Sequence record: PP400784
Origin: Escherichia phage FL38
Reading direction: 5' to 3' (one strand)
Length of the DNA: 64,000 nt
Part shown: one piece after another, positions 1 through 64,000 of the stretch
Layout: each line of letters begins with the position of its first letter
How positions within the stretch are numbered: the first letter of the stretch is position 1
Made by a program: the position numbers and the translations under genes
The notes under the pieces: generated by a model
The model's database searches: none
The model's input: the letters and a program-made list of their open reading frames with translations, nothing else
Told to the model about the DNA's origin: nothing

Positions 1-476
1 GATTTTAACTCGAACTCAAGTTCATAATGAGCAGTGTCGCCCAATCCTTCTCCTACTTTGCCATAATAGAAAGTGTCTTTGCACATTTCCACTATACCGC
101 AACCCATATCTAGAGTCAATGACTTGCGATATGTCATTACTTGCATTATTGTAGTGATATAGTCGGAGTTTACCCCTAGACTATCAATAAAATGGACGAA
201 CTCATCCCAATTTGAAAATGTCATTTCCTCGCGGTTGAATAGTCCAGATTCATTATCACCCATTTTGACCATGATCTCTGATTTTCTACAGTCAAGTCGT
301 GCATAAATTCCTTTTTGACGTAGCGCATGATCTTCGGTATCATAATAAAATTCGTGTTTTAATATGTTATCTCGATCGACGATATTATAACCGTCATACA
401 TTGCCACCCACAAATCACAGATGGTTTCGACGCCAATTTGTGAGTGTGCATAGTATTTTAACTCAAGTTCTTTCAT
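1..476 (-). CDS. CYTH-like domain protein, partial (start at 476, 3' end beyond window edge)
   Basis: Open frame on minus from ATG at 474-476 with no stop before position 1; N-terminus MKELELKYY (ExExK), FYYDTEDHALRQKGIYARLD and later HYELEFELK resemble CYTH/triphosphate-tunnel motifs; lies immediately downstream of rnh. Confidence 0.45.
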   Translation of the reverse strand, partial: MKELELKYYAHSQIGVETICDLWVAMYDGYNIVDRDNILKHEFYYDTEDHALRQKGIYARLDCRKSEIMVKMGDNESGLFNREEMTFSNWDEFVHFIDSLGVNSDYITTIMQVMTYRKSLTLDMGCGIVEMCKDTFYYGKVGEGLGDTAHYELEFELK

Positions 477-486
477 GTGTCAACCC

Positions 487-1434
487 TTAGAACTCACCAA
501 TTTTCTGCAACATTTTAACTAACGCATTTGTTACAAAATAGTTATAAATTTTACCGCGTGGTGCTGGTTTAGATTTCTCCCATGCTAACAAAATTTCATA
601 TTCGATGTTATCAGGAATAAATTCAAAATCAATAAGTTCGCGGTTTTCGTCAAAGCGTCGTGCTTCTTCCTCTGTCATCAAAGACTTTGGATCTTCGGCA
701 TCGAAAATTTGCTCTAACCATTTGGTTGCAATTGGTTTAGCTCGTTCTCCTTCCAGTCGTGAGATAATGAAATCACTACGGCACTTGATAGAAGCTACAC
801 CGTCTTTTGCGTCACCCTTAACACATTTTACCATAAGGTCTTTGTAAGGGCTACCATATTTGCATTTCTTCCACGCTTTCTGTACTGGCGACCACTGTTT
901 CACGTTTTTGTATTTGTGCAACTGTGTGTAGTCACCATCGCCTGAGTTGATCAGCACCTGGCGACCTTCGACAGAAAACTTTTTAGTTAACACAGCGATT
1001 ATATCATCCGCTTCAACTTTGTCAACCTTAATAACGTGATAAGGCATGTTCTCTTTAAACTCTTCGGTGATCTTATTGATCGCAGCAAAGATCATCTCCC
1101 AATCACGCGGATCTGCGTCTCGTTTTTCCTTACGGTTGCGTTTATAGTAAGGGGCGATATCACGTCGCCAGTAACCTTTACTTGAATCAAAGGCAAGTAC
1201 CGTAATTGGGTATTGCTCTTTGAATTTTGTCATATTATAACGCATGGTGTCAAGAATAAGATGACGAATCATGCCTTCATTAATAGGATCTTCCGGTTTA
1301 AAGGTATGCGAGATAGTAGCAATCATAAGCTGCGACATATCAATCAAATGCACACCTTCCGGCAGTTTATCTTCTGGATCATCGAAGAAATCATTAAGTG
1401 TAGCGGTAGTTTTTGTAAACGGGTTATACGTCAT
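487..1434 (-). CDS. rnh: RNase H (5'-3' exonuclease, FEN family)
   Basis: 315 aa; size and position (divergent from gene 34) match T4 rnh; FEN-like acidic motifs. Confidence 0.85.
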   Translation of the reverse strand: MTYNPFTKTTATLNDFFDDPEDKLPEGVHLIDMSQLMIATISHTFKPEDPINEGMIRHLILDTMRYNMTKFKEQYPITVLAFDSSKGYWRRDIAPYYKRNRKEKRDADPRDWEMIFAAINKITEEFKENMPYHVIKVDKVEADDIIAVLTKKFSVEGRQVLINSGDGDYTQLHKYKNVKQWSPVQKAWKKCKYGSPYKDLMVKCVKGDAKDGVASIKCRSDFIISRLEGERAKPIATKWLEQIFDAEDPKSLMTEEEARRFDENRELIDFEFIPDNIEYEILLAWEKSKPAPRGKIYNYFVTNALVKMLQKIGEF

Positions 1435-1436
1435 AA

Positions 1437-1622
1437 TTAAGTTCTCTCCACTCTCACAACAACATATTCGCCAAACGAGTTAGATACTTCACGATCATAC
1501 CCGTACTTCTCCATAACTCGCAGAATTGCATTGTTTAATTCAGCACGGAAATAATTATAATCCTTATCAGGGATTCTGTCAACTACCCATTTTGCACCTT
1601 CTGACAAATCAACTTTAACCAT
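1437..1622 (-). CDS. hypothetical protein (61 aa)
   Basis: ATG with AGAGGA SD upstream; stop abuts rnh start; divergent from gene 34. Confidence 0.5.
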   Translation of the reverse strand: MVKVDLSEGAKWVVDRIPDKDYNYFRAELNNAILRVMEKYGYDREVSNSFGEYVVVRVERT

Positions 1623-1660
1623 AATATATCATCCTCTTTTGTTTCTATCAAGCCTCATTT

Positions 1661-1668
1661 TATAAATA
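1661..1668 (+). promoter_or_regulatory. T4-type late promoter motif TATAAATA upstream of gene 34
   Basis: Exact TATAAATA ~30 nt upstream of gp34 ATG. Confidence 0.5.
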
Positions 1669-1696
1669 TGAACATACTATAAAAGGAGACCCAATA

Positions 1697-4600
1697 ATGG
1701 CAGATTTTTCTCAACATTTCAAGGCCACATTTGGCTTTGACGCTGGTAATGAAAAGGTCGTCAATGTAGCATTGGCTGATAAGAATGTCAACACCGATGC
1801 GATCAACGTTGAATTTTTCAATTACCATAATGGTATTACTCAGTATGACACAACTCGCGGTTATGATCAATACGGAACTACAATCTATCAAAACCGTCCG
1901 TATTATGCAAAAGAAGATATCACAAAACCAGCAGGTGATTTTGACCCGACTAAATGGCAAGCACTGCGCACGGACCCACGTTGGGATTATATTGCAGCAA
2001 CTTCCGGTGATACTCCTTTACAGTCTGGTGATTATATCGCAGCAGATGGTCAATTTGCAAACTTGACTTTCTCTATGCCAACTAAGCCAGCAGAGGGAGA
2101 CACTATAACAGTAAAAGATATCGGTGGCAAGTGTGGTGTTAACGAATTATCGTTCTTGAGTACAGGACATGAGTTTTACCATAACGGTAATGTGTATAAC
2201 CGAAAATGGTATTGCACTACCCCGTATGCAATGAACTATTTCATCTTTGTTCGTAATCGTTGGCATGTTTATCAGACAGGAACAGAGCCACGCGGTGTGT
2301 ACGCACAGCCAGCGATTGATGCTATTCAAATGCAGAATGGTGATCAGGTATTTCGTCGTAGTTCGTTGGGTAATATTACCTTAGTGCTTCCTAAGTTTGC
2401 CAACAATGGCGACATGATCCAGACTACAGACCTTGACGGATTAACCGCAACCAACCACGTTACGGTTAAAGTTCATGAGCACGCAGAAGAACAATCAATT
2501 GGCACGTCCGGTCTAAAAGAGATTATCGGTAAGCGTAGCGGTCATGGTGTATTCATCTTTGACAAGACGGAAAACTTATGGCGTTTGTGGGATGGTGATC
2601 AGTCTGTTCGTCTTAAACCGATCATCGATGACACTCGCTTGCAACCTAATAGCTATGTTGCTGTATTTGGTGATCGTGATGTTACTCTGACGCTGCCGAC
2701 CAATATCGAGCCGGGTGATCGTATTCAAGTTTCTATGCAGTATATGAACGGAAACCAGAATTGCCGTATTATCACCGCCACAGAGGATACAAAAATCCTT
2801 ATGCAGAAAAACATGGTTCAGTTTCCTAAGCGTAGCGAGTACCCATTCAATGGGACCGATACATGGACGGGAGTATCTGAATTGTCTTTCAACGCTGCAA
2901 ATGATTATGTACCTTATCTGGAGTTCTCTTATTCAGAAGGTGATGATGGTAAGAAATACTGGTTGGTGGCACATCCTCACCCGATTGTAGAACGAGTAGA
3001 TCCGACTCGTAAAGATCGTGTTGGTGTAATTGCACTGGCTACCCAAACTGAAACGAATAAAAACCATGAAGAGAATCCTAGCGACGAAGTTGCAGTAACA
3101 CCAAAAATGCTGGCTAATAAAACCGCCAACGAAACTCGACGCGGTATTGCTCGCATTGCGACTCAAGCGGAAACGCATCAAGATACTGGTTCCAACTTCC
3201 TGGATGATGTTATCGTTACGCCTAAAAAGTTAAATGACTGTGTTGCTACCGAAGCCCGTCGTGGTGTGATGGAAATTGCAACCCAGCACGAAACCAATGA
3301 AGGTTTAGACGATACCCGCGCTATTACTCCTAAGAAATTAGAAGAACGTCGCGCTTCCGAAGATCTCGCTGGTATTGCTGAAATTGTTCAGGCTGGCGGC
3401 AGTGCTGCCGCTCGACGTGGCGAAGCTGGTACAGGGATCTATAACATCAATGACCATGCTAAAATTGTTACGCCAAAAAACATCAACGAAGTCAAGGCGA
3501 CCGAAACTTCCCGTGGTGTTGGCTATCTGGCAACTGACGCGGAAGTGCAAGGGGCTACAGAATCAACCCCGCAAGATGCTTTACTCATCACGACTCGCAC
3601 GCTAACGAAACGTACTGCTACCGAATCGCGCACTGGTATCGCTGAAATTGCAACTCAGGAAGAAACAAACTTAGGTCAAAGTGATAACCATATCATCACG
3701 CCTAAAAAGTTGCATACTCGCCGCGCAACGGAAACTTTACACGGTTTAGCAGAAATTGCAACTCAGCCGGAGTTTGACGCAGGTCGTGACGATTCTCGCA
3801 TTTCTACCCCATTGAAGATTAAAACCTTCTTTGAGAATGCACAGCGTTTGAAAGTAGATCCGACTCAGGGGCTTAACCTTACTGGTGATTTGTGGCAAGG
3901 TATCATGATCAGCGGTCTGGATGCAACCGAAGACACAAAAGGTGTCGCTAAAGTTGCTACTACTCAGCTTACTGACGCTGGTCAAGATGATACTACAATC
4001 ATCACGCCTAAAAAGCTGCAAGGCAAAAAGGCCACCGAAGGTAAAGAAGGCATTATCCGAGTTGGTACTCAAGCCGAAACCGTGGCTGGTATTATGGACA
4101 ATGTAGCAATTTCTCCGAAGAACTTCAAATATGTTGTTCAGACAGAGGATACATGGAAAGCAACCGAAGCGCGTCGTGGCTTCTTGAAAGTTGCTACTCA
4201 GGAAAACTGTTTTGTTGGTGATAATCTGCAAGGTTCTACTCAAGAACTAGGAAACTACCAGCATGACGGAATTGCTGTTACTCCGAAAGGATTAAACTAC
4301 GCACTTGCTAATTTCTTACCTAAGATGGCAACCGCTCAGAATAGTTTGAAATTGGGTAACGTAGAGGCCGCTAAATGGGCGCGTAGAGACATTGACCAGA
4401 CCATAGAGAGCAATTACACGTTTAATAAAAAAGTTAACGTGAAGGGCGATTTAGAGTGCTTAAAATCAGGTTCCTTTGAAACTCTGTCTGTGACTAAGAA
4501 CTCGACCGATGTTCCGAGTAATGGTCATCTGGTGTTGGGTGAGCGTGGAGTTGACGGTCACACCGGAATTACTCTGCATGGCACAACCGCATCGGAAGGC

Positions 4601-5437
4601 ATGAAAAACTCTTGGTCTATTATCGTTGGTGGTACTGGAACAGCGCAAGTTGTTGATAGTGATGCTATCGCTTTCGGTAAAATCAATGATGGTGGAGTCG
4701 TTGAGCATTACGCCTTTGCTATGAAACACAATGGCGACGCGACAGCATATCGAGACTTTATTGCAGGTCGTAACCTGTATGCGAAACAAGGCGGTTTATA
4801 CATTGTTGACCAGTCTAATCCGGCAATGACTCGTTCCCCAGATGGTATGCTGAATATCGGTCACGGTGGAAGTGTTAACATCAAGGCAGGGCATCAAACG
4901 TTAACTACAGAGATCGCCGGACAGAAGTATCAGATCGTACATGCAGGAAACGCTGACGAAGTTCTTAACCGTCAGTTTGTTAAGAATGCTGGCGATACAA
5001 TGGTCGGTAAGCTGACTATGGATAATGCGCCTATTGTTTCTGTTAAGCATGAAGCTAGCGCGGCAACCGCTCCGGCAATCGGTAACATCGGTTTCTGGAA
5101 TATGCGAGTTACTACCCAGAACATCAAAGAAACTTATCCAGAGAAGAAAAACGGTACTCTGATGCAATGGGGTACTGACGCGGACGGGCTTACCCAGCTT
5201 TGGTCCCCTGATGGTACTCATAAACATTATATCCGTTCCGGTACTGGTGGTCAATGGACCGCATGGGGTGAAATTTACACCAAACAGAACAAGCCTACCG
5301 CTCAGGAAATTGGGGCAGTGGTTGCCGAAGGTGGTTTGATGAACTCTATGACGGTTCGTGATTGGATCAAAGTTGGTAATGTTAAAATCATCGCCAATAA
5401 TCTGACTCGTACCGTAGACTTTATCTGGGAAGACTAA
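1697..5437 (+). CDS. 34: long tail fibre proximal subunit gp34
   Basis: 1246 aa; position after rnh as in T4; internal tandem ATE..RG.AEIATQ..ITPKKL fibre repeats; strong SD AAAGGAG. Confidence 0.9.
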   Translation: MADFSQHFKATFGFDAGNEKVVNVALADKNVNTDAINVEFFNYHNGITQYDTTRGYDQYGTTIYQNRPYYAKEDITKPAGDFDPTKWQALRTDPRWDYIAATSGDTPLQSGDYIAADGQFANLTFSMPTKPAEGDTITVKDIGGKCGVNELSFLSTGHEFYHNGNVYNRKWYCTTPYAMNYFIFVRNRWHVYQTGTEPRGVYAQPAIDAIQMQNGDQVFRRSSLGNITLVLPKFANNGDMIQTTDLDGLTATNHVTVKVHEHAEEQSIGTSGLKEIIGKRSGHGVFIFDKTENLWRLWDGDQSVRLKPIIDDTRLQPNSYVAVFGDRDVTLTLPTNIEPGDRIQVSMQYMNGNQNCRIITATEDTKILMQKNMVQFPKRSEYPFNGTDTWTGVSELSFNAANDYVPYLEFSYSEGDDGKKYWLVAHPHPIVERVDPTRKDRVGVIALATQTETNKNHEENPSDEVAVTPKMLANKTANETRRGIARIATQAETHQDTGSNFLDDVIVTPKKLNDCVATEARRGVMEIATQHETNEGLDDTRAITPKKLEERRASEDLAGIAEIVQAGGSAAARRGEAGTGIYNINDHAKIVTPKNINEVKATETSRGVGYLATDAEVQGATESTPQDALLITTRTLTKRTATESRTGIAEIATQEETNLGQSDNHIITPKKLHTRRATETLHGLAEIATQPEFDAGRDDSRISTPLKIKTFFENAQRLKVDPTQGLNLTGDLWQGIMISGLDATEDTKGVAKVATTQLTDAGQDDTTIITPKKLQGKKATEGKEGIIRVGTQAETVAGIMDNVAISPKNFKYVVQTEDTWKATEARRGFLKVATQENCFVGDNLQGSTQELGNYQHDGIAVTPKGLNYALANFLPKMATAQNSLKLGNVEAAKWARRDIDQTIESNYTFNKKVNVKGDLECLKSGSFETLSVTKNSTDVPSNGHLVLGERGVDGHTGITLHGTTASEGMKNSWSIIVGGTGTAQVVDSDAIAFGKINDGGVVEHYAFAMKHNGDATAYRDFIAGRNLYAKQGGLYIVDQSNPAMTRSPDGMLNIGHGGSVNIKAGHQTLTTEIAGQKYQIVHAGNADEVLNRQFVKNAGDTMVGKLTMDNAPIVSVKHEASAATAPAIGNIGFWNMRVTTQNIKETYPEKKNGTLMQWGTDADGLTQLWSPDGTHKHYIRSGTGGQWTAWGEIYTKQNKPTAQEIGAVVAEGGLMNSMTVRDWIKVGNVKIIANNLTRTVDFIWED
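3010..4300 (+). repeat. in-frame tandem ~40-aa tail-fibre repeats within gp34 (about 9 copies)
   Basis: Repeated ...TPKKL....ATE.RRG.AEIATQ.E... units seen in the translation. Confidence 0.6.
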
Positions 5438-5442
5438 TTAAA

Positions 5443-5458
5443 GGGGGCGAAAGCCCCC
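5443..5458 (+). other. GC stem-loop GGGGGC-GAAA-GCCCCC between genes 34 and 35
   Basis: Perfect 6-bp stem with GNRA tetraloop GAAA; no U-tract, so not a classical terminator. Confidence 0.4.
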
Positions 5459-5470
5459 TATGGGGTTATT

Positions 5471-6610
5471 ATGACACAAGATATAGAATTACGCAATACT
5501 GGAATTAGGTTTGCGCATTTCGACGAAGACTCTGCGACATTTACCAGCATTTCAGAAAATAACTCTGTGATGTATAAGCTGGAAGTGCGCGGATCTAATG
5601 CGGATTCTACCAAACCAGCAAGGATTAGATTTAATGGAGTGGAGATCGTTGGCACTGGCTATGAAAATGGCCTAAATTTTAAAGTTCTTACTCCAACTGG
5701 ACAACTACACGAAGAAAAGGTATTCTATGGTCGCGGTGCTGTTTTGGCAATGCGTGATTATCTTTCTTTGCTGAAAGGTGACTATATCATTGCGATGGCA
5801 ACGCATGGAGAATTGTTTGCAGATCCGATCAGTGATGGTGTATTCTCTAAGCTGGGATCTGTATCATTCCCGAATCACATTTTGCTACAGCAAATGCCTC
5901 GTGTATCCTATGCAGCAATTTATTCTACTAAAATGGGTAAAATTGTGTGCGAAGGGATGCAAGCAACTCACGGGGAAGGACAAGATTCATCTATACAAAT
6001 TGAGAAAGTCTATGATACTATAGATGATCTTGCTATAACAGGAACACCACAACGATTTTTAGATTATCCGGTTGAGTATGTTAGCGAAGATTCCGAACAT
6101 TTCGAGCTAATACAATGGCCTCGTGATGAGACCAGCGCCCCACTTGAGGATTTTAACATAAAGGCAGGTGACAAACTATCAATATCCTTTGAATTGTTCC
6201 GTGATAGTGCCGCAGCCGCAGCCAACGTAACAGCGCGTTTCTATCACAACTACTTCACCGATGGACAATATCAAACTGGTGTTCGATACAATGCCAGCAA
6301 AAAAGACCAATGGGAAAAGTTTGAAGCCGTCTATACCGTACCGGAAGGAGTTGATAGTGTAGTAACTGGTTGTATCAGATATCCAACCAACTCCAATGAA
6401 GGTATTGTTAAAATTAGAAACATACTAATAACGCCGATCAGTGGAGTCGTCAAAACTACTGGTCCTACTTCATTTGGTGTTAATGGTGTTAGAACAACTC
6501 ATATTCAGGATAACGGTGATTTTACTAACCCTGTAATGAGTCTTCTTAAACTACCCAGAGATAATAAACACATCACATCCAACAACTTTAAAGAGTTCGA
6601 TGTTGATTAA
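5471..6610 (+). CDS. 35: long tail fibre hinge/connector gp35
   Basis: 379 aa (T4 gp35 is 372 aa), between 34 and 36. Confidence 0.75.
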   Translation: MTQDIELRNTGIRFAHFDEDSATFTSISENNSVMYKLEVRGSNADSTKPARIRFNGVEIVGTGYENGLNFKVLTPTGQLHEEKVFYGRGAVLAMRDYLSLLKGDYIIAMATHGELFADPISDGVFSKLGSVSFPNHILLQQMPRVSYAAIYSTKMGKIVCEGMQATHGEGQDSSIQIEKVYDTIDDLAITGTPQRFLDYPVEYVSEDSEHFELIQWPRDETSAPLEDFNIKAGDKLSISFELFRDSAAAAANVTARFYHNYFTDGQYQTGVRYNASKKDQWEKFEAVYTVPEGVDSVVTGCIRYPTNSNEGIVKIRNILITPISGVVKTTGPTSFGVNGVRTTHIQDNGDFTNPVMSLLKLPRDNKHITSNNFKEFDVD

Positions 6611-6622
6611 CATTTTTTAACA

Positions 6623-6652
6623 AGCCGATCCATGTGGTCGGCTTTATTTTTA
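6623..6652 (+). terminator. intrinsic terminator after gene 35
   Basis: AGCCGA-(9 nt)-TCGGCT stem followed by TTTATTTTTAT. Confidence 0.6.
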
Positions 6653-6773
6653 TACAGTTGGTTAAAATGTAACCAAAACGAAGAAAGATCTTTAGAATAA
6701 TAGAAAATTTGTTTCGGTTAAAAATTAGTCAGTGCCTACGGCACGTCGCGAAGCGATATTTTTGTTAACATTC

Positions 6774-6781
6774 TATAAATA
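6774..6781 (+). promoter_or_regulatory. T4-type late promoter motif TATAAATA upstream of gene 36
   Basis: Exact TATAAATA ~35 nt upstream of gp36 ATG. Confidence 0.5.
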
Positions 6782-6815
6782 CTCGGAACTATAACTAATT
6801 TTTTGAGGTTACTTT

Positions 6816-8306
6816 ATGGCAGATTTGAAATATGGATCTACTGTAGGTGGATCTCCCATTTGGACGCAAGGAAACTTGACGATCCAGCCAGCGGGGGATC
6901 AGCTTTTCTACAAAGGTCATAAAATCTATACCGCTTTTGATAGACCTTCGGCTACCGATTTTGATGCTGTTAGTGCATCCGAAGGTGGCACATTTCAAAA
7001 GCAAGTTCATTTCGAGGAAGGTTTAAGCGTAGGTAGCGCATCGGCTGGAGAAACCAAAAAGAATGGTATCTTTAAAGGTCAGAGCGACGCTGCTAATTTT
7101 GACGGCGTAAGCTGGGGTTTGCATTCATGGAAGTCAATCGGCTTTGTTAATGCCCGTGATGGCGTTATTATGGCGTATATTGACACCACAACGGGCGAAT
7201 TTAAGTCTAAAGGGACTATCGAAGGGACAACCATTAAAGACACAGGTCAACGCGTCTATAGCCCTGTTAATAAACCAACGAATAATGATTTAGATTTGGT
7301 GTCTCGTCGCGGTGATACCCTCACAGGAACATATAATTTAAACACTGTCACTGTTAAACTATCGGTTGATTCGAAATTAATTGCAAGGGAACGTGATTTA
7401 ATTAATTTTGATGCGACTAAGATCTATTATGGTAACGTTCTTGACACGTTGGTCTTCCGAAGTAAAGATGAGCCTACCATTTTTGTTAATGACAGAGAAG
7501 GTCGTTTTTATCACACCAACAATAAACCAACTAAAGCCGATGTTGGACTAGGCAATGTCACCAATGATGCACAGGTTAAACGTGCTGGTGATATTATGGA
7601 AGGTAACTTGCAAGCGCCTAGAATGTTGGCGACAAACGATCCTGCTGGTCCTAATGAATTGGTTCGTTTGAGCTACTTTGAGAGAAAATCAATGGTAGCA
7701 AATCCAACCATCATTGGAAACGTTGATTGGAACACTCTTATTAATCGCGGTATCTATCGTGTGGAAAATGCTGGATCAGGTACTAATAAACCGTCTGATA
7801 GCTATTATAACGGCGTTTTGATGGTATATCGCCCAGAAGATGCTGTTGGTACTCGTCGAATTGTTCAGGTGTATTATCCTGAATCTATTGACCATCCGAT
7901 GTGCTGGCGTTCGTGTTCTAATGAATCATGGACTGCATGGAACTATGTAGATCACCGTAAATTGGCTGATATTCTCTATGTTAACGTCACTGGCGATACC
8001 ATGACAGGACCGTTAACTGTTCCGGCTGCAAACGGTGTTAGAACAGCTAAAACTAACTATAACGGGGATAACTGTTATGCGGCGTTAAGCGGTGCTGATG
8101 GTACTGCTATGATTCACCGCATTAGTGATATTAAAGGGACCGAAAAGCTGGGGATCACCCACGACTCAAAGGTCGTGTTTTTCCGTTCTCGAAACAATAC
8201 TCAAACCGTGGACCGCTATCAGCTTTATCATGAAGGTAATAAACCTACTCCGGCTGATGTTGGAGCGGTTCCACTTAATGCGGTGATTGATTTTGGTACT
8301 TTCTAA
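6816..8306 (+). CDS. 36: long tail fibre distal subunit gp36 (enlarged, 496 aa)
   Basis: N-terminus MADLKYGSTVGGSPIWTQGN matches the T4 gp36 N-terminus; position between 35 and 37. Confidence 0.75.
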   Translation: MADLKYGSTVGGSPIWTQGNLTIQPAGDQLFYKGHKIYTAFDRPSATDFDAVSASEGGTFQKQVHFEEGLSVGSASAGETKKNGIFKGQSDAANFDGVSWGLHSWKSIGFVNARDGVIMAYIDTTTGEFKSKGTIEGTTIKDTGQRVYSPVNKPTNNDLDLVSRRGDTLTGTYNLNTVTVKLSVDSKLIARERDLINFDATKIYYGNVLDTLVFRSKDEPTIFVNDREGRFYHTNNKPTKADVGLGNVTNDAQVKRAGDIMEGNLQAPRMLATNDPAGPNELVRLSYFERKSMVANPTIIGNVDWNTLINRGIYRVENAGSGTNKPSDSYYNGVLMVYRPEDAVGTRRIVQVYYPESIDHPMCWRSCSNESWTAWNYVDHRKLADILYVNVTGDTMTGPLTVPAANGVRTAKTNYNGDNCYAALSGADGTAMIHRISDIKGTEKLGITHDSKVVFFRSRNNTQTVDRYQLYHEGNKPTPADVGAVPLNAVIDFGTF

Positions 8307-8310
8307 TTTT

Positions 8311-8336
8311 AGCGGGGATTATCTCCCCGCTTTTCT
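8311..8336 (+). terminator. stem-loop/terminator after gene 36
   Basis: AGCGGGGA-TTATC-TCCCCGCT followed by TTTTCT. Confidence 0.5.
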
Positions 8337-8376
8337 AAATAATATTATTCTAATAACCGTTTAAGGATTTTATAAA

Positions 8377-11166
8377 ATGGCAGATTTAAGCAGAATCCAA
8401 TTTAAACGCACTAGCACTAAAGGTCGTAAACCTGATGCTAGTACGATGAATCCGGGGGAATTGGCAATCAACCTTGCGGATCAATATCTTCTTACTAAAA
8501 ATGATTCCGGTGCTATTATCAATTTAAGTTGTCCTCCTGTTTATGACCGCGATGTTACAATGGCGGGTAAGGTTAAAGGTAATAATTATATCTTAAGTAA
8601 AACCGCTAACTATCTGGAAGATCAGACCGCACGAGATCTTAATTACTTTGGTGCTTTCCGAACTAATGGACAAGATGGTCTTTTAGATCTAACTCTTAAT
8701 GTTCCTCATTCTGCTGGCATTAATCATGGTCGAGGATTTACTTTCCGTTATGCGACTGGCGGATCTCGTGTTGAAACCTATGGGTATAATGCACAGGGAC
8801 AAAAAGCATTTAGCTATAAAATGTATCACGAAGGTGATAAACCAACTCCAGGAGAATTGAACGTCTATAGCAAACAAGAAATTGACCGGATGTTTGTTAA
8901 GAACGTTAAAATGGTTGTTCCTTCTGGTGGTACAAACCGTGGTTATTTTAAAATTGCATCCGCAATGATCCCGCAGAGTGGTCGGATGGCGTTTCTGCGA
9001 ATCTATGGTGGTAATGGATATAATGTAAACTCATATGACCAAGTTGATTTTCTTGAAATTGTTATTCGTAGTGGTAATAATAACCCTAAAGGCGTTAGTA
9101 TTGCTGCATATCGTCGAAATTCTTTGAACGTCCATGAAGTATTTGCAATTAATACTTCCGGTGATAGCTATGACATTTATGTTAACTATGGTCGTTACAC
9201 TGATAACGTTATTGTAGAGTTTGGAAAAACTGTTGACGTCGCATTGACTGTTCATGATGTTCCTGAATTTTCGGCGACTAAACCAGAAACCGGAACTAAA
9301 TTTGATGCTCGTGTTATTACGATGTTCAACACCGAAAACAAAGCCGGAACATTGATGTTTGATAATAACAATCAGTTAACCTATGATATTGTTAGCCTTA
9401 GCAATGGTCCTGATGATGTTAGAAATTATCTGCGTAAATTCCGAAGTAAAGCGGGTGAAATGATTTGGCATGAAACCGTTCAGGGTGCTGTATATCGTCT
9501 TGCTACTGGAACTACTGATTCTACGGAAGTTCTTAGAGTTGATTCTAACAGTGCTCTCCCGGGTAGCTATAAAGGATATGTAATTACTGGTAAAATGGAA
9601 TTGCACGGTAGCGGTAGTGCGATGAATTTACACCGCCAGACTGGTCAAGCTGCATATATGGCGTGGTGGGATCGTCGTGATGGTAAAAACCAACGTAGTG
9701 GTTATATCGGCCATGCGGATGGTACTACTGATGGTTTTGTGTGGCGTAATGATGTTGGTGCGAACTCATTTGATTTGGAAAGTAGTGGACAAGTAAATTT
9801 GACTACAGGAAAAACAAAAATTGTATATACCAACGGACAATATTATTCCGCTAACTCTGATGCATTCCGTATGATTTACGGCAATTATGGCGCATTCTGG
9901 CGTAATGACGGCACTAAAGTTTATCTTCTTTCTACTGCCGAAAATGATCGTTTTGGTGGATGGAACGGCAACCGACCATTCATTTACGATTTGACTTCCG
10001 GTAACGTTCAATTAGGCGGTGACGGTAACGAAGCTGCATTAACGTTAGAACGTGCAAGCAAAGCCGCTCGTTTTACGGGTGATGTTTATGTAGAAAAAGG
10101 TTTCCTTCATTTCTCTAGTGGACGATTAGGATCTCGTGATTTCTTTAAAATCAACCATTGGGGTGATAGCAATAACGGTCGTGATAACATTTTGCAGTTT
10201 GAAGACAATAGCGGTGCACACTTCACAACTGAACGTAAAATGGCAACCGGTGAAATTACTGCGCGATTTAAAGGATTTGTGCGTGTAGAATCTGGCGAAA
10301 TTACATTCCATGCTAACCGTGGTTCTTCTTCGCAATTTAGTCTCAATACATGGGGTAATGAATCACGAAAACAAGTTTTTGAATGTAAGGATGCAACAAG
10401 TTATCATTGGTATACCGAACGTACTGCGGGTGGAACTGGTCCGGTTAAGTTCTCTGTTGCAGGTTCTTTCTATAGCGGAAGCGATGCTAACGTAGGCGGT
10501 AGTCTGAATTTTGGTAATGCTATTCAACGCGGCGCTAGCGTCATTACTATAGATTCTGGTTCTGCGGGTGCTGGTTCTTTTGCATCTCAACATGATGATA
10601 ACGTCAAAGCACCTATTTTCCAACGTTTAGACCGTGGTGATGCGTCTACATATGTTCCTTTGATCAAGCAACGTTATGTTCAAGGTGCAGTAACATTCTC
10701 GTTGGGTATGCTTCTTAATGAAGGTTCATGGCGAGTTCATGTTAAAGGTTCTGGTGTTGAATCTAATACTACCTTCTATAAAAACGGCGATTTCCAAGCT
10801 GGACGCAATGGTAACTTTAACGACGTTTACATTCGCTCTGATGCTCGCCTTAAAATCAACAAGGAAGAGTATAAGGAGAATGCCACTGATAAAGTTAATC
10901 GCTTGACGGTATACACCTATGACAAGGTTAAATCTTTAACCGACCGTACTGTCATTGCTCATGAAGTTGGTATTATTGCTCAGGATCTTGAAAAAGAATT
11001 ACCGGAAGCAGTAACAACTTCTAACATCGGCGATCCCGATAAGCCAGAAGAGATCTTAACAATTTCTAACTCTGCTGTCAACGCTCTTTTAATTAAGGCG
11101 TTTCAGGAAATGAGCGAAGAATTGAATGCCGTTAAAGCTGAACTAGCGGAACTTAAAAAGAATTAA
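8377..11166 (+). CDS. 37: long tail fibre distal subunit gp37 (receptor-binding fibre) with C-terminal intramolecular chaperone domain
   Basis: 929 aa; N-terminus MADLSRIQFKRTSTKGRKPDAS..GELAINL and internal AGSFASQ..DASTYVPLIKQRYVQG match T4 gp37. Confidence 0.9.
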   Translation: MADLSRIQFKRTSTKGRKPDASTMNPGELAINLADQYLLTKNDSGAIINLSCPPVYDRDVTMAGKVKGNNYILSKTANYLEDQTARDLNYFGAFRTNGQDGLLDLTLNVPHSAGINHGRGFTFRYATGGSRVETYGYNAQGQKAFSYKMYHEGDKPTPGELNVYSKQEIDRMFVKNVKMVVPSGGTNRGYFKIASAMIPQSGRMAFLRIYGGNGYNVNSYDQVDFLEIVIRSGNNNPKGVSIAAYRRNSLNVHEVFAINTSGDSYDIYVNYGRYTDNVIVEFGKTVDVALTVHDVPEFSATKPETGTKFDARVITMFNTENKAGTLMFDNNNQLTYDIVSLSNGPDDVRNYLRKFRSKAGEMIWHETVQGAVYRLATGTTDSTEVLRVDSNSALPGSYKGYVITGKMELHGSGSAMNLHRQTGQAAYMAWWDRRDGKNQRSGYIGHADGTTDGFVWRNDVGANSFDLESSGQVNLTTGKTKIVYTNGQYYSANSDAFRMIYGNYGAFWRNDGTKVYLLSTAENDRFGGWNGNRPFIYDLTSGNVQLGGDGNEAALTLERASKAARFTGDVYVEKGFLHFSSGRLGSRDFFKINHWGDSNNGRDNILQFEDNSGAHFTTERKMATGEITARFKGFVRVESGEITFHANRGSSSQFSLNTWGNESRKQVFECKDATSYHWYTERTAGGTGPVKFSVAGSFYSGSDANVGGSLNFGNAIQRGASVITIDSGSAGAGSFASQHDDNVKAPIFQRLDRGDASTYVPLIKQRYVQGAVTFSLGMLLNEGSWRVHVKGSGVESNTTFYKNGDFQAGRNGNFNDVYIRSDARLKINKEEYKENATDKVNRLTVYTYDKVKSLTDRTVIAHEVGIIAQDLEKELPEAVTTSNIGDPDKPEEILTISNSAVNALLIKAFQEMSEELNAVKAELAELKKN
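10837..11166 (+). other. C-terminal intramolecular chaperone (peptidase S74-like) domain of gp37
   Basis: SDARLKINKEEY ... GIIAQDLEKELPEAV ... coiled-coil end; matches the SDxRLK autoproteolytic chaperone signature of phage fibres/endosialidases. Confidence 0.65.
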
Positions 11167-11206
11167 GGAAACTCCCAGGGAAGGGAACTACTAAGGAGAA
11201 ACGGCT

Positions 11207-11446
11207 ATGGTCTATAATATCGTCATTGGTGCTTTGTCTAATTTCGGAATGAAATTATTGTCAAAGTTAATTAGTGAAAAGATGCTCACTAAAATTTTCT
11301 TCTATTGCGCTCGTCGTCTTGCGGATTATACCAATACGCCAATTGATGATCGTTTTGTGGAAGAACTTTATAAGGAGTTTAATAAAGATCAGTCAGAAGA
11401 TAGTAACGAGCAAGATAAACCTAGTGATAGTCAACTACCTAAATAA
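11207..11446 (+). CDS. hypothetical small protein (79 aa), N-terminal hydrophobic segment, acidic C-terminus
   Basis: SD AAGGAGAA; occupies the T4 gp38 position but is unrelated in size. Confidence 0.5.
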   Translation: MVYNIVIGALSNFGMKLLSKLISEKMLTKIFFYCARRLADYTNTPIDDRFVEELYKEFNKDQSEDSNEQDKPSDSQLPK

Positions 11447-11479
11447 GAGTACACTGTCATAGTTATCTTAGGGCATTAT

Positions 11480-12136
11480 ATGCAAGTTTCTGAAAAAGGG
11501 AAAGACTTTGCTATCTCAAATGTCCTGCGCGCTATTTTCACAACTAAAAGCACGGAGTTGCTCGTACTTCGTGTTTTTGCTGCCGTCGTGTTGTCCATAT
11601 TAGCATTTGTCGTTTATAGTAAAAACGAGTTATTTGCGCTTTATAAAGAGACTCGTTATGAGACTTATGCTCACATTCTCCAGGTAGAGAAAGACCGCAA
11701 TTTTGATAATGCAGCACAGGAGCAGTTACAGATAGTTCATGTGTCGGCTGATGCCGATTTTTCTGCTGTTTTTAGTTTTCGTCCGAAAAACCTAAACTAT
11801 TTTGTTGATTTGGTGGCATATGAAGGAAAGCTACCGCATACAATCGATGAAAAAAATTTAGGTGGATTCCCTATCAATAAAACGAGTGAAGAATATCGTA
11901 GGCATCTTTTAGGTAAATCCTATTTTACCGATAAAGATTTCCAGTATATTCCATCAAGAGAAAAGAAATTAGAGAATATCGATATAGGTTTCATGTATTC
12001 TTGTCCTATATTCAATCTCGATAATGTCTATTCTGGTAGTATCGCCATTTCATGGAAGAATAAACCGGATATTGACATTGAGAATTTAGATACTCTTTGC
12101 AATCAATCTGCCAGAATCCTCGGAAGGATTAGATAA
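11480..12136 (+). CDS. t: holin
   Basis: 218 aa; LEQLQIVHVSADADFSAVFSFRPKNLNYFVDLVAYEGKLP and C-terminal ARILGR match T4 holin T. Confidence 0.9.
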   Translation: MQVSEKGKDFAISNVLRAIFTTKSTELLVLRVFAAVVLSILAFVVYSKNELFALYKETRYETYAHILQVEKDRNFDNAAQEQLQIVHVSADADFSAVFSFRPKNLNYFVDLVAYEGKLPHTIDEKNLGGFPINKTSEEYRRHLLGKSYFTDKDFQYIPSREKKLENIDIGFMYSCPIFNLDNVYSGSIAISWKNKPDIDIENLDTLCNQSARILGRIR

Positions 12137-12142
12137 CTTAAA

Positions 12143-12173
12143 GGGGAAGCCTTTCGGCCTCCCCTTCTTTTTA
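12143..12173 (+). terminator. intrinsic terminator at convergence of late (+) and early (-) transcription
   Basis: GGGGAAGCC-TTTC-GGCCTCCCC hairpin then TTCTTTTTA; may act on both strands. Confidence 0.55.
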
Positions 12174-12419
12174 TTGGCGCATAGACGCGCCTGAATCGCA
12201 TTTTGACGCTGTATGATGAAAACAGGTAGCGTACCAGTCATCGGCTTGTTTGTCTTCGTCAGAAAACGCGTAATTGCGTTGTATGCCGTTTTCTACTTTG
12301 ACCAGTGCAATAGCTGTTTCTGGAAGATCAATCAATCGGACAAAATCGCCATCTTCCCATTCTACACGAGCAATATCATAACCCATCTCAAAATAAACAA
12401 TCACTTGCTCTAATCTCAT
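12171..12419 (-). CDS. hypothetical protein (82 aa)
   Basis: ORF with start overlapping the upstream stop. Confidence 0.45.
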   Translation of the reverse strand: MRLEQVIVYFEMGYDIARVEWEDGDFVRLIDLPETAIALVKVENGIQRNYAFSDEDKQADDWYATCFHHTASKCDSGASMRQ

Positions 12420-12763
12420 TCTGGAAACTTCCCGTAAACATTCTCTGCCAACTTACGTGCATCGCTAATAATATCTTTCATGTGATGGTCGTATTGCTTT
12501 GCCATAATAAGAATACAATCAATGAAGAATGAATAACGTCTAGAATTTACTAAAAAGTTTTTACCTAGTGAATCAAACGGATCTGGATCATCAAGTTCGA
12601 TAGATTCTCTAACTTTAGACAATTCTTTCATTACAAGGTTTACATCGTTTATAATATCTTTTGATTTATATGCGCCTTTCTTTAACAATATGGCGGTCAA
12701 TTCTGACGCAGTTTCTTGAAATTCTTTCTGATAAGCTGAGTTTACATCATCGATATTAAACAT
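12416..12763 (-). CDS. hypothetical protein (115 aa), tandem paralog A
   Basis: Starts MFNIDD, ends ENVYG; paralogous to the adjacent 12773..13105. Confidence 0.55.
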   Translation of the reverse strand: MFNIDDVNSAYQKEFQETASELTAILLKKGAYKSKDIINDVNLVMKELSKVRESIELDDPDPFDSLGKNFLVNSRRYSFFIDCILIMAKQYDHHMKDIISDARKLAENVYGKFPE

Positions 12764-12772
12764 AATCGCCTC

Positions 12773-13105
12773 TCAAATATTGCCGTAAATGTTTTCAGTC
12801 ATGGTTCTTGCTTCTTCCAGCATTTTGGTCATGCTCATGGTGTAGTTGTTATCTCGTACAGACTTAATAACGACAAGCAAGGAATCTAGGAAAACTTTAT
12901 ATACTCTCCATTTTACGCTATTGTTGAATAGTTTTATATCTTCTACTTTATCGATCAGATAACCTAAAACAGATAGCGCCTCGTTCACTTCTTCCGTTAC
13001 TTTACTGCCACTAAACCAGATGGGGTAAAGCTGGATTGACAGCGACCGTGCTGCCTCTTTCAGTTCGGTCGCCTTCCATGATTCATATTGATCAAAGTTA
13101 AACAT
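12773..13105 (-). CDS. hypothetical protein (110 aa), tandem paralog B
   Basis: Starts MFNFDQ, ends ENIYG; similar length and termini to 12416..12763. Confidence 0.55.
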   Translation of the reverse strand: MFNFDQYESWKATELKEAARSLSIQLYPIWFSGSKVTEEVNEALSVLGYLIDKVEDIKLFNNSVKWRVYKVFLDSLLVVIKSVRDNNYTMSMTKMLEEARTMTENIYGNI

Positions 13106-13117
13106 TATAGAATACCA

Positions 13118-13450
13118 TTACAGATGAAAACCTGTTACGATCACCGCATCGATCATACCGCTAGGAATAAACGGTTCGCCCTCTTTTATTTCAACTTTGA
13201 ATTGATGCCATTTCGCTAATACTTCTTCCGGTACACCCAGCGATTTGGCGTCTGCTTTAGTTTCATCCATAATCCAACTAGGCTGCATGAGAGCATAGTT
13301 TACATAGTCCATTTCTGGGGTCATGTCATCAATGTTAATATATTTGCAGTTGACGCGTTTCAGAATTTCAAATTCTTTATTGTCAACCTGTACCATGTAT
13401 AATTCAGTAGTTTCTGGAATCAGTTCCCACACAACCAGTACATTTTTCAT
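13118..13450 (-). CDS. hypothetical protein (110 aa)
   Basis: ORF in dense minus-strand array. Confidence 0.5.
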   Translation of the reverse strand: MKNVLVVWELIPETTELYMVQVDNKEFEILKRVNCKYINIDDMTPEMDYVNYALMQPSWIMDETKADAKSLGVPEEVLAKWHQFKVEIKEGEPFIPSGMIDAVIVTGFHL

Positions 13451-13458
13451 AGTTCACC

Positions 13459-13827
13459 TCACTTAACAAAGATTTTCTTTAATGCTTTCAGGATCGTTGC
13501 TTCCGGTGCTTCTTCCGGTGGAGGAAGCAATTCTACCACTTCCTCTTCCAACTCGATATAGTCTACCAGATATTCTACATAGAATGCAAGTGCTTCCATG
13601 AAATTAGATGCTACATCCGATTCACCACAAGCGCCTACATGCATTGTATAAACATCACTGCGATCAAGTTTGTGGATGCTTCCCAGATAGTTTCGGTTAT
13701 ACCAGACTTCCCACACTTTCAGCTTTCCGGTTTTGGTTGCTGTTTTATAATCGGTTTCGTAATGATGCAATTGACGTTGCAGATCATTGATAATAACACA
13801 TTTTTCGTAATTGTTTTGAATTTCCAT
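13459..13827 (-). CDS. hypothetical protein (122 aa)
   Basis: ORF in dense minus-strand array. Confidence 0.5.
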   Translation of the reverse strand: MEIQNNYEKCVIINDLQRQLHHYETDYKTATKTGKLKVWEVWYNRNYLGSIHKLDRSDVYTMHVGACGESDVASNFMEALAFYVEYLVDYIELEEEVVELLPPPEEAPEATILKALKKIFVK

Positions 13828-13837
13828 GATGTAATCC

Positions 13838-14029
13838 TCACTTATCGTTAAGAAGTTCTAAAACTTTCTGTCGTACTTTGTCAATATTAGTTGATTCAAA
13901 AACTGTACGGTATCCCCAGCTTTGACCGTATGAGCGCGAGCAATCCCCATATCCCCATTGTTCAACCTGATAGTATTCAAGGAATGGGTGCTGCCGAACT
14001 ATGATACCATCGCGATTAAAAATTACCAT
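13838..14029 (-). CDS. hypothetical protein (63 aa)
   Basis: ORF in dense minus-strand array. Confidence 0.4.
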   Translation of the reverse strand: MVIFNRDGIIVRQHPFLEYYQVEQWGYGDCSRSYGQSWGYRTVFESTNIDKVRQKVLELLNDK

Positions 14030-14052
14030 AATATAATCCTCACGTCAAAAAC

Positions 14053-14340
14053 TTATTTTCGGTTGTGGTCACGATATGTTTTAAAATATCCCTCGTACCA
14101 CGGTAAAATATCTGGATTTTTACCACTATACAGACATTTAACCATCATGTCAATAAGGCCATCTGGTGTTTGATAGTTTCCAGCTTTTATAAGCTCTTTG
14201 ATTAAAATCTCTCTGTATATGTCTTTCGGATCTTCGTAATCAACTTGTATTGTGGTTGTGGTCTCATTCAATTTGGTTTCTGGAGTATCTCGCATTGCAT
14301 CCCACCAATCTTTTGTGACCTTCATGTTATTGAATTGCAT
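14053..14340 (-). CDS. hypothetical protein (95 aa)
   Basis: ORF in dense minus-strand array. Confidence 0.5.
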   Translation of the reverse strand: MQFNNMKVTKDWWDAMRDTPETKLNETTTTIQVDYEDPKDIYREILIKELIKAGNYQTPDGLIDMMVKCLYSGKNPDILPWYEGYFKTYRDHNRK

Positions 14341-14351
14341 AATTTAACCTC

Positions 14352-15110
14352 TTACTTGCAAACGTATTGATCTACATCAATTGCGCCACCGAATGTAGGG
14401 TGACGTTTTTCAAATCGAATAGTTCCGTCGTTTGGTTCGAAAACGGAGTATTCATATAGATCTTTCTTGCCAACATTCTTATAAAACCCGCCTTTAGTCA
14501 TAACGGTTTCTTGTACGTTTGCTTTGTGTACGTTGTATTCGTCAATGTATACAAAATCAACCATCTTCCCATTTTTAATGGTTACTTTAAGATCTCCTGG
14601 CTGGTTTCCATATTTTGCATACAGTGGAGCTTCTTTAATTTTGGTGGAAATTCCATCTTTAATACTCCACTCATAACGAACGGTGCATTGATAGGTAAAA
14701 GTTTCGACCTTCGGTTCTTCCACCATTTTTTCTTCCTGTTTCGGTTGTTCTTCTTCAACCTTCGCAGAAGTCTCTGAATCGCTTTCTGACGCGGTTTCTT
14801 CTTTAGGTAATACATTCATCAAGTTTTGGATTTGAGCGTTGTATACAGCCTCCAGTGGCTGAATCTGCCCGATATTGATCATTGTATCACGAACAGTTTT
14901 ATTCCAGTTGAGTTGCTCTTGTTTAAGAGACGGATCAATCTTAACAGCCTTAACATATACTTCATGAAGTTTCGAATCCAGTGCGGAGATTGACTCATTA
15001 GCACAAATAAACTTCTCTGATTTGGTAGTGGCTTTAGCGCAATCAAAGGACGCAGCATTAGCACCGAAAGCAGTAGCGGAAAGAACGATAGCAGCGATAA
15101 TGTTTTTCAT
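14352..15110 (-). CDS. secreted protein with LprI/DUF1311-like N-terminal domain (candidate periplasmic lysozyme inhibitor)
   Basis: Signal peptide MKNIIAAIVLSATAFGANA; then SFDCAKATTKSEKFICANESISALDSKLHEVY, typical of DUF1311; Glu-rich linker; Cys-bracketed C-terminal domain. Confidence 0.55.
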   Translation of the reverse strand: MKNIIAAIVLSATAFGANAASFDCAKATTKSEKFICANESISALDSKLHEVYVKAVKIDPSLKQEQLNWNKTVRDTMINIGQIQPLEAVYNAQIQNLMNVLPKEETASESDSETSAKVEEEQPKQEEKMVEEPKVETFTYQCTVRYEWSIKDGISTKIKEAPLYAKYGNQPGDLKVTIKNGKMVDFVYIDEYNVHKANVQETVMTKGGFYKNVGKKDLYEYSVFEPNDGTIRFEKRHPTFGGAIDVDQYVCK

Positions 15111-15138
15111 AATATATTCCTCAATGTTTTGTCTTGAT

Positions 15139-15173
15139 GGGAGTATCTTACTACTCCCTTAATCCGGTGTCAA
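15139..15173 (-). promoter_or_regulatory. early promoter with inverted repeat (type II): -35 TTGACA, GGGAGTA/TACTCCC arms flanking -10 TAAGAT
   Basis: Minus strand reads TTGACA-17 nt-TAAGAT with a 7-bp palindrome around the -10; upstream of 14352..15110. Confidence 0.5.
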
Positions 15174-15179
15174 CTATTT

Positions 15180-15335
15180 TTAAATTTCTTCTACAGTAAA
15201 GTCTTCAATGTTATTGTGCTCGGAGAACGTTGCCAGACCAGCATTCCATGCATCATCCTCAGAGAAGAATACACCGTAACGTTCATATCCTTTAGCGCCT
15301 TCAAATTTAACCATTAATTTGTGAGTATGTTTCAT
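15180..15335 (-). CDS. hypothetical protein (51 aa; start trimmed to internal ATG)
   Basis: Track ORF 15180..15398 begins inside the promoter palindrome; internal ATG MKHTHK has SD GGAGAATCAAA. Confidence 0.45.
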   Translation of the reverse strand: MKHTHKLMVKFEGAKGYERYGVFFSEDDAWNAGLATFSEHNNIEDFTVEEI

Positions 15336-15366
15336 TTTGATTCTCCTTCGTTGTCTTGATGAGTTC

Positions 15367-15396
15367 ATTGTAGGGGATCGGCGATCCCCTGTCAAC
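15367..15396 (-). promoter_or_regulatory. early promoter with palindromic spacer (type I): GTTGACA-GGGGATCGCCGATCCCC-TACAAT
   Basis: Perfect 17-nt palindrome fills the -35/-10 spacer exactly. Confidence 0.6.
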
Positions 15397-15405
15397 AACT
15401 ATTTT

Positions 15406-15618
15406 TTAATTTTTACCCGCTCGTGCATTAATACGCATTTTCTGAATAGCCATGATCTGGCTTACTGCTTCTTCTTTACGTTCTTGCGTGATAACGTGAC
15501 CAGATTCCGCAAACTCTCCCGCAACTTCTTCTACGATCTCGCGAACTTGAGAACGTCCAAAGATGCGGTTTCCTTCGTAGCTCATAAACTCGGTTACTAC
15601 TTGCTCGATAGATTTCAT
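15406..15618 (-). CDS. hypothetical protein (70 aa)
   Basis: ORF with SD; preceded by promoter/palindrome element. Confidence 0.5.
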   Translation of the reverse strand: MKSIEQVVTEFMSYEGNRIFGRSQVREIVEEVAGEFAESGHVITQERKEEAVSQIMAIQKMRINARAGKN

Positions 15619-15642
15619 GTGATTCTCCTTTCGTTTCGGTGT

Positions 15643-15678
15643 GGGAGTATGTTAATACTCCCATTTCTTTACGTCAAC
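15643..15678 (-). promoter_or_regulatory. early promoter with inverted repeat (type II): TTGACG-17 nt-TAACAT inside GGGAGTAT/ATACTCCC
   Basis: Seen on minus strand upstream of 15406..15618. Confidence 0.5.
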
Positions 15679-15684
15679 CAGTTT

Positions 15685-15927
15685 TTAGAAATTTTTCGCT
15701 TCTTCTTCGGTCATCATCACCGCGCATTCGTGCATAACTTTGAAAACCGGATCAATCATATCGAATGCTTCGCGGGACAGTTTACGAGAAGCGATTTTGA
15801 TTGCTTCTACGTCTTCTACTACAGGAACAAAAACAGTTTTCAGTTCATCGAGAACGGCAGCTTCTTTTTCATTCAGGAAGATACCAGCGTCATACAGTGC
15901 AACTTCGATAACATTAACTTTAACCAT
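15685..15927 (-). CDS. hypothetical protein (80 aa)
   Basis: ORF in dense minus-strand array. Confidence 0.5.
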   Translation of the reverse strand: MVKVNVIEVALYDAGIFLNEKEAAVLDELKTVFVPVVEDVEAIKIASRKLSREAFDMIDPVFKVMHECAVMMTEEEAKNF

Positions 15928-15966
15928 TTTAATTCCTCCAGTTCGTTTAGGTATGGGAGTATAATA

Positions 15967-16191
15967 CTACCGATGACCTTTGGCGTCAACTGCTTTTTTA
16001 TTATTTTCGTGAAAATTTTTCGTCGCCTCATGTGCTTTTCGCTGGGCTTCTTGTTGTGCTTGCTGGCGTGCTGCCTCTTGTGAAGCCATAACGGAAGCAT
16101 TTGCAGCAGTTACAGCCGCTACCATCGCTGCGGTATTAGCATTTACAGTACATGCACTAGCCAGCAAAGCAATTGCAATCATTTTCTTCAT
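15967..16191 (-). CDS. small secreted/lipoprotein-like protein (74 aa)
   Basis: Signal peptide MKKMIAIALLASAC with possible lipobox, Ala/Gln-rich. Confidence 0.5.
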   Translation of the reverse strand: MKKMIAIALLASACTVNANTAAMVAAVTAANASVMASQEAARQQAQQEAQRKAHEATKNFHENNKKAVDAKGHR

Positions 16192-16358
16192 AGTTTCCCC
16201 TTTAGGTTATCTTCGACCTTCACCCATTCCGCGTATTCTTGCGCGGCTACTTTCGGATTTAGTCCGTCTTCGTACATTGCTTCAAGTAATGCTTCGTCGG
16301 TGGGCTTATACCCTAGATAAGCCTCCACCTGATTTTTCCAAATTTTATACCAGTTCAT
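16188..16358 (-). CDS. hypothetical protein (start uncertain; internal ATG MNWYKIW chosen)
   Basis: Track ORF 16188..16427 overlaps the upstream gene by 65 nt; the internal ATG removes the overlap. Confidence 0.35.
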   Translation of the reverse strand: MNWYKIWKNQVEAYLGYKPTDEALLEAMYEDGLNPKVAAQEYAEWVKVEDNLKGKL

Positions 16359-16362
16359 ATTA

Positions 16363-16635
16363 TCACCAGTCAAGAGCGCGTGTCTCTGCGTCTTCCCATG
16401 CTTGATCCATAACAGCCTTGAAAACATATTCTAAAGTATCATCTTTAGAGAATCCGAAGACCTTAGACGGAATATCTTCAATTGCTACTCCCGCGACTTC
16501 TGCATTACGCGCTTGGCAATAATGCAACTCTAAGTTATCGAGATAGCGACCGCCTAATTTCTCCATATCATCCCAGCATTTCCAGTAACCTACTTTATTT
16601 GCAATCGCTAACACCTTGCTGTTTTCGTTGTTCAT
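16363..16635 (-). CDS. hypothetical protein (90 aa; start trimmed to MNNENSK)
   Basis: SD AAAGGAGAATCAAAG before the internal ATG; track N-terminal extension reads through the leader. Confidence 0.5.
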   Translation of the reverse strand: MNNENSKVLAIANKVGYWKCWDDMEKLGGRYLDNLELHYCQARNAEVAGVAIEDIPSKVFGFSKDDTLEYVFKAVMDQAWEDAETRALDW

Positions 16636-16703
16636 CTTTGATTCTCCTTTTGTTTGGTATGTGTGTATTATGCAATGATGGATTTGTGAAGTCAACAACT
16701 TTT

Positions 16704-16736
16704 TAAAATAAAAAAGCCGACCACACGGATCGGCTT
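16704..16736 (-). terminator. intrinsic terminator after 16746..17141
   Basis: Minus strand AAGCCGATCCGTGTGGTCGGCTT then TTTTTATTTT; near-identical to the plus-strand hairpin at 6623. Confidence 0.6.
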
Positions 16737-16745
16737 AATAATCAG

Positions 16746-17141
16746 TTACTTACTAAATTTCTTTTTGGCTTCGTCTACCGCATGAGATGCCAGTACCGCA
16801 GCCGCATGTGCACTTTTATCTGTGTTGCAGAGAACGCCCAGATAAACATCACGCCAAAGTTTAATCATCTCGTAGATCATATCAATATCATTTTCTTGTT
16901 TGTTGGCGATGCTATTCGTCGTTATCTGGTAAGATAACGGCTTGATCTGTACTGGTTCCGCCATCGGGCTAATCGGTTTCGGATCAGTCATAATAGGTGC
17001 TGTTGTGGGTGGTGTTTTCCATACGTCATTATTCCACGGTTTAATCGTTGTATCGTAAAGTTTATAAGGATTTTTGTCTGGATTAACCATCCAGGCATGA
17101 TGAGTACCCAAACCATTTGAAGTGATGCGTCGTTCAGTCAT
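16746..17141 (-). CDS. hypothetical protein (131 aa)
   Basis: ORF followed by terminator. Confidence 0.5.
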   Translation of the reverse strand: MTERRITSNGLGTHHAWMVNPDKNPYKLYDTTIKPWNNDVWKTPPTTAPIMTDPKPISPMAEPVQIKPLSYQITTNSIANKQENDIDMIYEMIKLWRDVYLGVLCNTDKSAHAAAVLASHAVDEAKKKFSK

Positions 17142-17343
17142 ACTTTCCCTCCAAAAATTCTTTCATCAAATAGTCTATCGTTGCTCTGTGTTCTGGTGTG
17201 TTTGTTATCTCTGCTAACTTATTCAGAGATTCAATAGTGATCCGGTTGGATTCTTCCAGTGTTTCAACGACAATTGGAACAATCTTTTTATTGTTGTACA
17301 CAAATGCAATATAACCGCCTTCTGGATATTCTTTCATAATCAA
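17134..17343 (-). CDS. hypothetical protein (69 aa)
   Basis: Overlapping start/stop with neighbours. Confidence 0.45.
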   Translation of the reverse strand: MIMKEYPEGGYIAFVYNNKKIVPIVVETLEESNRITIESLNKLAEITNTPEHRATIDYLMKEFLEGKYD

Positions 17344-18701
17344 CCCTTCTTAAGTTCTTTAAGATCTTTCTTATATTCCTTCATTGCGGTCGTCTTTGTC
17401 CAATACTCATATTCACTATGATGTTTATCGGCATCTTTGACCAGTCGATCATACTCTTCTTGAGTAACGCTATACAATGGCATAGAAACTAGCTTATCGG
17501 CGTATGGACGCAGTTTTTCATGTCCATTGATGGATTGCATTACCTCGGCCTTTTTCTTGCCCTGTAGCTCGATTTCGCCCTTAATTACGCGGTCGATAAA
17601 TTCAGCTTTAGCCATTGCATAATTGTATGCTTCCAGTGTTTCCGCTTGCATCAATTCAATGCGTTTATCGACATACCCTAATCGGATTTCGACGAATCGA
17701 CGGATCAGATCGCTCGCTTTCTCGAATACTTCTACTAAACCACGTTCATTAACCACTACGATATTCTGGGCTACTAACTGTGTTAGTTTAAAATCCTTCA
17801 TGATTTGCTCATGTCGAGCGGATTCATCTTCGCTTTTGAAATAATCGCGTTTCAGTGTTACTTCAAATCTGAATCCATCCTTAGAGCAACGGTCATTATA
17901 TGAGACAATCAGATCTTTTTCTTCCAGTGCATCCAGTACCGCTACATATTCTTCACGGTCGAACTTATAAGGAACTTCTGATATTGTCAGTTTAGTCTTG
18001 CCGTTTAGTTCATATGTACCCTCAAGAATCACACCATCGCGATCATCTCGCGGGATAACTTTACCCGTGAATTTCGGGAATTGAACATTAGGTTCTTTAT
18101 CCAGTTTTCCGGCAAGTGCTAGCTCTGTGCATTCAATGAGGCTTTCCAGTGAATGCGGTAAAATGTCAGTTTTATACCCTGAAGCAATACCACTAATACC
18201 ATTAGCCAATACCATTGGCACAACTGGCAAGTAGAACGCTGGCGGGATGTGTTCCAGATCTTCGTGCTTAGGTGCGCAATTCATATCTTTATAGATTTTA
18301 AAGAAGTTTTCATGCACACGAGCAAAGATATAACGTGCCGCTCCTGCTTTCTGGACTAAACGCGATCCGAAGTTACCTTGACCGTCAAGCAGTGGAGTAT
18401 TATTGCTCCATGTATTCGCCATGAGTGATCCGGCTTCTACGGCATTAGTTTCGCCGTGGTGATACCCCAACTCAGCGACACCAGATCCAATATCTGCCAT
18501 CTTACGGAATTTCTTACGGTCGCCTTTACTCTTTTGCAAAGCACATTCCATAACAAAGCGTTGCACTGGTTTAAGCCCATCCACTAATTGAGGAATCCCG
18601 CGTTCCTCGGCAGAATAGATCGCATATTCCTTAGCTTCATTATGTACAATGCTTTCAAGGCTGCGGTAAGTAACTGATTTATTCATCTTCACCTCATACA
18701 C
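17340..18701 (-). CDS. 52: DNA topoisomerase II medium subunit (GyrA-like)
   Basis: 453 aa; GLKPVQRFVM GyrA-type N-terminal motif; T4 gp52 is 442 aa. Confidence 0.85.
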   Translation of the reverse strand: MYEVKMNKSVTYRSLESIVHNEAKEYAIYSAEERGIPQLVDGLKPVQRFVMECALQKSKGDRKKFRKMADIGSGVAELGYHHGETNAVEAGSLMANTWSNNTPLLDGQGNFGSRLVQKAGAARYIFARVHENFFKIYKDMNCAPKHEDLEHIPPAFYLPVVPMVLANGISGIASGYKTDILPHSLESLIECTELALAGKLDKEPNVQFPKFTGKVIPRDDRDGVILEGTYELNGKTKLTISEVPYKFDREEYVAVLDALEEKDLIVSYNDRCSKDGFRFEVTLKRDYFKSEDESARHEQIMKDFKLTQLVAQNIVVVNERGLVEVFEKASDLIRRFVEIRLGYVDKRIELMQAETLEAYNYAMAKAEFIDRVIKGEIELQGKKKAEVMQSINGHEKLRPYADKLVSMPLYSVTQEEYDRLVKDADKHHSEYEYWTKTTAMKEYKKDLKELKKG

Positions 18702-19056
18702 GCTTACAAATCACATTCTTTACTTTATCAGATTTATCAGCCCAATCCAATAGCCATTTTAACGGAAGGATTGACACAATAAACGGGGCAGCAATCAAAG
18801 CAAACATGATACACCTGATAATCAGGAAAACGCAAGTGACAAAACTAGCGATAGTGATCCCGACAAAACAAAATACCATAGAAAACAGAGTAATGATATA
18901 TAAAGGCCAGAATACCCACTCCCGCATCTTAACGCCTTTGTATTCTCTGAATTGCTTAAAATCTACAAACAACTCTCGGATAGACGCGTACAGGACCGAA
19001 AAATCATCTTTCATTGCTCTGAATGAGCAATCTTCTATTTTAGAATGACCTAGCAT
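18694..19056 (-). CDS. hypothetical membrane protein (120 aa, 2-3 TM helices)
   Basis: Long hydrophobic segments in the translation. Confidence 0.5.
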   Translation of the reverse strand: MLGHSKIEDCSFRAMKDDFSVLYASIRELFVDFKQFREYKGVKMREWVFWPLYIITLFSMVFCFVGITIASFVTCVFLIIRCIMFALIAAPFIVSILPLKWLLDWADKSDKVKNVICKRV

Positions 19057-19058
19057 TA

Positions 19059-19352
19059 TTAACCGCCTTTAACCATTGATACAGGAATTGTTTTCTGATT
19101 TGTGTATAAGTGGCCTACTTCAATTTTTTCTTGAATCACCACGACGTTACAATATCCACTGTCTTTAAGTTTTCTGATAATGACTCGCTTTTGTTCGTCG
19201 GTGATAGGATTGACTGTTCTCACCAATTCACCGCAAATAATAGCACCATCTTTACAATTACCAGTAACTTTCATGCTACGACCGTGAACAACAACCACGT
19301 CACCGTAAATCACATTTTCGTCGTCGTATTTGGTAATAACCGTGACCGTCAT
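19059..19352 (-). CDS. hypothetical protein (97 aa)
   Basis: ORF downstream of terminator hairpin. Confidence 0.5.
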   Translation of the reverse strand: MTVTVITKYDDENVIYGDVVVVHGRSMKVTGNCKDGAIICGELVRTVNPITDEQKRVIIRKLKDSGYCNVVVIQEKIEVGHLYTNQKTIPVSMVKGG

Positions 19353-19364
19353 AATGTATTCCCT

Positions 19365-19389
19365 CTAAGAAAGGCCGCGCAAAGCGGCC
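19365..19389 (-). terminator. stem-loop/terminator AGGCCGC-GCAAA-GCGGCCT
   Basis: 7-bp GC stem followed on minus strand by TTTCTT. Confidence 0.45.
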
Positions 19390-19397
19390 TATGTTGA

Positions 19398-19724
19398 TTA
19401 TTGTTCTACAGTATAACCGTTGTTTTCAAGCCATGCAATAACAATCTTTTCGCCAATTTCATCGAGCATTTCATCAGCGCCATATTCTTTAATGAAAGTC
19501 GATGGATCATTATTGCTTACTACGTGCTGGATCACAACATGTTCAGGAATTGCGTCTAGTAGTTCGCTATGATCATACTCATTAACGATATCTTCAACAC
19601 TAACATTATTAACCAAATCAACATCATCCATAGTCACAGTAACGCGACCGGACGGACGCAATGAATATTGGCTACTTTCAACTTCAACATGTGCACTTTC
19701 GCAAGTAACTTTCATATCAACCAT
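19398..19724 (-). CDS. hypothetical acidic protein (108 aa)
   Basis: ORF. Confidence 0.5.
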   Translation of the reverse strand: MVDMKVTCESAHVEVESSQYSLRPSGRVTVTMDDVDLVNNVSVEDIVNEYDHSELLDAIPEHVVIQHVVSNNDPSTFIKEYGADEMLDEIGEKIVIAWLENNGYTVEQ

Positions 19725-19738
19725 AATTAATTCCTCTG

Positions 19739-20740
19739 TTAGTAATGGCTAAAACCTTCGGTTACATCTTCAACCACATAGTAACGATGACAGCGCATTT
19801 TGGCATTCGCATAATCTTTCGGGATACTTACAACGTGACGCGGATCAACTTTACATTTAATGATTCGGCCTCGTCCACCGCCATAGTGCGGAATATAGTG
19901 TTTAGCTGCAACGTGGAGGCCATTAGAGCAAGTGCGATCATCATCTGGGTCCACGTCTTTACGCTTCATTTTAACCGTGCGACCTGGGCTATTATCAAAC
20001 GTATGCGTAAAGAAATCTTTATAATCAACATCAACACGTTTCCATGCATAGAAACAACCATCTTCCACGATCTCAATGTCGTTGTGCTCTAAGAAGTCAA
20101 ATAGACGATCTACGGCCTTACGGCTAGGGTTTTTCTTGCACTTCTCAAAGAAGTTCAGATAGTGCGTATATGGCTTATTCTCTTTAATCGACTCCACAAC
20201 TCGACGAGTCAGATTATTATCAAGAACAATATTATGATAATACACAATACCATTTTCGATACGGAAAGCGCCGTGATAATATACTTCAACCGCTTTCTTA
20301 ATGTCAATCAGCGTAATAGCTTTGATGAAATCATTATGTTTAATCGCTTCCAGTGCTTCATTAAAGTTAACATGCGATGGATCAGCAGTATAAACAATGT
20401 CACCACATGTAATAGTAATAAACTTAGTTGAGGCTATTGCTACGATTTTTGAGGAAGTAGTCACGGGCTTTTTTGCGCGTTCACCGCCTTTTCCTTTACT
20501 GGTTTTACGGCGTGCTTTACGTTTTTCTAGTGCCTTGCGACCTTCCGCTACTGCGTCTTTCTGAATCAGTAATACACGGGAGGCAGTACGACGAGATACC
20601 CCAAATGCTGACGCAAGTGCTTCGCGGGTAGTAAACTTACCTTCGCCCCACTGTTTAGCCAGTTTGATTTGTTTCGCAGAATCCAGGCATTGAACGTTAC
20701 GGTCAGAGCCGGTGATTTTTGCTTTAGTCATAGTATTCAT
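19739..20740 (-). CDS. rIIB: rIIB protein
   Basis: 333 aa; SRLFDFLxxNDIEIxEDGxFYAWK, TFDNSPG.VKM, HPR.VVSIP.DY..AKMR and VVEDVTE match T4 rIIB. Confidence 0.88.
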   Translation of the reverse strand: MNTMTKAKITGSDRNVQCLDSAKQIKLAKQWGEGKFTTREALASAFGVSRRTASRVLLIQKDAVAEGRKALEKRKARRKTSKGKGGERAKKPVTTSSKIVAIASTKFITITCGDIVYTADPSHVNFNEALEAIKHNDFIKAITLIDIKKAVEVYYHGAFRIENGIVYYHNIVLDNNLTRRVVESIKENKPYTHYLNFFEKCKKNPSRKAVDRLFDFLEHNDIEIVEDGCFYAWKRVDVDYKDFFTHTFDNSPGRTVKMKRKDVDPDDDRTCSNGLHVAAKHYIPHYGGGRGRIIKCKVDPRHVVSIPKDYANAKMRCHRYYVVEDVTEGFSHY

Positions 20741-20793
20741 TCCTCTATTAGTTGGGCGACTCTCGCCGCCCGATTCACATCATTATACCAGAA

Positions 20794-20925
20794 TTATTTT
20801 GCTTCTACAACCTTGCGGATTGTGCGGTCTGATACATTATAGATTCGTGCCAGTTCGCCTTTAGTCAAGCCGCGAGCGTATTGTTTACGGATTGTTTCTT
20901 TCTGGATAGCGGTCAGTTTAGTCAT
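20794..20925 (-). CDS. small helix-turn-helix protein (43 aa) between rIIA and rIIB
   Basis: Not in ORF track; SD AGAGGTGA; HTH TKGELARIYNVSDRTIRKV resembles the N-terminal HTH of rIIB. Confidence 0.5.
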   Translation of the reverse strand: MTKLTAIQKETIRKQYARGLTKGELARIYNVSDRTIRKVVEAK

Positions 20926-20936
20926 AATATCACCTC

Positions 20937-23045
20937 TTAAAATTTAACATTCTTAACCAGTTTCATAAAGTCTTGTGCGCGTTTGTCATTATGCAGAATA
21001 CGATACCAGTTATCTACAATATCATACAGTAACGGGCTATTCTCTTTAAACTTCGCACAAACTGCTTTAATTCGTTCGTTTGCTACCGTGAATTTTTCAT
21101 CACAAATCTTTTTAGTTTCTTCGTCCATAATCCAACGAGTACGAAGGAGTAACTTGGAAACCTCTTTATTATAATGACGACCGTACAGTCTGTCAATAAA
21201 TTCTGGAACACAGCGTTCTAGTTCATCGTCATGAAACAACATAGTGATCACACCCAGATATTCGCCATACCCCAGATGATTGGTCTTAACCTTCTTAGCC
21301 AGACCAGCCAGCTTACCGCGAACAAATTCTAGCGCACATTCCAATTGTTCGTCAACGAGATATTTTTGTGTCTCGTTTCGAGTAATAATATACTTTGTTA
21401 CCCCGAAGTAGTCAAGCGCCGTGTGTAATGTATTTTCACTATGGATCGATTTACGACTACGGCTTTCGAATGAATCACCTACGCGGAACATGTGCAAGCC
21501 TGATAACTCGCGAATCTCTGCCGCTTTCATGTGATGGCTGGTTTTATTCCAACTGTCACCAATCTTTTCCATGATATACACGTTAGGCAGCTTAGGAGTC
21601 GCTTCACGTTGTGTACGCTCGGTCTTCTCCGGTTTAACTGCTTTAGCACGCAGATCATCGGCCTCAGAAACTTTAATCACGGTCATTTCAGAATCATCAT
21701 AATACTGTTTGATGTACTCGAAAGTTTCCATATGTTTTTCGTTGCGCTGACGGAACACCAATACCTTTTTATTGATTCCGTATTCCTGGACCATGCCGTT
21801 AAGAGTCAGTGCACGCAGTTTCGGTTTATCGGTATCATCAATAAGACACGTAATATCTTCTTTATGCATCCATACAAAATGCGTAATGTTGTATTGACTG
21901 CTAACGAAAGCAGGGCGCAATTTACTGATTGTGTTACGAGTACGATATAGAGTATACACCTGACCTTCTACGTCATTTGGCGAATCTTTACCCGCATTCA
22001 CAAACTTATTATAGATTGCTACCGGATCATCCCACTGCCCGATCTTACCCATCTTGCTAATAATATTGCGTTGAGTCGATGAATACTCGCTCATAAATTG
22101 CGCAAGTTTACGCTCTGTTTTAATGTTGGCGATCTTCTCTTTAACCTTTTCCAACATCATTTCATTGATTTCTGCAATACGTTTTTCGATGTTCGCTTTA
22201 GTCTCAATTGACAAGTGAACTTCTTCACGCGATGGCATCAGGTCCAGATCACCCAACTCAAAATTAATGTAAATGGTCTGGTGCTGGCGGTTTACAGCTT
22301 CTAACCATGTTCCGCGAACATATTCATACGGGATCGGATACTGGATCTTACCCATGATTGCATATACTACATAGGAATCGTTATCACGCCCATTACAAAC
22401 ATAATAATTATCAAAGCTAGGGAAATAATTAATTTCGATTGCATTGATATTAGGTTTGTGTTCCCCAAAATGACGCAGTACAAATTGCGCTTCTCGATGC
22501 CATGTCTGAATGTCTTTTTCTTTCACTGGAATAGTGATTTTCAGACCATTGTCTTCATAGGTCGGTTCGTCGAAAATCTGCACCATTTTCGGCATAGAGT
22601 TTTGCACAAATGCCGTAAAGCCATAAGCGCGACCATTGTAATAGTTTACGATTGTAAAGGTGTCAGTGTAGCTATAAGCAGATTTCGCACCTAAACCAAA
22701 AGACCCGATATAGTCATTAGTCTGGTCTTTTGTTGATTCAAAGTAAACCGTAAACAGTTGTTCTAATTCTTTCTTAGACGGAATACCAGTACCATAATCA
22801 CGCACAGAAAAATACGGTTCGATTGCAGTCGGTAAATGAATATCAAACGGACGATCTAAGGTTCCGGCTTCTTTGTGAGTGTCGGTAGCATTGCACGAAT
22901 ACTCACGGACGCAAGCACGCTCACAATATTGATAAGTGTTCTTAGAAAGCACCATAAAAGCCTTGCTACTTGCTTTCAGTGAAAAATCAACCGCACCGCT
23001 CAGGTCACTGCCAAATACTTCTTCATTATCAATATGCATTTTCAT
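20937..23045 (-). CDS. rIIA: rIIA protein (GHKL-type ATPase fold)
   Basis: 702 aa; adjacent to rIIB as in T4; DYGTGIP/GSFGLGAKSAY ATPase-like motifs. Confidence 0.85.
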   Translation of the reverse strand: MKMHIDNEEVFGSDLSGAVDFSLKASSKAFMVLSKNTYQYCERACVREYSCNATDTHKEAGTLDRPFDIHLPTAIEPYFSVRDYGTGIPSKKELEQLFTVYFESTKDQTNDYIGSFGLGAKSAYSYTDTFTIVNYYNGRAYGFTAFVQNSMPKMVQIFDEPTYEDNGLKITIPVKEKDIQTWHREAQFVLRHFGEHKPNINAIEINYFPSFDNYYVCNGRDNDSYVVYAIMGKIQYPIPYEYVRGTWLEAVNRQHQTIYINFELGDLDLMPSREEVHLSIETKANIEKRIAEINEMMLEKVKEKIANIKTERKLAQFMSEYSSTQRNIISKMGKIGQWDDPVAIYNKFVNAGKDSPNDVEGQVYTLYRTRNTISKLRPAFVSSQYNITHFVWMHKEDITCLIDDTDKPKLRALTLNGMVQEYGINKKVLVFRQRNEKHMETFEYIKQYYDDSEMTVIKVSEADDLRAKAVKPEKTERTQREATPKLPNVYIMEKIGDSWNKTSHHMKAAEIRELSGLHMFRVGDSFESRSRKSIHSENTLHTALDYFGVTKYIITRNETQKYLVDEQLECALEFVRGKLAGLAKKVKTNHLGYGEYLGVITMLFHDDELERCVPEFIDRLYGRHYNKEVSKLLLRTRWIMDEETKKICDEKFTVANERIKAVCAKFKENSPLLYDIVDNWYRILHNDKRAQDFMKLVKNVKF

Positions 23046-23059
23046 AATATAATCCTCAC

Positions 23060-23317
23060 TTAATTAAAATCTTCTTTGTCCATCTCTGCGTAGATTACAT
23101 CCCACGCCCATAAATCAATAAACGCATTATATGTCACGGTGCAATCGTTGTCAATCACTTCTTTCGCATATTTCTTGATGTTTTCGTAGGAAACTTGCGG
23201 GTCAATTTTGTGTTTACGAAGGTGCGCATATTCATATCTCAGACATTTCATAAACAGGTCCATCGATTTCTTTTCTCGATGACACTTGGCGATCATAAAA
23301 TCAAAACTTCGACTCAT
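23060..23317 (-). CDS. hypothetical protein (85 aa)
   Basis: ORF. Confidence 0.5.
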   Translation of the reverse strand: MSRSFDFMIAKCHREKKSMDLFMKCLRYEYAHLRKHKIDPQVSYENIKKYAKEVIDNDCTVTYNAFIDLWAWDVIYAEMDKEDFN

Positions 23318-23328
23318 TTTTCTACTCC

Positions 23329-23523
23329 TTATACATTTTCAATTACCCATTGCAGATGGGCTTCTGCGTCAACCAGTTCAGCGCGGCTTTTCTCTAAGCA
23401 CTTGCTGTATTCTTTACGTTCCCACTCGGCAATTTCGTTTTTCAGGACTTCTTCATAGTAAGCAATTACGCCTTTCAGGTCTGAAACTTTACGGCTTGCC
23501 AATTCGATGTAATGGTTACGCAT
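23329..23523 (-). CDS. hypothetical protein (64 aa)
   Basis: ORF. Confidence 0.45.
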   Translation of the reverse strand: MRNHYIELASRKVSDLKGVIAYYEEVLKNEIAEWERKEYSKCLEKSRAELVDAEAHLQWVIENV

Positions 23524-23710
23524 TTTGATTCTCCTTTGTTACTAGATAACGAATTTGGTCTTGCATTGCGATCAGTTCCCAGCGTGCTACTTTCATCATG
23601 GAAACTGACTCTTTGAACATAATATTAGCTTTTTCCTTCTCCCCTGTCAAGTAGATTTCTGCAATTTTTTCACAAAATTTTTGAGTTTCTTCATTCTTAA
23701 ACGGTTTCAT
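23516..23710 (-). CDS. hypothetical protein (64 aa; ATG start chosen over track TTG)
   Basis: The track start is TTG lying in the promoter -35; ATG three codons downstream. Confidence 0.45.
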   Translation of the reverse strand: MKPFKNEETQKFCEKIAEIYLTGEKEKANIMFKESVSMMKVARWELIAMQDQIRYLVTKENQNA

Positions 23711-23776
23711 ATAAGTCAACCTTTTGTTTTCGATGGGGACATTATGATATATCCCCGATCCAGTGTCAACAGATTT

Positions 23777-24076
23777 TTAATCTTTTTTCAATGCATCCAT
23801 TACTCGCTCTGCGATCAGTTCTCGTAAGCACTGATAACCATGATATTTGATGGCAATGTCACGCAGATCATTAACCAGTTCCCGTACTTCATGGTCTTTC
23901 AGATCGTCTCTGTATTTCGATTTAACCGTGTCTTTAGGTGGATTGTGGATAACCTGAAAACCTTGTTCTGCAATCACTGCGGCTTCTCGCTGGCGTTCAT
24001 GTTGTACTGTATTTTTGATCAGGTCTACTTCCATGAACTTTGTCATGCTCATCATCATGTTATTCTTTTTGCTCAT
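23777..24076 (-). CDS. hypothetical protein (99 aa; start trimmed to MSKKNN)
   Basis: Track N-terminus reads through the promoter/palindrome; internal ATG has SD GAGGA. Confidence 0.5.
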   Translation of the reverse strand: MSKKNNMMMSMTKFMEVDLIKNTVQHERQREAAVIAEQGFQVIHNPPKDTVKSKYRDDLKDHEVRELVNDLRDIAIKYHGYQCLRELIAERVMDALKKD

Positions 24077-24141
24077 TATTAAATCCTCATAAACGAAAAG
24101 GGAGACTCCCATTATAGAGAATCTCCCTTGTATGTCAAGTG

Positions 24142-25965
24142 TTATGATTGCATCCAAATTTTGCGGCGGTCTGAATCTTCGCTATAGAGCAAATCGAATA
24201 GCTCTTTATAGTTTTCCGGTAACGTGATGATTTCCATTACAGGATCGTTGATCACGCGATGATAATCTGATTCTGTAAGAGATGCTAACCCTTTGATATA
24301 TCGAATGCTATAACCTTTGATATTATCTCGGTCGTTCTCGAAATCTTCTAGGTCATAATACCATCGAACATCATCACCTTTCTTTGGTTCCGCAATGATA
24401 ATAGGTGTTTTGATAAACCGGATTCGTCCATCTTCGAACAATTCAGGCCAACGTGCAAAGAAAGAGATCAGACTAGGTTTAATAGACCCGATCCCGTCAG
24501 TATCAGCGTCTGTCATAATCGCAATATTTTTGTATTGCATAACTTCCAATGCATCAACACCAAATTGCAAACCAGTGATCGCCATGATGTTAAAAATTTC
24601 GGCGTTCTTAACGATCTTTGCCTCCGGTTGTTCCCACGTTGTAAGAGTTTTGCCTCGCAACGGGAAACCTCCATGTAAATCTGGATCACGTACAGAGACC
24701 AGATAGTTGATCGCGGAATCACCTTCCGTCAAAAACAGGGTAGTTTCTGCGTCAGTTCCAATAAGGTTAGCTTTAACGTGTTTTGCTACCTTAGCCCGTT
24801 TCGCTGCTTTGGCTGCCTTAGTCGCTGCCGCTTTATCTGCTGCCTCTTTGCGTGCCAGGACTACAGCAATAATAGGCATGATAATGTTTTCTTTCTTCGC
24901 AATGACTTTAGCCAGCTTTTTAAAATCAAGATCAATATGACGCTTGATATCACCAGTTGGATTAGTCAATCGTTCTTTTGTCTGTGAATCAAAACGAAGG
25001 TTAGGCAATTCACGAACAATAAGAATACAGGTCAATCCAGACTTAACCGCAGCTTTAGTAACATCAACCTTATGTTCTTTCTTGATTCGTTTTACAATCT
25101 CTTCACAAAGATCATCTGTCACGTAGTCTACGTGTGTTCCCCCGTTTTTGGTAAACAGACCATTAGCAAAGGATACTGATTTAAAACCTTCTCCCTCGAC
25201 CGCAGGAACTAGGGCAAGTGAAAAGTTTTTATCTTCAATGACAAACGGATCATCATTGTATAGTTTAGCATAATCCTTGAACTTACTAACAATACGTTTA
25301 CCATTAAACTTAAACGTGATCTTAGGAAAGATTACGCTCAATGATTGCAGACGATCATGAACAATATCTAAAACAGAGTTGTCCATCATATAACCTTCGA
25401 AGTGGTCGAAGTCTGGACAAAATGTAACCTTCGTTCCCTTCAATTTTGATGGTTTTGATGACCATGTGATATTTTCAGCCCCGTTTGTGCATTGAACGGT
25501 CATTTCTGTTTCACCATCACAGGTCACACCAGTAAACCAATCGCTAAAGAAATTTGACAACGACGACCCCACACCGTTCATCCCTTGCGTTAATCGATTG
25601 GTATCATCAAAGTTAGACCCTGCTTTTGTTCGTGTCCATGCGGCTACAGGTTGCGGAATCTGCGTACCCTCTGGGGTAGTAACCATATGTTGAGGAATAC
25701 CGCGACCATTGTCTGTTACCGTAACAATATTGTTTTGGATATCGACGCTAATCACATTGGCAAATTCAAAGTTAGTGCGGATCGCCTCGTCTACAGAGTT
25801 GTCGATGATCTCATCAATGATTTTAACCAGTCCAGGAACATATGAAATTTTTGTCCACTTACCGAACAGGAAACGTTGATGTTCTTCGTAAGTTGTTGAT
25901 CCTATATACATTCCTGCACGCTTAAGGACATGTTCACGATCAGATAAAATGCGAAACTCACTCAT
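24142..25965 (-). CDS. 39: DNA topoisomerase II large subunit (GyrB-like), apparently unsplit
   Basis: 607 aa; GHKL ATPase motif IIDNSVDEA; longer than T4 gp39 (516 aa), consistent with fused 39+60. Confidence 0.9.
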   Translation of the reverse strand: MSEFRILSDREHVLKRAGMYIGSTTYEEHQRFLFGKWTKISYVPGLVKIIDEIIDNSVDEAIRTNFEFANVISVDIQNNIVTVTDNGRGIPQHMVTTPEGTQIPQPVAAWTRTKAGSNFDDTNRLTQGMNGVGSSLSNFFSDWFTGVTCDGETEMTVQCTNGAENITWSSKPSKLKGTKVTFCPDFDHFEGYMMDNSVLDIVHDRLQSLSVIFPKITFKFNGKRIVSKFKDYAKLYNDDPFVIEDKNFSLALVPAVEGEGFKSVSFANGLFTKNGGTHVDYVTDDLCEEIVKRIKKEHKVDVTKAAVKSGLTCILIVRELPNLRFDSQTKERLTNPTGDIKRHIDLDFKKLAKVIAKKENIIMPIIAVVLARKEAADKAAATKAAKAAKRAKVAKHVKANLIGTDAETTLFLTEGDSAINYLVSVRDPDLHGGFPLRGKTLTTWEQPEAKIVKNAEIFNIMAITGLQFGVDALEVMQYKNIAIMTDADTDGIGSIKPSLISFFARWPELFEDGRIRFIKTPIIIAEPKKGDDVRWYYDLEDFENDRDNIKGYSIRYIKGLASLTESDYHRVINDPVMEIITLPENYKELFDLLYSEDSDRRKIWMQS

Positions 25966-26068
25966 TATTAAACCTCTTCATAACATAACCATAACTTACT
26001 GCAACCGCCACAAAGACGGCTGCAACAATCATATTAAAAATTGAGTGATTGTCAAGTATATGACTCAT
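25958..26068 (-). CDS. putative small single-TM peptide (36 aa)
   Basis: Not in ORF track; ATG overlaps upstream stop (ATGA); stop overlaps gp39 start; hydrophobic core MIVAAVFVAVAVSYGYV. Confidence 0.35.
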   Translation of the reverse strand: MSHILDNHSIFNMIVAAVFVAVAVSYGYVMKRFNNE

Positions 26069-26238
26069 GACACGCGCACATTTTTATCATAGTACCCGCC
26101 ATTAATCCCGCGCGGGGCAGTTAATCCCTGTTTGCATTCTTTACCACATTCAGGGCATTCTGCCTTTTCACGTTCGGAAATTTTGCGGATTTTCTGAAAT
26201 TGACCGTGTTCTTCACAAGAATAATCATATAATGGCAT
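26065..26238 (-). CDS. FmdB-like zinc-ribbon protein (57 aa; start trimmed)
   Basis: MPLYDYSCEEHGQF ... CPECGK matches the FmdB-type CxxC zinc-ribbon pattern. Confidence 0.45.
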   Translation of the reverse strand: MPLYDYSCEEHGQFQKIRKISEREKAECPECGKECKQGLTAPRGINGGYYDKNVRVS

Positions 26239-26239
26239 A

Positions 26240-26908
26240 TTATCCCCTTTGTTTCTTAACTGAATTTGGATCTGGATTTTCTGGTAGGTCTTCCAGACCC
26301 ATAGCATAACGTTGTGCATAGATTAGCATAAGAATATCGCGAGCGCAATCATGAATTGCATCATGTGCGATAAAACCATCTAGCGTACCCATTGGTAACG
26401 GACACTCACACATCCCGCGATGCATCAATGTACGCTCAATGGCGGTGCGAACATCTCGGATATTCCAGAATCGCACAGGTTCAAGGCTGAACGTCTCTCG
26501 TGTATTGTGTGCACGTCGAATCATATCAACTAGTAATGGAATATCAAACGCATTACCGCGTGACCACATTACGGATTTAACCGGATCTACCCCTACGGAT
26601 TCACAGAATGCGTTAAAACGCGCTAAACCTTCTTTAGTTGATACTTCCGTACCATTTGTGATTAATTGCTTTCTCATGCCTTCTGAGGCGGTATTCTTCC
26701 ACCATTCAACCACACCATGATCAAACACCCTTACACCTTTCTGGGAAGGAATATCAAATTTTACCAGAAAGGAATTGTCAACCAGTTCTTTAAATGTAGG
26801 TGGATTGTGCGGATCTTCTTTAAATCCGATTGCCGCCATATTGATAACCGCCCCATCAGGCGGATAACCTAAACTTTCAAAGTCAATCATTAAATCCACT
26901 GGAAGCAT
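26240..26908 (-). CDS. dexA: exonuclease A (DnaQ-like 3'-5' exonuclease)
   Basis: Start trimmed to MLPVDLMIDFESLG (SD GGAGGA); DnaQ-like Exo motif; T4 dexA is 227 aa; position between 39 and dda. Confidence 0.7.
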   Translation of the reverse strand: MLPVDLMIDFESLGYPPDGAVINMAAIGFKEDPHNPPTFKELVDNSFLVKFDIPSQKGVRVFDHGVVEWWKNTASEGMRKQLITNGTEVSTKEGLARFNAFCESVGVDPVKSVMWSRGNAFDIPLLVDMIRRAHNTRETFSLEPVRFWNIRDVRTAIERTLMHRGMCECPLPMGTLDGFIAHDAIHDCARDILMLIYAQRYAMGLEDLPENPDPNSVKKQRG

Positions 26909-26909
26909 G

Positions 26910-27152
26910 TTAAATATCCTCCGCGATGTGCCGGAACAACTCCAGATCGTTTTTATCCAGAATGAAACCGCTACAATCAATAATCCCGTTACCGTAATTA
27001 TCGGTTAACAGTCGTTCCGTTGCCATGTATGCGCGTACTTTGTTGTTAAAATTCATTACATGTTGTGCATAGTCACAATGAATCTTTTGACGGTTCCACG
27101 CGACAATTGATTGTAGATGTATTACATTAGCCACATTATTAATAACAACCAT
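26910..27152 (-). CDS. hypothetical protein (80 aa; start chosen at ATG coupled to upstream stop)
   Basis: Track ORF 26910..27215 extends into the repeat; TGAnATG junction with the gene above. Confidence 0.45.
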   Translation of the reverse strand: MVVINNVANVIHLQSIVAWNRQKIHCDYAQHVMNFNNKVRAYMATERLLTDNYGNGIIDCSGFILDKNDLELFRHIAEDI

Positions 27153-27213
27153 ATCAAAACCCTCGCTTAGTGGAATGTTCTGGCATTTTATTGATACATT
27201 CAGCTTGGTAGTC
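27149..27213 (-). repeat. direct repeat copy 1 (~65 bp) spanning a gene junction
   Basis: About 85% identical to 27328..27391. Confidence 0.6.
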
Positions 27214-27330
27214 ACGAGATTTTTTTGACGAATTAAGAGCTACAGCCAAAAAATCCTGTAACTGTTCGTTTGTCATTTTTGGCTTACACCGCGTATCTAA
27301 ACCCTTCGTTCTTCTAGCTTCATTAGCCAT
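27154..27330 (-). CDS. hypothetical small protein (58 aa), ends ...ECINKMPEHSTKRGF
   Basis: Not in ORF track; C-terminus encoded by direct repeat copy 1. Confidence 0.4.
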   Translation of the reverse strand: MANEARRTKGLDTRCKPKMTNEQLQDFLAVALNSSKKSRDYQAECINKMPEHSTKRGF

Positions 27331-27391
27331 ATCAAAAACCTCGCTTAGTGAAATGCTCGATCATTTTATTGATACATGCAGCTTCACTATC
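27328..27391 (-). repeat. direct repeat copy 2 (~65 bp) spanning a gene junction
   Basis: About 85% identical to 27149..27213. Confidence 0.6.
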
Positions 27392-27499
27392 GCCGGACAC
27401 GTTCCAGCCGTATAGACCCCATCTAAAGCACATGGTAACAGTTCCATTGTGACGGCTTACCGTCACATCATTAAATTCTGGGATACTTCGCATAATCAT
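27332..27499 (-). CDS. hypothetical small protein (55 aa), ends ...ACINKMIEHFTKRGF
   Basis: Not in ORF track; SD GAGGAAA; C-terminus encoded by direct repeat copy 2. Confidence 0.4.
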   Translation of the reverse strand: MIMRSIPEFNDVTVSRHNGTVTMCFRWGLYGWNVSGDSEAACINKMIEHFTKRGF

Positions 27500-27509
27500 A
27501 ATAATTTCC

Positions 27510-28901
27510 TCAAATATAGTCTACTCGATACCTCGCACGGGTAACACCCACATATAATAACTGCATTGCCAATTCAAAGTCAACATTGTCTGTACACATG
27601 CAAGGAGTATACAGGAACACGCGGTCTACGCTGATCCCTTGTGACTTATGAATGGTGCAAGCTGGTAATGCTTTTACATTCAAGAACATACGCTTCATCG
27701 TCCAGAAGGAATCCCAATCTGGTTTAAATTTTGGATTCTCTTTCTTCATTTCGCGATATTGTCCGGCGACCGTATTCAGATAGATAGAGAAAATGTTCTT
27801 CTGACGTTGTTCTGTCAGAATGTTGATTTCTACTAAATCTGGTTTATCTGTAGTGATTCCGACTGCATCTAAACCGACTTTCTGATTTAGGATTTCTTTG
27901 TCTTCGTCATCATCGACGCTTTCCACTTTCAGAGTATATCCTAAAACTGGTTGCGGATCTACCCCCGTGCAACGTAATGTAAATTCACGCGGGATGACCT
28001 CTTTAACTCGGATCATCTCACCATTGTTAAAAATAACATTGGGAATCTTCTTCCCGCGTTCATCTCGCAGATATTCGATCAATGGTTCCTGAGTAACCAG
28101 AATTTCATCTACAATCACTGGTTCATCGGTGTTATAAACGCGCTTACGTACAATTTCATTGAGTTTTTCGACGCTCTTGTTAGTGTAGGCCAGAATACGG
28201 TTTTCTAGAAGGTCTTCCGGCGTTTTAACGGTTTCGAAATAATGCTTCATAAACTCCGGCAGAGTTGAGCTATGGAATACACCCTCGTTACCGCACTGCT
28301 TTTCGAATACCCATTTACCATTACGGACAGCGGTCGCCACATCAATTATTGGAGCATTAGATCGTTTAATCTCTGTAAGTTCTACATTCTGAAACCTTTC
28401 ATCGGTGAAGAAAGGAGAGATCGACGTTGCACCGCTCGGATCAACTGGTCGTAACTGGTTCAGATCACCCACGGCAATAATAACAATTCGACCGTTGATA
28501 CTCTTCATGAGAATATCAAATAGTTTCTTATCGACCATACTCGCTTCATCAACAATGATGATCTGAACATCATCTAGCTTAGGAGTATCTTTTTGCTCAA
28601 ATACTTGAGTATCTTCATAGTTGGTCGGGTTTAGTCGCAGTAGTGCATGTAAAGTAAATGCTTGACGACCTACCGCTTTACTCAAAACTTTTTTAGCCTG
28701 GTGGGTAGGCGTTGCCAAAACCACACCAGTTACCCCACGACGGACCATTTCCTGAACAATGAATTTCATCATTGCGGTTTTACCAGTACCCGCCGCACCA
28801 CGGACAGTTGTATGCTTCTTTTGTTCAATACGTTTCATTAGAACATCAAAAGCATGTTTTTGCCCGTCTGTTAACATATCGAAAGTTAATACTCTGCTCA
28901 T
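27510..28901 (-). CDS. dda: Dda-like SF1B DNA helicase
   Basis: 463 aa; Walker A GAAGTGKT; VDEASMV Walker B; position after dexA as in T4. Confidence 0.85.
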   Translation of the reverse strand: MSRVLTFDMLTDGQKHAFDVLMKRIEQKKHTTVRGAAGTGKTAMMKFIVQEMVRRGVTGVVLATPTHQAKKVLSKAVGRQAFTLHALLRLNPTNYEDTQVFEQKDTPKLDDVQIIIVDEASMVDKKLFDILMKSINGRIVIIAVGDLNQLRPVDPSGATSISPFFTDERFQNVELTEIKRSNAPIIDVATAVRNGKWVFEKQCGNEGVFHSSTLPEFMKHYFETVKTPEDLLENRILAYTNKSVEKLNEIVRKRVYNTDEPVIVDEILVTQEPLIEYLRDERGKKIPNVIFNNGEMIRVKEVIPREFTLRCTGVDPQPVLGYTLKVESVDDDEDKEILNQKVGLDAVGITTDKPDLVEINILTEQRQKNIFSIYLNTVAGQYREMKKENPKFKPDWDSFWTMKRMFLNVKALPACTIHKSQGISVDRVFLYTPCMCTDNVDFELAMQLLYVGVTRARYRVDYI

Positions 28902-29215
28902 TATCCTAAAATCCTCACCTTGCGAACACAGATAGTATTGAGTTCTCGCCGTACCCGTTCTTTTTCATATTCAGGAATTTTATATTCGATACCATCCCGA
29001 ACAATTTCAGAAGACCGGATTATGCCAAATTTTCGTTTAGGTACAACCTTGTATTTCGGTTCACCCGCCAATAGACTCTCACAATAATCTATCTGATCAC
29101 ACATTGACGCTAACGCAGCATCATGTGTTTCGCAAGTTAGGACGCGACCCTTCGCGTCCACTGAGTATTGAAAGAATCCGTCTTTATCACGATAACATAC
29201 AGCAAATACATGCAT
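28901..29215 (-). CDS. hypothetical protein (104 aa)
   Basis: ORF coupled to dda. Confidence 0.5.
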   Translation of the reverse strand: MHVFAVCYRDKDGFFQYSVDAKGRVLTCETHDAALASMCDQIDYCESLLAGEPKYKVVPKRKFGIIRSSEIVRDGIEYKIPEYEKERVRRELNTICVRKVRILG

Positions 29216-29970
29216 TATAAACCTACCTTCGCTTTCATCAATTCAATCCACGACGCATCAATCGGAAGCCCGTATTTCACGCGTTCTTTTTGTGCTGGCG
29301 TTAAGTTCTCATACTTAGAAAGAGATTCAATCAAAACGCTGGTATATTTTAGCACGATTTCGGTATTGTTTGCAATAGCCTTAAGTTTTTCTTCTTTCTT
29401 GTTGATTTCGCTAAGTGCTTGCTTGAGATCTGCAATTTTCTGATAACGTTCTTCCATACGGAAGAGAGTATTTTTAATCGCTCGCTCGGCTGCCTCTGCT
29501 TTCTCCGGTTCGTTGTGCTTTTTATGGCGCTCGATTGCTAATTTCTTTTCTTCGATTGCCATTTCCTGATTTTTGATGCGATTCTCGTTAAGTTCGATCC
29601 ACTCGATGTACTTCGCACGTAGGGCAATTTCATCATCAGAAAGTTTACCGTTAGTTCCTAGTTCCTGGATCTCTTTAAGAGATTCGATAGTGTGATTGCC
29701 ACGGAAAGAATTGTATTTCAGTTTAACCGGAATTACATTGCCATCAACATATCCCAGATTGCAATCAATGCGCTCTAAGGAGAGTCCGTCATCACCTTCA
29801 CCGAAAGCCTCACCTGAATAGGCACAATGAGTCTGACGGTAAATGTTACGAACAGTGACTAAGCTCATAGAGAAGTCTTTGTTGCGACGTGAAGCACCAG
29901 CCATGATAGAGTTCAGCCGGAAAACAACCAGCGCCAATTCTTCGTTAGATTTAAAAGCAAACAGTTTCAT
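29215..29970 (-). CDS. hypothetical protein (251 aa) with HNH-like N-terminal motif and coiled-coil C-terminus
   Basis: HCAYSGEAFGEGDDGLSLERIDCNLGYVDGNVIP...NSFRGNH resembles a degenerate HNH motif; Lys/Glu-rich C-terminus. Confidence 0.45.
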   Translation of the reverse strand: MKLFAFKSNEELALVVFRLNSIMAGASRRNKDFSMSLVTVRNIYRQTHCAYSGEAFGEGDDGLSLERIDCNLGYVDGNVIPVKLKYNSFRGNHTIESLKEIQELGTNGKLSDDEIALRAKYIEWIELNENRIKNQEMAIEEKKLAIERHKKHNEPEKAEAAERAIKNTLFRMEERYQKIADLKQALSEINKKEEKLKAIANNTEIVLKYTSVLIESLSKYENLTPAQKERVKYGLPIDASWIELMKAKVGL

Positions 29971-30031
29971 AATTGATTCTCCTTAGTTGGTATGTGTGTA
30001 TTATTGTCTATCTGGTTTGTGCTGTCAACAC

Positions 30032-30535
30032 TTAAATTAAAGAAAATTTGTAAATCTCTATCCGATCGCCATTACACGCGTAAACTTCCTCGATCTCATC
30101 AAGGATCATGGTCGTCCCTGTCTTGTATATGCACTCGCGCTCATCTGCCAACATAGCATACAAAGACAGTCGAGTAGTCGGATTGTCATACTCTTTAGAC
30201 ACCACTCGGTCAATAGCATGTTCGTAATAATTCATGCAAGGCTTGGTAGGTTTTATTGCAATAATCTTTCCTGTTGCATAAACATCGGTCGCAAAGTCCT
30301 CTGCTGTTGATTGCAGTGGCGTAAAGCTCATAGGACGCTCTACAACGAAAGAATCGCCTACAATTAAGGTATCCAGCTTACGACCTTCTCTTTTGCTCAC
30401 ACCGCGATACAAGGCTTCATGATGCACTAACCGCTCAGTCTTTTCGATCAATCCATTAAGGATCGACATATCGATATTTTCTTTAGAGTTCATCACTTCA
30501 TCAATGATGTTAAGTTCTTCTGGTGTAAATTGCAT
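30032..30535 (-). CDS. hypothetical protein, possible ADP-ribosyltransferase-like (ModA/ModB position)
   Basis: 167 aa; candidate R (LYRGV), S-x-T (MSFTP) and E-x-E (ERE) motifs in ART order; synteny with T4 mod genes; speculative. Confidence 0.35.
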   Translation of the reverse strand: MQFTPEELNIIDEVMNSKENIDMSILNGLIEKTERLVHHEALYRGVSKREGRKLDTLIVGDSFVVERPMSFTPLQSTAEDFATDVYATGKIIAIKPTKPCMNYYEHAIDRVVSKEYDNPTTRLSLYAMLADERECIYKTGTTMILDEIEEVYACNGDRIEIYKFSLI

Positions 30536-30604
30536 AATAAAAAAGCCTCCAATCTTTCGACGGGAGGCATAATAAAACCATTATAGAGTAGTGTCAACTA
30601 ATTT

Positions 30605-31129
30605 TTAGTAGCCGCGTTCTTGACGGGCGAAGTTTTCAGCATTTTTCAGATAGTACAGAATAAAGAGTTCTTGAGCGTCAATACCCAGCGGGATCATCTT
30701 TGACAGAATGAAGTGGATCGCGTCCACAAATTCAAATTTCACTTCAAGCTGATCTTCCGGTGACAGTTCAGAGAATTTACGCGCTCGCGCTTCTCCGTGG
30801 TTCTTTTTCCACATTTTCCAGATTGCACTTGCATCTTTACCATTGGACATTCCACCCAGCGATGTGTAAAGCTCTCGTGTTTCGTCTGCGATAGCGTCAT
30901 CCATCCGTTGCATCCAATCCAGCATTTCACCGCAAGTCTCTAGCTTAGTTGGATTTGGGACCCAATCAAATTTTTCGGATAATGCAACCTGCAAACCAGT
31001 TTGCATTTCGAGCATCACCTGAAACGGATCTTTACCTTCTGCAATAGCGTGATGATATGCGGCGATAGCCGCGTTAATATCTTTTTCGTTAACCAGACCA
31101 GCACAAGAATTAAATTCTGACATATTCAC
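30605..31129 (-). CDS. 56: dCTP pyrophosphatase-like (MazG-type) protein
   Basis: 174 aa (T4 gp56 is 171 aa); acidic MazG-like helices; adjacent to primase gene. Confidence 0.6.
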   Translation of the reverse strand: MNMSEFNSCAGLVNEKDINAAIAAYHHAIAEGKDPFQVMLEMQTGLQVALSEKFDWVPNPTKLETCGEMLDWMQRMDDAIADETRELYTSLGGMSNGKDASAIWKMWKKNHGEARARKFSELSPEDQLEVKFEFVDAIHFILSKMIPLGIDAQELFILYYLKNAENFARQERGY

Positions 31130-31137
31130 CTCATTAA

Positions 31138-32166
31138 TTAAAATTTACAATATTTCATAAACCGCATTTTAGCCATCAGACCTTGTACGGTGTTCTCTTT
31201 GATGTATTCCATGATCTGGTCGCGTGTAGCGCCCTCGTCCTGAATCATGGCGTTAACGTCTTTAGAATGCCACGGGCAACGATCCCACAATACAATCTTT
31301 TCCCCTGCATTGATAAACTTTTCCAGTCGGTGCATTGTATCGGCAGACCGTGGTTCCGCATCAAGTACAAACACTCGCTGGTCTGGGAAAGGGATTTCAT
31401 CTAATCCCAAAGTACCGCCAGTAATTGCACACCCGTTATCAATAAACAATGAATCGATCGGACCTTCTAAGAAATACACTGGTTTACTCGGATCGGCGCG
31501 TTCAAGACCATAGACCTTACTCGCTAACTCGTGAGTTTTAATCGTCATATATTTGGTCTTTCCGTAATCCTTTCTCAATGCTCGCCCCTGAATGGATTCT
31601 ATCTTGTTCTCGCGGTTAAAGATAGGAATCACTAAACGCGGTTCAGGTTGTGGATTCTTGAAAGTATCAGCCTTAATGTGATTTGCTACCTTTTGCCATT
31701 CTCTCGTGAAATACAGAAGATCCCATTTATCGTGAGGAATACAGCGATCACTGACATACTTTATTATAGGATGATTAGCCGGAAGAGTATCTAATCTCTC
31801 GCAGAAAGGCAATGTTTGCACTTTCTTAATCTCCGGCTTTTCTACCTTTTTCAGTGGCTTGAACGTGGTGTTCTTGTGGTCGCCTTGTTCCTTCCGTCGT
31901 TCCATAAGCCATTCCCTGAATAGGTCCGGCTTATACTGTTTGAGAAATTCACCTAACGGCTGATTGTAGTTACAGTTGAAACAGCCGCAACGCAAACTAT
32001 CCTTATAGGTATAGATACGGAATCGCGCTTGAGTATGATTTTTCTTTGAGTCACCGCAGATCGGACAACTACAGACCAGCGTAAATGAGCTAGTATGCAA
32101 CCGTTTAAAATTTCGTTCGCCGTATATGGCTTTTTCCGCTATTTCATAATCTGCGTAGTAAATCAT
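31138..32166 (-). CDS. 61: DNA primase
   Basis: 342 aa, same as T4 gp61; N-terminal zinc ribbon CSCPICGD...CGCFNC; TOPRIM region. Confidence 0.9.
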   Translation of the reverse strand: MIYYADYEIAEKAIYGERNFKRLHTSSFTLVCSCPICGDSKKNHTQARFRIYTYKDSLRCGCFNCNYNQPLGEFLKQYKPDLFREWLMERRKEQGDHKNTTFKPLKKVEKPEIKKVQTLPFCERLDTLPANHPIIKYVSDRCIPHDKWDLLYFTREWQKVANHIKADTFKNPQPEPRLVIPIFNRENKIESIQGRALRKDYGKTKYMTIKTHELASKVYGLERADPSKPVYFLEGPIDSLFIDNGCAITGGTLGLDEIPFPDQRVFVLDAEPRSADTMHRLEKFINAGEKIVLWDRCPWHSKDVNAMIQDEGATRDQIMEYIKENTVQGLMAKMRFMKYCKF

Positions 32167-32175
32167 ATTAACCTC

Positions 32176-32379
32176 TTATAGCTCAAATTTCATGAAAGTT
32201 CCTACACTTTCATTTTCATTCTCTCCGTTCTCATCTAAGCCAAATTTGTAGACACTACCATCTGGCGATGTGTAAGAGAATACACGAAAACGGCCTACCG
32301 GATCAAGTTCTGTAAATTCATATTCTTTTCCGGCTTCAAAAAGTGCATATGTGCTTTTAAGACATTTCATCGTAATCAT
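32176..32379 (-). CDS. hypothetical protein (67 aa)
   Basis: ATG overlaps the stop of the small gene above (ATGA). Confidence 0.5.
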   Translation of the reverse strand: MITMKCLKSTYALFEAGKEYEFTELDPVGRFRVFSYTSPDGSVYKFGLDENGENENESVGTFMKFEL

Positions 32380-32519
32380 TTAAGCGCCACCGACAACAGA
32401 ATGAGAACTACACCAACATACATTGTGATCTCGGATAACTTTTCTGTTTTTGTTTTGTGTCCAGATAATCCGAAAACAACAACACCGATAATAGCGGACA
32501 GCAAGCCAACGATAAACAT
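32376..32519 (-). CDS. putative small membrane protein (47 aa, 2 TM)
   Basis: Not in ORF track; SD GGAGAAAG; stop overlaps the next start (ATGA). Confidence 0.45.
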   Translation of the reverse strand: MFIVGLLSAIIGVVVFGLSGHKTKTEKLSEITMYVGVVLILLSVALK

Positions 32520-32526
32520 GATGATA

Positions 32527-32703
32527 CTAAGCACCGTCTTTCTCCTTTTTGCGTTTTTCTTTACCCGCTACACTAGGTCCACGATTGGTAATAGATCCGC
32601 TCGTTTCACCTGCTGCGATCTTCTCAGGATTGCCGCCAGCATCGCCAGCGGTCATATCTTCTTTGAGTTTATTTTCTTCAACAAACTGTTTAAAGCCAAT
32701 CAT
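32527..32703 (-). CDS. putative small protein (58 aa, Gly/Lys-rich)
   Basis: Not in ORF track; ATG overlaps the upstream stop (ATGA). Confidence 0.4.
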   Translation of the reverse strand: MIGFKQFVEENKLKEDMTAGDAGGNPEKIAAGETSGSITNRGPSVAGKEKRKKEKDGA

Positions 32704-33077
32704 AGAATAATCTCTTTCAGTAAGTCAACAATCTGGTCTTTTGTCAGTTTATCCTGATTCTCTACAATCTTGATAACACAAGCGTTAACATCTTTTCTAG
32801 TCACGCGGGAGATCGTTTTAATCCGGTTAAATGGTTCGTAGAAATACACTGCTTCATTATAGAGAGCGGATACTTTACGACGCATTTGATCTTTATCTGA
32901 CAAGAAAACAAGTGCTGTTTTATGACCTTCTACACCCGCCACGTTATATAGTTCAGCAACACCCCAGCGACCTTCCGGTTCAATCATTCCGGCGTGTTTA
33001 CCGTCGATAAAAATAAGAATATCTCCGTTGAATGCGGTTTTGAATGCTACATCTTCCGGTGCAATCATATTTTTCAT
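32700..33077 (-). CDS. hypothetical protein (125 aa)
   Basis: ORF. Confidence 0.5.
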   Translation of the reverse strand: MKNMIAPEDVAFKTAFNGDILIFIDGKHAGMIEPEGRWGVAELYNVAGVEGHKTALVFLSDKDQMRRKVSALYNEAVYFYEPFNRIKTISRVTRKDVNACVIKIVENQDKLTKDQIVDLLKEIIL

Positions 33078-33107
33078 AATATAGTCTCCTTAGAGTTTCA
33101 TTATAGA

Positions 33108-33743
33108 TCAATCGAATGTAGAAAGCAACTGTTTTGTTTCTTTCAGTTGTCGTTCAAGATTTTTGCGTTTCTCTTTAAGTTGCATTTTAGCATTATTTCG
33201 CTCTCTTGTAACCTCTTTATCAATGCTCTTATTCCAGTTATCAATATCAGAATAAGTTGGCATACCCAATTCTAGACCTAATGCGGTTGGATGCAGGGTA
33301 ACAGTCCATAAACCGCTAATCTTCTTAAATAGGTCGGGGTGTAGTGTACTATCTACATCTTCCGGTGTCAACTCTTTTTCTTCTTTCAGTGGTGGGATCT
33401 CGTCATATGGTTCCAGTGCATTTACTTTAATATCAGATACCTCATCAAAGAATCCGCGTACATCCGCAGGAAATACACAAGCAATTTCCCAACCGTGATC
33501 ACGCAGAGAAGTAATATTTTTCACTCCCCCACCATGTGTGATGATTGATGTGACATTGCCATCAAGGTCCACCGAATTTACGAGAAATGGCTTATCGTCT
33601 GTCAGATCATTATAAAACTGTGCTTCGGCTGTAGTCATCTCCAGAAACAGATCTCGGATCGGACGACCATCAGGTGCGTTACCTTCCTTGAGAGTATAAA
33701 AGCGACTTACGATCCATTTTGGCGGTAAAGCATTAGCGATCAT
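33108..33743 (-). CDS. hypothetical protein (211 aa)
   Basis: ORF; coiled-coil C-terminus. Confidence 0.5.
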   Translation of the reverse strand: MIANALPPKWIVSRFYTLKEGNAPDGRPIRDLFLEMTTAEAQFYNDLTDDKPFLVNSVDLDGNVTSIITHGGGVKNITSLRDHGWEIACVFPADVRGFFDEVSDIKVNALEPYDEIPPLKEEKELTPEDVDSTLHPDLFKKISGLWTVTLHPTALGLELGMPTYSDIDNWNKSIDKEVTRERNNAKMQLKEKRKNLERQLKETKQLLSTFD

Positions 33744-33793
33744 GTTATATCTCCTATCAAATCATTCATCAGCGCCCCGCAGGGCGCATTTTA

Positions 33794-35206
33794 TTAGAAA
33801 GTCATGTTATTTGCTAGCTCGTCGAGTTTTTCTCGTTTCTCGGCTTGCTGTGCGCTTTGCGGTTTAACTTGTGCATTCTCCTGATCTGCGATCTGGTTTG
33901 GTACTTCATACCAACGCTGATTGCCTTTTTTCACACCAACGTTAAACCGTGAATAATAGTTCTTGTCACCGTAACGAGACTTGATCTGCTTCATGAGTTG
34001 GACGCCCATTTTAGCCAGGTCTTCGGTTTCGATAACACCCAACATAAAGTCGGCAGTAGCCGGAAGACCTGCTGATTCAGCGGTATCACTCATGTTAAGG
34101 TCGGAAGCATCCCAACCCGCGCGGGTAGTCTGTGCCGCAGTCCAACCAACAACATCCCACTTAACAAAAAATCCTCGCAGTTCTTCCGCAATCGCCTTAA
34201 CTAGTGTGTAACTATTTTCAGAGTATACACGCAAGCGAGACGATGCGCAAATCCCCAGATAGTCAACAATCACAACATCAGGTTTAAACTGTTTCTTGAG
34301 TCGCAATTCATTCATTAACGCCTCAAAGTGATTGGAGTTCGCGCCACCAGTCGGATACTGCTTGATCATCAATTTTCCAACCGGACGATCTCCGATCTTC
34401 TTATTCTTAACACGCTTCATGCGTGCGGAATATTCCGCAAAAGAAACATTACCATTATCCAATTCATCTAATGTAATGTCAAGCAAGTTTGCGTCGATAC
34501 GTTTTGCTACTACATGCTCCGCCATCTCCATTGAGATATACAATACATCATAACCACATTCCATATAATCCGCAGCAAGAGAACACAATCCAAGCGATTT
34601 ACCAACATTTACACCAGCAAGCAACACATTTAGCGTTTTTCTTTCCGCACCTCCTTTCGTGATTTTATTCAACATCGGCAGCTTAAACGGGATCTTATTC
34701 GCCTTAGTCTGATATAGCAAGAATCGTTTTTCAAAGTCATTAAACCAGTCATGACCTACATCAGAATCAAACGTAATGGATAGTGCTTCCTGCATGATCT
34801 CAGGAATAGCACCCTCACTCGGCAATTTCTTATTCTGTTTCTCTTTTGGTAGTTGTGCGTTCGCCTGAATCTCTAGCGCCCGTGACATTGCATTGTACAT
34901 AGCACGGTCACGAATAAATTTTTCGGTTTCCTTCATTAACCAATCAAGGTCTTCCGGTGTATTCTCCAGCGAATCGAGAAGAGTTTTAGCCCCTTCATAT
35001 GTTGTCTGATTGCCTCTCTCCTTGTCTAAAGCAATCTGTAATGCAGTTGGCGTAGGAATATTGGAATATTCGTCTACGTGCTTTTTAATCAGCTTATAAA
35101 TCAGTTTTTCTTCGTCTTCGGTGAAGTAGTCCGCTTTAAGGTGAGGCCATACATTCGTAAAGAATGCGCCATTGTAAATCAACTGTGAAAAGATAGTTTT
35201 AATCAT
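33794..35206 (-). CDS. 41: replicative DNA helicase (DnaB-like)
   Basis: 470 aa; Walker A GVNVGKS; T4 gp41 is 475 aa. Confidence 0.9.
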   Translation of the reverse strand: MIKTIFSQLIYNGAFFTNVWPHLKADYFTEDEEKLIYKLIKKHVDEYSNIPTPTALQIALDKERGNQTTYEGAKTLLDSLENTPEDLDWLMKETEKFIRDRAMYNAMSRALEIQANAQLPKEKQNKKLPSEGAIPEIMQEALSITFDSDVGHDWFNDFEKRFLLYQTKANKIPFKLPMLNKITKGGAERKTLNVLLAGVNVGKSLGLCSLAADYMECGYDVLYISMEMAEHVVAKRIDANLLDITLDELDNGNVSFAEYSARMKRVKNKKIGDRPVGKLMIKQYPTGGANSNHFEALMNELRLKKQFKPDVVIVDYLGICASSRLRVYSENSYTLVKAIAEELRGFFVKWDVVGWTAAQTTRAGWDASDLNMSDTAESAGLPATADFMLGVIETEDLAKMGVQLMKQIKSRYGDKNYYSRFNVGVKKGNQRWYEVPNQIADQENAQVKPQSAQQAEKREKLDELANNMTF

Positions 35207-35520
35207 ACATAGCCCCCAACTACACGCATAACAAAGGTCTTGAGTTTATACCAGAAAGTTTCTTTTTTCAACTTTTCTTCTGCTTCTTTGATCTGCGCGG
35301 TTAACGCCTTAATGACGTGTGGATATACCACATCACGATCTGACGGCGTGGAGTAGTCGACCACAATACCTTTAGTGTCTGGATCGTATTCAACATTATG
35401 AATATAGACAATATGATGTTCTCCCTCTTCATCAACAATTATCAGTTCCTGGATAACTGTCTTCATTGCTTCTTGAATCAAGCTGTGTGCTTCTTCTAAA
35501 CTTGTTGGTTTCTTATCCAT
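35203..35520 (-). CDS. hypothetical protein (105 aa) at the position of T4 gene 40
   Basis: Synteny only (between uvsX and 41); C-terminal hydrophobic segment. Confidence 0.4.
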   Translation of the reverse strand: MDKKPTSLEEAHSLIQEAMKTVIQELIIVDEEGEHHIVYIHNVEYDPDTKGIVVDYSTPSDRDVVYPHVIKALTAQIKEAEEKLKKETFWYKLKTFVMRVVGGYV

Positions 35521-35575
35521 AATATAATCCTCTCTAGATATGAAAAAGGGGCACGTAGCCCCTTTACTACCATTG

Positions 35576-36646
35576 TTATGCTAACATATCTTCGATTTCT
35601 TTGTCAACTGCTTCGTCGCTGATCACTTGCCCCAGCTTATAATGATCGTTGATTGCTTCGTTAAACTTATCGTTTGTCAGAAGTGGTTTCCAGAACTCAA
35701 TGCTATTGGTTTCTTTAGCACGGAACTTGCGTTCTTCGGTTTCCATCTCTCCGGTCTCGGTATTTAGGATTGAACGGGAATACCAGCCGTTTGACGGTTT
35801 CACTACCCAGCCTAACTCTACAGCCAATTCCAGCAAGCCGGAATAAGGATCGATGCCACCGCTAAATGTTACGCTAATCGGGAACTTCGATTTTTCTTTA
35901 ACGGTTCGTGATTTTTCCGCATTCAGGATAAAATCATAACCAGTAATTTCGGTTCCTTCTTTCTGCTGACGACGACCAATAATGAAAACTTCATTGGCTG
36001 AATACATCGCGCCCGTACCGCCGGACATAACGGTCTTACTAAACATTTCTTGCGTTTCGTAAGTGTGGTTAATAGCGATGCACGGGATATCATTCATAGT
36101 CAGATACGGCGTAACCATACGGAACAAGCCTTTAAGTGCTTTCGCTCGCGTCATATCCTGTGCGGATTTCTCATTAATCGCGTCTTCAACTTCTTTTTTA
36201 CTTGCTAAGTTACCGATTGAGTCAATAAAGATGATCACTTTATCTTCACGGGTAATTTGCTCAAGCTGGTTCATGATTTCAAATTTAAGTTCTTCGATGT
36301 TCTTGATTGGAACATGCACCACGCGATCAGGATCTACACCCATAGATTCAAGATAAGCGGGTGTAATACCGAACTCAGAATCAAAGAACAAACACGCCGC
36401 ATCAGGATTCTGTTTCATGTATGCACTAACACAAGTTAATCCCATGTTTGATTTAAAGTGCTTAGACGGACCAGCAAAGAAAATCAGACCAGATTGAAAG
36501 CCTTTTTTAAGATCACCTGAAAACGCAATATTCAGCATCGGGATCTTAGTGCGAGTATTTGTTTTTTCGTTAAAGAAGCTGGATTTAGACAGTACCGCAG
36601 TAGTTTTCAGGGTAGAGTTCTTTTTCAGTTTTTCCAGTACAGACAT
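35576..36646 (-). CDS. uvsX: UvsX recombinase (RecA-like)
   Basis: 356 aa; Walker A FFAGPSKHFKS as in T4 UvsX. Confidence 0.9.
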   Translation of the reverse strand: MSVLEKLKKNSTLKTTAVLSKSSFFNEKTNTRTKIPMLNIAFSGDLKKGFQSGLIFFAGPSKHFKSNMGLTCVSAYMKQNPDAACLFFDSEFGITPAYLESMGVDPDRVVHVPIKNIEELKFEIMNQLEQITREDKVIIFIDSIGNLASKKEVEDAINEKSAQDMTRAKALKGLFRMVTPYLTMNDIPCIAINHTYETQEMFSKTVMSGGTGAMYSANEVFIIGRRQQKEGTEITGYDFILNAEKSRTVKEKSKFPISVTFSGGIDPYSGLLELAVELGWVVKPSNGWYSRSILNTETGEMETEERKFRAKETNSIEFWKPLLTNDKFNEAINDHYKLGQVISDEAVDKEIEDMLA

Positions 36647-36657
36647 TATTAATACCT

Positions 36658-36885
36658 CTATTCAGTTAATCCGTAATACTTTAATTGCTTCATTGTTATT
36701 CGATCTTTGTAGTGCTCTTGAATTAACTTTTTCATCGCATCAACATCGATCGTCACAAATACTTCGTTGCTGTGATTTCCGTGAACTTTCTTGAAATGCT
36801 CTATGCCTTCCTCACGTTCACGTTTAATCTTTTCAATTTCTCTCATAGTATATTTCTCACGTTGGCGGGTATCGTCACCCAACAC
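36658..36885 (-). CDS. hypothetical protein (75 aa)
   Basis: ORF between 43 and uvsX. Confidence 0.5.
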   Translation of the reverse strand: MLGDDTRQREKYTMREIEKIKREREEGIEHFKKVHGNHSNEVFVTIDVDAMKKLIQEHYKDRITMKQLKYYGLTE

Positions 36886-36907
36886 CCGCCATTATACACA
36901 CTTTATC

Positions 36908-39616
36908 TTAAATGTCAAACAGGTCTGTAAGAGATGCCACTTTTTCATATTGCAGCTTTGCAGCCGTGGTAATGTTCTCCAGTGGTTTGACGAAAGTCTT
37001 ATTAAACAACAAAGGCCAGTCTAACCACTTTAACACCTCTGATTCAATTTCTGGAGGAATACGAGTACCGGACAACCAACCAAAACAGATTTCTCCAAAC
37101 GGATTTCGATCTTTCAGCGGTACAATCATAACCTTCTCGCCTTCACGAATCGGATCTAGTCCGAATTTTCGAGCATTACGATTATAACACAATACACTCT
37201 TAACCGCATACGGACAACCCTTAATCGGATACCCGTTTGAATCGCTGTATTTCTGTAGGTTGTTTGCAGATGATACCGCAGCAACATCAAGATAGTCAAG
37301 TTTTCTAAATTCTTGCTCAAAAATACCGTAGTATTCCTGCAATGACTCTTCACCTTCCTGCAACATACGGCGAATACATTCTTTCAGTGATTTCTGACAT
37401 GCTTTAGGGGTGGAGCTACGTTGCGTTTCCAAGCCCATGATTTTTAGCTTAGGTTCAGCAAAGCGCGTTCCTTCCATATCCCAAACATTAAGAGCATAAC
37501 GCTTTTTACCAGTCCAGAATCCACCGATACCCGCAGATTTCAATGGAGGACCAGCAATTGCCTCACGGTCCATAAACATCAAGTGCTCATAGTTGTTCAT
37601 GTACTCGCATAACTCGCGATATCCCTTGTCGATAATAGGTTCCATTCGATGTTTACCGAAATTATCAAGGAAGTCAACAAGTTTTTCGGTATCGTCGAAA
37701 CGGTCTTCCCCGCCAACCTTATCAACAACATTGTTAACCAGCACATAAACGGAGTCAGTATCACAATAACGAACATATGCAAAATCGGTTGTTCCACAAA
37801 GCTCGTTTAAGTATTCGTTAATCTTACGCTCAATCCACTGAATTGCAAGCTGACCAAACAAGGTGATCGCACTAGCGTTACGGAGATCATAAAAACGGAA
37901 TTTAGGATTCCCCAACGCACCATAAAGGGAGTTGATCAAAACTTTACGAGAAAGCTGGTTTGTATTGCACAAGATCGACTCGTCTTTACATTCTTCCAGC
38001 AATTTCTCTAAGGCATCTTTACTTAATTCAGAAAGCATCGATTTAAACGCTTCATCAAAGTCGTGACGCACTTCAACGCTATAGTTAATGGTTCCTCCAT
38101 AAACATGATTTTCATCGTGTAGAATCGCTTTACAGAGTTCAGCATTGCGATCACATGCCAACATCATGTTTTTGTACTGCTTACGCTGATCGAATACCTT
38201 TTTAATCTCAATCGGTACGATACCGTGAATATCTTTTCTATACATCCATCCGTTAGGCGAGCAAGAATACTCATCACTCGGACGTGGTGCAGTTTTATTG
38301 ATATACTCGTGCATCGGTGCAGCATCAAAAGATCCAGCGATTGTTTCAGGCGAAATATTAACCTGTCGAATAATAGATGGGTACAGACTTGTTAAGTCAA
38401 AGCTCATCATCCAACGGTAAGCATTCGGCACAGGTTCTTTTACGAATGCGCCTGGATACGTCTGCTTAGGCTGTATCTTATTTTCCGGTACTACTTTACC
38501 CTCAGCTTTCAGAGATCCGAAGATAATAGCATCCCACACTTTCATCGGGTTATAAACATGGTTAAATTTAATCTTTGCATAGAAACATAGACTATACACC
38601 AGATCGATAAATCCACGCTTTTTATCAATCGCCAGAACACGATCAACGTCGCCGATGTTATAATCGATGTAAAGTTGATGGTTGTCATCACGCAATTTCT
38701 TTAACGGACCATCATAATCAACCTTACCGATTCCTGTCTCATATTCAGCAACATAATCTAATGCATATGTTGGTTGAGTCGTAAAGCTAAATTTCTTGTA
38801 CAGGTCAATATAATCAAGGCTTTCGATCCCCATGATCGTAAATGCTTCACGCTCGTTGCCAAAATCATCCTGTGAGATTCGGGATTTAATCTTACCGCAC
38901 GGGCTTAGACGGTTAGCGGTTCTACTTCCGAACTTATTACTGATACGTTTAATGATATATGGAATATCGAATGTTTCTGTGTTCCAGCCAGTGAAACCAA
39001 CGGGTCGGTTTTCCTCAAAGAATCGGATGTATTCTAACAGCAATTCATCTTCTGTGTCATAGACGTTATAAACAACGCGCTCTACAATATCAGGTCGAAG
39101 AATAGACTTGCTAGATTCCCAGATTTCACCGTTTTTTCCTTTCAAATCAAATACAAAGAAACGATCATGTACGGAATCATAATGCGTAATTGCATCGATA
39201 GGATATTTCGCTTCTTCTGGTTTAGGAAATTCTGGGGCAGTGACCTCGATATCAACCCATGCTACACGGATTTTATTTCGGTCATATCGAATCTCTCCTT
39301 TATACGTATCAGACAGATAGGAGATGATAAAATCATCCATCCCTAGCGCCTCTTGCCCCATTTCTCCCATCTTTTTACGCCATTTGTTGGCCTCGTTCAT
39401 AGAGGGGAATTTTTTAGCAATGCAAGGCTTGCCATAGATATCTTTATAATTCGTAACCATACCAGGCGCGGCATGATGAAATAAAGTTGGCGTATATTCA
39501 ACGTAACGCTCTTGTTCTTGTCCAGCATCATCAATATAACGCTCGTAGATCTTATCACCTACTCGCTCACATGACAGAAAATACATAATATAAACTCCTT
39601 CACTTACGAAAGACAC
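36908..39616 (-). CDS. 43: DNA polymerase (family B)
   Basis: 902 aa; YCDTDS polymerase motif; exonuclease motifs; T4 gp43 is 898 aa. Confidence 0.95.
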   Translation of the reverse strand: MSFVSEGVYIMYFLSCERVGDKIYERYIDDAGQEQERYVEYTPTLFHHAAPGMVTNYKDIYGKPCIAKKFPSMNEANKWRKKMGEMGQEALGMDDFIISYLSDTYKGEIRYDRNKIRVAWVDIEVTAPEFPKPEEAKYPIDAITHYDSVHDRFFVFDLKGKNGEIWESSKSILRPDIVERVVYNVYDTEDELLLEYIRFFEENRPVGFTGWNTETFDIPYIIKRISNKFGSRTANRLSPCGKIKSRISQDDFGNEREAFTIMGIESLDYIDLYKKFSFTTQPTYALDYVAEYETGIGKVDYDGPLKKLRDDNHQLYIDYNIGDVDRVLAIDKKRGFIDLVYSLCFYAKIKFNHVYNPMKVWDAIIFGSLKAEGKVVPENKIQPKQTYPGAFVKEPVPNAYRWMMSFDLTSLYPSIIRQVNISPETIAGSFDAAPMHEYINKTAPRPSDEYSCSPNGWMYRKDIHGIVPIEIKKVFDQRKQYKNMMLACDRNAELCKAILHDENHVYGGTINYSVEVRHDFDEAFKSMLSELSKDALEKLLEECKDESILCNTNQLSRKVLINSLYGALGNPKFRFYDLRNASAITLFGQLAIQWIERKINEYLNELCGTTDFAYVRYCDTDSVYVLVNNVVDKVGGEDRFDDTEKLVDFLDNFGKHRMEPIIDKGYRELCEYMNNYEHLMFMDREAIAGPPLKSAGIGGFWTGKKRYALNVWDMEGTRFAEPKLKIMGLETQRSSTPKACQKSLKECIRRMLQEGEESLQEYYGIFEQEFRKLDYLDVAAVSSANNLQKYSDSNGYPIKGCPYAVKSVLCYNRNARKFGLDPIREGEKVMIVPLKDRNPFGEICFGWLSGTRIPPEIESEVLKWLDWPLLFNKTFVKPLENITTAAKLQYEKVASLTDLFDI

Positions 39617-39668
39617 TCATTATAGGGGAATCGACTTAGTTTGTCAATACCCCTATCCCATCAGTATC

Positions 39669-40031
39669 TTATCGCCCGATCTGATATTTCTCGATCAGCG
39701 TCCACTCTTCTTTCTGTTTGAAAGACAATACACGGAAATTATTAACTTCGGTAGTTTCAAAATCACTATCAATCAGGGTACACAGATTCCACTGCGCCAG
39801 AAGTTTTGCAATGTTATTACGGCGTAATTCATCTTCCCACGTCATTTTAACACTACGACCATCTAATTTCAACAACTCCTTGAAATGAACGATGTAATAG
39901 CGCCCTTTCTTCTGGAGAATATGACAAGACTGATACAGTGTCTTGTCTCGATTGTTGGCAATGCCGCAGCGGGTTAAAGTTTCCTTAATTTTAAGGAAGT
40001 TTTCAGGACTAATCAAATTAATTTCAATCAT
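39669..40031 (-). CDS. regA: translational repressor RegA
   Basis: 120 aa; MIEI.L..PE.FLK.KETLTR.GIANN.DK.LYQSCHILQKKG.YYIVHFKE matches T4 RegA. Confidence 0.92.
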   Translation of the reverse strand: MIEINLISPENFLKIKETLTRCGIANNRDKTLYQSCHILQKKGRYYIVHFKELLKLDGRSVKMTWEDELRRNNIAKLLAQWNLCTLIDSDFETTEVNNFRVLSFKQKEEWTLIEKYQIGR

Positions 40032-40032
40032 T

Positions 40033-40611
40033 TTACCACCTTTCTATAATCTTTTTAAGTCGTTTCCTTTCTGTCTGATTCTTAGTAACACCCGCCAAAA
40101 GTTCATCGGTCGCATACGGTTTAATGTGCTTCAATAACTTGTCCATATATCCCTTTTCATTAGCCAAATCGAGATAAAACCGGGCGTCATCCATATTTAC
40201 ACAATATGCTTTCGCCACTGCCATTAAAACCAATTTTTGGTCCAATTCTTCTGTTAGTTTAGCCCATTTACCGTATCGTTTCCCCTTAGAAATACTCTGT
40301 AAGAGATAATCAAAATGCATTTGATCTGGGAGGCCATGACCGATTAAATTCATCACATACGCGCTATATAGGCAATCTGCGTGCTGGGAAAGAGCGGTGT
40401 TAATCCATCTCTGGTTATATGCAGAATTGTTTCCCACATTAACGCGCTGTTTATCTAAGGTGATATGATCCATCAGAGCAAATAATGCATTGTCGGTTTT
40501 CTCGGTGAATGTATCCGCTAATTCAGACACCTTTTCCCAATCACGAGAGCGCCATGCAATTTCATGCTCGTTTAATTGTGTATCATCTTCACCGAAAAAT
40601 TGACCTAACAT
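40033..40611 (-). CDS. 62: clamp loader small subunit
   Basis: 192 aa; QLNEH..AW.S.DW, YVMNLIG.GL, GKRYGKWAKL match T4 gp62. Confidence 0.88.
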   Translation of the reverse strand: MLGQFFGEDDTQLNEHEIAWRSRDWEKVSELADTFTEKTDNALFALMDHITLDKQRVNVGNNSAYNQRWINTALSQHADCLYSAYVMNLIGHGLPDQMHFDYLLQSISKGKRYGKWAKLTEELDQKLVLMAVAKAYCVNMDDARFYLDLANEKGYMDKLLKHIKPYATDELLAGVTKNQTERKRLKKIIERW

Positions 40612-41600
40612 TATACGAACTCCAATTCAACCATTAATTGCATTAACAAAAAGACAATGTGAATCTCTTTATCAGCCGCGTGCGCAAACATCTGATTATT
40701 TTCACCGATAATCTCAGTGAGACGAATAATAGAAGCTGGCTTAACTTGAGTATACAACTCATTATAAAGTTTCTTGACAAATTGAGCGTATGTATTGGTA
40801 TATCGCGGCGCAAGTTTACGCACATTAGCAAACTGTTTAGTTTTAAGTGCTTCCACCACATCGGTTACTTCGGTATTGCTACTTTCGATAACCATGCTCA
40901 ATACGCCAGCATCAATTTTACCATGTTTAGCGTAGCGGTCCAAAAGTTTCATTACGCGTCGGAAGTCTGGGAAGTTCTGTTTAACCAGTTCCGCTAATAC
41001 GCGCATTTCTTCTACTGGCACACCTTCTTTATCAAGAATTGCTTTACACCGGACGATCATTTCTTTCATCATGCGAAGCTGATCATCTTTAGTCGGAGAT
41101 CCAAACGTTATGGGGTCAAATCGAGATCGTAACGCTGGGATAATACCTTCTAGATCGTTTGCTGTGATAATGAATGTCACATTGTTTGAGTATGCCTCAG
41201 AGAAACTACGCAAGTGTCTTTGAGCGTCAGCCAACCCCGCTCGGTCATACTCATCGATAATAACAACTTTGCCTTTTTCTCTTTTTTCTTCATCGAGTGA
41301 TACACTCTGCGCAAAGCGTGTAATCTCATCGCGGATAAAATCAATCTTACAATCTGCGCCGTTAACAAACAGATAATCAACACCCACATCTTCGCAAAGC
41401 GCCTTAGCAACGGTTGTTTTACCAGTACCCGGCGATGGGCTATGCAGGATCATAGAAGGGATTCGGCCTTGCTTAACAATCTGCGCGAAGATCTTTTTAT
41501 CTGCTTCCGGCAGAATACATTCAGAAATTGATTTCGGACGGTATTTCTGTTCCCACTGAAACTCATTTTCATTAACACTCAGCATATAATCACCTCTCAC
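40611..41600 (-). CDS. 44: clamp loader large subunit (AAA+ ATPase)
   Basis: 329 aa; Walker A SPSPGTGKTT; T4 gp44 is 319 aa. Confidence 0.9.
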   Translation of the reverse strand: MRGDYMLSVNENEFQWEQKYRPKSISECILPEADKKIFAQIVKQGRIPSMILHSPSPGTGKTTVAKALCEDVGVDYLFVNGADCKIDFIRDEITRFAQSVSLDEEKREKGKVVIIDEYDRAGLADAQRHLRSFSEAYSNNVTFIITANDLEGIIPALRSRFDPITFGSPTKDDQLRMMKEMIVRCKAILDKEGVPVEEMRVLAELVKQNFPDFRRVMKLLDRYAKHGKIDAGVLSMVIESSNTEVTDVVEALKTKQFANVRKLAPRYTNTYAQFVKKLYNELYTQVKPASIIRLTEIIGENNQMFAHAADKEIHIVFLLMQLMVELEFV

Positions 41601-41618
41601 AAATTACATCATTAAAAC

Positions 41619-41639
41619 GGGGAGTATTTTATACTCCCC
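41619..41639 (-). other. stem-loop between genes 45 and 44
   Basis: GGGGAGTAT-AAA-ATACTCCCC followed by GTTTT on minus strand; possible partial terminator or RNA structure. Confidence 0.4.
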
Positions 41640-41651
41640 ACAAACATTATA

Positions 41652-42341
41652 TTAGTCGGTGTAGCTGGAGTCAAGGTCACACGCGATCATATAAGATACG
41701 GTTTCACTTGCCAGCCATACAGCCTTACGGCGAGTGAAGCTCAGTTTGTAATCGCCGAAGTCAGTAGCAACCAGTTTCATGTTATCTTTACGAATAAAGA
41801 AATGGAAGTCTGCGGTTCCGGTATATTCGCCCATATCAAGACAAAACATCTCATTAGGATTATTTTTGTCAATCTCTTCCCAACCTTTGATCATCAGACG
41901 ACCATCAATCGGAAGAAATTCAAGGCGATCCACTTTAAGCTGATTGCTCATTTTCATAAGCTGTTTCAGATCGTCATTGCTCAGTTCGTAATCTACATCG
42001 CTTGCAGGTGGAGTAACTCGGCCTTTCGGTGATACGATAGCAGCAGCACTAGCACCAGGGTAATTAATTTTCAGACGATCATTAGACACACGAATGTTAC
42101 CAGTGCGGTCATCAACCGTAATATCTGCTTCATCGCCTACCAGATTCAGAATACCCAAGAAAGAGTTAAGATCATAGATCCCAATTTCGTGTTCCAGTTC
42201 TTGATTCAGAGTCGCTTCACCATATACAACGTTTGTCATGTTTTTGGTGATCAGGACGTTTCCTTTTTTCAGGATGATACCTGGGTTAATAGCGGAAAAG
42301 TTTTTCAGGGTAGCAATGGTTTCTTTAGTCAGTTTCATCAA
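41652..42341 (-). CDS. 45: sliding clamp
   Basis: 229 aa; N-terminus MKL.K.T.A.LKNF..IN.GI.LK and overall similarity to T4 gp45 (228 aa). Confidence 0.9.
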   Translation of the reverse strand: MMKLTKETIATLKNFSAINPGIILKKGNVLITKNMTNVVYGEATLNQELEHEIGIYDLNSFLGILNLVGDEADITVDDRTGNIRVSNDRLKINYPGASAAAIVSPKGRVTPPASDVDYELSNDDLKQLMKMSNQLKVDRLEFLPIDGRLMIKGWEEIDKNNPNEMFCLDMGEYTGTADFHFFIRKDNMKLVATDFGDYKLSFTRRKAVWLASETVSYMIACDLDSSYTD

Positions 42342-42368
42342 ATCACCTTTATCATGTTAATCAATTAA

Positions 42369-42767
42369 TTACGGGTTTACTGCGTGTTCGTTACGAATCT
42401 TGAGCATTTTGTTTTGGAAGTTTTCCGCAGCTTGCTCATCAATAGCATGAGTATACTTAAATCCAATGTATGCTGTCAAGTATTGTTGCAGAGCATAGAC
42501 AGTAACAGGATTCTTTGCGGTCTTCTTGCCTTCGAGATATATCAGATCACCACGAACATCAAACGCAAGTTTACGACGAATCACATTATCAACAAACTCA
42601 TCAACAACAAAATGCCAAATGTTGCTATCGGTTCCAATATCAAAATTAATCACACAGCCTTGTTTGACATAATCAAACGGTATCGGGAATAGTTTATAGT
42701 CAAGTTCGATAAACATTAATTGTTCTTTTAAGCTCATACGTTTCATTCTATCACTTCCCATCAGCAA
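42369..42767 (-). CDS. hypothetical protein at rpbA position (RNA polymerase-binding protein A-like?)
   Basis: 132 aa (T4 RpbA is 129 aa), immediately upstream of 45; synteny only. Confidence 0.4.
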   Translation of the reverse strand: MLMGSDRMKRMSLKEQLMFIELDYKLFPIPFDYVKQGCVINFDIGTDSNIWHFVVDEFVDNVIRRKLAFDVRGDLIYLEGKKTAKNPVTVYALQQYLTAYIGFKYTHAIDEQAAENFQNKMLKIRNEHAVNP

Positions 42768-43143
42768 TTGCGATTAGACGAGTTACTACTACGCTAGCGG
42801 CTTCAATCAGCAGTTCATCAGTATCAATCTGATAACCCTTTTCGAGAATATCTTTACCTCGAATAGTTTTAGCGCCTTTAGCAATTGAATCATCGTAATA
42901 CTTGCGCATTGCCGCGATCCATTCTTTTTGCACCATATCATCAATATGCGCGTACAGTTCAAAGCGTGCTTGCTGCGGGATAACCTTCATTTTAGCTTTC
43001 TCGCTTTCCGGCATTTGTAGTACCCACGCTTTACGGATCTTGTTCATTGCTCGGTCAAATTCGAGACTGGTTTTCTTGTTCTGAATGTCTGCTACAGTAA
43101 TTTTAGCCAGGTTTGCGGAAGTAGTCATAATATTAATCTCCAA
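42751..43143 (-). CDS. hypothetical protein (130 aa)
   Basis: ORF. Confidence 0.5.
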   Translation of the reverse strand: MEINIMTTSANLAKITVADIQNKKTSLEFDRAMNKIRKAWVLQMPESEKAKMKVIPQQARFELYAHIDDMVQKEWIAAMRKYYDDSIAKGAKTIRGKDILEKGYQIDTDELLIEAASVVVTRLIAIADGK

Positions 43144-43158
43144 AATAAAATCAGTATA

Positions 43159-43389
43159 TCACGTTCTAAAGTTTGTTGCAACCCCAGCATCAGGGTAATC
43201 AAGTTTATCAAAGTTTGGGACCAGCATAAACTCATGATGACGACAAGACAACATTTTTGTTATGTCTTCATCGCTGTATATGCTGTTTTTCATATCCCCC
43301 ATACTAACTACATATTCTTCACCGGAATATAGATTGATTAAGGTATACAATTCTAACTCCGGCTGCGTTACTCTGTCAAATGTTAACAT
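43159..43389 (-). CDS. hypothetical protein (76 aa)
   Basis: ORF. Confidence 0.45.
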   Translation of the reverse strand: MLTFDRVTQPELELYTLINLYSGEEYVVSMGDMKNSIYSDEDITKMLSCRHHEFMLVPNFDKLDYPDAGVATNFRT

Positions 43390-45073
43390 TCATTTCAGTG
43401 AATCGCCCACGTTTAACCATCTTGAGATGACGGCTAAAATCATCAGGGTTATGGTCACGATGGCTGATAATATACACGTTATCATCTAACTTGTCAATGA
43501 TGGAATCAAGTGCTTTTACGCCTTGAACGTCCGTAGCCCCATCATAAATTTCGTCGAGTACCAACAAAGAAATGTTAGTACCAGATACTTTACCAGCAAC
43601 ATCACGCCATGTAAAGAGCATCGCAAGGTCAATACGTGCTTTTTCGCCTTGACTGAACGATGTATACGAAAACGATTCACGCCCCCGTGATTTGATTGTT
43701 TCGTTAAACTCTTCATCTAGCGTAAAGATATAATCCGCTTCCATGATATCAAGATAATACGCAATCCGATCATTGAAATATGGAATATATTTCTTGACGA
43801 TAGACGCCTTAACACCGGAATCCTTCAACATTTCTGTTACAAATCCACGGTGATATTTTTCAAGAACTAGCTTTGATTTTTCATTAGTAATCTCTACCAG
43901 TTCGTGTTCCAGTTTAGCAAGTTCTTCGGAATTGTCAACCCTTTCTTTTTGTAATTCCTGAATTGCTTTCTGGATCTGTTTAGCCCGACCTACAGATGCC
44001 GTTAAATTCGCTCTCTGTGACTCTATAGCGCGTTTAATTTCCAAGACCTTAGTTTGTGCTGTCTGGAAAGAATTGGCTTTCTCTGCGTATTCTACGCGTT
44101 TCTCGTCAATAAGAGACAGTTTATGTTCGGCTTGTGCTTTTTGTTCGCGTACAGCCTGATCATTACCCTGAATGATCGGTTGTGTGCACGTAGGACAGAT
44201 CCCGCCTTTCTCGTGCATATGGATAACACGGTCAAAGTTCTGGATCTGCGCACCAATCTGTGCGATAGCAGTATTAATTTTAGCCAATGCTGCGCTAGGA
44301 TCTTCCGGCATAACAACAGACAATAGCTCATCGGTCAAGCGCGTTTCTTCGGCTTTAAACGCTTTAGCTGATTCTACTTCTTTCTCGTACATATTCTGCA
44401 AACGCTGTAGATTCTCGGCACTCGCCTTGCTAGCGTCTTCTATGTACTTTTTATGAGTGTTGATTTGTTGCTGAACGTGATTAGCTTTCATTTCCTGCAT
44501 TTGGATATTCTGGGTTATCTCGCGCACATACGCTTTATTCAGTTTATCCATTTCACCTAGCGTAGCAATATCTAACAGGTCTTCTACCAGTTTACGGCGA
44601 CCCGCTGCCGGAAGACTCATAAACGGAACATAACCAGCAGTGCCTAAAACAACGATCTGTTTGAAGCTGGCTAGGTTCATTCCTATGATACCTTCAAAAT
44701 ATTCCTGAAAGTCTTTGGTGCTTGCGCTCTCGTCGATCTTTTGACCGTCGCGATGCACTTCGAATACTTCCGGTTTTTGACCACGTTTGATATAAAACTC
44801 TTTCCCGTCCAGTTCAAACCAGACTTCGACTAACAGTTTCTTTTTGTTGACGCTGTTAATCAATTGGCCTTTCTTGATACTACGAAACGGTTTACCGAAC
44901 AACACAAAGCAAAGCGCCTCGATCATTGTTGATTTACCAGCACCGTTAACACCAGTGATTAGTGTCTTTTTGAATCCGTCTAGCTGAATCTCTACAGGTT
45001 CAGCACCCACGCTCATTATATTTTGATAGCGCAAGGTTTTAAAATTTAACTTTGCCATTAATCCACTCCGCAA
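43376..45073 (-). CDS. 46: recombination endonuclease subunit (SbcC/Rad50-like)
   Basis: 565 aa; N-terminus ...YQNIMSVG...KTLITG.NG.GKSTM.EA..F.LFGKPFR..KKGQLINS matches T4 gp46. Confidence 0.92.
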   Translation of the reverse strand: MRSGLMAKLNFKTLRYQNIMSVGAEPVEIQLDGFKKTLITGVNGAGKSTMIEALCFVLFGKPFRSIKKGQLINSVNKKKLLVEVWFELDGKEFYIKRGQKPEVFEVHRDGQKIDESASTKDFQEYFEGIIGMNLASFKQIVVLGTAGYVPFMSLPAAGRRKLVEDLLDIATLGEMDKLNKAYVREITQNIQMQEMKANHVQQQINTHKKYIEDASKASAENLQRLQNMYEKEVESAKAFKAEETRLTDELLSVVMPEDPSAALAKINTAIAQIGAQIQNFDRVIHMHEKGGICPTCTQPIIQGNDQAVREQKAQAEHKLSLIDEKRVEYAEKANSFQTAQTKVLEIKRAIESQRANLTASVGRAKQIQKAIQELQKERVDNSEELAKLEHELVEITNEKSKLVLEKYHRGFVTEMLKDSGVKASIVKKYIPYFNDRIAYYLDIMEADYIFTLDEEFNETIKSRGRESFSYTSFSQGEKARIDLAMLFTWRDVAGKVSGTNISLLVLDEIYDGATDVQGVKALDSIIDKLDDNVYIISHRDHNPDDFSRHLKMVKRGRFTEMNVNI

Positions 45074-45302
45074 TCACACATTCCATAATATTAAATGCTA
45101 ACACATCTTCATCAATGTTGTAAACACTTGCCGCCTTCACTTTAACTAATGTGTCTCTGCGATCTGGCAACATGATCACATAATCCAGTGTCGCAGGATC
45201 ATATGTCATAAAGGGATCAACATAAATCCCTTTATTCAATGCCAGATATTCGCGAAGACCTTCTATAACCCTGTGTCTAAGGTAGGTCATCGATAGAATC
45301 AT
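45039..45302 (-). CDS. hypothetical protein (87 aa)
   Basis: ORF. Confidence 0.45.
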   Translation of the reverse strand: MILSMTYLRHRVIEGLREYLALNKGIYVDPFMTYDPATLDYVIMLPDRRDTLVKVKAASVYNIDEDVLAFNIMECVIAEWINGKVKF

Positions 45303-45895
45303 TTTAGTTTATGTTCCTCTAAAAATTCTTCAATTTCACCTTGCAGGTCTTCCGCTTGCTGTTCCAGAATATCGCGAAATTCACCTACAGTCAAGCGGTA
45401 ATCACATTTCACCAGTCGATGCGGGAGAATATACCCTTTATACATTGTCTCTGACGCTTCCAGGAATACCCCACTATGCATGACAGAGATCCAACCTGTT
45501 AACGTCAATGGAGTATTCGGAAAATAATACTTGCTGGATTGTTTCCACTGTACGAAAGCACCATATACAATCGGATTATATTCACCAACCACACTCTTAA
45601 TAATGGATTCTACTTTGTCTTTTACAAAGTCGCCAATGTCCATAGTTACCATCAAATCCTGTGGATGAATCACTTTAAGGTAACGACGATAACCGTCATC
45701 ATACCACATCTTAACCACTGGCGGACCCCACATTTTAGCAATACTCGCTTTCAGATAGCCATAGATCGGATTCTTGCAATGTGATTGTTTTAGTGTGTAT
45801 GTGTGCACCAATTTAATAAAATGTTCCATTACCAACAAATCAGAATCAGCCGCGACCATAGTCGTATTCATAATATGTTCCTCGTTCAATCTCAT
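45299..45895 (-). CDS. hypothetical protein (198 aa; start uncertain)
   Basis: ORF; overlaps the upstream gene by 50 nt from the track start. Confidence 0.5.
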   Translation of the reverse strand: MRLNEEHIMNTTMVAADSDLLVMEHFIKLVHTYTLKQSHCKNPIYGYLKASIAKMWGPPVVKMWYDDGYRRYLKVIHPQDLMVTMDIGDFVKDKVESIIKSVVGEYNPIVYGAFVQWKQSSKYYFPNTPLTLTGWISVMHSGVFLEASETMYKGYILPHRLVKCDYRLTVGEFRDILEQQAEDLQGEIEEFLEEHKLK

Positions 45896-46163
45896 ATTGT
45901 TTCAGGTCTTCTAAAAGTTCATCCACTGCTTGTTTCAGTACATGACGCAGCGTAAAGTAATAGCTTTCATCAAATTCTATTTCCGCGCGAGGAATAGAGC
46001 GAAACTTACACTTAACGGTAGTATCAGTGAGTCGCTTTTCGACCATCATCCGAACTTCTTCATGCTCTTTGGAATACCATACATCAACGGAGATCCCCTT
46101 ACGTCGAGCAAACATAGGCAATGCCTCATTAAATTCCATTACCTTTTGTGCAAGTGTTTTCAT
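45846..46163 (-). CDS. hypothetical protein (105 aa)
   Basis: ORF. Confidence 0.5.
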   Translation of the reverse strand: MKTLAQKVMEFNEALPMFARRKGISVDVWYSKEHEEVRMMVEKRLTDTTVKCKFRSIPRAEIEFDESYYFTLRHVLKQAVDELLEDLKQYEIERGTYYEYDYGRG

Positions 46164-46423
46164 CGTACAGACCCCATAGATCCACGCGCAATAACATTCT
46201 GGGTAATATCAGCAACCTTACGGGATACGATGTTTGTTAGCCCCTCTTTGGTGATATTTTCACGATCAAATGGGATTTCGTCATGAGTCCACAAACCATA
46301 GTTAGATCGAAATGATAGCATATACTGACCATCTCGCACAACCTCAAATACATGGATCTTAGTGAATTTCGATAAACCTTCGTTGATTTCTTTCAATGCA
46401 TTAGTAATCATAACAACCTCCAA
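46160..46423 (-). CDS. hypothetical protein (87 aa)
   Basis: ORF preceded by a type I promoter. Confidence 0.5.
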   Translation of the reverse strand: MEVVMITNALKEINEGLSKFTKIHVFEVVRDGQYMLSFRSNYGLWTHDEIPFDRENITKEGLTNIVSRKVADITQNVIARGSMGSVR

Positions 46424-46436
46424 TCAATTTTTAGAG

Positions 46437-46466
46437 AGTATAACGGGGATTTCTCCCCGCGTCAAC
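46437..46466 (-). promoter_or_regulatory. early promoter with palindromic spacer (type I): TTGACG-CGGGGAGAAATCCCCG-TATACT
   Basis: Spacer is an inverted repeat; overlaps the gp47 stop. Confidence 0.55.
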
Positions 46467-47491
46467 TAACTTTTTGCGCTATTTACCTCGGCTAAAAGTT
46501 CATCAGAAATACGCTTGACCGCCGCAAGTTCTTCCGGTTCTAGGTTTTGTTCTTCCAGATATTCATATACCATCTGAATAGTGCTTTTAACTTCAATAAC
46601 ACCTGTTTCCTGTGATGCGCTACTCTCCAGTTTATGGACCACTTTTAGCTTGTGTACAACGGCCTCTAACGCGCTTTCTAACTTAGTTAACCCATTATCA
46701 GCAACCGTTGCAATAAGACGCACACTAAGCCCCTTAAAGCGTTCTACATCGATTTTATCATCTGACGGGTAAGTGATACGCACATGATAAGTTTTGTCAT
46801 TCTGGATAAACTCTTTTTTGTGTGTATCGGTATCGAATACCCAAAACCCACGCGGATCGTTTTCGTCACCCGCCGTTAGTGTGTATGGTGTACCGATATA
46901 CGTTACATTACCGCCATCGCTGATAGTATGAAAATGACCGGAAAACACTTCACGGTATTTCTTGAGGAAGTCCGCGCTATAACCTTCGGATTTTAGCCCT
47001 TTATAGAAATAGTAACCGGACAATTCCCAATGGCCTACACAATATTCGCTGAATGAGTTTTGAATAAACTCTAAAATCTCTGATTTATTGTCATCACAAA
47101 ACCACGGGAACAGATCAAATGATACACCATCAAAGGTAACTGTTTCCGGTTTATCGATAACCTTAATGCAATCATACTGGCTTAACACTTCACGCGGTGC
47201 GTTAGGCTGGATCTTGTTTCGTTTAAACATATCATGGTTCCCGACCGTGATATAACAAGTAATTCCAGCCTCTTCCAGTAATGGGATGACCTTAGTACGG
47301 TTAAATTTCATGGTTTCATGGGTAATTGCTTTTCGGCAATCAAACCAATCCCCTGTTTGAATCCATGTCTTAATATTATGCTCTTTGGAGTATTCAACCG
47401 CCTTCTTGATGGTATCAAGAATATACTCATGCACCCACGGATCATCGCCACCGATACCAGTATGCAGATCACCTAAAAGCAAAATTTTCAT
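46466..47491 (-). CDS. 47: recombination endonuclease subunit (SbcD/Mre11-like)
   Basis: 341 aa; MKILLLGDLH phosphoesterase motif; T4 gp47 is 339 aa. Confidence 0.9.
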   Translation of the reverse strand: MKILLLGDLHTGIGGDDPWVHEYILDTIKKAVEYSKEHNIKTWIQTGDWFDCRKAITHETMKFNRTKVIPLLEEAGITCYITVGNHDMFKRNKIQPNAPREVLSQYDCIKVIDKPETVTFDGVSFDLFPWFCDDNKSEILEFIQNSFSEYCVGHWELSGYYFYKGLKSEGYSADFLKKYREVFSGHFHTISDGGNVTYIGTPYTLTAGDENDPRGFWVFDTDTHKKEFIQNDKTYHVRITYPSDDKIDVERFKGLSVRLIATVADNGLTKLESALEAVVHKLKVVHKLESSASQETGVIEVKSTIQMVYEYLEEQNLEPEELAAVKRISDELLAEVNSAKS

Positions 47492-47581
47492 AGTCTCTTC
47501 CTCTCTTCGTTTTCGATGCTCTCACTATATCACAGAAAAATAAAAAGGGAAACCCCTTTCAGAGTCTCCCTTATAAAGCCA

Positions 47582-47869
47582 TTACAGCATACTTAATACC
47601 GTTTGCCGTGTACTAATCCACATAGCAGAAAGCAGTTCTGGCGTGTGTGGCTGTTTGTAGATATCACGTAACTTTCCGATAGCGTAGATATACGCATCAC
47701 GGTTATCATCGATGATAGCTTGTTCAGCCCACCGCTTAAGGCGTGCAATCTCTCGCGAGTTCTTACGCAAGATCTTTTCCGCTTTCTTAGCGGCTTTAGC
47801 CTCTAGTTCTGCTTGTACTTTGTCTACTTCATTCACTGCAATCTGGTCATGCTGTTCATTGCAAGTCAT
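47582..47869 (-). CDS. hypothetical protein (95 aa)
   Basis: ORF. Confidence 0.5.
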   Translation of the reverse strand: MTCNEQHDQIAVNEVDKVQAELEAKAAKKAEKILRKNSREIARLKRWAEQAIIDDNRDAYIYAIGKLRDIYKQPHTPELLSAMWISTRQTVLSML

Positions 47870-47870
47870 A

Positions 47871-48104
47871 TTATTTTACCTCTGGGATATAATCAATTAT
47901 TAAAGAAAATTCATCTTCTGATACATTATAGCTATGTGAGATTGTACCCGTAAAGACCTCAAGATCCGGTGATTTGATATTGCACGGATCGATAATCACC
48001 GGAACGCCGCAATCTCTCAAAAATAATTTGGCGAAATACGGCACAAGGTCAGTTTCAAACTCTGCTTCTTCCAGCAAACGGGAAATGTTAATTTTCAATC
48101 TCAT
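47871..48104 (-). CDS. hypothetical protein (77 aa)
   Basis: ORF. Confidence 0.45.
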
Positions 48105-48621
48105 AAAATTGGTCCAAGCTAGGCAATTCCTCGGTCAATACATCTTCAACCTTTGGCGCTTTCGGTTTATTGACCGATTCCTCGTAGTTGTTGATTTTAT
48201 CGTAAATGTCCTGTATGAATGCCTCATCAGCAATCTGGCACATATCAGCGTCGCGTTCGTCATATACATGATGCACAAAATATTTGTATTTTGCGGCTGT
48301 CGCTGTTCTCTCTTTTTTAATGCGCTGTACAAAAGCATTAAAGCACGCTTGCGTGATGTAAGCATGAGGATTTTTATACTTTGTCTCGTCAAAATTAATC
48401 AAACCCTTGACCGCCGCTTCGATTCCGTCGTCGATCATTTCTTCGCGCCACGTTTGACTATAACCAGAAAAGTTAAAACGACGTGATAGATTTTTAGAGA
48501 TTTGCATAATTGCTAGGCCGATTTGATCGCTCATTGGAACTTGCCGACCTTCTGCTGCAATTTGTTGTTTCCAACGGCAAATTTCTTCGTAAAGCTCTTT
48601 ATTGTTTACATAATCAGACAC
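48088..48621 (-). CDS. 55: late-transcription sigma factor
   Basis: 177 aa; [50 protein letters not shown] and FIQDIYDK match T4 gp55. Confidence 0.93.
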
Positions 48622-48661
48622 TTCGCACCCTCGCTATTATTTAGGAAATAACCCTTTCGGG

Positions 48662-50131
48662 CTATTCCCCATTACCATTATACTTTCTTTGCTTAGTTAT
48701 CCACACTCTAACCATCTCTACAGATTCGCCGTCAGACGGATCAAGAGTTTTTCCTTTTTTCTTCATGCGGTACTTAAATCCGTTAAATCTTGCATTCTCT
48801 TGCTCGTTAAAGTCGAACATCTTTTTAAATGATTTTCGCCCTTTACGTTCACCACATTCTAGCGGAATCATTCGATCTGTTATTACATTGGCATTAGGCA
48901 GAAACGTTTTTAGATAATCCACCAACGCCCAATCAGGAACATATAGATTAACATTCTCCTTGCTCTCGTTGTCTCTCAGGTTACAACGCAAACATAATTG
49001 AAATGCTGGTTCCAGATAATCAGACACATGACGCGCTTTCAAAAACTCGTTTGTCGGGAGATCACAACTATTAGCAAGACCTTTTAAAATATCAATCTCC
49101 CATCGTTGAGGGTTAAAGCTGAACATCACAGCAACATTTTTATGATGAATGTAAGAGTTAAGACCATAAGACCCGTAAGGTATCCGCTCACCAATACCAT
49201 TTGTACACGCTTCACGGTCCCGATTCACGGTATAAATGAAGTCATCGCCACATTCATTTTTAACCATATCAACAAGACGTTCAAAGGTATTGTTTGTTTC
49301 TGACTGGTGACGCGACCATCGTTCAGAGTCCGTCATAAGGATGATATTAACTCTATCTGTATTTTTATACTCTTTGAAATATAGTCTGGATTCTAGCGCA
49401 CTCGGAACAAAATCGCAATTTGCATAGTATCGTAGATACTTCCCACTATATGTATCAAAGAGATTTGCACATGCTATCGTAACCTTTTTAAAGTCTCCCC
49501 ACGTACCGTGTTTGTTATCGTTCAAGAAAACAATTTTCGACCCATTCTTCCGGTGTCCTTCGTTATGTTTTACCATAACGTTGATTTTCTTCTCTAATAA
49601 CGCCTCATAAAGCCCTCTAAGAGAAGAATCGATCATATCAGTACCATCCTTCGCACTTTCTATCTTTTCTTTGATAGCGGCCTTCTCAGAGTCTTTTAGA
49701 ACTAAGTTCTGTAGGCATTCCGATTCGTCGGCGATTGGTTCGCAATGCTTCGTGATAAGTTCAAGATTAGACTTAAACGGATACTCATTAAATTCAACCA
49801 GTTGAGGAACTTCATCAATGTAAAGAGCATAATCACCAAACATTTTTGAACGTTCCATATTAGATAACGCTGTATGTGTAATGAATATCACATCAGCACC
49901 ATCTTTAACTGATTGCATTATCGACGCTTGCACTGTCTTAAGGCTTCTTAGTCTTGTGCTATCAATCAAGACAGCACGACCGCCCATTCTTTTAAACTTA
50001 TTGTAAGATTGTTCACTTAAAACACGAGATGGCGAAGCAATAACCGCTTTTTCTTTTGTCTCTAGGACGTGGGAAAGTATAGCATCAGTTTTCCCCGCCG
50101 CTGGCAATGCGATTAATGTTTCAATCTTCAT
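48662..50131 (-). CDS. P-loop NTPase of unknown function (489 aa)
   Basis: Walker A IALPAAGKTD at residues 8-17; motif Ia-like VIASPSRVLSEQ; Walker B LYIDEVP; no T4 counterpart recognised. Confidence 0.5.
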   Translation of the reverse strand: MKIETLIALPAAGKTDAILSHVLETKEKAVIASPSRVLSEQSYNKFKRMGGRAVLIDSTRLRSLKTVQASIMQSVKDGADVIFITHTALSNMERSKMFGDYALYIDEVPQLVEFNEYPFKSNLELITKHCEPIADESECLQNLVLKDSEKAAIKEKIESAKDGTDMIDSSLRGLYEALLEKKINVMVKHNEGHRKNGSKIVFLNDNKHGTWGDFKKVTIACANLFDTYSGKYLRYYANCDFVPSALESRLYFKEYKNTDRVNIILMTDSERWSRHQSETNNTFERLVDMVKNECGDDFIYTVNRDREACTNGIGERIPYGSYGLNSYIHHKNVAVMFSFNPQRWEIDILKGLANSCDLPTNEFLKARHVSDYLEPAFQLCLRCNLRDNESKENVNLYVPDWALVDYLKTFLPNANVITDRMIPLECGERKGRKSFKKMFDFNEQENARFNGFKYRMKKKGKTLDPSDGESVEMVRVWITKQRKYNGNGE

Positions 50132-50436
50132 TAGAAACCCTTACGTCGTGCTTTCTGGCATTTCTTGATCATTTTATCAGAAATTTCGCGCTTAGGTGCA
50201 ATCTCTTTCACACCGAAAGCACTAATGCCAAATTCAGAGAGAATATATTCAACCAACAATTCACGCACACGCGCTTTACCGATATTCACGCCGTTATTTT
50301 TCAGATATGTCTGGCCTTCGACTTGCATCAGATCTAAATCTGCGTCGGTAATATTGATTTCTTCCATGCGCCCAAATCGAGAATAAACCATGTGTGCGAT
50401 TGCATTGTGTACTAACATAATATATTCCTCACTCAA
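50131..50436 (-). CDS. hypothetical protein (101 aa)
   Basis: ORF. Confidence 0.5.
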   Translation of the reverse strand: MSEEYIMLVHNAIAHMVYSRFGRMEEINITDADLDLMQVEGQTYLKNNGVNIGKARVRELLVEYILSEFGISAFGVKEIAPKREISDKMIKKCQKARRKGF

Positions 50437-50439
50437 GAA

Positions 50440-50598
50440 TTACTTAATGATACTTACTTTACCAGATCCATGACAATGAGCGCAACACCCATCACCACGC
50501 AATCCTGTTCCGTTACAGTGTTTACACTTCTTCAACGGTAAAGCCATTATAGCAAATAAAGCAATAATGAATACCGAAACTAAATTCTCAATAATCAT
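50440..50598 (-). CDS. putative membrane-anchored zinc-ribbon peptide (52 aa)
   Basis: Not in ORF track; N-terminal TM helix then CKHCNGTG...CCAHCHGSG; ATG inside the end of the upstream gene. Confidence 0.4.
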   Translation of the reverse strand: MIIENLVSVFIIALFAIMALPLKKCKHCNGTGLRGDGCCAHCHGSGKVSIIK

Positions 50599-50857
50599 AA
50601 ATCGCCCTCAGTTCTTTATAGCCTCCAATGTGCTCGTTGTCAATGAATATCTGGGGGTATACAAATCGGAGGCTCTTTGAGTTCATCCTCCCCGCCAGTT
50701 CTTCAATCATATCACGGTCGGGAATAATGTCAACCCCGACCTGCTTGAATACTGGTTTAAGTGTATACGGAATACCCAGATCATCCAGTAGCTTCATTGC
50801 ACTAATACAACCATAACAATGATAAGCCTCTTTCGGTATACCGTATATCTCGATCAT
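50588..50857 (-). CDS. glutaredoxin-like protein (NrdH-like)
   Basis: 89 aa; CYGC redox motif; C-terminal PQIFIDNEHIGGYKEL glutaredoxin signature. Confidence 0.6.
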   Translation of the reverse strand: MIEIYGIPKEAYHCYGCISAMKLLDDLGIPYTLKPVFKQVGVDIIPDRDMIEELAGRMNSKSLRFVYPQIFIDNEHIGGYKELRAIYDY

Positions 50858-51354
50858 TTCTCAGCCTTTAATCTTTCTAGTTCTTCTTCCAGTTCCTTGA
50901 TCCGTTGGTCACGTTCAAAGTCACGCTGCAACTTAGTGGCGAATACTCGTTTAAACTGATTGTAATCATCGATTTTAAACACTTCTTCTTCGCCATAGCG
51001 ACGCACAGAAACTTCGTAGTTATTGAAGAATTGTTGCATCATTGCTTCGGATGATAGCTCTGCTGATACCACTTTAAAATATTGATCTTCTGTAGGCGAA
51101 AACCAATTACAAGCATAAAGATAAACCTTTTCATTGTCTGGACACTGGTAAGCCTTACCATCGATTTCAATCACAGAAACATATTCAGGTATACTAGATG
51201 AATCAATAGCTAAGACTTTAAACGCACGGTCCCCGATAAACTCGGAGATCACACGATTCGCATCACTGGTTGCAAATGCTTTACGCGCTTGTTCGTTTTT
51301 CCACTGATAGGTCATGCCAACAACAAACATATTACCAACCTCGCTCTTTACCAA
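50854..51354 (-). CDS. repeat-domain family protein (1 domain + helical tail)
   Basis: Shares the ...FKVLAID...IEIDG...WF...DQYFKVV core and coiled-coil tail with neighbours. Confidence 0.55.
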   Translation of the reverse strand: MVKSEVGNMFVVGMTYQWKNEQARKAFATSDANRVISEFIGDRAFKVLAIDSSSIPEYVSVIEIDGKAYQCPDNEKVYLYACNWFSPTEDQYFKVVSAELSSEAMMQQFFNNYEVSVRRYGEEEVFKIDDYNQFKRVFATKLQRDFERDQRIKELEEELERLKAEK

Positions 51355-52156
51355 TCAAAAATTCAACTTCACGACGTTTAATGTCTTCTTGAAGGTCTTT
51401 AATCTTCTGGCGATCTTGCATGATTTCATCCATCTTGTCAAGTGCCGCAATGAAATCATCGAAACGTTCAAAGGTTTTACCTTCATTTGCTTCGCCAAAT
51501 TTAACCATTGTCAGGCCGTAACGACTACTAAACAGACGTTTCAACTGTCCAACGATCTTAGAATCAGTGGTTATAACTTCCAATTCTTCTACTTCACGAA
51601 AGAATTTTCTATCAGAATCAATAAACCAGCTAGTTCCTTTATGGTCTCTATCTTCGGTTGCGCTCATTAGAGTATGGTCTTTACCATCAATTTCAATTAC
51701 ATCAATTTGCCCACATGGACGAACATTTTTAACAGTAAAAGGTCTATAATTTATTGCTCGTGCAATAACATAATTAAGATTAGATACGTTTTCAGCATAA
51801 TGACAGAAGTCGGTCATAGCATTCGCATCTTTCCAAGTATAAGTTTTACCAACTTCCCATTTCTGGGGAACTTCTTCAACTTCACGAAAGAATTTTCGAT
51901 CGAATGGACTAAAGAAATATGTTGCAGTCCAAATGTCTTTTCCTGTAGCAGTTTTCGCCGTATGATAAACACCGTCTAGCTCTATTGCATCAATCCAACC
52001 GTTACCATCGATCTCGATGATGGTAAATGGCTTGTCACCAATAGCTGCACTAATATCGCTGTTAAGTGGAGAAAGAACACCTTCTCCGTTAGTAATAAAC
52101 TCAGTTTTAGCGTTTTCATCTTTCCAGGTGTAGGTTTTACCAATTTCCCATTTCAT
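51332..52156 (-). CDS. repeat-domain family protein (2 tandem domains + helical tail)
   Basis: MKWEIGKTYTWKD...DRKFFREVEE occurs twice, then tail. Confidence 0.6.
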   Translation of the reverse strand: MKWEIGKTYTWKDENAKTEFITNGEGVLSPLNSDISAAIGDKPFTIIEIDGNGWIDAIELDGVYHTAKTATGKDIWTATYFFSPFDRKFFREVEEVPQKWEVGKTYTWKDANAMTDFCHYAENVSNLNYVIARAINYRPFTVKNVRPCGQIDVIEIDGKDHTLMSATEDRDHKGTSWFIDSDRKFFREVEELEVITTDSKIVGQLKRLFSSRYGLTMVKFGEANEGKTFERFDDFIAALDKMDEIMQDRQKIKDLQEDIKRREVEFLIGKERGW

Positions 52157-52168
52157 AATATATTCCCC

Positions 52169-52669
52169 TTAACCGATTTTATCAAGTTCGTTTAATGCTT
52201 TCTCTGCTTCCTGTATAGCTTGCACCCTTTCCGGCATTTTGTCAAGAAAATCTTTCAACTCTTCAAAACTGGAGATATGACGCAATGCGTTAGCACCGAT
52301 AGCCGCATGTGATTTGCATTCAAAGCGGATTTTATAATTATCCATCGCCAATTTGAGAAGGTCTATTAGATCATATTCATGACCAGGCAATAAAACTTCT
52401 TTGAAGCACGCTCGGTCGCCATCGGAAAACCATATATTATCACCAACATCGATAGAACTAATATAATCCCCTTCGTGATTATAGATTGAACGTACATTAC
52501 CCCAACGGTCTACCGTAGCGACAGTAAATGGTTTATCTAGATATGTAAACACACCATCAATATTAGGTTTTTGTTCGTAACGCCAACAATCACGCAAAAT
52601 GCGCTTTTCGTCCTCACCAACCAACTTATATGTCTTCCCTTCTTCCCATTTCATAATATCATCTCTCAT
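52169..52669 (-). CDS. repeat-domain family protein (1 domain + helical tail)
   Basis: MKWEEGKTY...KPFTVATVD...DRACFKEV, tail with LKDFLDKMP. Confidence 0.6.
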   Translation of the reverse strand: MRDDIMKWEEGKTYKLVGEDEKRILRDCWRYEQKPNIDGVFTYLDKPFTVATVDRWGNVRSIYNHEGDYISSIDVGDNIWFSDGDRACFKEVLLPGHEYDLIDLLKLAMDNYKIRFECKSHAAIGANALRHISSFEELKDFLDKMPERVQAIQEAEKALNELDKIG

Positions 52670-53195
52670 TTTTGATACGTGATTCTAATTGGATCATACG
52701 GTCGCGCGTTTGTTTGTATTCTCGGATAGCACCGATCCGGCTAGGCATACCATCCAGTACGCTCTTAATACCTTCTAGGGTAGTGATTTTAGCAATGCTA
52801 TTATGCAACCCCATCTTATCGATCAACTGAATGTCGTAGGCTTCCATAAGCAGACCCAGACGTTCTAAAGTTAGGTCTTCTTCTTTTTCTTCAGAATCTG
52901 GAATCTTAGGTTCAATAATAACTTCGGTAAAGAAACGACGCTCACCCGACCAAAACCACACACCGGAACAGCCAATAGGGGATTCTTTTAACGTCATAGA
53001 GTCGAAATCACTACCGATAATAGTAATTTCTCTAACATCACCATCATCGTCAATGTCTTCTACCCTAAACGGGCGACCAGCCAACAAGTCAACAATACAT
53101 CTGTTAATAGACGACGAAAATTTAGTCAGTTCGGCTTTCGACGCTTCGCATTCAATCTTGTAAGTTTTACCAACTTCCCATTCCATAATAATCAC
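52659..53195 (-). CDS. repeat-domain family protein (1 domain + helical tail)
   Basis: MEWEVGKTY...RPFRVEDID...ERRFFTEV, tail with LDGMP. Confidence 0.6.
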   Translation of the reverse strand: MIIMEWEVGKTYKIECEASKAELTKFSSSINRCIVDLLAGRPFRVEDIDDDGDVREITIIGSDFDSMTLKESPIGCSGVWFWSGERRFFTEVIIEPKIPDSEEKEEDLTLERLGLLMEAYDIQLIDKMGLHNSIAKITTLEGIKSVLDGMPSRIGAIREYKQTRDRMIQLESRIKNER

Positions 53196-53196
53196 C

Positions 53197-53706
53197 TCAA
53201 ATAATTTTCACTGGAATACTATTAACAATCTTGTATTGTACTTGATTGTCAGATCCCCGCCACGGCTTCTTCGTTGGCATATCTTTAATATAACGCCCAT
53301 CGATGAACATGTCAACTGATTCTACAATTTTTCTTTGCTCATCATTCAATTGGTCAAGGGTATAACCGGACCATAGCCAAATATCTTTATTTGGCATCCA
53401 TGATTTTACTTCATCGATGATCCGCTGTACACCCTTTAAATTGCGTTTATACAGTGGATCGCCACCTAAGAATGTTAGCCCCTGAATAAAATCAGGTCTA
53501 AGCAGATCCAGAATCAATCCCATTGTATCATCGGTGAATGGTTCCCCGTTCTTAGGATTGAGTAGGCTAGCATTAAAGCAACCATCACATGCATGTGAAC
53601 ATCCGGTAACGTAAAGGGAGACTCTCACTCCCTCACCGTTAACCATATCACAATCTTTAATATCGGCATAGCGTAGTTTGCCGTATGTATCAGAACTCAT
53701 ATTCAA
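53197..53706 (-). CDS. nrdG: anaerobic ribonucleotide reductase activating protein (radical SAM)
   Basis: 169 aa; GCSHACDGC cysteine cluster; adjacent to nrdD. Confidence 0.8.
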   Translation of the reverse strand: MNMSSDTYGKLRYADIKDCDMVNGEGVRVSLYVTGCSHACDGCFNASLLNPKNGEPFTDDTMGLILDLLRPDFIQGLTFLGGDPLYKRNLKGVQRIIDEVKSWMPNKDIWLWSGYTLDQLNDEQRKIVESVDMFIDGRYIKDMPTKKPWRGSDNQVQYKIVNSIPVKII

Positions 53707-53842
53707 TTACCCCGAACTCGTTTACAATCTGCGCTTTATAGTAACCACCGCGAGATGCTAATAGATAAGCTGGGCTTAGGTATTCGTATTCACGGATTTC
53801 TACTTGTGCGTTTTCAGTTTCCCAAATCAGTAAAGTCCACAT
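53690..53842 (-). CDS. hypothetical small protein (50 aa; start trimmed)
   Basis: Track start lies inside the promoter palindrome; internal ATG MWTLLIW has SD AGGAGAATCAAAT. Confidence 0.4.
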   Translation of the reverse strand: MWTLLIWETENAQVEIREYEYLSPAYLLASRGGYYKAQIVNEFGVIEYEF

Positions 53843-53884
53843 ATTTGATTCTCCTGTAAAGTTGTATCTCGTCTTGATGAATAT

Positions 53885-53914
53885 AGTATAGGGGATCTCG
53901 CGATCCCCGTCAAG
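53885..53914 (-). promoter_or_regulatory. early promoter with palindromic spacer (type I): TTGACG-GGGATCGCGAGATCCCC-TATACT
   Basis: Inverted repeat fills the spacer. Confidence 0.55.
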
Positions 53915-53917
53915 CAT

Positions 53918-54466
53918 TTATTTTAAATTTTTTCGAATGTAGTCAGACCATTCCTTCCCTGTCAGTTCGGTCCCATTCTGGAAACTGAAATATTCATACG
54001 GCATCGAGTCAAGATAAAACAGGATCATACATCGCGCCATATAATACCAATCACGATTAAAGTAAACTACGTTATCACCAGTACCATCAACCCCTTTATC
54101 ATAACCATCGCGGGTACGGGCGACCCATTGAATAGTATCATTTTTCTCGCGGATCGTAACAGGTTCCCAATATCCAGCACATCCAGCATGACCACACGAA
54201 CAAGTCAGGAAATATTGACCTTTTGCTTTGTTGTCATCCCATTCACGATGGATTGGTTCGATCTCGTGAAACAGTGCTAAGCAATCATGATTATGCAACA
54301 CTGGCTTACCATCAATCAATGCATGGAATGTATACAAACGACCAGTAGACAAATAGCTATCCTCACGCTCAACCAGTTCAATAGCAATCTTTTTAGCTCG
54401 TTCTTTGTGTCGTTGTGCTTTACGCTTACGGTTTAATGATTTCATATTCACCTCACACATTATCAA
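53918..54466 (-). CDS. hypothetical protein (182 aa) with Cys cluster CSCGHAGCAGY
   Basis: ORF between nrdD and nrdG. Confidence 0.5.
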   Translation of the reverse strand: MIMCEVNMKSLNRKRKAQRHKERAKKIAIELVEREDSYLSTGRLYTFHALIDGKPVLHNHDCLALFHEIEPIHREWDDNKAKGQYFLTCSCGHAGCAGYWEPVTIREKNDTIQWVARTRDGYDKGVDGTGDNVVYFNRDWYYMARCMILFYLDSMPYEYFSFQNGTELTGKEWSDYIRKNLK

Positions 54467-55002
54467 AGGTCGCGATATAGTACATTATGAAAATGAGAAC
54501 TTGCATTACCAATATTGTAGATAATAAATTCTTCATCCGGCGCTTGCGCTACAAATTGAGTATGAGCAACCGCCACAACCTTAAAAATACGATCCGTGAT
54601 CTTGTGTTTAATTTCTGCCCCTACTTCCATAGGAACATATTCATTTGTTTCTGTTTCAGTCGCAAAACAGCCATCTTCTTCATAAGCACGAACAAATCGA
54701 TCGCAATCAGTACGCTTAACAAATTCAAGAGTATACAATTCTCGTGAATTGTCGGTATAGACCAATACAGAATTATTATGATAGCGAATCACATACAGGT
54801 TATTATCATCGTCAATTACGCAAAAGCTACGGATTCCTTCGCCTTGACTCCAGCAGATATTAACCACCGTTCCTCTAATAAAAAAACTTTCCTTTAAATT
54901 AAAACTAGTCAATGTGCTAGCGTGCATTTTAACAACAACACCATCGCCAATTTCCAGTTTACGAAGTTTAACTTCTTTGTTCAGTACACAAAACATCATC
55001 AT
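54463..55002 (-). CDS. hypothetical protein (179 aa)
   Basis: ORF; TTGACA-16 nt-TATAAT promoter upstream at about 55030-55058. Confidence 0.5.
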   Translation of the reverse strand: MMMFCVLNKEVKLRKLEIGDGVVVKMHASTLTSFNLKESFFIRGTVVNICWSQGEGIRSFCVIDDDNNLYVIRYHNNSVLVYTDNSRELYTLEFVKRTDCDRFVRAYEEDGCFATETETNEYVPMEVGAEIKHKITDRIFKVVAVAHTQFVAQAPDEEFIIYNIGNASSHFHNVLYRDL

Positions 55003-55069
55003 GTTGTCCTCTCGTTGTTTTCGATGTGAGCATTATACATTAGCTAATCATGTTGTCAACACCCCAAAA

Positions 55070-55097
55070 CGAAAAAGCCGACCCTTTCGGATCGGCT
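55070..55097 (-). terminator. intrinsic terminator after nrdD
   Basis: Minus strand AGCCGATCCGAAAGGGTCGGCT then TTTTTC; same arm sequence as hairpins at 6623 and 16714. Confidence 0.55.
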
Positions 55098-55102
55098 GAA
55101 AA

Positions 55103-56965
55103 TTACATGTGCTTAACGCGGTTTACCATCTCGGAGTGTTTCCCGTGGTTAAATGGACGCAGATCAACAGATCCAAGATATCCACTAACGCGACGGATAA
55201 CATTCATCTTTTCCAGATTGTCATTGCCGCAATCAGGGCAAACAAAACCAGACTCGGTCGCTCTCATTTCCTTATTAGATCCGCATACATGACATACATC
55301 AGAAGGAGTATTAACACCGAAGTAGTGCAATTTATCCATTGCATAGTCTACTACAGTTTCAAGACCTTTCAGGTTGTTTTTCATGTCTGGGAACTCAACA
55401 TAAGAGATCATGCCACCGGACGCCAGCCAGTGATAATCTTTCTCAAAGTCGATTTTCTCAAATGGTGTGACTTTCCGGTCTACGTCAAGGTGGAATGAGT
55501 TGGTGTACCAGTCTTTATCGGTAGCACCCTTAACAATACCAAATTTCTCTCTGTCCAGTCGATTAAATCGATAGCAAAGACTCTCGGCTGGCGTACCGTA
55601 AAGACTAAACCCAAGTCCGGTTTCGTCCTTCCATTTTTCAGTATAATGACGCAAGATCTTAAGAATATGTTTACCGTATCGCTGCGCATCTTCCGAATCA
55701 AACGGATGAACACCAAACAGGACGCTCAATACCTCATGTAAACCAATATATCCAAGAGAGATACTAGCGCGACCATCTTTCAGCACTTCCAAAATTTCAT
55801 CGTTTTGATGAATACGGAAAAATGCACCTTCGGTATACAGTACAGGAGCAACATTGGCTTTAGCCCCTTTTAAAGCGTCTACGCGACTCATAAGCGCATC
55901 AAAACAAATAGGCAGACGATTCGCTAGCTCTTGTTCGAATAGCTCAATTCTGCGCATTACAGACGCTTTACCAGCACGACGCGCGGCAATAAGGGCAATA
56001 CGCGGAAGATTCAGAGTCACAACACCTAAGTTATTACGTCCGTCTAATACTTCTTCGCCTTTCTCATTATGCCACACACCCAGGAAGCTACGACAACCCA
56101 TCGGGCTAACCGGAACACTAGATCCAGTGATGCTACGGTTATTCTTCGCAGAGATATAATCAGGGTAAAGACGCTTACTCGAACATTCCAATGCAAGTTG
56201 CTTAATGTCGTAGTTCGGATCTTCCGGTTTAAGGTTTAATCCTTCTTCTAAGAACATCACCAGCTTAGGAAACACCGGAGTTATACCGTCTTTACCTAAA
56301 CCTTTAGTTCGAACTTTCAGGATCGCTTTCTGAATCAGTTTTTCTTCCCAGCTAGTACCCATACCAAAGGTTAAAGTCACAAAAGGCGTTTGACCGTTGG
56401 TGGAGAACAAAGTGTTGATTTCATATTCCAACGCTTGATACCCGTCTAAAGTTTCTTTTTCTGTCTTCTCTTGTGCATAGAGAGTATCAGCTTTGATTCC
56501 GTAGGTTTCGGCATCAGCAAGGTGTTTATGATATGTTTTCTCAACGTATGGCGCTAAAACCTGATCGATGTTTGCAATTGTGGTCCCGCCATATTGATGA
56601 CTTGCCACCTGTGCGATAATTTGAGCGGTTACAGCACAAGCAACGCCGATTGATTTCGGACTTTCGATTTGTGCGCTACCCAATTTAAAACCATTCTCTA
56701 ACATGTCTTTGAGATTAACAAGACAGCAGTTAGTAAACGGCATAGCTGGTGCATAATCCATATCATGATAATGAATATCACCGTCTACATGCGCTTTATA
56801 GATGTGCTCAGGTAACACGGTTTTAGCAATCTGTTTAGACACAGCGCCAGCAATCAGATCTCGACGTGTCGGGAATGTTCGCGCGTCTTTGTTCGCGTTC
56901 TCTTTGCTTACTTCGTTTTCTTTACCCGTTGCGATCTCTGTAATGTCTTTGATTAGTTTTTCCAT
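55103..56965 (-). CDS. nrdD: anaerobic ribonucleoside-triphosphate reductase (glycyl radical enzyme)
   Basis: 620 aa; C-terminal zinc ribbon CHVCG...CPDCGN and glycyl-radical motif RVSGYLG. Confidence 0.95.
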   Translation of the reverse strand: MEKLIKDITEIATGKENEVSKENANKDARTFPTRRDLIAGAVSKQIAKTVLPEHIYKAHVDGDIHYHDMDYAPAMPFTNCCLVNLKDMLENGFKLGSAQIESPKSIGVACAVTAQIIAQVASHQYGGTTIANIDQVLAPYVEKTYHKHLADAETYGIKADTLYAQEKTEKETLDGYQALEYEINTLFSTNGQTPFVTLTFGMGTSWEEKLIQKAILKVRTKGLGKDGITPVFPKLVMFLEEGLNLKPEDPNYDIKQLALECSSKRLYPDYISAKNNRSITGSSVPVSPMGCRSFLGVWHNEKGEEVLDGRNNLGVVTLNLPRIALIAARRAGKASVMRRIELFEQELANRLPICFDALMSRVDALKGAKANVAPVLYTEGAFFRIHQNDEILEVLKDGRASISLGYIGLHEVLSVLFGVHPFDSEDAQRYGKHILKILRHYTEKWKDETGLGFSLYGTPAESLCYRFNRLDREKFGIVKGATDKDWYTNSFHLDVDRKVTPFEKIDFEKDYHWLASGGMISYVEFPDMKNNLKGLETVVDYAMDKLHYFGVNTPSDVCHVCGSNKEMRATESGFVCPDCGNDNLEKMNVIRRVSGYLGSVDLRPFNHGKHSEMVNRVKHM

Positions 56966-56976
56966 TGTATCACCTA

Positions 56977-57000
56977 TGAAAAAGCGGGATTTCTCCCGCT
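56977..57000 (-). other. stem-loop AGCGGGA-GAAA-TCCCGCT plus U-tract immediately upstream of nrdD
   Basis: Terminator-like hairpin 12 nt before the nrdD ATG; possible attenuator or processing site. Confidence 0.45.
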
Positions 57001-57009
57001 CGTTGATAG

Positions 57010-57504
57010 TTATTTTACCAGTTCTGCTAATTCTTTTTCTTTAGCTTCTAGTTCAGCTTTAAGCTGTTTAATCTCTTGTCGCTTCTTATTAGCGGCTTCT
57101 TGCTTACTATTTCGGATAACCTGATCTAGATACAACTCCCAATCCTGAATATTTTTGATAATGTAACCGTCAACATTAATTGGTCGGAGATTCAGTACAG
57201 CTTCCAGTTTAGTCGCAAAAACTTTAATTGCTGGTGTGAAGTATTCATATTCGTTATCTTCAAACCAATAACCTAGACTTGCATTATCAATACGAAGACG
57301 AAGTTCAAGATCAAGGTCTTTATCTTCGGTGTAAAGATCTTTCACCTGACCCAGCGAACTAACAACAACTTTAAAACGAATTTTATCTACACCACCAAAC
57401 ACATCAGTAAGGATACCAGCAATTGAGCTATTAGCGCAAGATTGGTCGCTGAATGCGTCAAGGTTTTCTTTAGTTACAGTATACCAAACATCTTGTACCC
57501 ACAT
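57010..57504 (-). CDS. hypothetical protein, possibly divergent member of the repeat-domain family (coiled-coil C-terminus)
   Basis: YWFEDNEYEYF and KQLKAELEAKEKELAEL tail; weak similarity only. Confidence 0.45.
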   Translation of the reverse strand: MWVQDVWYTVTKENLDAFSDQSCANSSIAGILTDVFGGVDKIRFKVVVSSLGQVKDLYTEDKDLDLELRLRIDNASLGYWFEDNEYEYFTPAIKVFATKLEAVLNLRPINVDGYIIKNIQDWELYLDQVIRNSKQEAANKKRQEIKQLKAELEAKEKELAELVK

Positions 57505-57528
57505 AATATAATCCTCTCGTTGTTAAGT

Positions 57529-57563
57529 GGGAGTATTATAGCATACTCCCTTCGCATGTCAAG
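57529..57563 (-). promoter_or_regulatory. early promoter with inverted repeat (type II): TTGACA-16 nt-TATAAT within GGGAGTAT/ATACTCCC
   Basis: The -10 TATAAT sits in the loop of an 8-bp inverted repeat. Confidence 0.55.
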
Positions 57564-58737
57564 CACTAACTTTTTTCTTTACTGCTTTCACCTTCTGGCG
57601 AATTGCTCGAATCTCTTCGATCTCTTTTTCAGTCTCTTTAACAATTTCTTTGCGATTCTGAATATCTGTATCTAGATTATCATCAAGTTTAGGCAGCATG
57701 TCAATCAAGAACTTTTTAAAGTCTTTCAGGTTTCGGATAACAGCACCTTCACCCATTACCGCCACGCCTACACCATCCGGCAGATCACCAAACAGCTTAA
57801 CCAGTTCAGACAGATGATCATGATCTTCTAGTGCTTCTTCCGGTTCAGATGGCAGTTCAACAAAGTTATAACGTTCATCATTGCTGATCAGGTGATACCA
57901 GCAAAGCCCAAAAGATTTAGGAGTATATTCTACACCACCAACTTCAACTGCGTCAACACTTCCGAAAGAATCTACTTTAGTTACCTTAAATCCATGTTCC
58001 AGCGTTTTAATAATTTCAATAACATGACTGGATACGGTTTCAGTATTAAACCAATGAGGCAAATTATGTGGATTTGGCTTGTATCGTTCGCCTACTTTAA
58101 ATCTCTGACCACGCTCTTGCATACGGACATATTCAACTCGCGTGATTTCCGCGAAGTATTCAAATTCGCTACCGTCAAACAAGCAATTCCATTGATCACA
58201 AAAACGGTCCGCCTTGACGGTTTCACCTTTCGCGGTGATCATGGTAGCTGATCCGTGCAATTCTTCTTCAACTAAAAAGCCATATTCGACAAAATCAACA
58301 AGTTTCATGGCTTCTTTGTGCTCTGGGTCATGCTCTCCCCAGAATCGCTTAAATTCTTGCAAACCTTCTGGGGTAAACGAATAACATTTACCTTTTTCAA
58401 AGTAAGTCGGCATTGCATCCTCTTTCTTGTTCATCGCTTCGTATGCCTCTTTTGAGATACGTTTAAAGTATTTGCGCTCATTGTGCATAATCATAGTAGA
58501 CCAATAATAAACGATATCCTCAGCGGAATAAACTACATCTCCAGCTTCAATAGTAATAACATGACCGTGGTCATCTTTTTCTAATACTTTAAAGCCCTTT
58601 TCTACGATTTCAGCAACCCGAATATGACCACGGCGCGAAGCATCGGTCAGAATAATTGAATAGCGAGAAAAGTCTAGAAACTCATCTTTACCGCCTTCAC
58701 GGAATGCATAGTAATGACCTTCAAAGAATTTAGCCAT
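57559..58737 (-). CDS. repeat-domain family protein (3 tandem domains + helical tail)
   Basis: Three units each with F.xG.YY...GFKV...ERKYF/ERYNF, then tail with NLKDFKKFLIDMLP. Confidence 0.6.
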   Translation of the reverse strand: MAKFFEGHYYAFREGGKDEFLDFSRYSIILTDASRRGHIRVAEIVEKGFKVLEKDDHGHVITIEAGDVVYSAEDIVYYWSTMIMHNERKYFKRISKEAYEAMNKKEDAMPTYFEKGKCYSFTPEGLQEFKRFWGEHDPEHKEAMKLVDFVEYGFLVEEELHGSATMITAKGETVKADRFCDQWNCLFDGSEFEYFAEITRVEYVRMQERGQRFKVGERYKPNPHNLPHWFNTETVSSHVIEIIKTLEHGFKVTKVDSFGSVDAVEVGGVEYTPKSFGLCWYHLISNDERYNFVELPSEPEEALEDHDHLSELVKLFGDLPDGVGVAVMGEGAVIRNLKDFKKFLIDMLPKLDDNLDTDIQNRKEIVKETEKEIEEIRAIRQKVKAVKKKVSA

Positions 58738-58762
58738 AATATAATCCTCTCGTTGTTTAGAT

Positions 58763-58797
58763 GGGAGTATCTTACTACTCCCGTTTCATCATGTCAA
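58763..58797 (-). promoter_or_regulatory. early promoter with inverted repeat (type II): TTGACA-17 nt-TAAGAT within GGGAGTA/TACTCCC
   Basis: Palindrome identical to the one at 15139. Confidence 0.55.
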
Positions 58798-59378
58798 GCG
58801 TTAAATGACTTTTGGATCTCTTTCAGTTCAGCTACTTTATCTGCGCTGAATTTAGCGTAGGTATCATGTCGAATAATTTCACTTTCAAGAAAGGTTTCCA
58901 GTCGAGATCTATTTTCAATAAGGAACTCTTTCAGGTCTTCCGCGTTCTTGACAAAGATTTTATTGTCGGTAATGTCATCTTCAATCGCAAAGGAGATAGA
59001 GCGAACTTTACCAAACAAGTTAATCAGATCTTCCAGAGATTCTTCTTTCTTAACTGGTTTCATTTCTTCAAACTGCTTTTTAGTGATGCGTTTAAAGTAT
59101 TTGCGCTCGCTTGCATCAATCATGATTGACGCACCCTCATAATCATGAGTTTCTACCAAATACACTTTACCCATAACATTAACCGTAAGAACTTTAAAGC
59201 CCCTGTGAAGCACACCATACAGGAACTTGTTATGTTGTGGGTAGCGTTTAACAAATTCCTCTGCGGACTCAGCATTACGGAAAGTGTAATAACGACCTCG
59301 TTCAAAAACAGCATCATTTGAAGACTTAGCCGGATACAATTTATACGTTTTCTGTACCATAATATAATCCTCTATCAT
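58794..59378 (-). CDS. repeat-domain family protein (1 domain + helical tail)
   Basis: FERGRYYTF...GFKVL...ERKYFKRI, tail with AEDLKEFLIEN. Confidence 0.6.
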   Translation of the reverse strand: MIEDYIMVQKTYKLYPAKSSNDAVFERGRYYTFRNAESAEEFVKRYPQHNKFLYGVLHRGFKVLTVNVMGKVYLVETHDYEGASIMIDASERKYFKRITKKQFEEMKPVKKEESLEDLINLFGKVRSISFAIEDDITDNKIFVKNAEDLKEFLIENRSRLETFLESEIIRHDTYAKFSADKVAELKEIQKSFNA

Positions 59379-59707
59379 TTCACTAATTGAACAGCACGGA
59401 ACAGAATGCGCTCACACGGAAGCAGCATAAATTCCCAACGCGGATCAAAGTCTTTAGCGGTGTATGTTTTCCCATCAACCGAGATTTCACTTACATAACC
59501 AACAGGTGACACTTTAAGAACAGTAAACCCATTCTTGATGACTTCGTAGGTATATTTCACCCCTTCGTATTCATCATCTAAGAAGTCTTTATGTGCTTGC
59601 TCAGATTTAAAAACATAGGCAACACCGGATTTAAACATCTTACGCATTGTTGATTCTCCTTCTTGATTAGATGGGAGTATTTTACTACTCCCATTTCTTA
59701 TTGTCAA
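59375..59707 (-). CDS. repeat-domain family protein (single domain, no tail)
   Basis: MFKSGVAYVF...GFTVLKV...ERILFRAV. Confidence 0.55.
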   Translation of the reverse strand: MTIRNGSSKILPSNQEGESTMRKMFKSGVAYVFKSEQAHKDFLDDEYEGVKYTYEVIKNGFTVLKVSPVGYVSEISVDGKTYTAKDFDPRWEFMLLPCERILFRAVQLVK

Positions 59708-59708
59708 C
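59673..59708 (-). promoter_or_regulatory. early promoter with inverted repeat (type II): GTTGACA-17 nt-TAAAAT within GGGAGTA/TACTCCC
   Basis: Between gene 49 and the family gene 59375..59707. Confidence 0.55.
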
Positions 59709-59710
59709 TA

Positions 59711-60199
59711 CTATCTTAATCTTTGTATGAATTGTTTCTTATACTTCTTCGTGATTTCTTCTCGTGTATCAGCGTCGCAGTAATCGAAACCTTCTGCGTC
59801 CATAATATCAACCATCTCCGCGCGTGTCAAGCGTGAAAATCGTTTTACTTTATCAACAGCATATTGAGGATGTAAATGATTGTTGGTGTAGTCTCCTTTG
59901 ATGTAATTAACATAGTTTGTAGCCCAAACAACGAAATCAGCACCTAAAGCACCAACACCAAACCGTTTAAAGTCTCCGGTCAACGATCCTTCTAGGCGGT
60001 TGCAACACGAATGAAGCAATCCCCTTACGCGGCCTTGCCCTTTCCCATCTAGATCGTGGTCGTGGTCAAGATGGTTTTTGCTCATATCCTCAAAAAGTGG
60101 CAATTGACAAAGGGGGCAAATGCCCCCCTGTTTTTCGAATAGTTCTTGTTTGTACTCTTTAGCACTCTTAGCAGTCAGTAACATAAATTCACCCTCCAA
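59711..60199 (-). CDS. 49: endonuclease VII (Holliday junction resolvase)
   Basis: 162 aa; C.LCQ zinc site, HLDHDH...G..RGLL..CN..EG and YIK.DYT.N..HP match T4 gp49. Confidence 0.88.
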   Translation of the reverse strand: MEGEFMLLTAKSAKEYKQELFEKQGGICPLCQLPLFEDMSKNHLDHDHDLDGKGQGRVRGLLHSCCNRLEGSLTGDFKRFGVGALGADFVVWATNYVNYIKGDYTNNHLHPQYAVDKVKRFSRLTRAEMVDIMDAEGFDYCDADTREEITKKYKKQFIQRLR

Positions 60200-60208
60200 A
60201 GAAGGTAT

Positions 60209-60502
60209 TTAACCATTAATCTTGTTTTTGACTACAAAGGATCGGAACTCATCAAAGCCACCGATATAATCACCATCATAGAAAATCTGCGGCATGGTGG
60301 CAATAACTTCTACCCCTGCGCGATCCTGAATATCGGCAATGATAGAATCAATCTTTACCGGACGACCGTTTTCGTCCACACCATCATTAACCGGAATGTA
60401 GATGTAAGGGATCTTACGCGATTCACAAAGGCGCTTTGCATTCTGGCAATACTTACAGTTGTAACCTTCAAAACCAAAAATTTCTACCATGTTATACCTC
60501 AA
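60209..60502 (-). CDS. nrdC: thioredoxin/glutaredoxin
   Basis: 97 aa; C.YCQNAKRL and TMPQIF.DG..IGGFD match T4 NrdC. Confidence 0.8.
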   Translation of the reverse strand: MRYNMVEIFGFEGYNCKYCQNAKRLCESRKIPYIYIPVNDGVDENGRPVKIDSIIADIQDRAGVEVIATMPQIFYDGDYIGGFDEFRSFVVKNKING

Positions 60503-61311
60503 TCTACGTTAGTTACATAAACTTCTTGTGTATCAGAAGACTTGCCACCTGAACGATCTAGGCAATAGGTCTTATTCAACAGGACGCAGTTTAAATCATT
60601 CCGCTTGATAAAGTCAAGAAGATGATCATTTACCTTTCCCTTATGATGTGTGACATTACTGATACCAAACTGAAAACCACGCGCCATAATAGATTCTACC
60701 CACTGATAGAATTTAATCTCTTCCTCGTCACTCCAGAACTTATTATATTCCGCAGAAGTGATAAGGTACGGCGGGTCCAAATAAACGAAATCACCCGGCA
60801 AGATCTCGATCTCGTCATAACGACCAGACGTAAAACTGATTCGACCGTCTTTGTTTTCTTCCTTAAAATTCAGGACACGCTCTACCGCGTTTTCGTTAAA
60901 AGTCCGGCGACCAAAATTAGCATTAAATTCGCCCTTCCGGTTATGACGGTTAATGTTGCTAAAACTATGCTGAATCAACACAAACAGCGATAGCGGATCT
61001 GGATTCTCGTTATACTTCTTGCGGAATGCCATATAAGAATCTTTATCATCACGAGACAAACCATTTTCGGCAATAATCCTCTTGATCATAAAAACCGGAT
61101 CAGGACACTCATCAATGGCCTTGTAAGCGTCAATTAAGCGGTGATCATAGTCATTAGCCAGCACATCCCCTTCGACGTACAGAGACACGCTCAAGCCACC
61201 ACAAAAGGCATCGACAAAGCGGTTATAGTGCTTAGGGAAATACTTACTAACACCAGGCAATAACTTTTCCTTATTGCCCGTATAGGGAATTAAACCTAAT
61301 GCTTTCTTCAT
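60499..61311 (-). CDS. dam: DNA adenine methyltransferase (N6-A, GATC-type Dam)
   Basis: 270 aa; FVDAFCGGLSVSL and DFVYLDPPYLIT...YNKFWS match T4 Dam. Confidence 0.88.
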   Translation of the reverse strand: MKKALGLIPYTGNKEKLLPGVSKYFPKHYNRFVDAFCGGLSVSLYVEGDVLANDYDHRLIDAYKAIDECPDPVFMIKRIIAENGLSRDDKDSYMAFRKKYNENPDPLSLFVLIQHSFSNINRHNRKGEFNANFGRRTFNENAVERVLNFKEENKDGRISFTSGRYDEIEILPGDFVYLDPPYLITSAEYNKFWSDEEEIKFYQWVESIMARGFQFGISNVTHHKGKVNDHLLDFIKRNDLNCVLLNKTYCLDRSGGKSSDTQEVYVTNVD

Positions 61312-61745
61312 TATCCCTTCCTCAAATAAGTTCTTTCAATTTCTACCAGTTCGAAAAATTCTTCCCAATCACACGGAAAATTGCAGTTTCCAAAATGGTC
61401 TTCATTGTAAAGTTCTTTACCGGATGGCAACTTAATATCTGTTACAGTATACCAACCGCAACAATCGCAATCACCCTCAGCAACAGAAACTTTCGTAGGA
61501 ATTTGCATCATTGCAAGATACAAAGGCACGTCGGACTGTTCAAAGATCATGTAACCTTCATGGTCAAACGAAACAAAATTATCATCACCCAAAAAAGGGA
61601 TATAGTGGTCATAGTCAGTAACAGGTTGACCGTGTAATTCCCATTCTACAATATTAATCTTACCGCTAAAAGTGATACCCATCATATCAACCATAAAATG
61701 GGTATCATCGATGTAAATCTTACTAGGAGTTGGATAAACCATCAT
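61311..61745 (-). CDS. hypothetical protein (144 aa)
   Basis: ORF. Confidence 0.5.
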   Translation of the reverse strand: MMVYPTPSKIYIDDTHFMVDMMGITFSGKINIVEWELHGQPVTDYDHYIPFLGDDNFVSFDHEGYMIFEQSDVPLYLAMMQIPTKVSVAEGDCDCCGWYTVTDIKLPSGKELYNEDHFGNCNFPCDWEEFFELVEIERTYLRKG

Positions 61746-61752
61746 ATAATCC

Positions 61753-62049
61753 TCATATCTCAGAGAATAGAATCTCTGTTAATCGTACTGACTGCTCTCT
61801 GAATGTTAGCGTATACTCGAAAGGAAAGTCAACACCTAATTTCATAAGAGAATAGCCTACCGCCTCTTTATGCTTGTCTGTTAGGGCAATCCTAACCAAT
61901 TCCCGTTGAATCTCTTTAGGCGGTGAATGGATAGTAACACGGGTATCGTGCAATGTCCAGTCACCATTACGAATCAAGATTAACGGTTTATCGTCATTGA
62001 AGATCACCGACCCCTTTCCGGTCGGTGAGTGTTTTATACTAATCATCAA
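61753..62049 (-). CDS. hypothetical protein (98 aa)
   Basis: ORF. Confidence 0.5.
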   Translation of the reverse strand: MMISIKHSPTGKGSVIFNDDKPLILIRNGDWTLHDTRVTIHSPPKEIQRELVRIALTDKHKEAVGYSLMKLGVDFPFEYTLTFREQSVRLTEILFSEI

Positions 62050-62260
62050 ACTCTAAGAAATATTCTGGAACGATATACCCGTTAAAGTCATTGCACTTAT
62101 AAAAGTGTGGTGCATTTAATGCTGGATGAGCATTAGTAAAGAGTTTACCCTCTAGAAACAGAATGTAATTAATAGGTCTAATACCTACAGAATCAGGGTC
62201 TAAACCTTTTTCTTTCAGTTCAGCCAGCGTTAAAACTCGTCCAGATCGTAACTTAGCCAT
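62039..62260 (-). CDS. hypothetical protein (73 aa)
   Basis: ORF. Confidence 0.45.
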   Translation of the reverse strand: MAKLRSGRVLTLAELKEKGLDPDSVGIRPINYILFLEGKLFTNAHPALNAPHFYKCNDFNGYIVPEYFLEFDD

Positions 62261-62546
62261 GATTTACCCCTAATTCATCAAGATTATGTCTCAGCATTTC
62301 AGAGTATTTTTCTACTTCCTTGATCTTAGTGTGGATCTCCACGATCTCATCTTCACTATCAGATAGTTTAATGGCAATAGCGAGCGTGCTTTTACCAGCT
62401 TTCATAGTCTCTTTCCGTTCAACCAATAGATCCGCGTGTTTCAATAGCAATTCTTCACGTCGAACATAAGCGACGGTCAAAGCCTCATCAGCGATTTCTA
62501 AAGCATTTTCAGCGACACCAACAACCATTTTACGAGTAGACAGCAT
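62253..62546 (-). CDS. hypothetical protein (97 aa)
   Basis: ORF. Confidence 0.5.
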   Translation of the reverse strand: MLSTRKMVVGVAENALEIADEALTVAYVRREELLLKHADLLVERKETMKAGKSTLAIAIKLSDSEDEIVEIHTKIKEVEKYSEMLRHNLDELGVNHG

Positions 62547-62560
62547 AAATTCACCTCACA

Positions 62561-62869
62561 TTATTTCACGTTAACGCCGTTATCAATCCAGCCGACGCTA
62601 TTTGGTTTAACAGTTTTACCATAGGATGCATACTTAATCAAGCATGGTTTAACATCATTATCAAATCTTCCTAAACGTACTCCCAAATCAGGAATATCCA
62701 TGTATGCGGCTTTATATCCCCATGTACCGTATTCAGAATCAATCTCAACCGGACGGCCTTTAAAAGCATACACTACACCGTGACGGTCAACGATAACATA
62801 GCGATAGCCAGCCGGAAGATACACAGTTTCGCCGTAAACTTTAACTGGAGTAGCAGAAGAGATAAACAT
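62561..62869 (-). CDS. hypothetical protein (102 aa)
   Basis: ORF. Confidence 0.5.
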   Translation of the reverse strand: MFISSATPVKVYGETVYLPAGYRYVIVDRHGVVYAFKGRPVEIDSEYGTWGYKAAYMDIPDLGVRLGRFDNDVKPCLIKYASYGKTVKPNSVGWIDNGVNVK

Positions 62870-62938
62870 AATATAATCCTCACATCGTTCATTTGATGCG
62901 GTTATTATATGATAACCGCATTTTCATGTCAACAGTTT

Positions 62939-63313
62939 TTAAAAATCTTCTTCCGGTTTATATCGACCGTCGTCTTCTTGTTTTGGAGTAAATCCTTTAT
63001 GCGTGCGCGGCTTCGCTTCCGGTTTACCCGCGATCGATAGTCCAAGCCATTTAAGAAGTTTGTATGAGTAAGCGATGATCACAACTACCCACGTTAAAGG
63101 CCATACAATAGAACAAATGGCATATGCTCCAGTATCGACCGCTTTGGTGTCCTTGTCGAATCTGGCGTATAAGCAAATTATAAGATAGGTGATCATTGCA
63201 CCAGTAGGCCAGATATAAAGCACATTAACAATATCTTGTGTTGTCAAATTGTCCTCCTTACATGTCTTGCAGTGCATAAAAGCATTTTTCTTCGTAGTCA
63301 TAGAAAATGTCAA
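62939..63313 (-). CDS. hypothetical membrane protein (start uncertain, 2 TM)
   Basis: Hydrophobic helices; the track N-terminus may be an over-extension. Confidence 0.4.
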   Translation of the reverse strand: MTFSMTTKKNAFMHCKTCKEDNLTTQDIVNVLYIWPTGAMITYLIICLYARFDKDTKAVDTGAYAICSIVWPLTWVVVIIAYSYKLLKWLGLSIAGKPEAKPRTHKGFTPKQEDDGRYKPEEDF

Positions 63314-63536
63314 AGTATGCTTTTTCTACATACTCGCCATTGATCCAAGCGGCAGTAACAATCAGAGTGGTCCAGGTAGATCCGCTCTCAACGGTAAAGG
63401 TTTTAATACCCAGCTTCGCTGCCAAGTCGAACGCAAACCGGACGCAACCACGACAGGAAGTGATGTTGGAAGTTTTGATTTTAAAGCCACCGCGAGTTTT
63501 AGAAATTTCTACTTTAGCGAAAGACAGGTTGCTCAT
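63258..63536 (-). CDS. hypothetical protein (92 aa; start trimmed to MSNLSFAK)
   Basis: SD AAGGAGAATCAAA before the internal ATG; the track start reads through the promoter. Confidence 0.45.
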   Translation of the reverse strand: MSNLSFAKVEISKTRGGFKIKTSNITSCRGCVRFAFDLAAKLGIKTFTVESGSTWTTLIVTAAWINGEYVEKAYFDIFYDYEEKCFYALQDM

Positions 63537-63578
63537 TTTGATTCTCCTTAAGAAAGTGTGTTTCGTTTTGATGTGTGT

Positions 63579-63608
63579 AGTATAGGGGATCACCGATCCC
63601 CTGTCAAC
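63579..63608 (-). promoter_or_regulatory. early promoter with palindromic spacer (type I): GTTGACA-GGGGATCGGTGATCCCC-TATACT
   Basis: Perfect 17-nt palindrome as spacer. Confidence 0.6.
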
Positions 63609-63623
63609 AACTTTTTTATGATT

Positions 63624-63881
63624 TTAGTGAATTAACTCTACACCAAAATGAGGCACAGAGAACGCCTTACAAAACACATATTCATCATGTTTAGGAATCG
63701 CCCCTAACCGCTCTATTTCGCTCGCTAACACTATAAACTGTTTATCTGGTGCATATGCCTTGCGTGCTTCAACAACGCACGGAAAACGCGTTTTAGAGAG
63801 TTCTGGATAGTTTTCCGAATCCAGCAGGACAATGAATACCCTGTTACATTGATTGTAGAATCCTGTTTTTGATTTCATCAA
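63624..63881 (-). CDS. hypothetical protein (85 aa)
   Basis: ORF. Confidence 0.5.
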   Translation of the reverse strand: MMKSKTGFYNQCNRVFIVLLDSENYPELSKTRFPCVVEARKAYAPDKQFIVLASEIERLGAIPKHDEYVFCKAFSVPHFGVELIH

Positions 63882-64000
63882 GTTTTCCTCTCAGTACAAT
63901 TCGTGAAATCTTCCCTTCATGATTTCGTTGGTTCTTGTCTTCACAGTTTACCCATTCAACAAGGTCTTTACCTAACTCGAAAGCCCATTCTCGGTCCTGC

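Follow-up and report, generated by a model that had tools for sequence, protein, structure and literature searches.

The window analysed here is a stretch of 64,000 nucleotides from the genome of Escherichia phage FL38, a Krischvirus, i.e., an RB49-like T-even coliphage. Its early region, as the first-pass annotation had proposed, harbours a gene for a 252-aa protein, which is flanked by the holin gene t and the topoisomerase gene 52, lies ~3.2 kb from the end of the tail-fibre gene 37 and is preceded by a promoter-like site. The strand, on which that annotation was silent, is the minus strand. The protein shows 98% identity to proteins of the RB49 group and matches phrog_14799 over its full length (E=2.5e-154), and the 1.9 kb around the gene are 97-98% identical at the nucleotide level to W115, FL20 and RB49. 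The RB49 ortholog is annotated as a 'hypothetical protein', and its UniProt entry is named 'Lysozyme inhibitor LprI-like N-terminal domain-containing protein'; a hint of a DUF1311 domain (E=0.2) was tabulated for the RB49 ORF as early as 2006 (PMC1524935). The assignment of a DUF1311 domain in the first-pass annotation was thus correct but already public. Our literature search found no experimental report on the protein or its orthologs, and PADLOC-DB v2 yielded no significant match (best 13-14 bits, E 0.004-0.011). The gene and the modules of its product are as follows:

14352 to 15110, minus strand: coding sequence of the 252-aa protein, ortholog of RB49p262 / UniProt Q7Y3G7 (list of open reading frames, ATG start)
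15145 to 15173, minus strand: σ70-type early promoter-like site, TTGACA-17-TAAGAT (consensus scan, 10/12)
15054 to 15110, minus strand: predicted Sec (SPase I) signal peptide, aa 1-19, with predicted cleavage between ANA and AS (sequence rule)
14802 to 15053, minus strand: constant DUF1311/PF07007 helical module, aa 20-103, with the Cys24-Cys36 pair (Pfam; AlphaFold2 helices 30-100)
14709 to 14801, minus strand: acidic low-complexity, predicted disordered linker, Glu/Lys/Ser-rich, ~aa 104-134 (pLDDT <50 for 104-131)
14355 to 14708, minus strand: variable C-terminal module, aa 135-252 (class I, allele A), predicted 8-stranded up-and-down β-barrel

The promoter-like site is situated 35 nt upstream of the ATG, and its -10 element falls within the loop of a palindrome, GGGAGTA..TACTCCC, with 6 recurrences in the window against 0 expected. 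At its N-terminus, the protein bears what appears to be a canonical signal peptide, MKNIIAAIVLSATAFGANA followed by AS, with a basic n-region (K2), a 12-residue hydrophobic core and an A-N-A SPase I site, and there is no lipobox (L-x-x-C) at its end (...FGANA/ASFDC). It is one of only two signal-peptide-like ORFs that a crude scan recovered on the window's coding strand. The motif SFDC...C...LD..L..VY follows in the N-terminal part, where residues 21-52 read SFDCAKATTKSEKFICANESISALDSKLHEVY. The Pfam LprI/DUF1311 profile PF07007 matches residues 24-76 (profile positions 1-71 of 106) with E=1.4e-4 and 22.6 bits, a marginal pass over the gathering cut-off of 22 bits; given scores of 24-26 bits for the orthologs and of 23-28 bits for distant phage homologs, the assignment is sound. 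Hence, both the clear signal peptide and the DUF1311 core read from the letters in the first-pass annotation hold up.

Bacterial members of PF07007 have two cysteine pairs, C30/C42 and C86/C91 (alignment A7 numbering), of which the phage protein keeps the first (C24, C36) and lacks the second. The second pair is also missing in homologs from Klebsiella and Aeromonas phages and in some Geobacter proteins. From such sequence comparisons, the phage versions look like a subtype rather than an exclusion from PF07007. The DUF1311 module is near-invariant in 21 homologs, and their alignment extends this near-invariance from residue 1 to ~120-134, with dN/dS values of 0-0.16 that place this constant chassis under strong purifying selection. 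A full-length AlphaFold2 model built on the same 21-sequence alignment has N-terminal helices at 30-100 (pLDDT 70-79), a β domain (pLDDT 85-92) and, between them, a linker at 104-131 with pLDDT <50, in agreement with the Glu/Lys-rich linker noted earlier, whose length differs between alleles through indels.

The C-terminal domain had been described as bracketed by cysteines, and C142 and C251 are indeed, along with G153, the only invariant positions of this domain in the homolog alignment. In the models, C142 falls in strand 1 and C251 in strand 8. When the C-terminal 115 residues were modelled alone, they yielded eight β-strands (pLDDT 87.9, pTM 0.79), and the BFVD model of the RB49 protein, which was obtained independently, superposes with a TM of 0.91. 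The predicted structure thus displays the eight-stranded antiparallel β-barrel with a β1-β8 disulfide by which the MliC/PliC/ACP fold class is defined. The barrel may accordingly be grouped by fold with the lysozyme inhibitors MliC, PliC, ACP and PhiA, with the proviso that the resemblance is not specific: Cap15, OmpW, designed barrels and lipocalin-like proteins score equally well or better than MliC, PliC and ACP; a Foldseek search against the PDB retrieved only weak matches to generic barrels; and the BFVD search recovered only the RB49 ortholog and unnamed small barrels.

Membership in the MliC family proper is rejected by three separate lines. None of 14 C-terminal modules matches PF09864 at E<=10; hhalign of the module against E. 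coli MliC gives a probability of 1.2%; and the motifs SxSGAxY (in the loop β4-β5) and YxxxTKG (in β6) that characterise MliC/PliC (PMC5507604) are absent, the module alignment having no invariant residues other than C, G and C. Both motifs are visible in alignments of MliC structures from the PDB. Of the MliC/PliC-like fold named as a check in the first-pass annotation, then, a disulfide-closed 8-stranded barrel is predicted by AlphaFold2, and the family relationship does not hold. Nor did the module reveal other relatives: phmmer against 1.84e9 representatives found none outside its own gene family (three extra matches being low-complexity noise), sequence searches of the PDB and Pfam with the 14 modules found nothing outside the family, and module HMMs found nothing among 63 bacterial DUF1311 proteins. 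Within class I, variability peaks in the loops β4-β5 and β6-β7, at one end of the predicted barrel. The former corresponds to the loop that MliC inserts into lysozyme, a comparison that, with n=7 sequences, is a weak hint.

Only 20 clusters in a set of 5.8 billion proteins are related to the 252-aa protein; a profile of the N-terminal module gave 6 matches in the 5.8e9-protein set, a number limited by the word index of that search. The most striking feature of the gene, which escaped the first-pass annotation along with the sharing with prophages described below, is a cassette-like polymorphism of the C-terminal module (hereinafter, the head), for which two boundaries were mapped:

14703 to 14709, minus strand: left edge of the exchangeable cassette (where blastn alignments with Phi1, JSE and E. 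coli prophages break off)
14278 to 14344, minus strand: right-hand conserved flank, the 5' end of the downstream gene (RB49p261 homolog, 14053 to 14340; blastn 80-81% identity)

Compared with Phi1, JSE and the E. coli copies, the nucleotide identity is 95-97% from the start codon or further upstream, is lost at gene nt ~371-408, at a point that differs by copy in the blastn alignments, cannot be detected over the rest of the reading frame and returns in the downstream gene. The heads so exchanged, on a chassis with 95-98% nucleotide identity, constitute discrete and very divergent types (16-40% identity), which fall into at least two classes that appear unrelated in sequence: hhalign of class I against class II gives a probability of 3.7%, with no relationship except in the first strand. 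The window's own type occurs in 44 of 56 matched isolate records (96.6-100% identity), and the remaining 12 carry a second type that is only 37% identical to it; JSE has a class II head, and further types come from metagenomes and prophages. Beyond the coliphages, homologs in T4-like phages of Klebsiella (Marfavirus) and Aeromonas keep the signal peptide, the ASFDC..C DUF1311 module and the linker, and have quite different C-terminal domains, each with two cysteines. A search of the window revealed neither silent cassettes nor internal repeats of the gene, and, the alleles being discrete, this argues for recombinational module replacement and makes hypermutation by a DGR unlikely. The dominance of one allele fits cassette replacement and offers no direct sign of an ongoing arms race.

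The same gene is present in 26 of 5426 complete E. coli genomes, where it is annotated as a 'lysozyme inhibitor LprI family protein'. There, it occupies the terminal position in a 35-kb prophage that interrupts hicB, with a serine recombinase at the opposite end and capsid, portal, terminase and tail genes in between; the IMG/VR contigs match this placement, the gene lying 0.8-1.4 kb from the end of contigs of ~35 kb. With an upstream region of its own and a terminator-like hairpin 3' of the gene, the prophage copy shows, as judged from this layout, a typical 'moron' arrangement, i.e., an autonomous accessory gene. In two prophage variants, a 25-codon remnant of the phage downstream gene directly follows the stop codon (MKFNSMKITKDWWDAMKANHQNDIN and a stop in the prophages versus MQFNNMKVTKDWWDAMRDTPE... 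in the phage), which argues that the prophage segment was derived from a T-even genome; the remnant also offers homology on the right-hand side through which further cassettes could be exchanged. At least three different heads, drawn from both classes, occur among the prophages, and the prophage copies are nested within the phage diversity, with dS values of 0.06-0.24 between phage and prophage and between phages alike. Exchange is thus recent or ongoing, as the phage-prophage distances are no larger than those among the phages. Apart from the 252-aa gene, the window's first 25 kb match E. coli chromosomes only in a part of the tail-fibre gene gp37, a segment shared with the same hicB prophage. 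The genes adjoining the 252-aa gene in both phage and prophage are small hypothetical genes lacking Pfam matches, and none of them is effector-like.

Placing the protein among the characterised members of its superfamily calls for some care with names. The label 'lysozyme inhibitor' of PF07007 derives from LprI, in which the MliC half suffices for inhibition (PMC7933661), and for the 252-aa protein it is unproven. As in M. tuberculosis LprI (Rv1541c), an N-terminal DUF1311 module of an exported protein is followed by what is predicted to be a small 8-stranded barrel of the MliC class (PMC7933661, PMC5507604). In contrast to LprI, the phage protein is not a lipoprotein, its barrel has neither the MliC profile match nor the MliC motifs, and it combines a long acidic linker and an exchangeable C-terminal module with the loss of the second DUF1311 cysteine pair. 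With MliC, PliC, Neisseria ACP and Brucella PhiA, all periplasmic inhibitors of lysozymes or peptidoglycan hydrolases, it similarly has the predicted fold class in common but not the MliC motifs.

A second line of comparison is offered by stand-alone DUF1311 proteins with signal peptides, several of which are validated or predicted immunity proteins against T6SS hydrolases that act in the periplasm (PMC12981562, PMC8867033, PMC9796082, PMC12135965). Thus, the EHEC DUF1311 protein Etsi4 rescues E. coli from the T6SS effector Etse4 (PMC12981562), Salmonella Dublin has the single-domain immunity-type protein SED_RS06230 of ~146 aa (PMC8867033), Pantoea has DUF1311 orphan immunity genes (PMC9796082), and DUF1311 immunity-type proteins occur in WHIX effector loci (PMC12135965). 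ScwA, a soluble periplasmic DUF1311 protein of Salmonella, confers no lysozyme resistance; it controls the levels of the lytic transglycosylase MltD, has functional disulfides and provokes lysis when over-produced (PMC7933661).

In a scan of species-representative genomes, we recovered 337 bacterial loci with a signal peptide and the ASFDCxKA..IC module. In 63 complete bacterial ORFs, the module is N-terminal and usually followed by 100-400 varied residues that are mostly unannotated; the annotated C-terminal partners are ankyrin repeats (2), SH3 (1), MliC (1) and PF14373, the Imm_superinfect family of T4 Imm (2, at 57 bits against a cut-off of 27.9). Members of PF14373 in bacteria are themselves mostly uncharacterised. 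This survey indicates that an N-terminal DUF1311 module joined by a linker to a variable periplasmic or membrane module is a general bacterial design. Judging by these fusions, the partners MliC and Imm match both functions proposed in the first-pass annotation, namely lysozyme inhibition and superinfection exclusion. The former is favoured by the LprI-like architecture and the bacterial MliC fusion; against it stand the failure of ScwA to confer lysozyme resistance and a barrel that is not MliC/PliC by sequence or motif.

As for the latter, bacteria fuse the same DUF1311 module to PF14373, a link to T4 Imm, although the 252-aa protein itself has no PF14373 match in Pfam. To our knowledge, T4 Imm and Spackle are the only T-even factors whose role in superinfection exclusion is understood, and no homologs of either are detectable in the window or the whole RB49 genome, including the gene 41-61 interval; tblastn of T4 Sp against both gave only a spurious match inside gene 41. 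Like Spackle (gp61.3) and Imm, the gene at hand is an early T-even gene with a signal peptide and a predicted disulfide-containing periplasmic product. An argument from its position in the Spackle slot was withdrawn: the homolog in Klebsiella phage PWKp18 lies between the primase gene 61 and the dCTPase gene 56, whereas T4 sp lies between 41 and 61, so that its position is merely near that of T4 sp.

Taking these observations together, we propose that the protein acts as an early factor of envelope defence in the periplasm, providing superinfection exclusion or protection against lysis from without, with the head setting the specificity; we advance this tentatively, as the best supported of the readings considered here, at somewhat less than even odds. 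The constant chassis would comprise the signal peptide, the DUF1311 helical module with its one disulfide and the flexible acidic linker, and the exchangeable head would, in this phage, be the small 8-stranded β-barrel closed by the β1-β8 disulfide. The protein's task in an infected or lysogenic cell would be to bind foreign proteins that assault the wall, or pass through it, from the outside, and to neutralise them; muralytic or entry components of superinfecting phages are the foremost candidate targets. The protein would thereby fill the niche of T4 Spackle and Imm, neither of which is detectable in Krischviruses. Heads would be traded by homologous recombination, with the constant 5' half of the gene and the start of the downstream gene serving as arms. 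That the head is replaced wholesale and that the gene is kept at a prophage end make it more likely that the protein is aimed at invaders, which are diverse, than at the host periplasm, which is conserved in E. coli. The export signals, domain identity, cassette polymorphism, phage-prophage sharing and purifying selection on which this proposal builds are observed or computed, as is the prediction of the fold itself; periplasmic binding and inhibition, the identity of the target and an exclusion phenotype are what we infer from them.

Orphan immunity genes are often found on mobile elements, and the position at the prophage end would suit one. Under such an interpretation, which we regard as unlikely, the protein shields the infected cell or lysogen from the periplasm-acting peptidoglycan hydrolases of neighbouring cells, such as T6SS muramidases or transglycosylases and lysozyme-like bacteriocins, with each head matching one of a set of polymorphic effectors. 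The diversity of the heads does resemble that of effectors and their immunity proteins, and the Sec-exported DUF1311 proteins from E. coli, Salmonella, Pantoea and the WHIX loci discussed above neutralise, or are predicted to neutralise, wall hydrolases of just this kind. However, those proteins (e.g., Etsi4, SED_RS06230 and the Pantoea versions) are single-domain, at ~146 aa, and effector-adjacent, whereas the phage protein has an additional variable module and no effector gene adjoins it in phage or prophage; furthermore, a lytic phage with a short latent period would gain little from such protection.

A strict functional analogue of Spackle, which would inhibit the gp5 lysozyme of incoming tails of the same type through either the MliC-like barrel or the constant DUF1311 module, appears quite unlikely. 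It draws on the early expression expected of the gene, the predicted periplasmic location of an MliC-class barrel and a DUF1311 module, the presence of a confirmed PF00959 lysozyme domain in Krischvirus gp5 and the want of a detectable Spackle in the genome. Yet the gp5 lysozyme region is 97.7-100% identical in all isolates, whatever their head type. With a hypervariable head facing a near-constant gp5, the two do not behave as a co-evolving pair, and a simple Spackle-like partnership between the barrel and the gp5 of the same phage is accordingly unlikely; we reject co-evolution of the barrel with its own gp5 on this absence of co-variation. A constant DUF1311 module facing an invariant lysozyme domain would be compatible with DUF1311 as the binder, but this leaves the swapping of heads unexplained. 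Spackle, moreover, consists of one helical bundle of 75 aa and shows high conservation across 178 homologs (PMC7677548); the 252-aa protein has no relation to it in sequence or fold, and its putative specificity module is instead a strain-swapped β-barrel that does not track gp5. If tail lysozymes are targeted at all, they are those of other phages, or it is the constant module that binds. The Spackle-like role put forward in the first-pass annotation hence stands in part: the lack of detectable Spackle and Imm in RB49 and the window, the Imm-domain fusions and the moron position speak for it, and the missing homology to Spackle and the missing co-variation with gp5 speak against it.

The DUF1311 module might, alternatively, bind and stabilise host lytic transglycosylases such as MltD in the manner of ScwA, retuning peptidoglycan turnover to prepare or delay lysis or to harden the sacculus. 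ScwA offers a direct precedent in its control of MltD and in the lysis that follows its over-production (PMC7933661), both proteins being predicted or known soluble periplasmic DUF1311 proteins and ScwA disulfide-dependent, and a DUF1311 gene of the YecT family in P. aeruginosa scored in a β-lactam resistome screen. We nevertheless deem this distinctly improbable. The periplasmic enzymes of E. coli are conserved and do not explain the wholesale replacement of heads; ScwA has a different architecture, with DUF1311 at the C-terminus, and is all-helical, chromosomal and non-polymorphic; and the phage gene is early, not late, in a genus that already has the holin T, RI, spanins and an endolysin. 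Nor does the holin co-vary with module type: T is 97-100% identical irrespective of the head. An allele-specific antiholin is rejected for want of this co-variation, and an antiholin role in general is unlikely given a near-constant holin T and the presence of RB49's own rI.

Masking of an outer-membrane receptor from the periplasmic side in the style of T5 Llp or Cor, with the head blocking adsorption or injection, is very improbable, despite a predicted periplasmic protein with a variable head and tail-fibre genes nearby: unlike Llp and Cor, the protein has no lipobox, outer-membrane proteins vary little within E. coli on their periplasmic side, and the head alleles do not track those of the gp37 tip, given that MIZ3 and MIZ6 have tips 96% identical to the window's and heads only 37% identical, and Cognac and KFS-EC have tips 43-53% identical and heads 98-99% identical, so that masking of the phage's own receptor is rejected.

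Returning to the envelope-defence reading, its most ambitious form would be a programmable periplasmic exclusion system, in which one chassis receives interchangeable disulfide-locked heads, each directed at different phage components or bacterial toxins; the heads would define 'exclusion groups', and the cassettes would be traded between virulent T-even phages and temperate prophages through the conserved flanks. We offer this as a speculative and rather unlikely extension. Judging by the literature that we searched, three findings appear to be new: that phages have a DUF1311 chassis bearing a predicted barrel of the MliC class, that the gene shows a cassette polymorphism whose boundaries can be mapped precisely, and that virulent T-even phages and the hicB prophage have shared it very recently. 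The last of these is a clean case of very recent gene flow (95-98% nucleotide identity) linking a temperate prophage with a myovirus that is strictly lytic.

RB49-type phages are widely used in phage-therapy cocktails. As far as sequence and predicted structure can indicate, the gene is a well-defined candidate, and one that can be tested at little cost, for the exclusion function still to be accounted for in these phages. If the proposal is true, it would explain how RB49-type phages, and the lysogens that borrow the gene, exclude competitors, and it would bear on the design of such cocktails, since mutual interference is conceivable, though not certain, between phages that differ in their heads. 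More generally, it would provide a testable function for the large and uncharacterised array of bacterial periplasmic proteins in which a DUF1311 module is combined with a variable C-terminus.

The E. coli prophage inserted in hicB, which bears a homolog of the DUF1311-protein gene, also possesses a tail-fibre gene with segments 76-91% identical to that of the window. The regions compared were:

Window 8593-11112, gp37 distal tail fibre
L026 (the E. coli sequence with the hicB prophage) 19240-22842, prophage tail-fibre region

Since the tail-fibre segments and the DUF1311-protein gene occur in the same prophage, two cell-envelope-related modules are therefore common to the lytic phage and the prophage.

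Putative cell-wall enzymes are annotated in both RB49 and this prophage:

L028 (the RB49 genome) 34720-35109, RB49p102, annotated as a putative endolysin
L026 7258-7611, D-Ala-D-Ala carboxypeptidase-family metallohydrolase encoded by the hicB prophage

A 2006 survey matched the RB49 endolysin to a D-Ala-D-Ala carboxypeptidase (E=0.0014; PMC1524935); thus, the gp5 domain is the sole lysozyme-type muramidase identified among the RB49 gene products examined.

Three further small genes of the window were considered alongside the DUF1311-protein gene:

14053..14340, minus strand, RB49p261 homolog, small and cytoplasmic-looking, directly downstream of the DUF1311-protein gene
15967..16191, minus strand, 74-aa ORF, three genes upstream of it
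32376..32534, minus strand, 52-aa ORF in the gene 41-61 interval

The RB49p261 homolog, which has no Pfam match, differs far more from phage to phage than its neighbours do, with nucleotide identities of 70% to Phi1 and 88% to JSE against 92-95% for the flanking genes, and is represented in the prophages only by a 25-codon stub; perhaps it is just carried along with the cassette, i.e., the exchangeable C-terminal module of the DUF1311 protein. The 74-aa ORF, likewise lacking a Pfam match, starts with a signal peptide of lipoprotein type (MKKMIAIALLASAC...) and continues into a tail rich in Ala and Gln; in a crude scan of the window's coding strand its product was the only exported-looking one besides the DUF1311 protein. 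We consider it another candidate for an envelope or exclusion factor. The 52-aa ORF has two predicted transmembrane segments and lies in an interval whose T4 counterpart holds sp, 61.4, and dmd; it showed no significant family match and no resemblance to Imm.

The palindrome GGGAGTA-N5-8-TACTCCC occurs six times in the window, versus none expected from 100 shuffles:

15139-15158
15643-15662
41620-41638
57529-57550
58763-58782
59673-59692

All six copies fall within short gaps upstream of minus-strand genes, and in the two examined, the loop contains the -10 hexamer belonging to a promoter-like site with TTGACA-17. The palindrome resembles an operator-like inverted repeat that surrounds the -10 in early promoters, and is possibly a shut-off site.

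Beyond phages, DUF1311 is fused to the Imm_superinfect domain (PF14373) in proteins from two Betaproteobacteria MAGs:

L034 3914-4678, DUF1311-PF14373 fusion
L035 3908-4678, DUF1311-PF14373 fusion

In both, a signal peptide is followed by DUF1311, an Ala/Pro-rich linker, and a C-terminal Imm_superinfect membrane domain (57 bits). These fusions link DUF1311 to the family of the T4 superinfection-immunity protein.

Follow-up and report, generated by a model that had tools for sequence, protein, structure and literature searches.

The window, by which we mean the whole stretch of 64,000 nucleotides that was analysed, carries its early genes on the minus strand, and the GC skew agrees with this. 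The 3 kb around position 15367 are 93-98% identical to 58 deposited phages, including W115, RB49, phi1, JSE, and GEC-3S. With the genus taken from those of the 58 records that were opened, the window is, judging by its sequence, a Krischvirus (RB49-like) genome. It is mosaic, the best match being W115, kvi, or PTE-Eco09 according to the locus. Many 6-bp palindromes are nearly absent from it, as in restriction-site avoidance: TCCGGA occurs 0 times against 26 expected, AAGCTT 0 against 17, GAATTC 0 against 16, and GGATCC 0 against 14.

Four intergenic gaps of 60-93 bp on the minus strand are each occupied over their entire length, starting at the upstream stop codon and ending at the ATG of the next gene, by a compact cassette (Table 1). 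The order of elements is the same throughout: stop codon, A-rich UP-like tract, -35 box (TTGACA or TTGACG), 17-nt spacer, near-consensus -10 box (TAtAcT), 5'UTR, and ATG. The stop codon is found 0-16 nt before the -35, and in the 15 nt that precede this box 10-14 positions are A or T, with A-runs. The 5'UTR is conserved (..CATCAAGAC..AGGAGAATCAAA), and the downstream edge of the cassettes is a Shine-Dalgarno (SD) sequence, AGGAGAATCAAA-ATG or GGAGGTTGTT-ATG. The genes that follow are small, with 50-92 codons. Cassette 1 was aligned with RB49, phi1, ELT4, and SSG23. Cassette 2 lies within the conserved replication/recombination module, where gene 47 encodes a subunit of the recombination endonuclease, and the 50-aa ORF of cassette 3 is located upstream of nrdG.

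Table 1. Coordinates of the four spacer-palindrome cassettes and of the other hairpin-bearing promoters in the window.
Feature	Position	Strand	Sequence and remarks
Cassette 1	15333..15408	minus	orthologue of the RB49 ORF264/ORF263 gap; stop TAA 15408-15406 to ATG 15335-15333 of 51-aa ORF
Cassette 1, spacer-palindrome promoter	15367-15396	minus	GTTGACA GGGGATCGCCGATCCCC TACAAT
Cassette 1, -35 TTGACA	15390..15395	minus	A-rich tract before -35, 14/15 nt A/T
Cassette 1, palindrome	15373..15389	minus	GGGGATC-GCC-GATCCCC; 7 bp stem (8 with flanking A/T), 3-nt loop; -16.3 kcal/mol, z -3.7
Cassette 1, -10 TACAAT	15367..15372	minus	
Cassette 2	46409..46468	minus	gene 47 stop TAG 46468-46466 to ATG 46411-46409 of ORF038 orthologue
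Cassette 2, spacer-palindrome promoter	46437-46466	minus	GTTGACG CGGGGAGAAATCCCCG-T TATACT
Cassette 2, -35 TTGACG	46460-46465	minus	
Cassette 2, palindrome	46444..46459	minus	CGGGGA-GAAA-TCCCCG; 6 bp stem (7 with G-U pair), 4-nt loop; -15.4 kcal/mol
Cassette 2, -10 TATACT	46437-46442	minus	
Cassette 3	53840..53920	minus	RB49 ORF054/ORF053 orthologue; stop TAA 53920-53918 to ATG 53842-53840 of 50-aa ORF
Cassette 3, spacer-palindrome promoter	53885-53914	minus	gCTTGAC-GGGGATCGCGAGATCCCC-TATACT; outside strict pattern, first base C not G
Cassette 3, -35 TTGACG	53908-53913	minus	last G common to stem
Cassette 3, palindrome	53891..53908	minus	GGGGATC-GCGA-GATCCCC; 7 bp stem, 4-nt loop; -13.9 kcal/mol, z -3.0
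Cassette 3, -10 TATACT	53885-53890	minus	
Cassette 4	63534..63626	minus	RB49 ORF071/ORF070 orthologue; stop TAA 63626-63624 to ATG 63536-63534 of 92-aa ORF
Cassette 4, spacer-palindrome promoter	63579-63608	minus	GTTGACA GGGGATCGGTGATCCCC TATACT
Cassette 4, -35 TTGACA	63602-63607	minus	
Cassette 4, palindrome	63585..63601	minus	GGGGATC-GGT-GATCCCC
Cassette 4, -10 TATACT	63579-63584	minus	
-10-overlap PeSL	15145..15173	minus	TTGACA...GGGAGTA-gtaaga-TACTCCC; stem overlaps -10 TAAGAT
-10-overlap PeSLs with common stem	15145, 15649-15677, 57535-57562, 58769-58797, 59679-59707		GGGAGTA-...-TACTCCC; five sites
-10-overlap position class, other stems	24111-24138, 62904-62932		from promoter-site scan
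PeSL-like site, GC hairpin downstream of -10	41619..41674	minus	GGGGAGTA...TACTCCCC
Hairpin downstream of -10, further sites	near 35545-35607 and 19372-19390		
Hairpin upstream of -35	promoter 55032-55059		one site

All four promoters combine a -35 of the form TTGAC[AG], a spacer of 17 nt, and a -10 of the form TA[TC]A[AC]T, and the spacer holds an inverted repeat with stems of 6-8 bp around an unpaired centre of 3-4 nt. The preliminary description had reported a perfect 17-nt palindrome filling the spacer of at least four minus-strand promoters, each reading GTTGAC(A/G). The four sites are real, but "perfect 17-nt" overstates them in view of the unpaired centres, and the repeat in cassette 2 is 16 nt plus one T. 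Similarly, cassettes 1, 2, and 4 fit the strict pattern GTTGAC[AG]-N17-TA[TC]A[AC]T, but cassette 3 has CTTGAC and misses the pattern solely through its first-base C. "Type I", the label attached to these promoters in the preliminary description, is a term of its own. The motif search that it proposed was run: the strict pattern matches the window six times, where shuffles would give 0.02. A perfect stem of at least 6 bp is present in the spacer of exactly four of 49 minus-strand promoter-like sites (matches to TTGAC-N17-19-TANNNT), namely those of cassettes 1 to 4. The frequency of such a stem in a random genomic 18-mer is 0.0061 (about 0.6%), giving a binomial P of 2.3e-4 for four of 49, and 0 of 2000 spacer shuffles reached four stems. 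The preliminary description had reckoned with the case that the palindromes are no commoner than chance, and these figures go the other way. Folded as RNA, the hairpins have energies of -13.8 to -16.3 kcal/mol, with z from -2.2 to -3.7.

An explanation by chance would hold that GC-rich spacers became self-complementary by accident, or that the copies are recent duplicates without selection on pairing. Clear paralogy links three of the four copies, which are thus not independent events; a repeat search independently groups them as one 61-nt family (D2). Copies cross-match over about 90 bp at 75-82% identity, with cassette 2 sharing the promoter core only. Accident does not account, however, for the enrichment over both genomic 18-mers and shuffled spacers, for the unrelated stem of cassette 2 (CGGGGA/TCCCCG), for the constancy of the arms in 58 genomes against the turnover of the loops, or for the presence of compensatory and wobble variants. 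The same architecture, with different stems, also exists in unrelated phage contigs. We consider chance or by-product a practically negligible explanation.

The four sites are PeSL (promoter-early stem-loop) cassettes of RB49-like phages, known since 2010. Our finding is a rediscovery and no new element is involved. PeSLs were described in the coliphages RB49 and phi1 by Arbiol, Comeau, Kutateladze, Adamia and Krisch (Genome Biol Evol 2010; PMC2839356), who defined them as a sigma70-like early promoter that has an AT-rich tract upstream and carries a GGGG...CCCC stem-loop. The promoters fit the E. coli sigma70 consensus. The authors' count was 52 for phi1 and 51 for RB49, most of them upstream of ORFans in hyperplastic regions and a few in core modules, and they distinguished five subclasses of stem-loop position, the commonest lying between -35 and -10 or overlapping the -10 (PMC2839356). 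Comeau et al. 2014 extended PeSLs to T4/PST and KVP40/nt-1 (PMC4122927). The preliminary description had likened the promoters to PeSLs of RB49-like phages, and this attribution proved correct on every point that could be tested, from the Krischvirus genome and the published definition to near-identical cassettes in RB49. The window cassettes share with the class the promoter, the AT-rich tract, the stem-loop, the packaging from stop codon to ATG with a conserved SD, the repetition over about 90-100 bp, and the sequence and positional identity with RB49. A location upstream of ORFans in hyperplastic regions, with indels between close relatives, also a PeSL trait, is seen at cassettes 1 and 3, with one break at cassette 4 and none at cassette 2.

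The comparison with published PeSLs that the preliminary description had suggested was made on the named RB49 copies, extracted from the RB49 genome record. RB49 PeSL206/205 (GTTGACAGGGGATCGGTGATCCCCTATAAT) is identical to window 63579-63608 at 29 of 30 positions, and RB49 PeSL211/210 (TTGACAGGGGATCACGTATCCCCTATACT then ACACACATCAAAACGAAACACACTTTCTTAA) has its hairpin type and 5'UTR in common with the same site. Both are of the spacer type and nearly identical in sequence to the window copies; RB49 PeSL210/209, 192/191, 191/190, and 187/186 are likewise of the spacer type. At three of the four orthologous positions in RB49, early promoters were predicted by Nolan et al. 2006 (Pe:158983, Pe:33349, and Pe:43045; PMC1524935), and these are the orthologues of cassettes 1, 3, and 4, respectively. 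The orthologues of cassettes 2, 3, and 4 carry promoter annotations in the record of GEC-3S, a genome in which cassette 1 is deleted. There is no essential difference between the window cassettes and the PeSLs of RB49 and phi1; the window represents a different Krischvirus isolate, and in one of its four loops the triplet is GCC where RB49 has GGC. The picture for the window is unchanged: work on the type phage of the same genus had described and named the element, and assayed part of it, in 2010.

Hairpins at other positions relative to the promoter boxes are also present (Table 1). A stem that overlaps the -10 box is a commoner class in the window than the within-spacer class with its four sites. 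The repeat finder recovered both main families without a prior, D2 for the spacer type and D1, D3, and D4 for the -10-overlap type. The position classes of the hairpins in the window reproduce the published PeSL distribution.

From this layout, a working model of the cassette can be proposed. Host sigma70 RNA polymerase would start about 7 nt downstream of the -10. Because the transcript start would lie downstream of the palindrome, the palindrome would be absent from the promoter's own transcript, and the hairpin could consequently act only on DNA or on RNA from upstream. Polymerases coming from upstream would transcribe the palindrome into a GC-rich RNA hairpin a few nucleotides past the upstream stop codon. 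This hairpin would terminate or attenuate read-through, and each small gene would be insulated as its own transcription unit. The hairpin probably sits in the spacer because these 17 bp are largely free of sequence constraint, which would make for the shortest combination of terminator and promoter. In addition, the many copies per genome, similar over about 90 bp, would provide portable homology for the phage recombination machinery, with the flanked small genes being deleted, inserted, or swapped. Overall, we assign a probability of about 0.88 to this composite cassette of promoter, read-through terminator or attenuator, and portable homology. The general importance of PeSLs is documented: they equip every small early gene with a promoter and an insulator of its own, and they are a scattered source of homology through which accessory genes are gained, lost, and swapped in T4-type phages.

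Two parts of this model have been assayed for other copies. In the published promoter and terminator assays, which used paralogous RB49 copies on a plasmid reporter outside infection, the promoter activity of a wild-type clone of PeSL206/205 reached about 13,000 Miller units, and the PeSL211/210 stem-loop lowered downstream lacZ like rrnB T1 (PMC2839356). Most other promoter clones of PeSL193/192 or PeSL206/205 gained point mutations in the -35 or -10, which the authors read as toxicity caused by excessive strength (PMC2839356). By analogy with the assayed copies, we infer that the four window copies fire and terminate. A stem-loop in read-through transcripts was among the functions raised in the preliminary description; it matches the published proposal and is partly shown in that work. 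The drop in the reporter seen by Arbiol et al. could also have come about other than by termination.

None of the four sites has a U-tract after the hairpin (CCCC-UAUACU, CCCC-UACAAU). A consensus terminator scan around cassette 1, the sole site in the scanned region, called no terminator, and TransTerm in Nolan et al. 2006 placed none at the orthologous RB49 positions (PMC1524935). We have rejected a canonical intrinsic terminator on the lack of a U-tract and of terminator calls at cassette 1 or the RB49 orthologues. Since both are lacking, efficient intrinsic termination would be non-canonical. Termination would have to use the A/U-rich -10 after the stem, which may stand in for the U-tract, or else take the form of partial attenuation.

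Across the 58 genomes the arms are invariant and the loops vary in both sequence and length, with 3, 4, or 5 nt (GCC, GCGA, CACGT). Some copies have a compensatory change from T-A to G-C in the stem (GGGGAG...CTCCCC). Others have G-T in the stem (GGGGGTC...GATCCCC), which pairs in the sense RNA and breaks the dyad symmetry of the DNA. In an alignment of 17 sequences, 95.8% of cells are paired, compared with 82% in shuffles and at most 72% in slid controls, a result we discount as biased, since the search pattern itself fixed the outer four pairs and the rows from outside Krischvirus had been selected for possessing stems. Taken together, loop variation and the compensatory and G-T stems favour, at the level of sequence, an RNA hairpin selected for pairing. 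In the spacer type, it is the pairing that is conserved and not the sequence. A scan of the whole window at the Rfam gathering threshold gave 0 matches to known RNA families.

The same variants bear on the possibility that the palindrome GGGGATC-N3-GATCCCC is an operator, at which a dimeric phage or host protein jointly switches off (or on) these early promoters. The symmetry of the dyad is perfect, and a protein bound at this position would stand in the way of RNA polymerase. The same arms recur at eight or more paralogous sites per genome and do not vary between genomes that are otherwise different. A specific DNA-binding protein that may target GGGG...CCCC is also a speculation of Arbiol et al. 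(PMC2839356). However, the distance between half-sites changes with the centres of 3, 4, and 5 nt, which a hairpin can tolerate and a dimer usually cannot, and the G-T stems retain pairing in the sense RNA at the cost of DNA dyad symmetry. Other PeSL subclasses use unrelated stems (GGGAGTA, AAAGGGGC, AGGCCGC) at other positions, and a palindrome is absent from many early promoters whose hexamers are the same. A fixed half-site, spacing, and position are not what we find: the stems are GGGGATC, GGGGAG, GGGGGTC, and CGGGGA, with centres of 3-5 nt. We rejected the operator on its variable half-site spacing, the wobble stems, and the other positional subclasses, and regard it as very improbable. 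Of the three functions offered in the preliminary description, it is the least supported.

A Dam-methylation switch was considered and rejected as well. Three of the four palindromes hold GATC twice, and Dam is encoded by the genus, but GATC is observed 368 times in the window against 355 expected (Markov), and cassette 2 and the other PeSL subclasses are without GATC.

The portable-homology part of the composite cassette can be examined by asking where related genomes cease to match. With a 401-bp query centred on the site of cassette 1, the match begins only at window position 15396 or 15416 in 23 of the 58 genomes, exactly at the -35/AT-rich edge, and a few other genomes, including phi1, carry an insertion at this locus. 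The order in the window and in RB49 is ORF264, spacer PeSL, ORF263, -10-overlap PeSL, ORF262. In GEC-3S, ORF263 and one PeSL are missing and the junction lies inside AAAAATAGTTGACA. An additional gene, ORF263.1, is present at the ORF264/263 locus in phi1 and was given as phi1-specific (PMC2839356). In MIZ6, an ORF263.1-like gene is joined with the second PeSL, which makes a fourth arrangement at this locus. At cassette 3, homology is lost 13-22 nt upstream of the -35 in 10 of the 58 genomes, and in SSG23 an unrelated upstream gene is joined at the breakpoint. At cassette 4, a single genome breaks, at the SD/ATG edge. Cassette 2, which is core and adjoins gene 47, shows no rearrangement in the 58 Krischvirus records, all of which are collinear there.

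Breakpoints at the edges of the cassettes are what PeSL-mediated gene shuffling leads one to expect, and the two-genome comparison of 2010 is now extended to 58 genomes in which homology breaks at these edges. A role in recombination is not evident at every copy, as the unrearranged cassette 2 demonstrates. Circular recombination products (mini-circles) between PeSLs were previously detected by PCR and sequenced (PMC2839356). A recombination site, the remaining function put forward in the preliminary description, agrees in this respect with the published proposal and is partly shown.

At orthologous sites, the loop variants include reverse-complement pairs (GGT/ACC and GGC/GCC), with identical flanks in two cases. 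The ORF205 site, where flanks are identical, has GGT in RB49, ACC in W115, and ACA in SFHK24. GGT and ACC are found at the ORF186 site, GGC, GCC, and GGT at the ORF263 site, and GGT, GGC, and GCC at the ORF070 site. A step from GGT to ACC requires three simultaneous changes and amounts to an inversion, so at least one loop inversion must have occurred. It could have spread by repeated flipping or by gene conversion from one cassette to another. Neither the word "inversion" nor a mention of reverse-complement loop pairing occurs in the 2010 PeSL paper's main text (PMC2839356). These loop pairs, and the promoter-hairpin layout in unrelated phages, may be new observations.

Inverted loops raise the question of whether the palindrome acts mainly as DNA. 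It would then form a hairpin or cruciform, and nicking or binding of this structure, for instance by endonuclease VII or gp46/47, would start the recombination that moves the flanking genes, with the terminator effect being secondary. The loop pairs at ORF205 and ORF186 (GGT/ACC) and at ORF263 and ORF070 (GGC/GCC) point in this direction, as does the need for at least one loop inversion, which hairpin-templated strand switching would give. The phage encodes gp49 and gp46/47, and one mini-circle junction was mapped by Arbiol et al. in the loop of the stem-loop (PMC2839356). The breakpoints that we mapped, however, are in the AT-rich tract/-35 edge or at the SD/ATG edge and not in the palindrome, and the G-T stems favour the RNA reading. 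Gene conversion between paralogous cassettes with identical arms could also spread the loop pairs, in place of flipping in situ. Moreover, for a cruciform to extrude from duplex DNA, 7-8 bp of stem is very little. We find a mainly DNA-level role unlikely and retain the composite cassette, with its hairpin acting on read-through RNA, as the preferred reading.

A further proposal goes beyond that reading. The loops may flip-flop by hairpin-templated strand switching, with the DNA folding in vivo and providing the initiating lesions of shuffling, and the layout may be a convergent, general terminator-promoter design in virulent phages. We put this forward tentatively, as possible but on balance doubtful. 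Were the loop flip-flop true, palindromes would fold in DNA in vivo and might initiate PeSL-mediated shuffling. Were the layout general, it would represent a minimal design for a terminator-promoter junction rather than a peculiarity of Krischvirus.

As a composite cassette, the PeSL resembles the back-to-back intrinsic (Rho-independent) terminators and promoters of compact phage genomes and the "morons" of lambdoid phages (single genes with a promoter and terminator of their own), where a GC hairpin follows a stop codon and a promoter and an autonomous small gene come next. Unlike in those, the window hairpin lies inside the promoter spacer, is without a U-tract, and leaves canonical predictors silent. 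The PeSL cassette is also itself a proposed recombination substrate, which is not so for morons. An engineered E. coli promoter with a palindromic spacer, from Horwitz and Loeb in 1988, reportedly responds to supercoil-driven cruciform extrusion, and it is like the window sites in having an inverted repeat between -35 and -10. A cruciform-dependent promoter is expected to need a palindrome with arms longer than 7-8 bp. The window sites differ from that promoter in that their arms are kept in a form that can pair as an RNA hairpin, G-U pairs included, with no sign of supercoiling control.

A scan of IMG/VR with TTGACN-GGGG-N9-CCCC-TANANT also returned matches in contigs unrelated to Krischvirus, with stems of 6-8 bp. 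Outside the T4-like phages, the promoter-hairpin layout occurs in Serratia phage BF (a jumbo phage of 357 kb) and its relatives and in several metagenomic contigs, where the stems are unrelated. An IMG/VR contig of 173.8 kb, for which megablast gave no match among deposited phages, has the same promoter-hairpin architecture.

Some promoter-early stem-loop cassettes (PeSLs) of RB49-like phages carry a hairpin of the form GGGGATC-NNN-GATCCCC, and its three-nucleotide centre is the only portion of the cassette that changes quickly, as judged from the two window copies together with L001 (RB49), L046, L048, L049, L062-L066, L025, L050 and L058. Across 36 instances, the loop reads GGT in 11, GGC in six, GCC in five and ACC in four. 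Variants at orthologous sites pair as reverse complements. The ORF205 and ORF186 sites have a GGT/ACC pair within identical flanks, and the ORF263 and ORF070 sites (named by RB49 orthologues) have a GGC/GCC pair. Such pairing implies at least one inversion of the hairpin loop. Inversion is possibly recurrent, or else the inverted loop may have spread between cassettes via gene conversion.

Cassette edges also coincide with changes in gene content. At least four gene arrangements of ORF264-ORF262 occur among close relatives (the window and L001-L004), varying by the presence or absence of ORF263 and of an ORF263.1-like gene, and every junction between them lies at a PeSL edge. The repeat family that includes three of the window's four spacer-type PeSLs (D2) has a diverged fourth member, whose promoter stem, GGGGATATATCATAATGTCCCC, overlaps the -10 box rather than filling the spacer, and this promoter resembles RB49 PeSL199/198. 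The diverged member suggests that the positional subclasses can interconvert.

Beyond Krischvirus, several viral contigs from metagenomes and one jumbo phage, the 357-kb Serratia phage BF, show the spacer-hairpin design with unrelated stems. These promoters share a consensus TTGACA, a 17-nt spacer filled by a GC hairpin of 6-8 bp, of which the search pattern imposed only the outer four pairs, and TATAAT or TATACT.

Two other strong GC hairpins in the window are flanked by T- and A-runs and sit in a block whose GC skew is opposite in sign to that of the remaining window. Unlike these, PeSL hairpins are without a U-tract. The two look like ordinary, possibly bidirectional, terminators. A separate 31-nt repeat family (D5) has four copies of 74-100% identity spaced 291-532 nt apart, each containing ATG-(A/G)AATGGGAA on the minus strand. 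The copies look like conserved starts of small paralogous genes in a tandem array upstream of the nrdG region.

Coordinates of the features discussed
Feature	Locus	Position	Detail
Loop variant	window	15373-15389	ORF263 site
Loop variant	window	63585-63601	ORF070 site
ORF264-ORF262	window	15100-15700	
Diverged D2 member	window	23727-23787	
D5 array	window	51840-53191	
GC hairpin	window	5442-5459	AGGGGGC..GCCCCCT
GC hairpin	window	8311-8331	AGCGGGG..CCCCGCT
Spacer-hairpin promoter	L021	632-660	Serratia phage BF
Spacer-hairpin promoters	L018, L031, L017		
Spacer-hairpin promoters	L006/L009, L010, L013/L043, L014/L024/L029, L039		small contigs

Throughout the window, 6-bp palindromes are strongly avoided relative to Markov expectation (observed/expected: TCCGGA 0/26, AAGCTT 0/17, GAATTC 0/16, GGATCC 0/14, AGCGCT 0/13, ACCGGT 1/13, AGTACT 0/11, CCGCGG 0/9.5, CAGCTG 0/9.4, AGGCCT 0/8.8). 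GATC is not avoided in the window (368 observed, 355 expected). The palindrome deficit fits restriction-site avoidance by a T4-type phage with unmodified cytosine and its own Dam.

Follow-up and report, generated by a model that had tools for sequence, protein, structure and literature searches.

A 58-nt direct repeat between dda and dexA of Krischvirus phages as a probable scar of foreign DNA insertion, bracketing a chimeric ORFan

Two adjacent small genes located between dda and dexA of the phage analyzed here end in almost the same sequence, including the junction to the gene that follows, and this raises the question of how such a segment came to be shared. The locus is part of a 64,000-nucleotide stretch of DNA from Escherichia phage FL38 (PP400784), which was analyzed over its whole length and is referred to as the window. 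The phage is a member of Krischvirus (the RB49, Phi1, JSE and GEC-3S group of T4-type coliphages), and the interval 26850–27560 shares 99.9% identity with Escherichia phage Delraymugoa and 92–99% identity with 58 Krischvirus records. On the minus strand the gene order is dda, ORF010, ORF009.1, ORF009, dexA, with gene names taken from the collinear RB49 and Phi1 annotations and from the ORF list of the window:

27510..28901, minus strand: dda helicase gene (463 aa), after the Dda DNA helicase annotation in RB49 and Phi1; upstream boundary of the interval
27332..27499, minus strand: ORF010 (55 aa), a conserved small Krischvirus gene whose final 16 codons lie within the upstream repeat copy
27154..27330, minus strand: ORF009.1 (58 aa), a putatively chimeric ORFan found in 17 of the 58 Krischvirus records
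26910..27152, minus strand: ORF009 (80 aa), the conserved small gene downstream; phrog_15021
26240..26908, minus strand: dexA exonuclease A gene (669 nt including the stop codon); downstream boundary of the interval

ORF010, ORF009.1 and ORF009 had no Pfam match above the cut-offs, and their PHROGs matches were exclusively to families with an unknown function. Every junction from ORF010 down to 39.2 has the same layout, consisting of a stop codon, 1 nt and an ATG. ORFan009.1 has been listed among the ORFs unique to phi1 and was placed outside the hyperplastic regions (Arbiol et al. 2010, PMC2839356).

A repeat search of the window detected one two-copy direct-repeat family at the locus. The copies are 58 nt long, align without gaps at 51 of 58 identical positions (88%), and start 178 bp apart:

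27327..27384, minus strand: upstream repeat copy (U), comprising the 3′ end of ORF010 with its Shine-Dalgarno sequence, then TGA, T and ATGG; ORF009.1 starts here
27207..27326, minus strand: unique 120-nt insert (X) that separates U and D
27149..27206, minus strand: downstream repeat copy (D), the derived duplicate, comprising the ORF009.1 tail with Shine-Dalgarno sequence, the stop codon and ATGG for ORF009

The repeat unit reads AAGCTG(C/A)ATGTATCAATAAAATG...CACTAAGCGAGG(T/G)TTTTGATATGG on the coding strand. Directly beyond the 58 nt, an in-register comparison of U and D found identity at background level on both sides. The preliminary description of the locus had recognized the repeat itself but had assigned it 65 nt, and this length was not upheld: 7 nt are in excess on the upstream side (in the coding sense), where three of the seven bases match. 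Over 65 nt, identity amounts to about 83%; the remainder of that description was confirmed. Two sub-patterns of 23–25 nt, allowing up to three mismatches, matched only U and D in the 64 kb, compared to 0.00–0.01 matches expected from shuffled sequences, and a chance origin of the repeat is excluded. Two other tandem-spaced pairs in the window (3674/3980 and 58430/59059) were considered as further junction duplications and rejected on inspection, which showed an intragenic motif repeat and a pair of paralogues. The preliminary description had proposed looking for the unit elsewhere; no copies were found at other loci of the window with two to three mismatches allowed, and among 50,697 phage records the 58-nt unit was absent outside the dda–dexA locus and occurred in at most two copies per genome. 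Judged by this distribution, the repeat unit is not a dispersed mobile module, because it is present at the dda–dexA locus only.

The region shared by U and D takes in the stop/start junction and 4 nt at the beginning of the following gene. Both copies encode the C-terminal 16 residues (A/E)CINKM(I/P)EH(F/S)TKRGF, and the respective proteins end in ...AACINKMIEHFTKRGF (ORF010, 27499..27332) and ...AECINKMPEHSTKRGF (ORF009.1, 27330..27154). As had been described before, the copies thus consist of the tails of small proteins plus a TGAnATG junction: both ORFs end in this manner and lead through TGA-T-ATG-G into the next gene. The earlier view that the two proteins are otherwise unrelated was confirmed as well, since their PHROGs (16162 and 37371) differ and the cross-match is confined to the last 21 residues. 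The two junctions are located as follows:

27327..27342, minus strand: junction GAGGTTTTTGATATGG, with Shine-Dalgarno sequence, ORF010 stop codon, 1 nt and ORF009.1 start codon
27149..27164, minus strand: junction GAGGGTTTTGATATGG, with Shine-Dalgarno sequence, ORF009.1 stop codon, 1 nt and ORF009 start codon

These were the only two matches of the junction pattern in the window, where 0.16 were expected. In both U and D, GAGG-N8-ATG is combined with TGA-T-ATG, which is the sequence layout of a translational coupling junction, and we infer that both junctions are used as translation starts. The duplication would have kept the local layout, because the junctions from 39.2 to ORF010 all follow the stop-1 nt-ATG pattern.

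Comparison of the 58 Krischvirus records revealed a presence/absence polymorphism. The two-copy state was found in 17 records, which aligned over the whole interval, whereas the remaining 41 records were in a single-copy state, aligned in two pieces and were shorter by exactly 178 bp. Apart from this one repeat unit, the genomes compared share 93–99% identity. According to the alignment, the missing 178 bp equal X (120 nt) plus one repeat copy and correspond exactly to ORF009.1. The RB49- and JSE-type genomes are collinear with the window and single-copy. In the KFS-EC clade, which is the most divergent and serves as outgroup, the ORF010 homologue is directly followed by the ORF009 homologue. 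As ORF010 adjoins ORF009 in this clade, the single-copy arrangement is likely the ancestral state. A search of IMG/VR for alleles of the locus returned three loci. One-copy and two-copy genomes occur within each of the two ORF010 haplogroups (window type and RB49 type), and presence and absence were interleaved in neighbor-joining trees of both the left flank (dda and the ORF010 body) and the right flank (ORF009 and dexA), which were also discordant with each other. Such interleaving and tree conflict would be expected of a polymorphism that segregates in a freely recombining population.

The repeat-encoded tail can be traced to ORF010, which was present in all 76 Krischvirus-type matches among the phage records. 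ORF010 homologues at 47–69% identity (KFS-EC, P0132 and P0135) retain the tail motif (A/D/E)CIN(K/N/S)M(I/V)(E/D)(H/Y)FT. An AlphaFold2 model of ORF010 has a beta-beta-beta-alpha arrangement (pLDDT 80), and its sole helix (residues 39–52) is encoded by the repeat. This model had no significant structural neighbor in the PDB, and the sole neighbor in BFVD was its own orthologue from Krischvirus phage PHB13. Because distant homologues retain the motif and the tail forms the only predicted helix, the tail is an integral and native part of ORF010, with U as the original and D (in ORF009.1) as the derived copy.

The body of ORF009.1 has a different affiliation. In a collection of 5.8 billion proteins ORF009.1 was represented by eight clusters, all from Krischvirus and several of them truncated. 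Weak tblastn matches with 52% identity linked it to a small ORF of N4-like Gamaleyavirus phages. The members of this N4-like small-protein family, about 150 clusters on contigs of ~70–74 kb, share invariant termini (MRKSLIMGTKEDV... and ...IVTFNHP) around a modular middle. The homologous portion of ORF009.1 is encoded by the following part of X:

27220..27315, minus strand: X segment encoding ORF009.1 residues 6–37, homologous to the middle of the N4-like family

In hhalign, ORF009.1 residues 6–37 matched residues 17–48 of the N4-like family with a probability of 97%, an E value of 1.1e-10 and 50% identity. Consistent with this result, local DNA alignments of X with four members of the family scored 40–59 (shuffle means 20–21, sd about 3) and extended to the codons AAA-TCT-CGT, 7 nt short of the repeat. 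The invariant termini of the N4-like family are missing from ORF009.1, and therefore only an internal fragment would have been captured. From the N4-like homology of the middle and the missing family termini, it follows that ORF009.1 is, by its sequence, a three-part chimera composed of ATGG from the duplicated junction, an internal N4-like fragment, and the duplicated ORF010 tail. The AlphaFold2 model of this protein was of low confidence (pLDDT 65). The best N4-like relatives share ~50% amino acid and ~70–75% nucleotide identity with the homologous part of X. No closer donor was recovered by a word-indexed protein search, which returned the Krischvirus copies only, or with a degenerate DNA pattern for MTNEQLQ(D/E)F in IMG/VR and metagenome contigs, which yielded N4-like contigs and one chance match only. 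A weak candidate microhomology of 10 nt, CATGTATCAA, is shared by the left edge of the repeat and the 3′ end of a single N4-like allele; three other alleles lack it. The sharp edges at the DNA level, the 178-bp indel and the homology of the remainder of ORF009.1 to another phage family all bear out the suggestion of the preliminary description that the repeat is a DNA-level module and not a simple gene duplication.

Selective constraint was estimated as pN/pS by the Nei-Gojobori method over distinct alleles, and the values rest on few substitutions. While pN/pS was 0.22 for the whole ORF010, 0.21 for its repeat-encoded codons in U and 0.34 for X, the repeat-encoded codons of ORF009.1 in D had a value of 0.83 (few substitutions), which points to almost neutral evolution of D at the coding level. 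At the conserved Ile, D copies have the codons CCA, ACA, TCA or ATC (P, T, S or I), and Phe is replaced by Ser in several of them. ORF009.1 is intact in 8 of the 12 distinct two-copy genomes; in the other four it is frameshifted at homopolymers through independent alleles, which are A8 in ECD7, A6 in the Makalu phages, T5 in pEJ01 and an extra A inside D in 011D4. Two of these alleles map to one hotspot:

27220..27226, minus strand: A7 homopolymer in ORF009.1 (T7 on the plus strand), frameshift hotspot with A8 in ECD7 and A6 in Makalu

Truncated ORF009.1 products from other assemblies (P0006 and P0007) were present in the large protein collection, and in the P0005 allele two compensating frameshifts restore the last 10 residues of ORF009.1. 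The 3′ 22 nt (CACTAAGCGAGGkTTTTGATATGG) were unchanged among D copies except for G/T at position 47; among the U and single copies, pEJ01 and Whisky have an A at position 42. In D, constraint as a translation start thus looks confined to the last ~22 nt, with the rest drifting. Given this invariance of the 3′ part as opposed to the codon drift and the frameshifts, D would be kept as the translation start for ORF009 and not for the peptide. The frameshifts in the viable Makalu, ECD7 and pEJ01 phages lead to termination at least 35 nt upstream, which suggests that coupling is not essential. ORF009.1 may nevertheless be more than mere debris, given the pN/pS of X and the intact ORF in two thirds of the distinct two-copy genomes.

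Exchange between the copies has left traces in D, whose alleles are mosaics of D-specific and U-type states. The D copy of Makalu is without any D-specific state and identical to its own U at 57 of 58 positions. The D-specific states CCA (positions 24–26) and C (position 34) are replaced by the U-type states in the D copies of Makalu, Phi1, GEC-3S and ECD7, with those of Phi1, GEC-3S and ECD7 carrying the U-type T34 and T47. These patterns indicate gene conversion, either of U with D or from single-copy alleles. In T4-related genomes, precise deletion can act on short direct repeats (Albertini et al. 1982, as cited in PMC4122927). Neither CCA nor C34 occurred in any of 13 distinct single-copy alleles. 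Because the single-copy alleles lack D-specific states, precise excision by a U × D crossover is plausible but not demonstrated.

Several known systems resemble the locus in part. PeSL (promoter-early stem-loop) cassettes were described from RB49/phi1 and other T4-like phages (PMC2839356, PMC4122927), and thus from the same phage group. Both here and at PeSL loci, small ORFans that differ between close relatives lie within direct repeats (~60–100 bp for PeSL), the expression signals of the flanked gene are contained in the repeat, and recombination between the repeats would excise the ORF, with a single chimeric repeat staying behind and a small circle being released. However, PeSLs are intergenic motifs that combine a strong sigma-70-like early promoter with a stable GC-rich stem-loop as terminator, and their many copies per genome (ten in this window) are dispersed and mainly in hyperplastic regions, whereas the repeat studied here consists of coding sequence and a ribosome-binding and stop-start junction. 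On the minus strand we found no promoter-like site at 27149–27206 or 27327–27384, and no terminator-like site at U or D. An identification as PeSL was rejected for the lack of promoter and terminator in the copies, their number of only two, and the location of PeSL-like repeats elsewhere in the window. A structured RNA was also rejected, as no Rfam match was obtained for the repeat at E ≤ 1 and a conserved fold is absent: fold z-scores against shuffled sequences were +0.36 for the D copy and +0.53 for the RB49 copy, and a z-score of −2.2 was reached only by the window-type U allele, where the hairpin stem uses the non-repeat flank and is allele-specific. A tandem pair of paralogues was dismissed because identity is limited to the 58 nt, the PHROGs differ, and the middle of ORF009.1 is N4-like.

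Target-site duplications of transposons and IS elements are short (2–15 bp) and surround an element with terminal inverted repeats and/or a transposase. The locus resembles them in having a direct repeat of target sequence around an inserted segment; these duplications are, however, far shorter than 58 bp, and the insert here is a 120-nt internal gene fragment. A transposon footprint was therefore rejected, as the 120-nt insert has no inverted-repeat bounds or transposase and the duplication measures 58 bp. Parallels are also provided by the junctions of imported DNA in T4-related genomes, which are without known mobile-element signatures and for which illegitimate additions have been proposed (Petrov et al. 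2010, PMC2993671). Most ORFan differences of the phi1/RB49 type were attributed to PeSL recombination (Arbiol et al. 2010, PMC2839356), with recombination between small, randomly homologous non-PeSL sequences also being allowed for (Comeau et al. 2014, PMC4122927). In common with the illegitimate additions, foreign DNA was joined at this locus without a transposon or site-specific signature. It differs from them by having both junctions resolved to the nucleotide, a long target duplication of 58 bp, and a named donor lineage (N4-like Schitoviridae). ORF009.1 also resembles chimeric or de novo ORFans formed by fusion of gene fragments in combining an internal fragment with the start and tail of its neighbors, and in its restricted distribution and relaxed constraint. 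Such ORFans form no general family that it could join, and the provenance of all three parts is unusually clear in this case. The flanking repeat and the chimeric origin of ORF009.1 are absent from Arbiol et al. (PMC2839356), and a full-text literature search found no other description. The locus is a fresh instance of a known evolutionary process, not a new kind of element, and it is a concrete, junction-resolved case of the ideas on illegitimate additions and non-PeSL recombination.

Taken together, we regard the repeat as probably the scar of a foreign DNA insertion that duplicated 58 bp of its target. The source of the repeat is resident sequence, of which the outgroup and most relatives have one copy, and the insert is foreign (hhalign probability 97%). 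In the ancestor, ORF009 would have directly followed ORF010, as it still does in RB49, JSE and the KFS-EC clade, and the last ~22 nt of ORF010 (CACTAAGCGAGGkTTTTGA-T-ATGG) would have served as Shine-Dalgarno sequence and stop/start junction for ORF009. A ~120-nt piece of a small gene from an N4-like coliphage, which would be available during co-infection of E. coli, may then have entered the ORF010–ORF009 junction. Joining presumably took place by illegitimate, at best microhomology-guided, recombination with staggered junctions; if one parental molecule was joined after ...GATATGG and another before AAGCTG..., such putative staggering would have duplicated the 58 bp. The foreign fragment would thereby have gained the ribosome-binding site and ATG of U and run in frame into D, which would have created the chimeric ORF009.1. 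ORF009 would have retained an identical ribosome-binding site and the 1-nt stop/start junction, and ORF010 would have stayed whole, so that the tightly coupled early operon was left undisturbed, which is presumably the reason why the product survived. Thereafter, the 58-bp homology around the insert could serve as a substrate for the very active homologous recombination of the phage, resulting in conversion and the expected 178-bp excision, and homologous recombination in the flanks (dda and dexA) may have spread the cassette over different Krischvirus backgrounds.

The polymorphism could instead be driven by loss, with the two-copy state being older in the RB49-like group and the single-copy genomes arising from repeated precise deletions between U and D. 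The missing 178 bp match the repeat period exactly, both flank trees show single-copy genomes dispersed among those with two copies, and the single copies of kaaroe and Whisky (window-type haplogroup) are U-like at the left and carry the D-type G at position 47. In T4-type phages, deletions do occur between short direct repeats, and the PeSL papers invoke the same process. Position 47 varies among U copies as well, however, and ordinary homologous exchange in dda and dexA accounts for the interleaving just as well. The outgroup clade KFS-EC is single-copy, and the presence of CCA or C34 in none of the 13 single-copy alleles conflicts with the expectation for crossovers in the left 60% of the repeat, so that we consider a history dominated by loss unlikely. 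Selection on the ORF010 tail could mask D-specific states in single-copy alleles. It is very unlikely that the shared C-terminal peptide is a functional module that directs ORF010 and ORF009.1 to the same partner and is kept alike by selection. Although the fusion is in frame, the full tail is present in 8 of 12 two-copy genomes and predicted to be helical in both proteins, and P0005 regained its last 10 residues through two compensating frameshifts, the pN/pS of the D codons (0.83) is far from that of the equivalent ORF010 codons (0.21). Furthermore, D copies encode P, T, S or I at the position of the conserved Ile, several have S in place of F, and the tail is removed or scrambled in ECD7, the Makalu phages, pEJ01 and 011D4. 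The identity also continues beyond the stop codon into the next gene, which is a signature of the DNA level.

An origin in two steps, by tandem duplication of ORF010 and subsequent overwriting of the second body by foreign DNA with the 3′ end remaining, would lead to the same R-X-R product, and the spacing of 178 bp is near the length of ORF010 plus spacer (169 bp). This scenario requires two rare events and not one, tandem ORF010-like bodies were found in none of the 58 records, and X retains no residual similarity to the ORF010 body in the in-register frame; we judge it highly improbable. Hardly any credence can be given to the repeat as a dedicated regulatory or mobile cassette, a coding-region analogue of PeSL that moves genes around T4-type genomes. 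Like the ORFans flanked by PeSL, ORF009.1 is differentially present and lies between direct repeats, and the 3′ part of the repeat contains expression signals, but the unit was confined to one locus in the 50,697 phage records with no more than two copies per genome. The repeat also has no promoter-like site, terminator-like stem-loop, Rfam match or conserved fold, and the real PeSL-like repeats of the window are elsewhere, the nearest being at 23.7 kb and 33.3 kb. A further, quite unlikely idea is that the 58-nt unit is not just a passive scar but acts as a reusable docking site and coding-sequence counterpart of PeSL cassettes, at which a gene body together with the ribosome-binding and stop-start junction for the next gene is reversibly inserted and excised through homologous recombination while the early operon remains undisturbed. 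If this were true, ORF009.1 would be a young functional gene that combines an N4-like peptide module with the ORF010 helix and is kept in some ecological settings.

With insertion and target duplication as the favored origin, the locus has several implications. For annotation, ORF009.1 and its truncated forms should be regarded as one locus. The practical value, which is modest, lies in this caution and in the use of the locus as a natural system in which recombination between short repeats can be measured in Krischvirus. T4-type phages contain hundreds of small ORFans, mostly of unexplained origin, and the published PeSL model does not extend to ORFs inside conserved, tightly packed operons. 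The locus exemplifies an alternative route for such genes, with a donor family from N4-like podoviruses that are unrelated to the T4-type phages and share E. coli hosts with them. It also offers a view of what a new chimeric ORF may look like in a phage population, with a patchy distribution, a near-neutral borrowed tail and recurrent homopolymer frameshifts.

The gap between stop codon and ATG was exactly 1 nt at all five consecutive junctions of the series ORF010/ORF009.1/ORF009/dexA/39.2, and a GAGG motif was located 8-9 nt 5' of the ATG at each junction from ORF010 through 39.2. Because both features recur at every junction, the sequence suggests that the genes from ORF010 to 39.2, downstream of dda, constitute a single tightly coupled translational unit. 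The relevant features are:

26065-27499 (716-2150 in L002, a comparison locus from another phage): series of 1-nt stop/ATG junctions, from the ORF list and collinear annotations
27332-27499 (601-738 in comparison locus L027): ORF010
27340-27393, minus strand: predicted hairpin
27220-27226: T7 run of ORF009.1 (+ strand sequence)
within 27149-27330: T6 and A4 runs of ORF009.1

The hairpin (-21.5 kcal/mol, z -2.2), predicted for the window-type allele, comprises the upstream repeat copy plus 5 nt of non-repeat flank and stops just 5' of the Shine-Dalgarno sequence. It was absent from the folds of the RB49 allele and of the downstream copy. The structure could be an allele-specific modulator of ORF009.1 translation, or it could have arisen by chance.

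In ORF009.1, homopolymer runs are the sites of recurrent +1/-1 frameshifts, which affect different isolates (ECD7, Makalu 001 and 002, pEJ01, and 011D4). A metagenomic allele (P0005) combined a -1 with a +1 shift and thereby regained the last 10 residues of the protein, and in a further allele (P0003) the TGA stop was lost and reading continued five codons into ORF009. For the 55 residues of ORF010, a beta-beta-beta-alpha mini-domain was predicted (pLDDT 80). This fold had no significant structural neighbours; weak, non-significant resemblances were to dsRNA-binding domains. Using tblastn, ~35% identical matches to ORF010 were obtained in Kagunavirus siphophages, where they fall in unannotated sequence directly downstream of a gene annotated as NinH.

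Dispersed 40-80-nt repeats in the window fall into two families. In each, the sequence TGTCAAC, a -35 box in reverse complement, comes after a GC-rich stem-loop (GGGAGTA...TACTCCC or GGGGATC...GATCCCC). Both families resemble the PeSL promoter/stem-loop cassettes known from RB49 and phi1. The window repeat survey detected no member of either family in the dda-dexA locus. Two other closely spaced direct repeat pairs were ruled out as junction duplications, one being an intragenic motif repeat and the other a paralogue pair.

Repeats elsewhere in the window
15139-15181, 15353-15413, 15643-15685, 15955-15997, 23727-23787, 33337-33379, 53871-53931, 58763-58805, 59673-59715, 63565-63625: PeSL-like repeats
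1697..5437, + strand: gene of a 1246-aa protein, holding the next pair
3674-3714 / 3980-4020: direct repeat pair, internal motif repeat (...IATQxET...ITPKKL...)
58430-58479 / 59059-59108: direct repeat pair shared between paralogous genes encoding 392 and 194 aa (...SERKYFKRI(S/T)K...)

The phages Skers, MIZ6, and PHB13 have a 729-nt gene (comparison loci L008 1-613, L019 1-612, and L020 1-612) at the position that holds the 3' part of gene 39 in other Krischvirus records. Annotated as an endonuclease (in PHB13, as a hypothetical protein), this gene probably represents a homing-endonuclease insertion, roughly 1 kb away from the repeat locus. Its presence was not correlated with the ORF009.1 indel.

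The small protein family of the N4-like phages (Gamaleyavirus and relatives; comparison locus L006 1153-1332, collection proteins P0009-P0128) has invariant ends, MRKSLIMGTKEDV... and ...IVTFNHP, which enclose a hypervariable, modular middle. A MTNEQLQEFIDAGLKQSK segment occurs in some members only, and its position relative to another variable block differs among them. The family itself looks like a hotspot of in-frame module shuffling.
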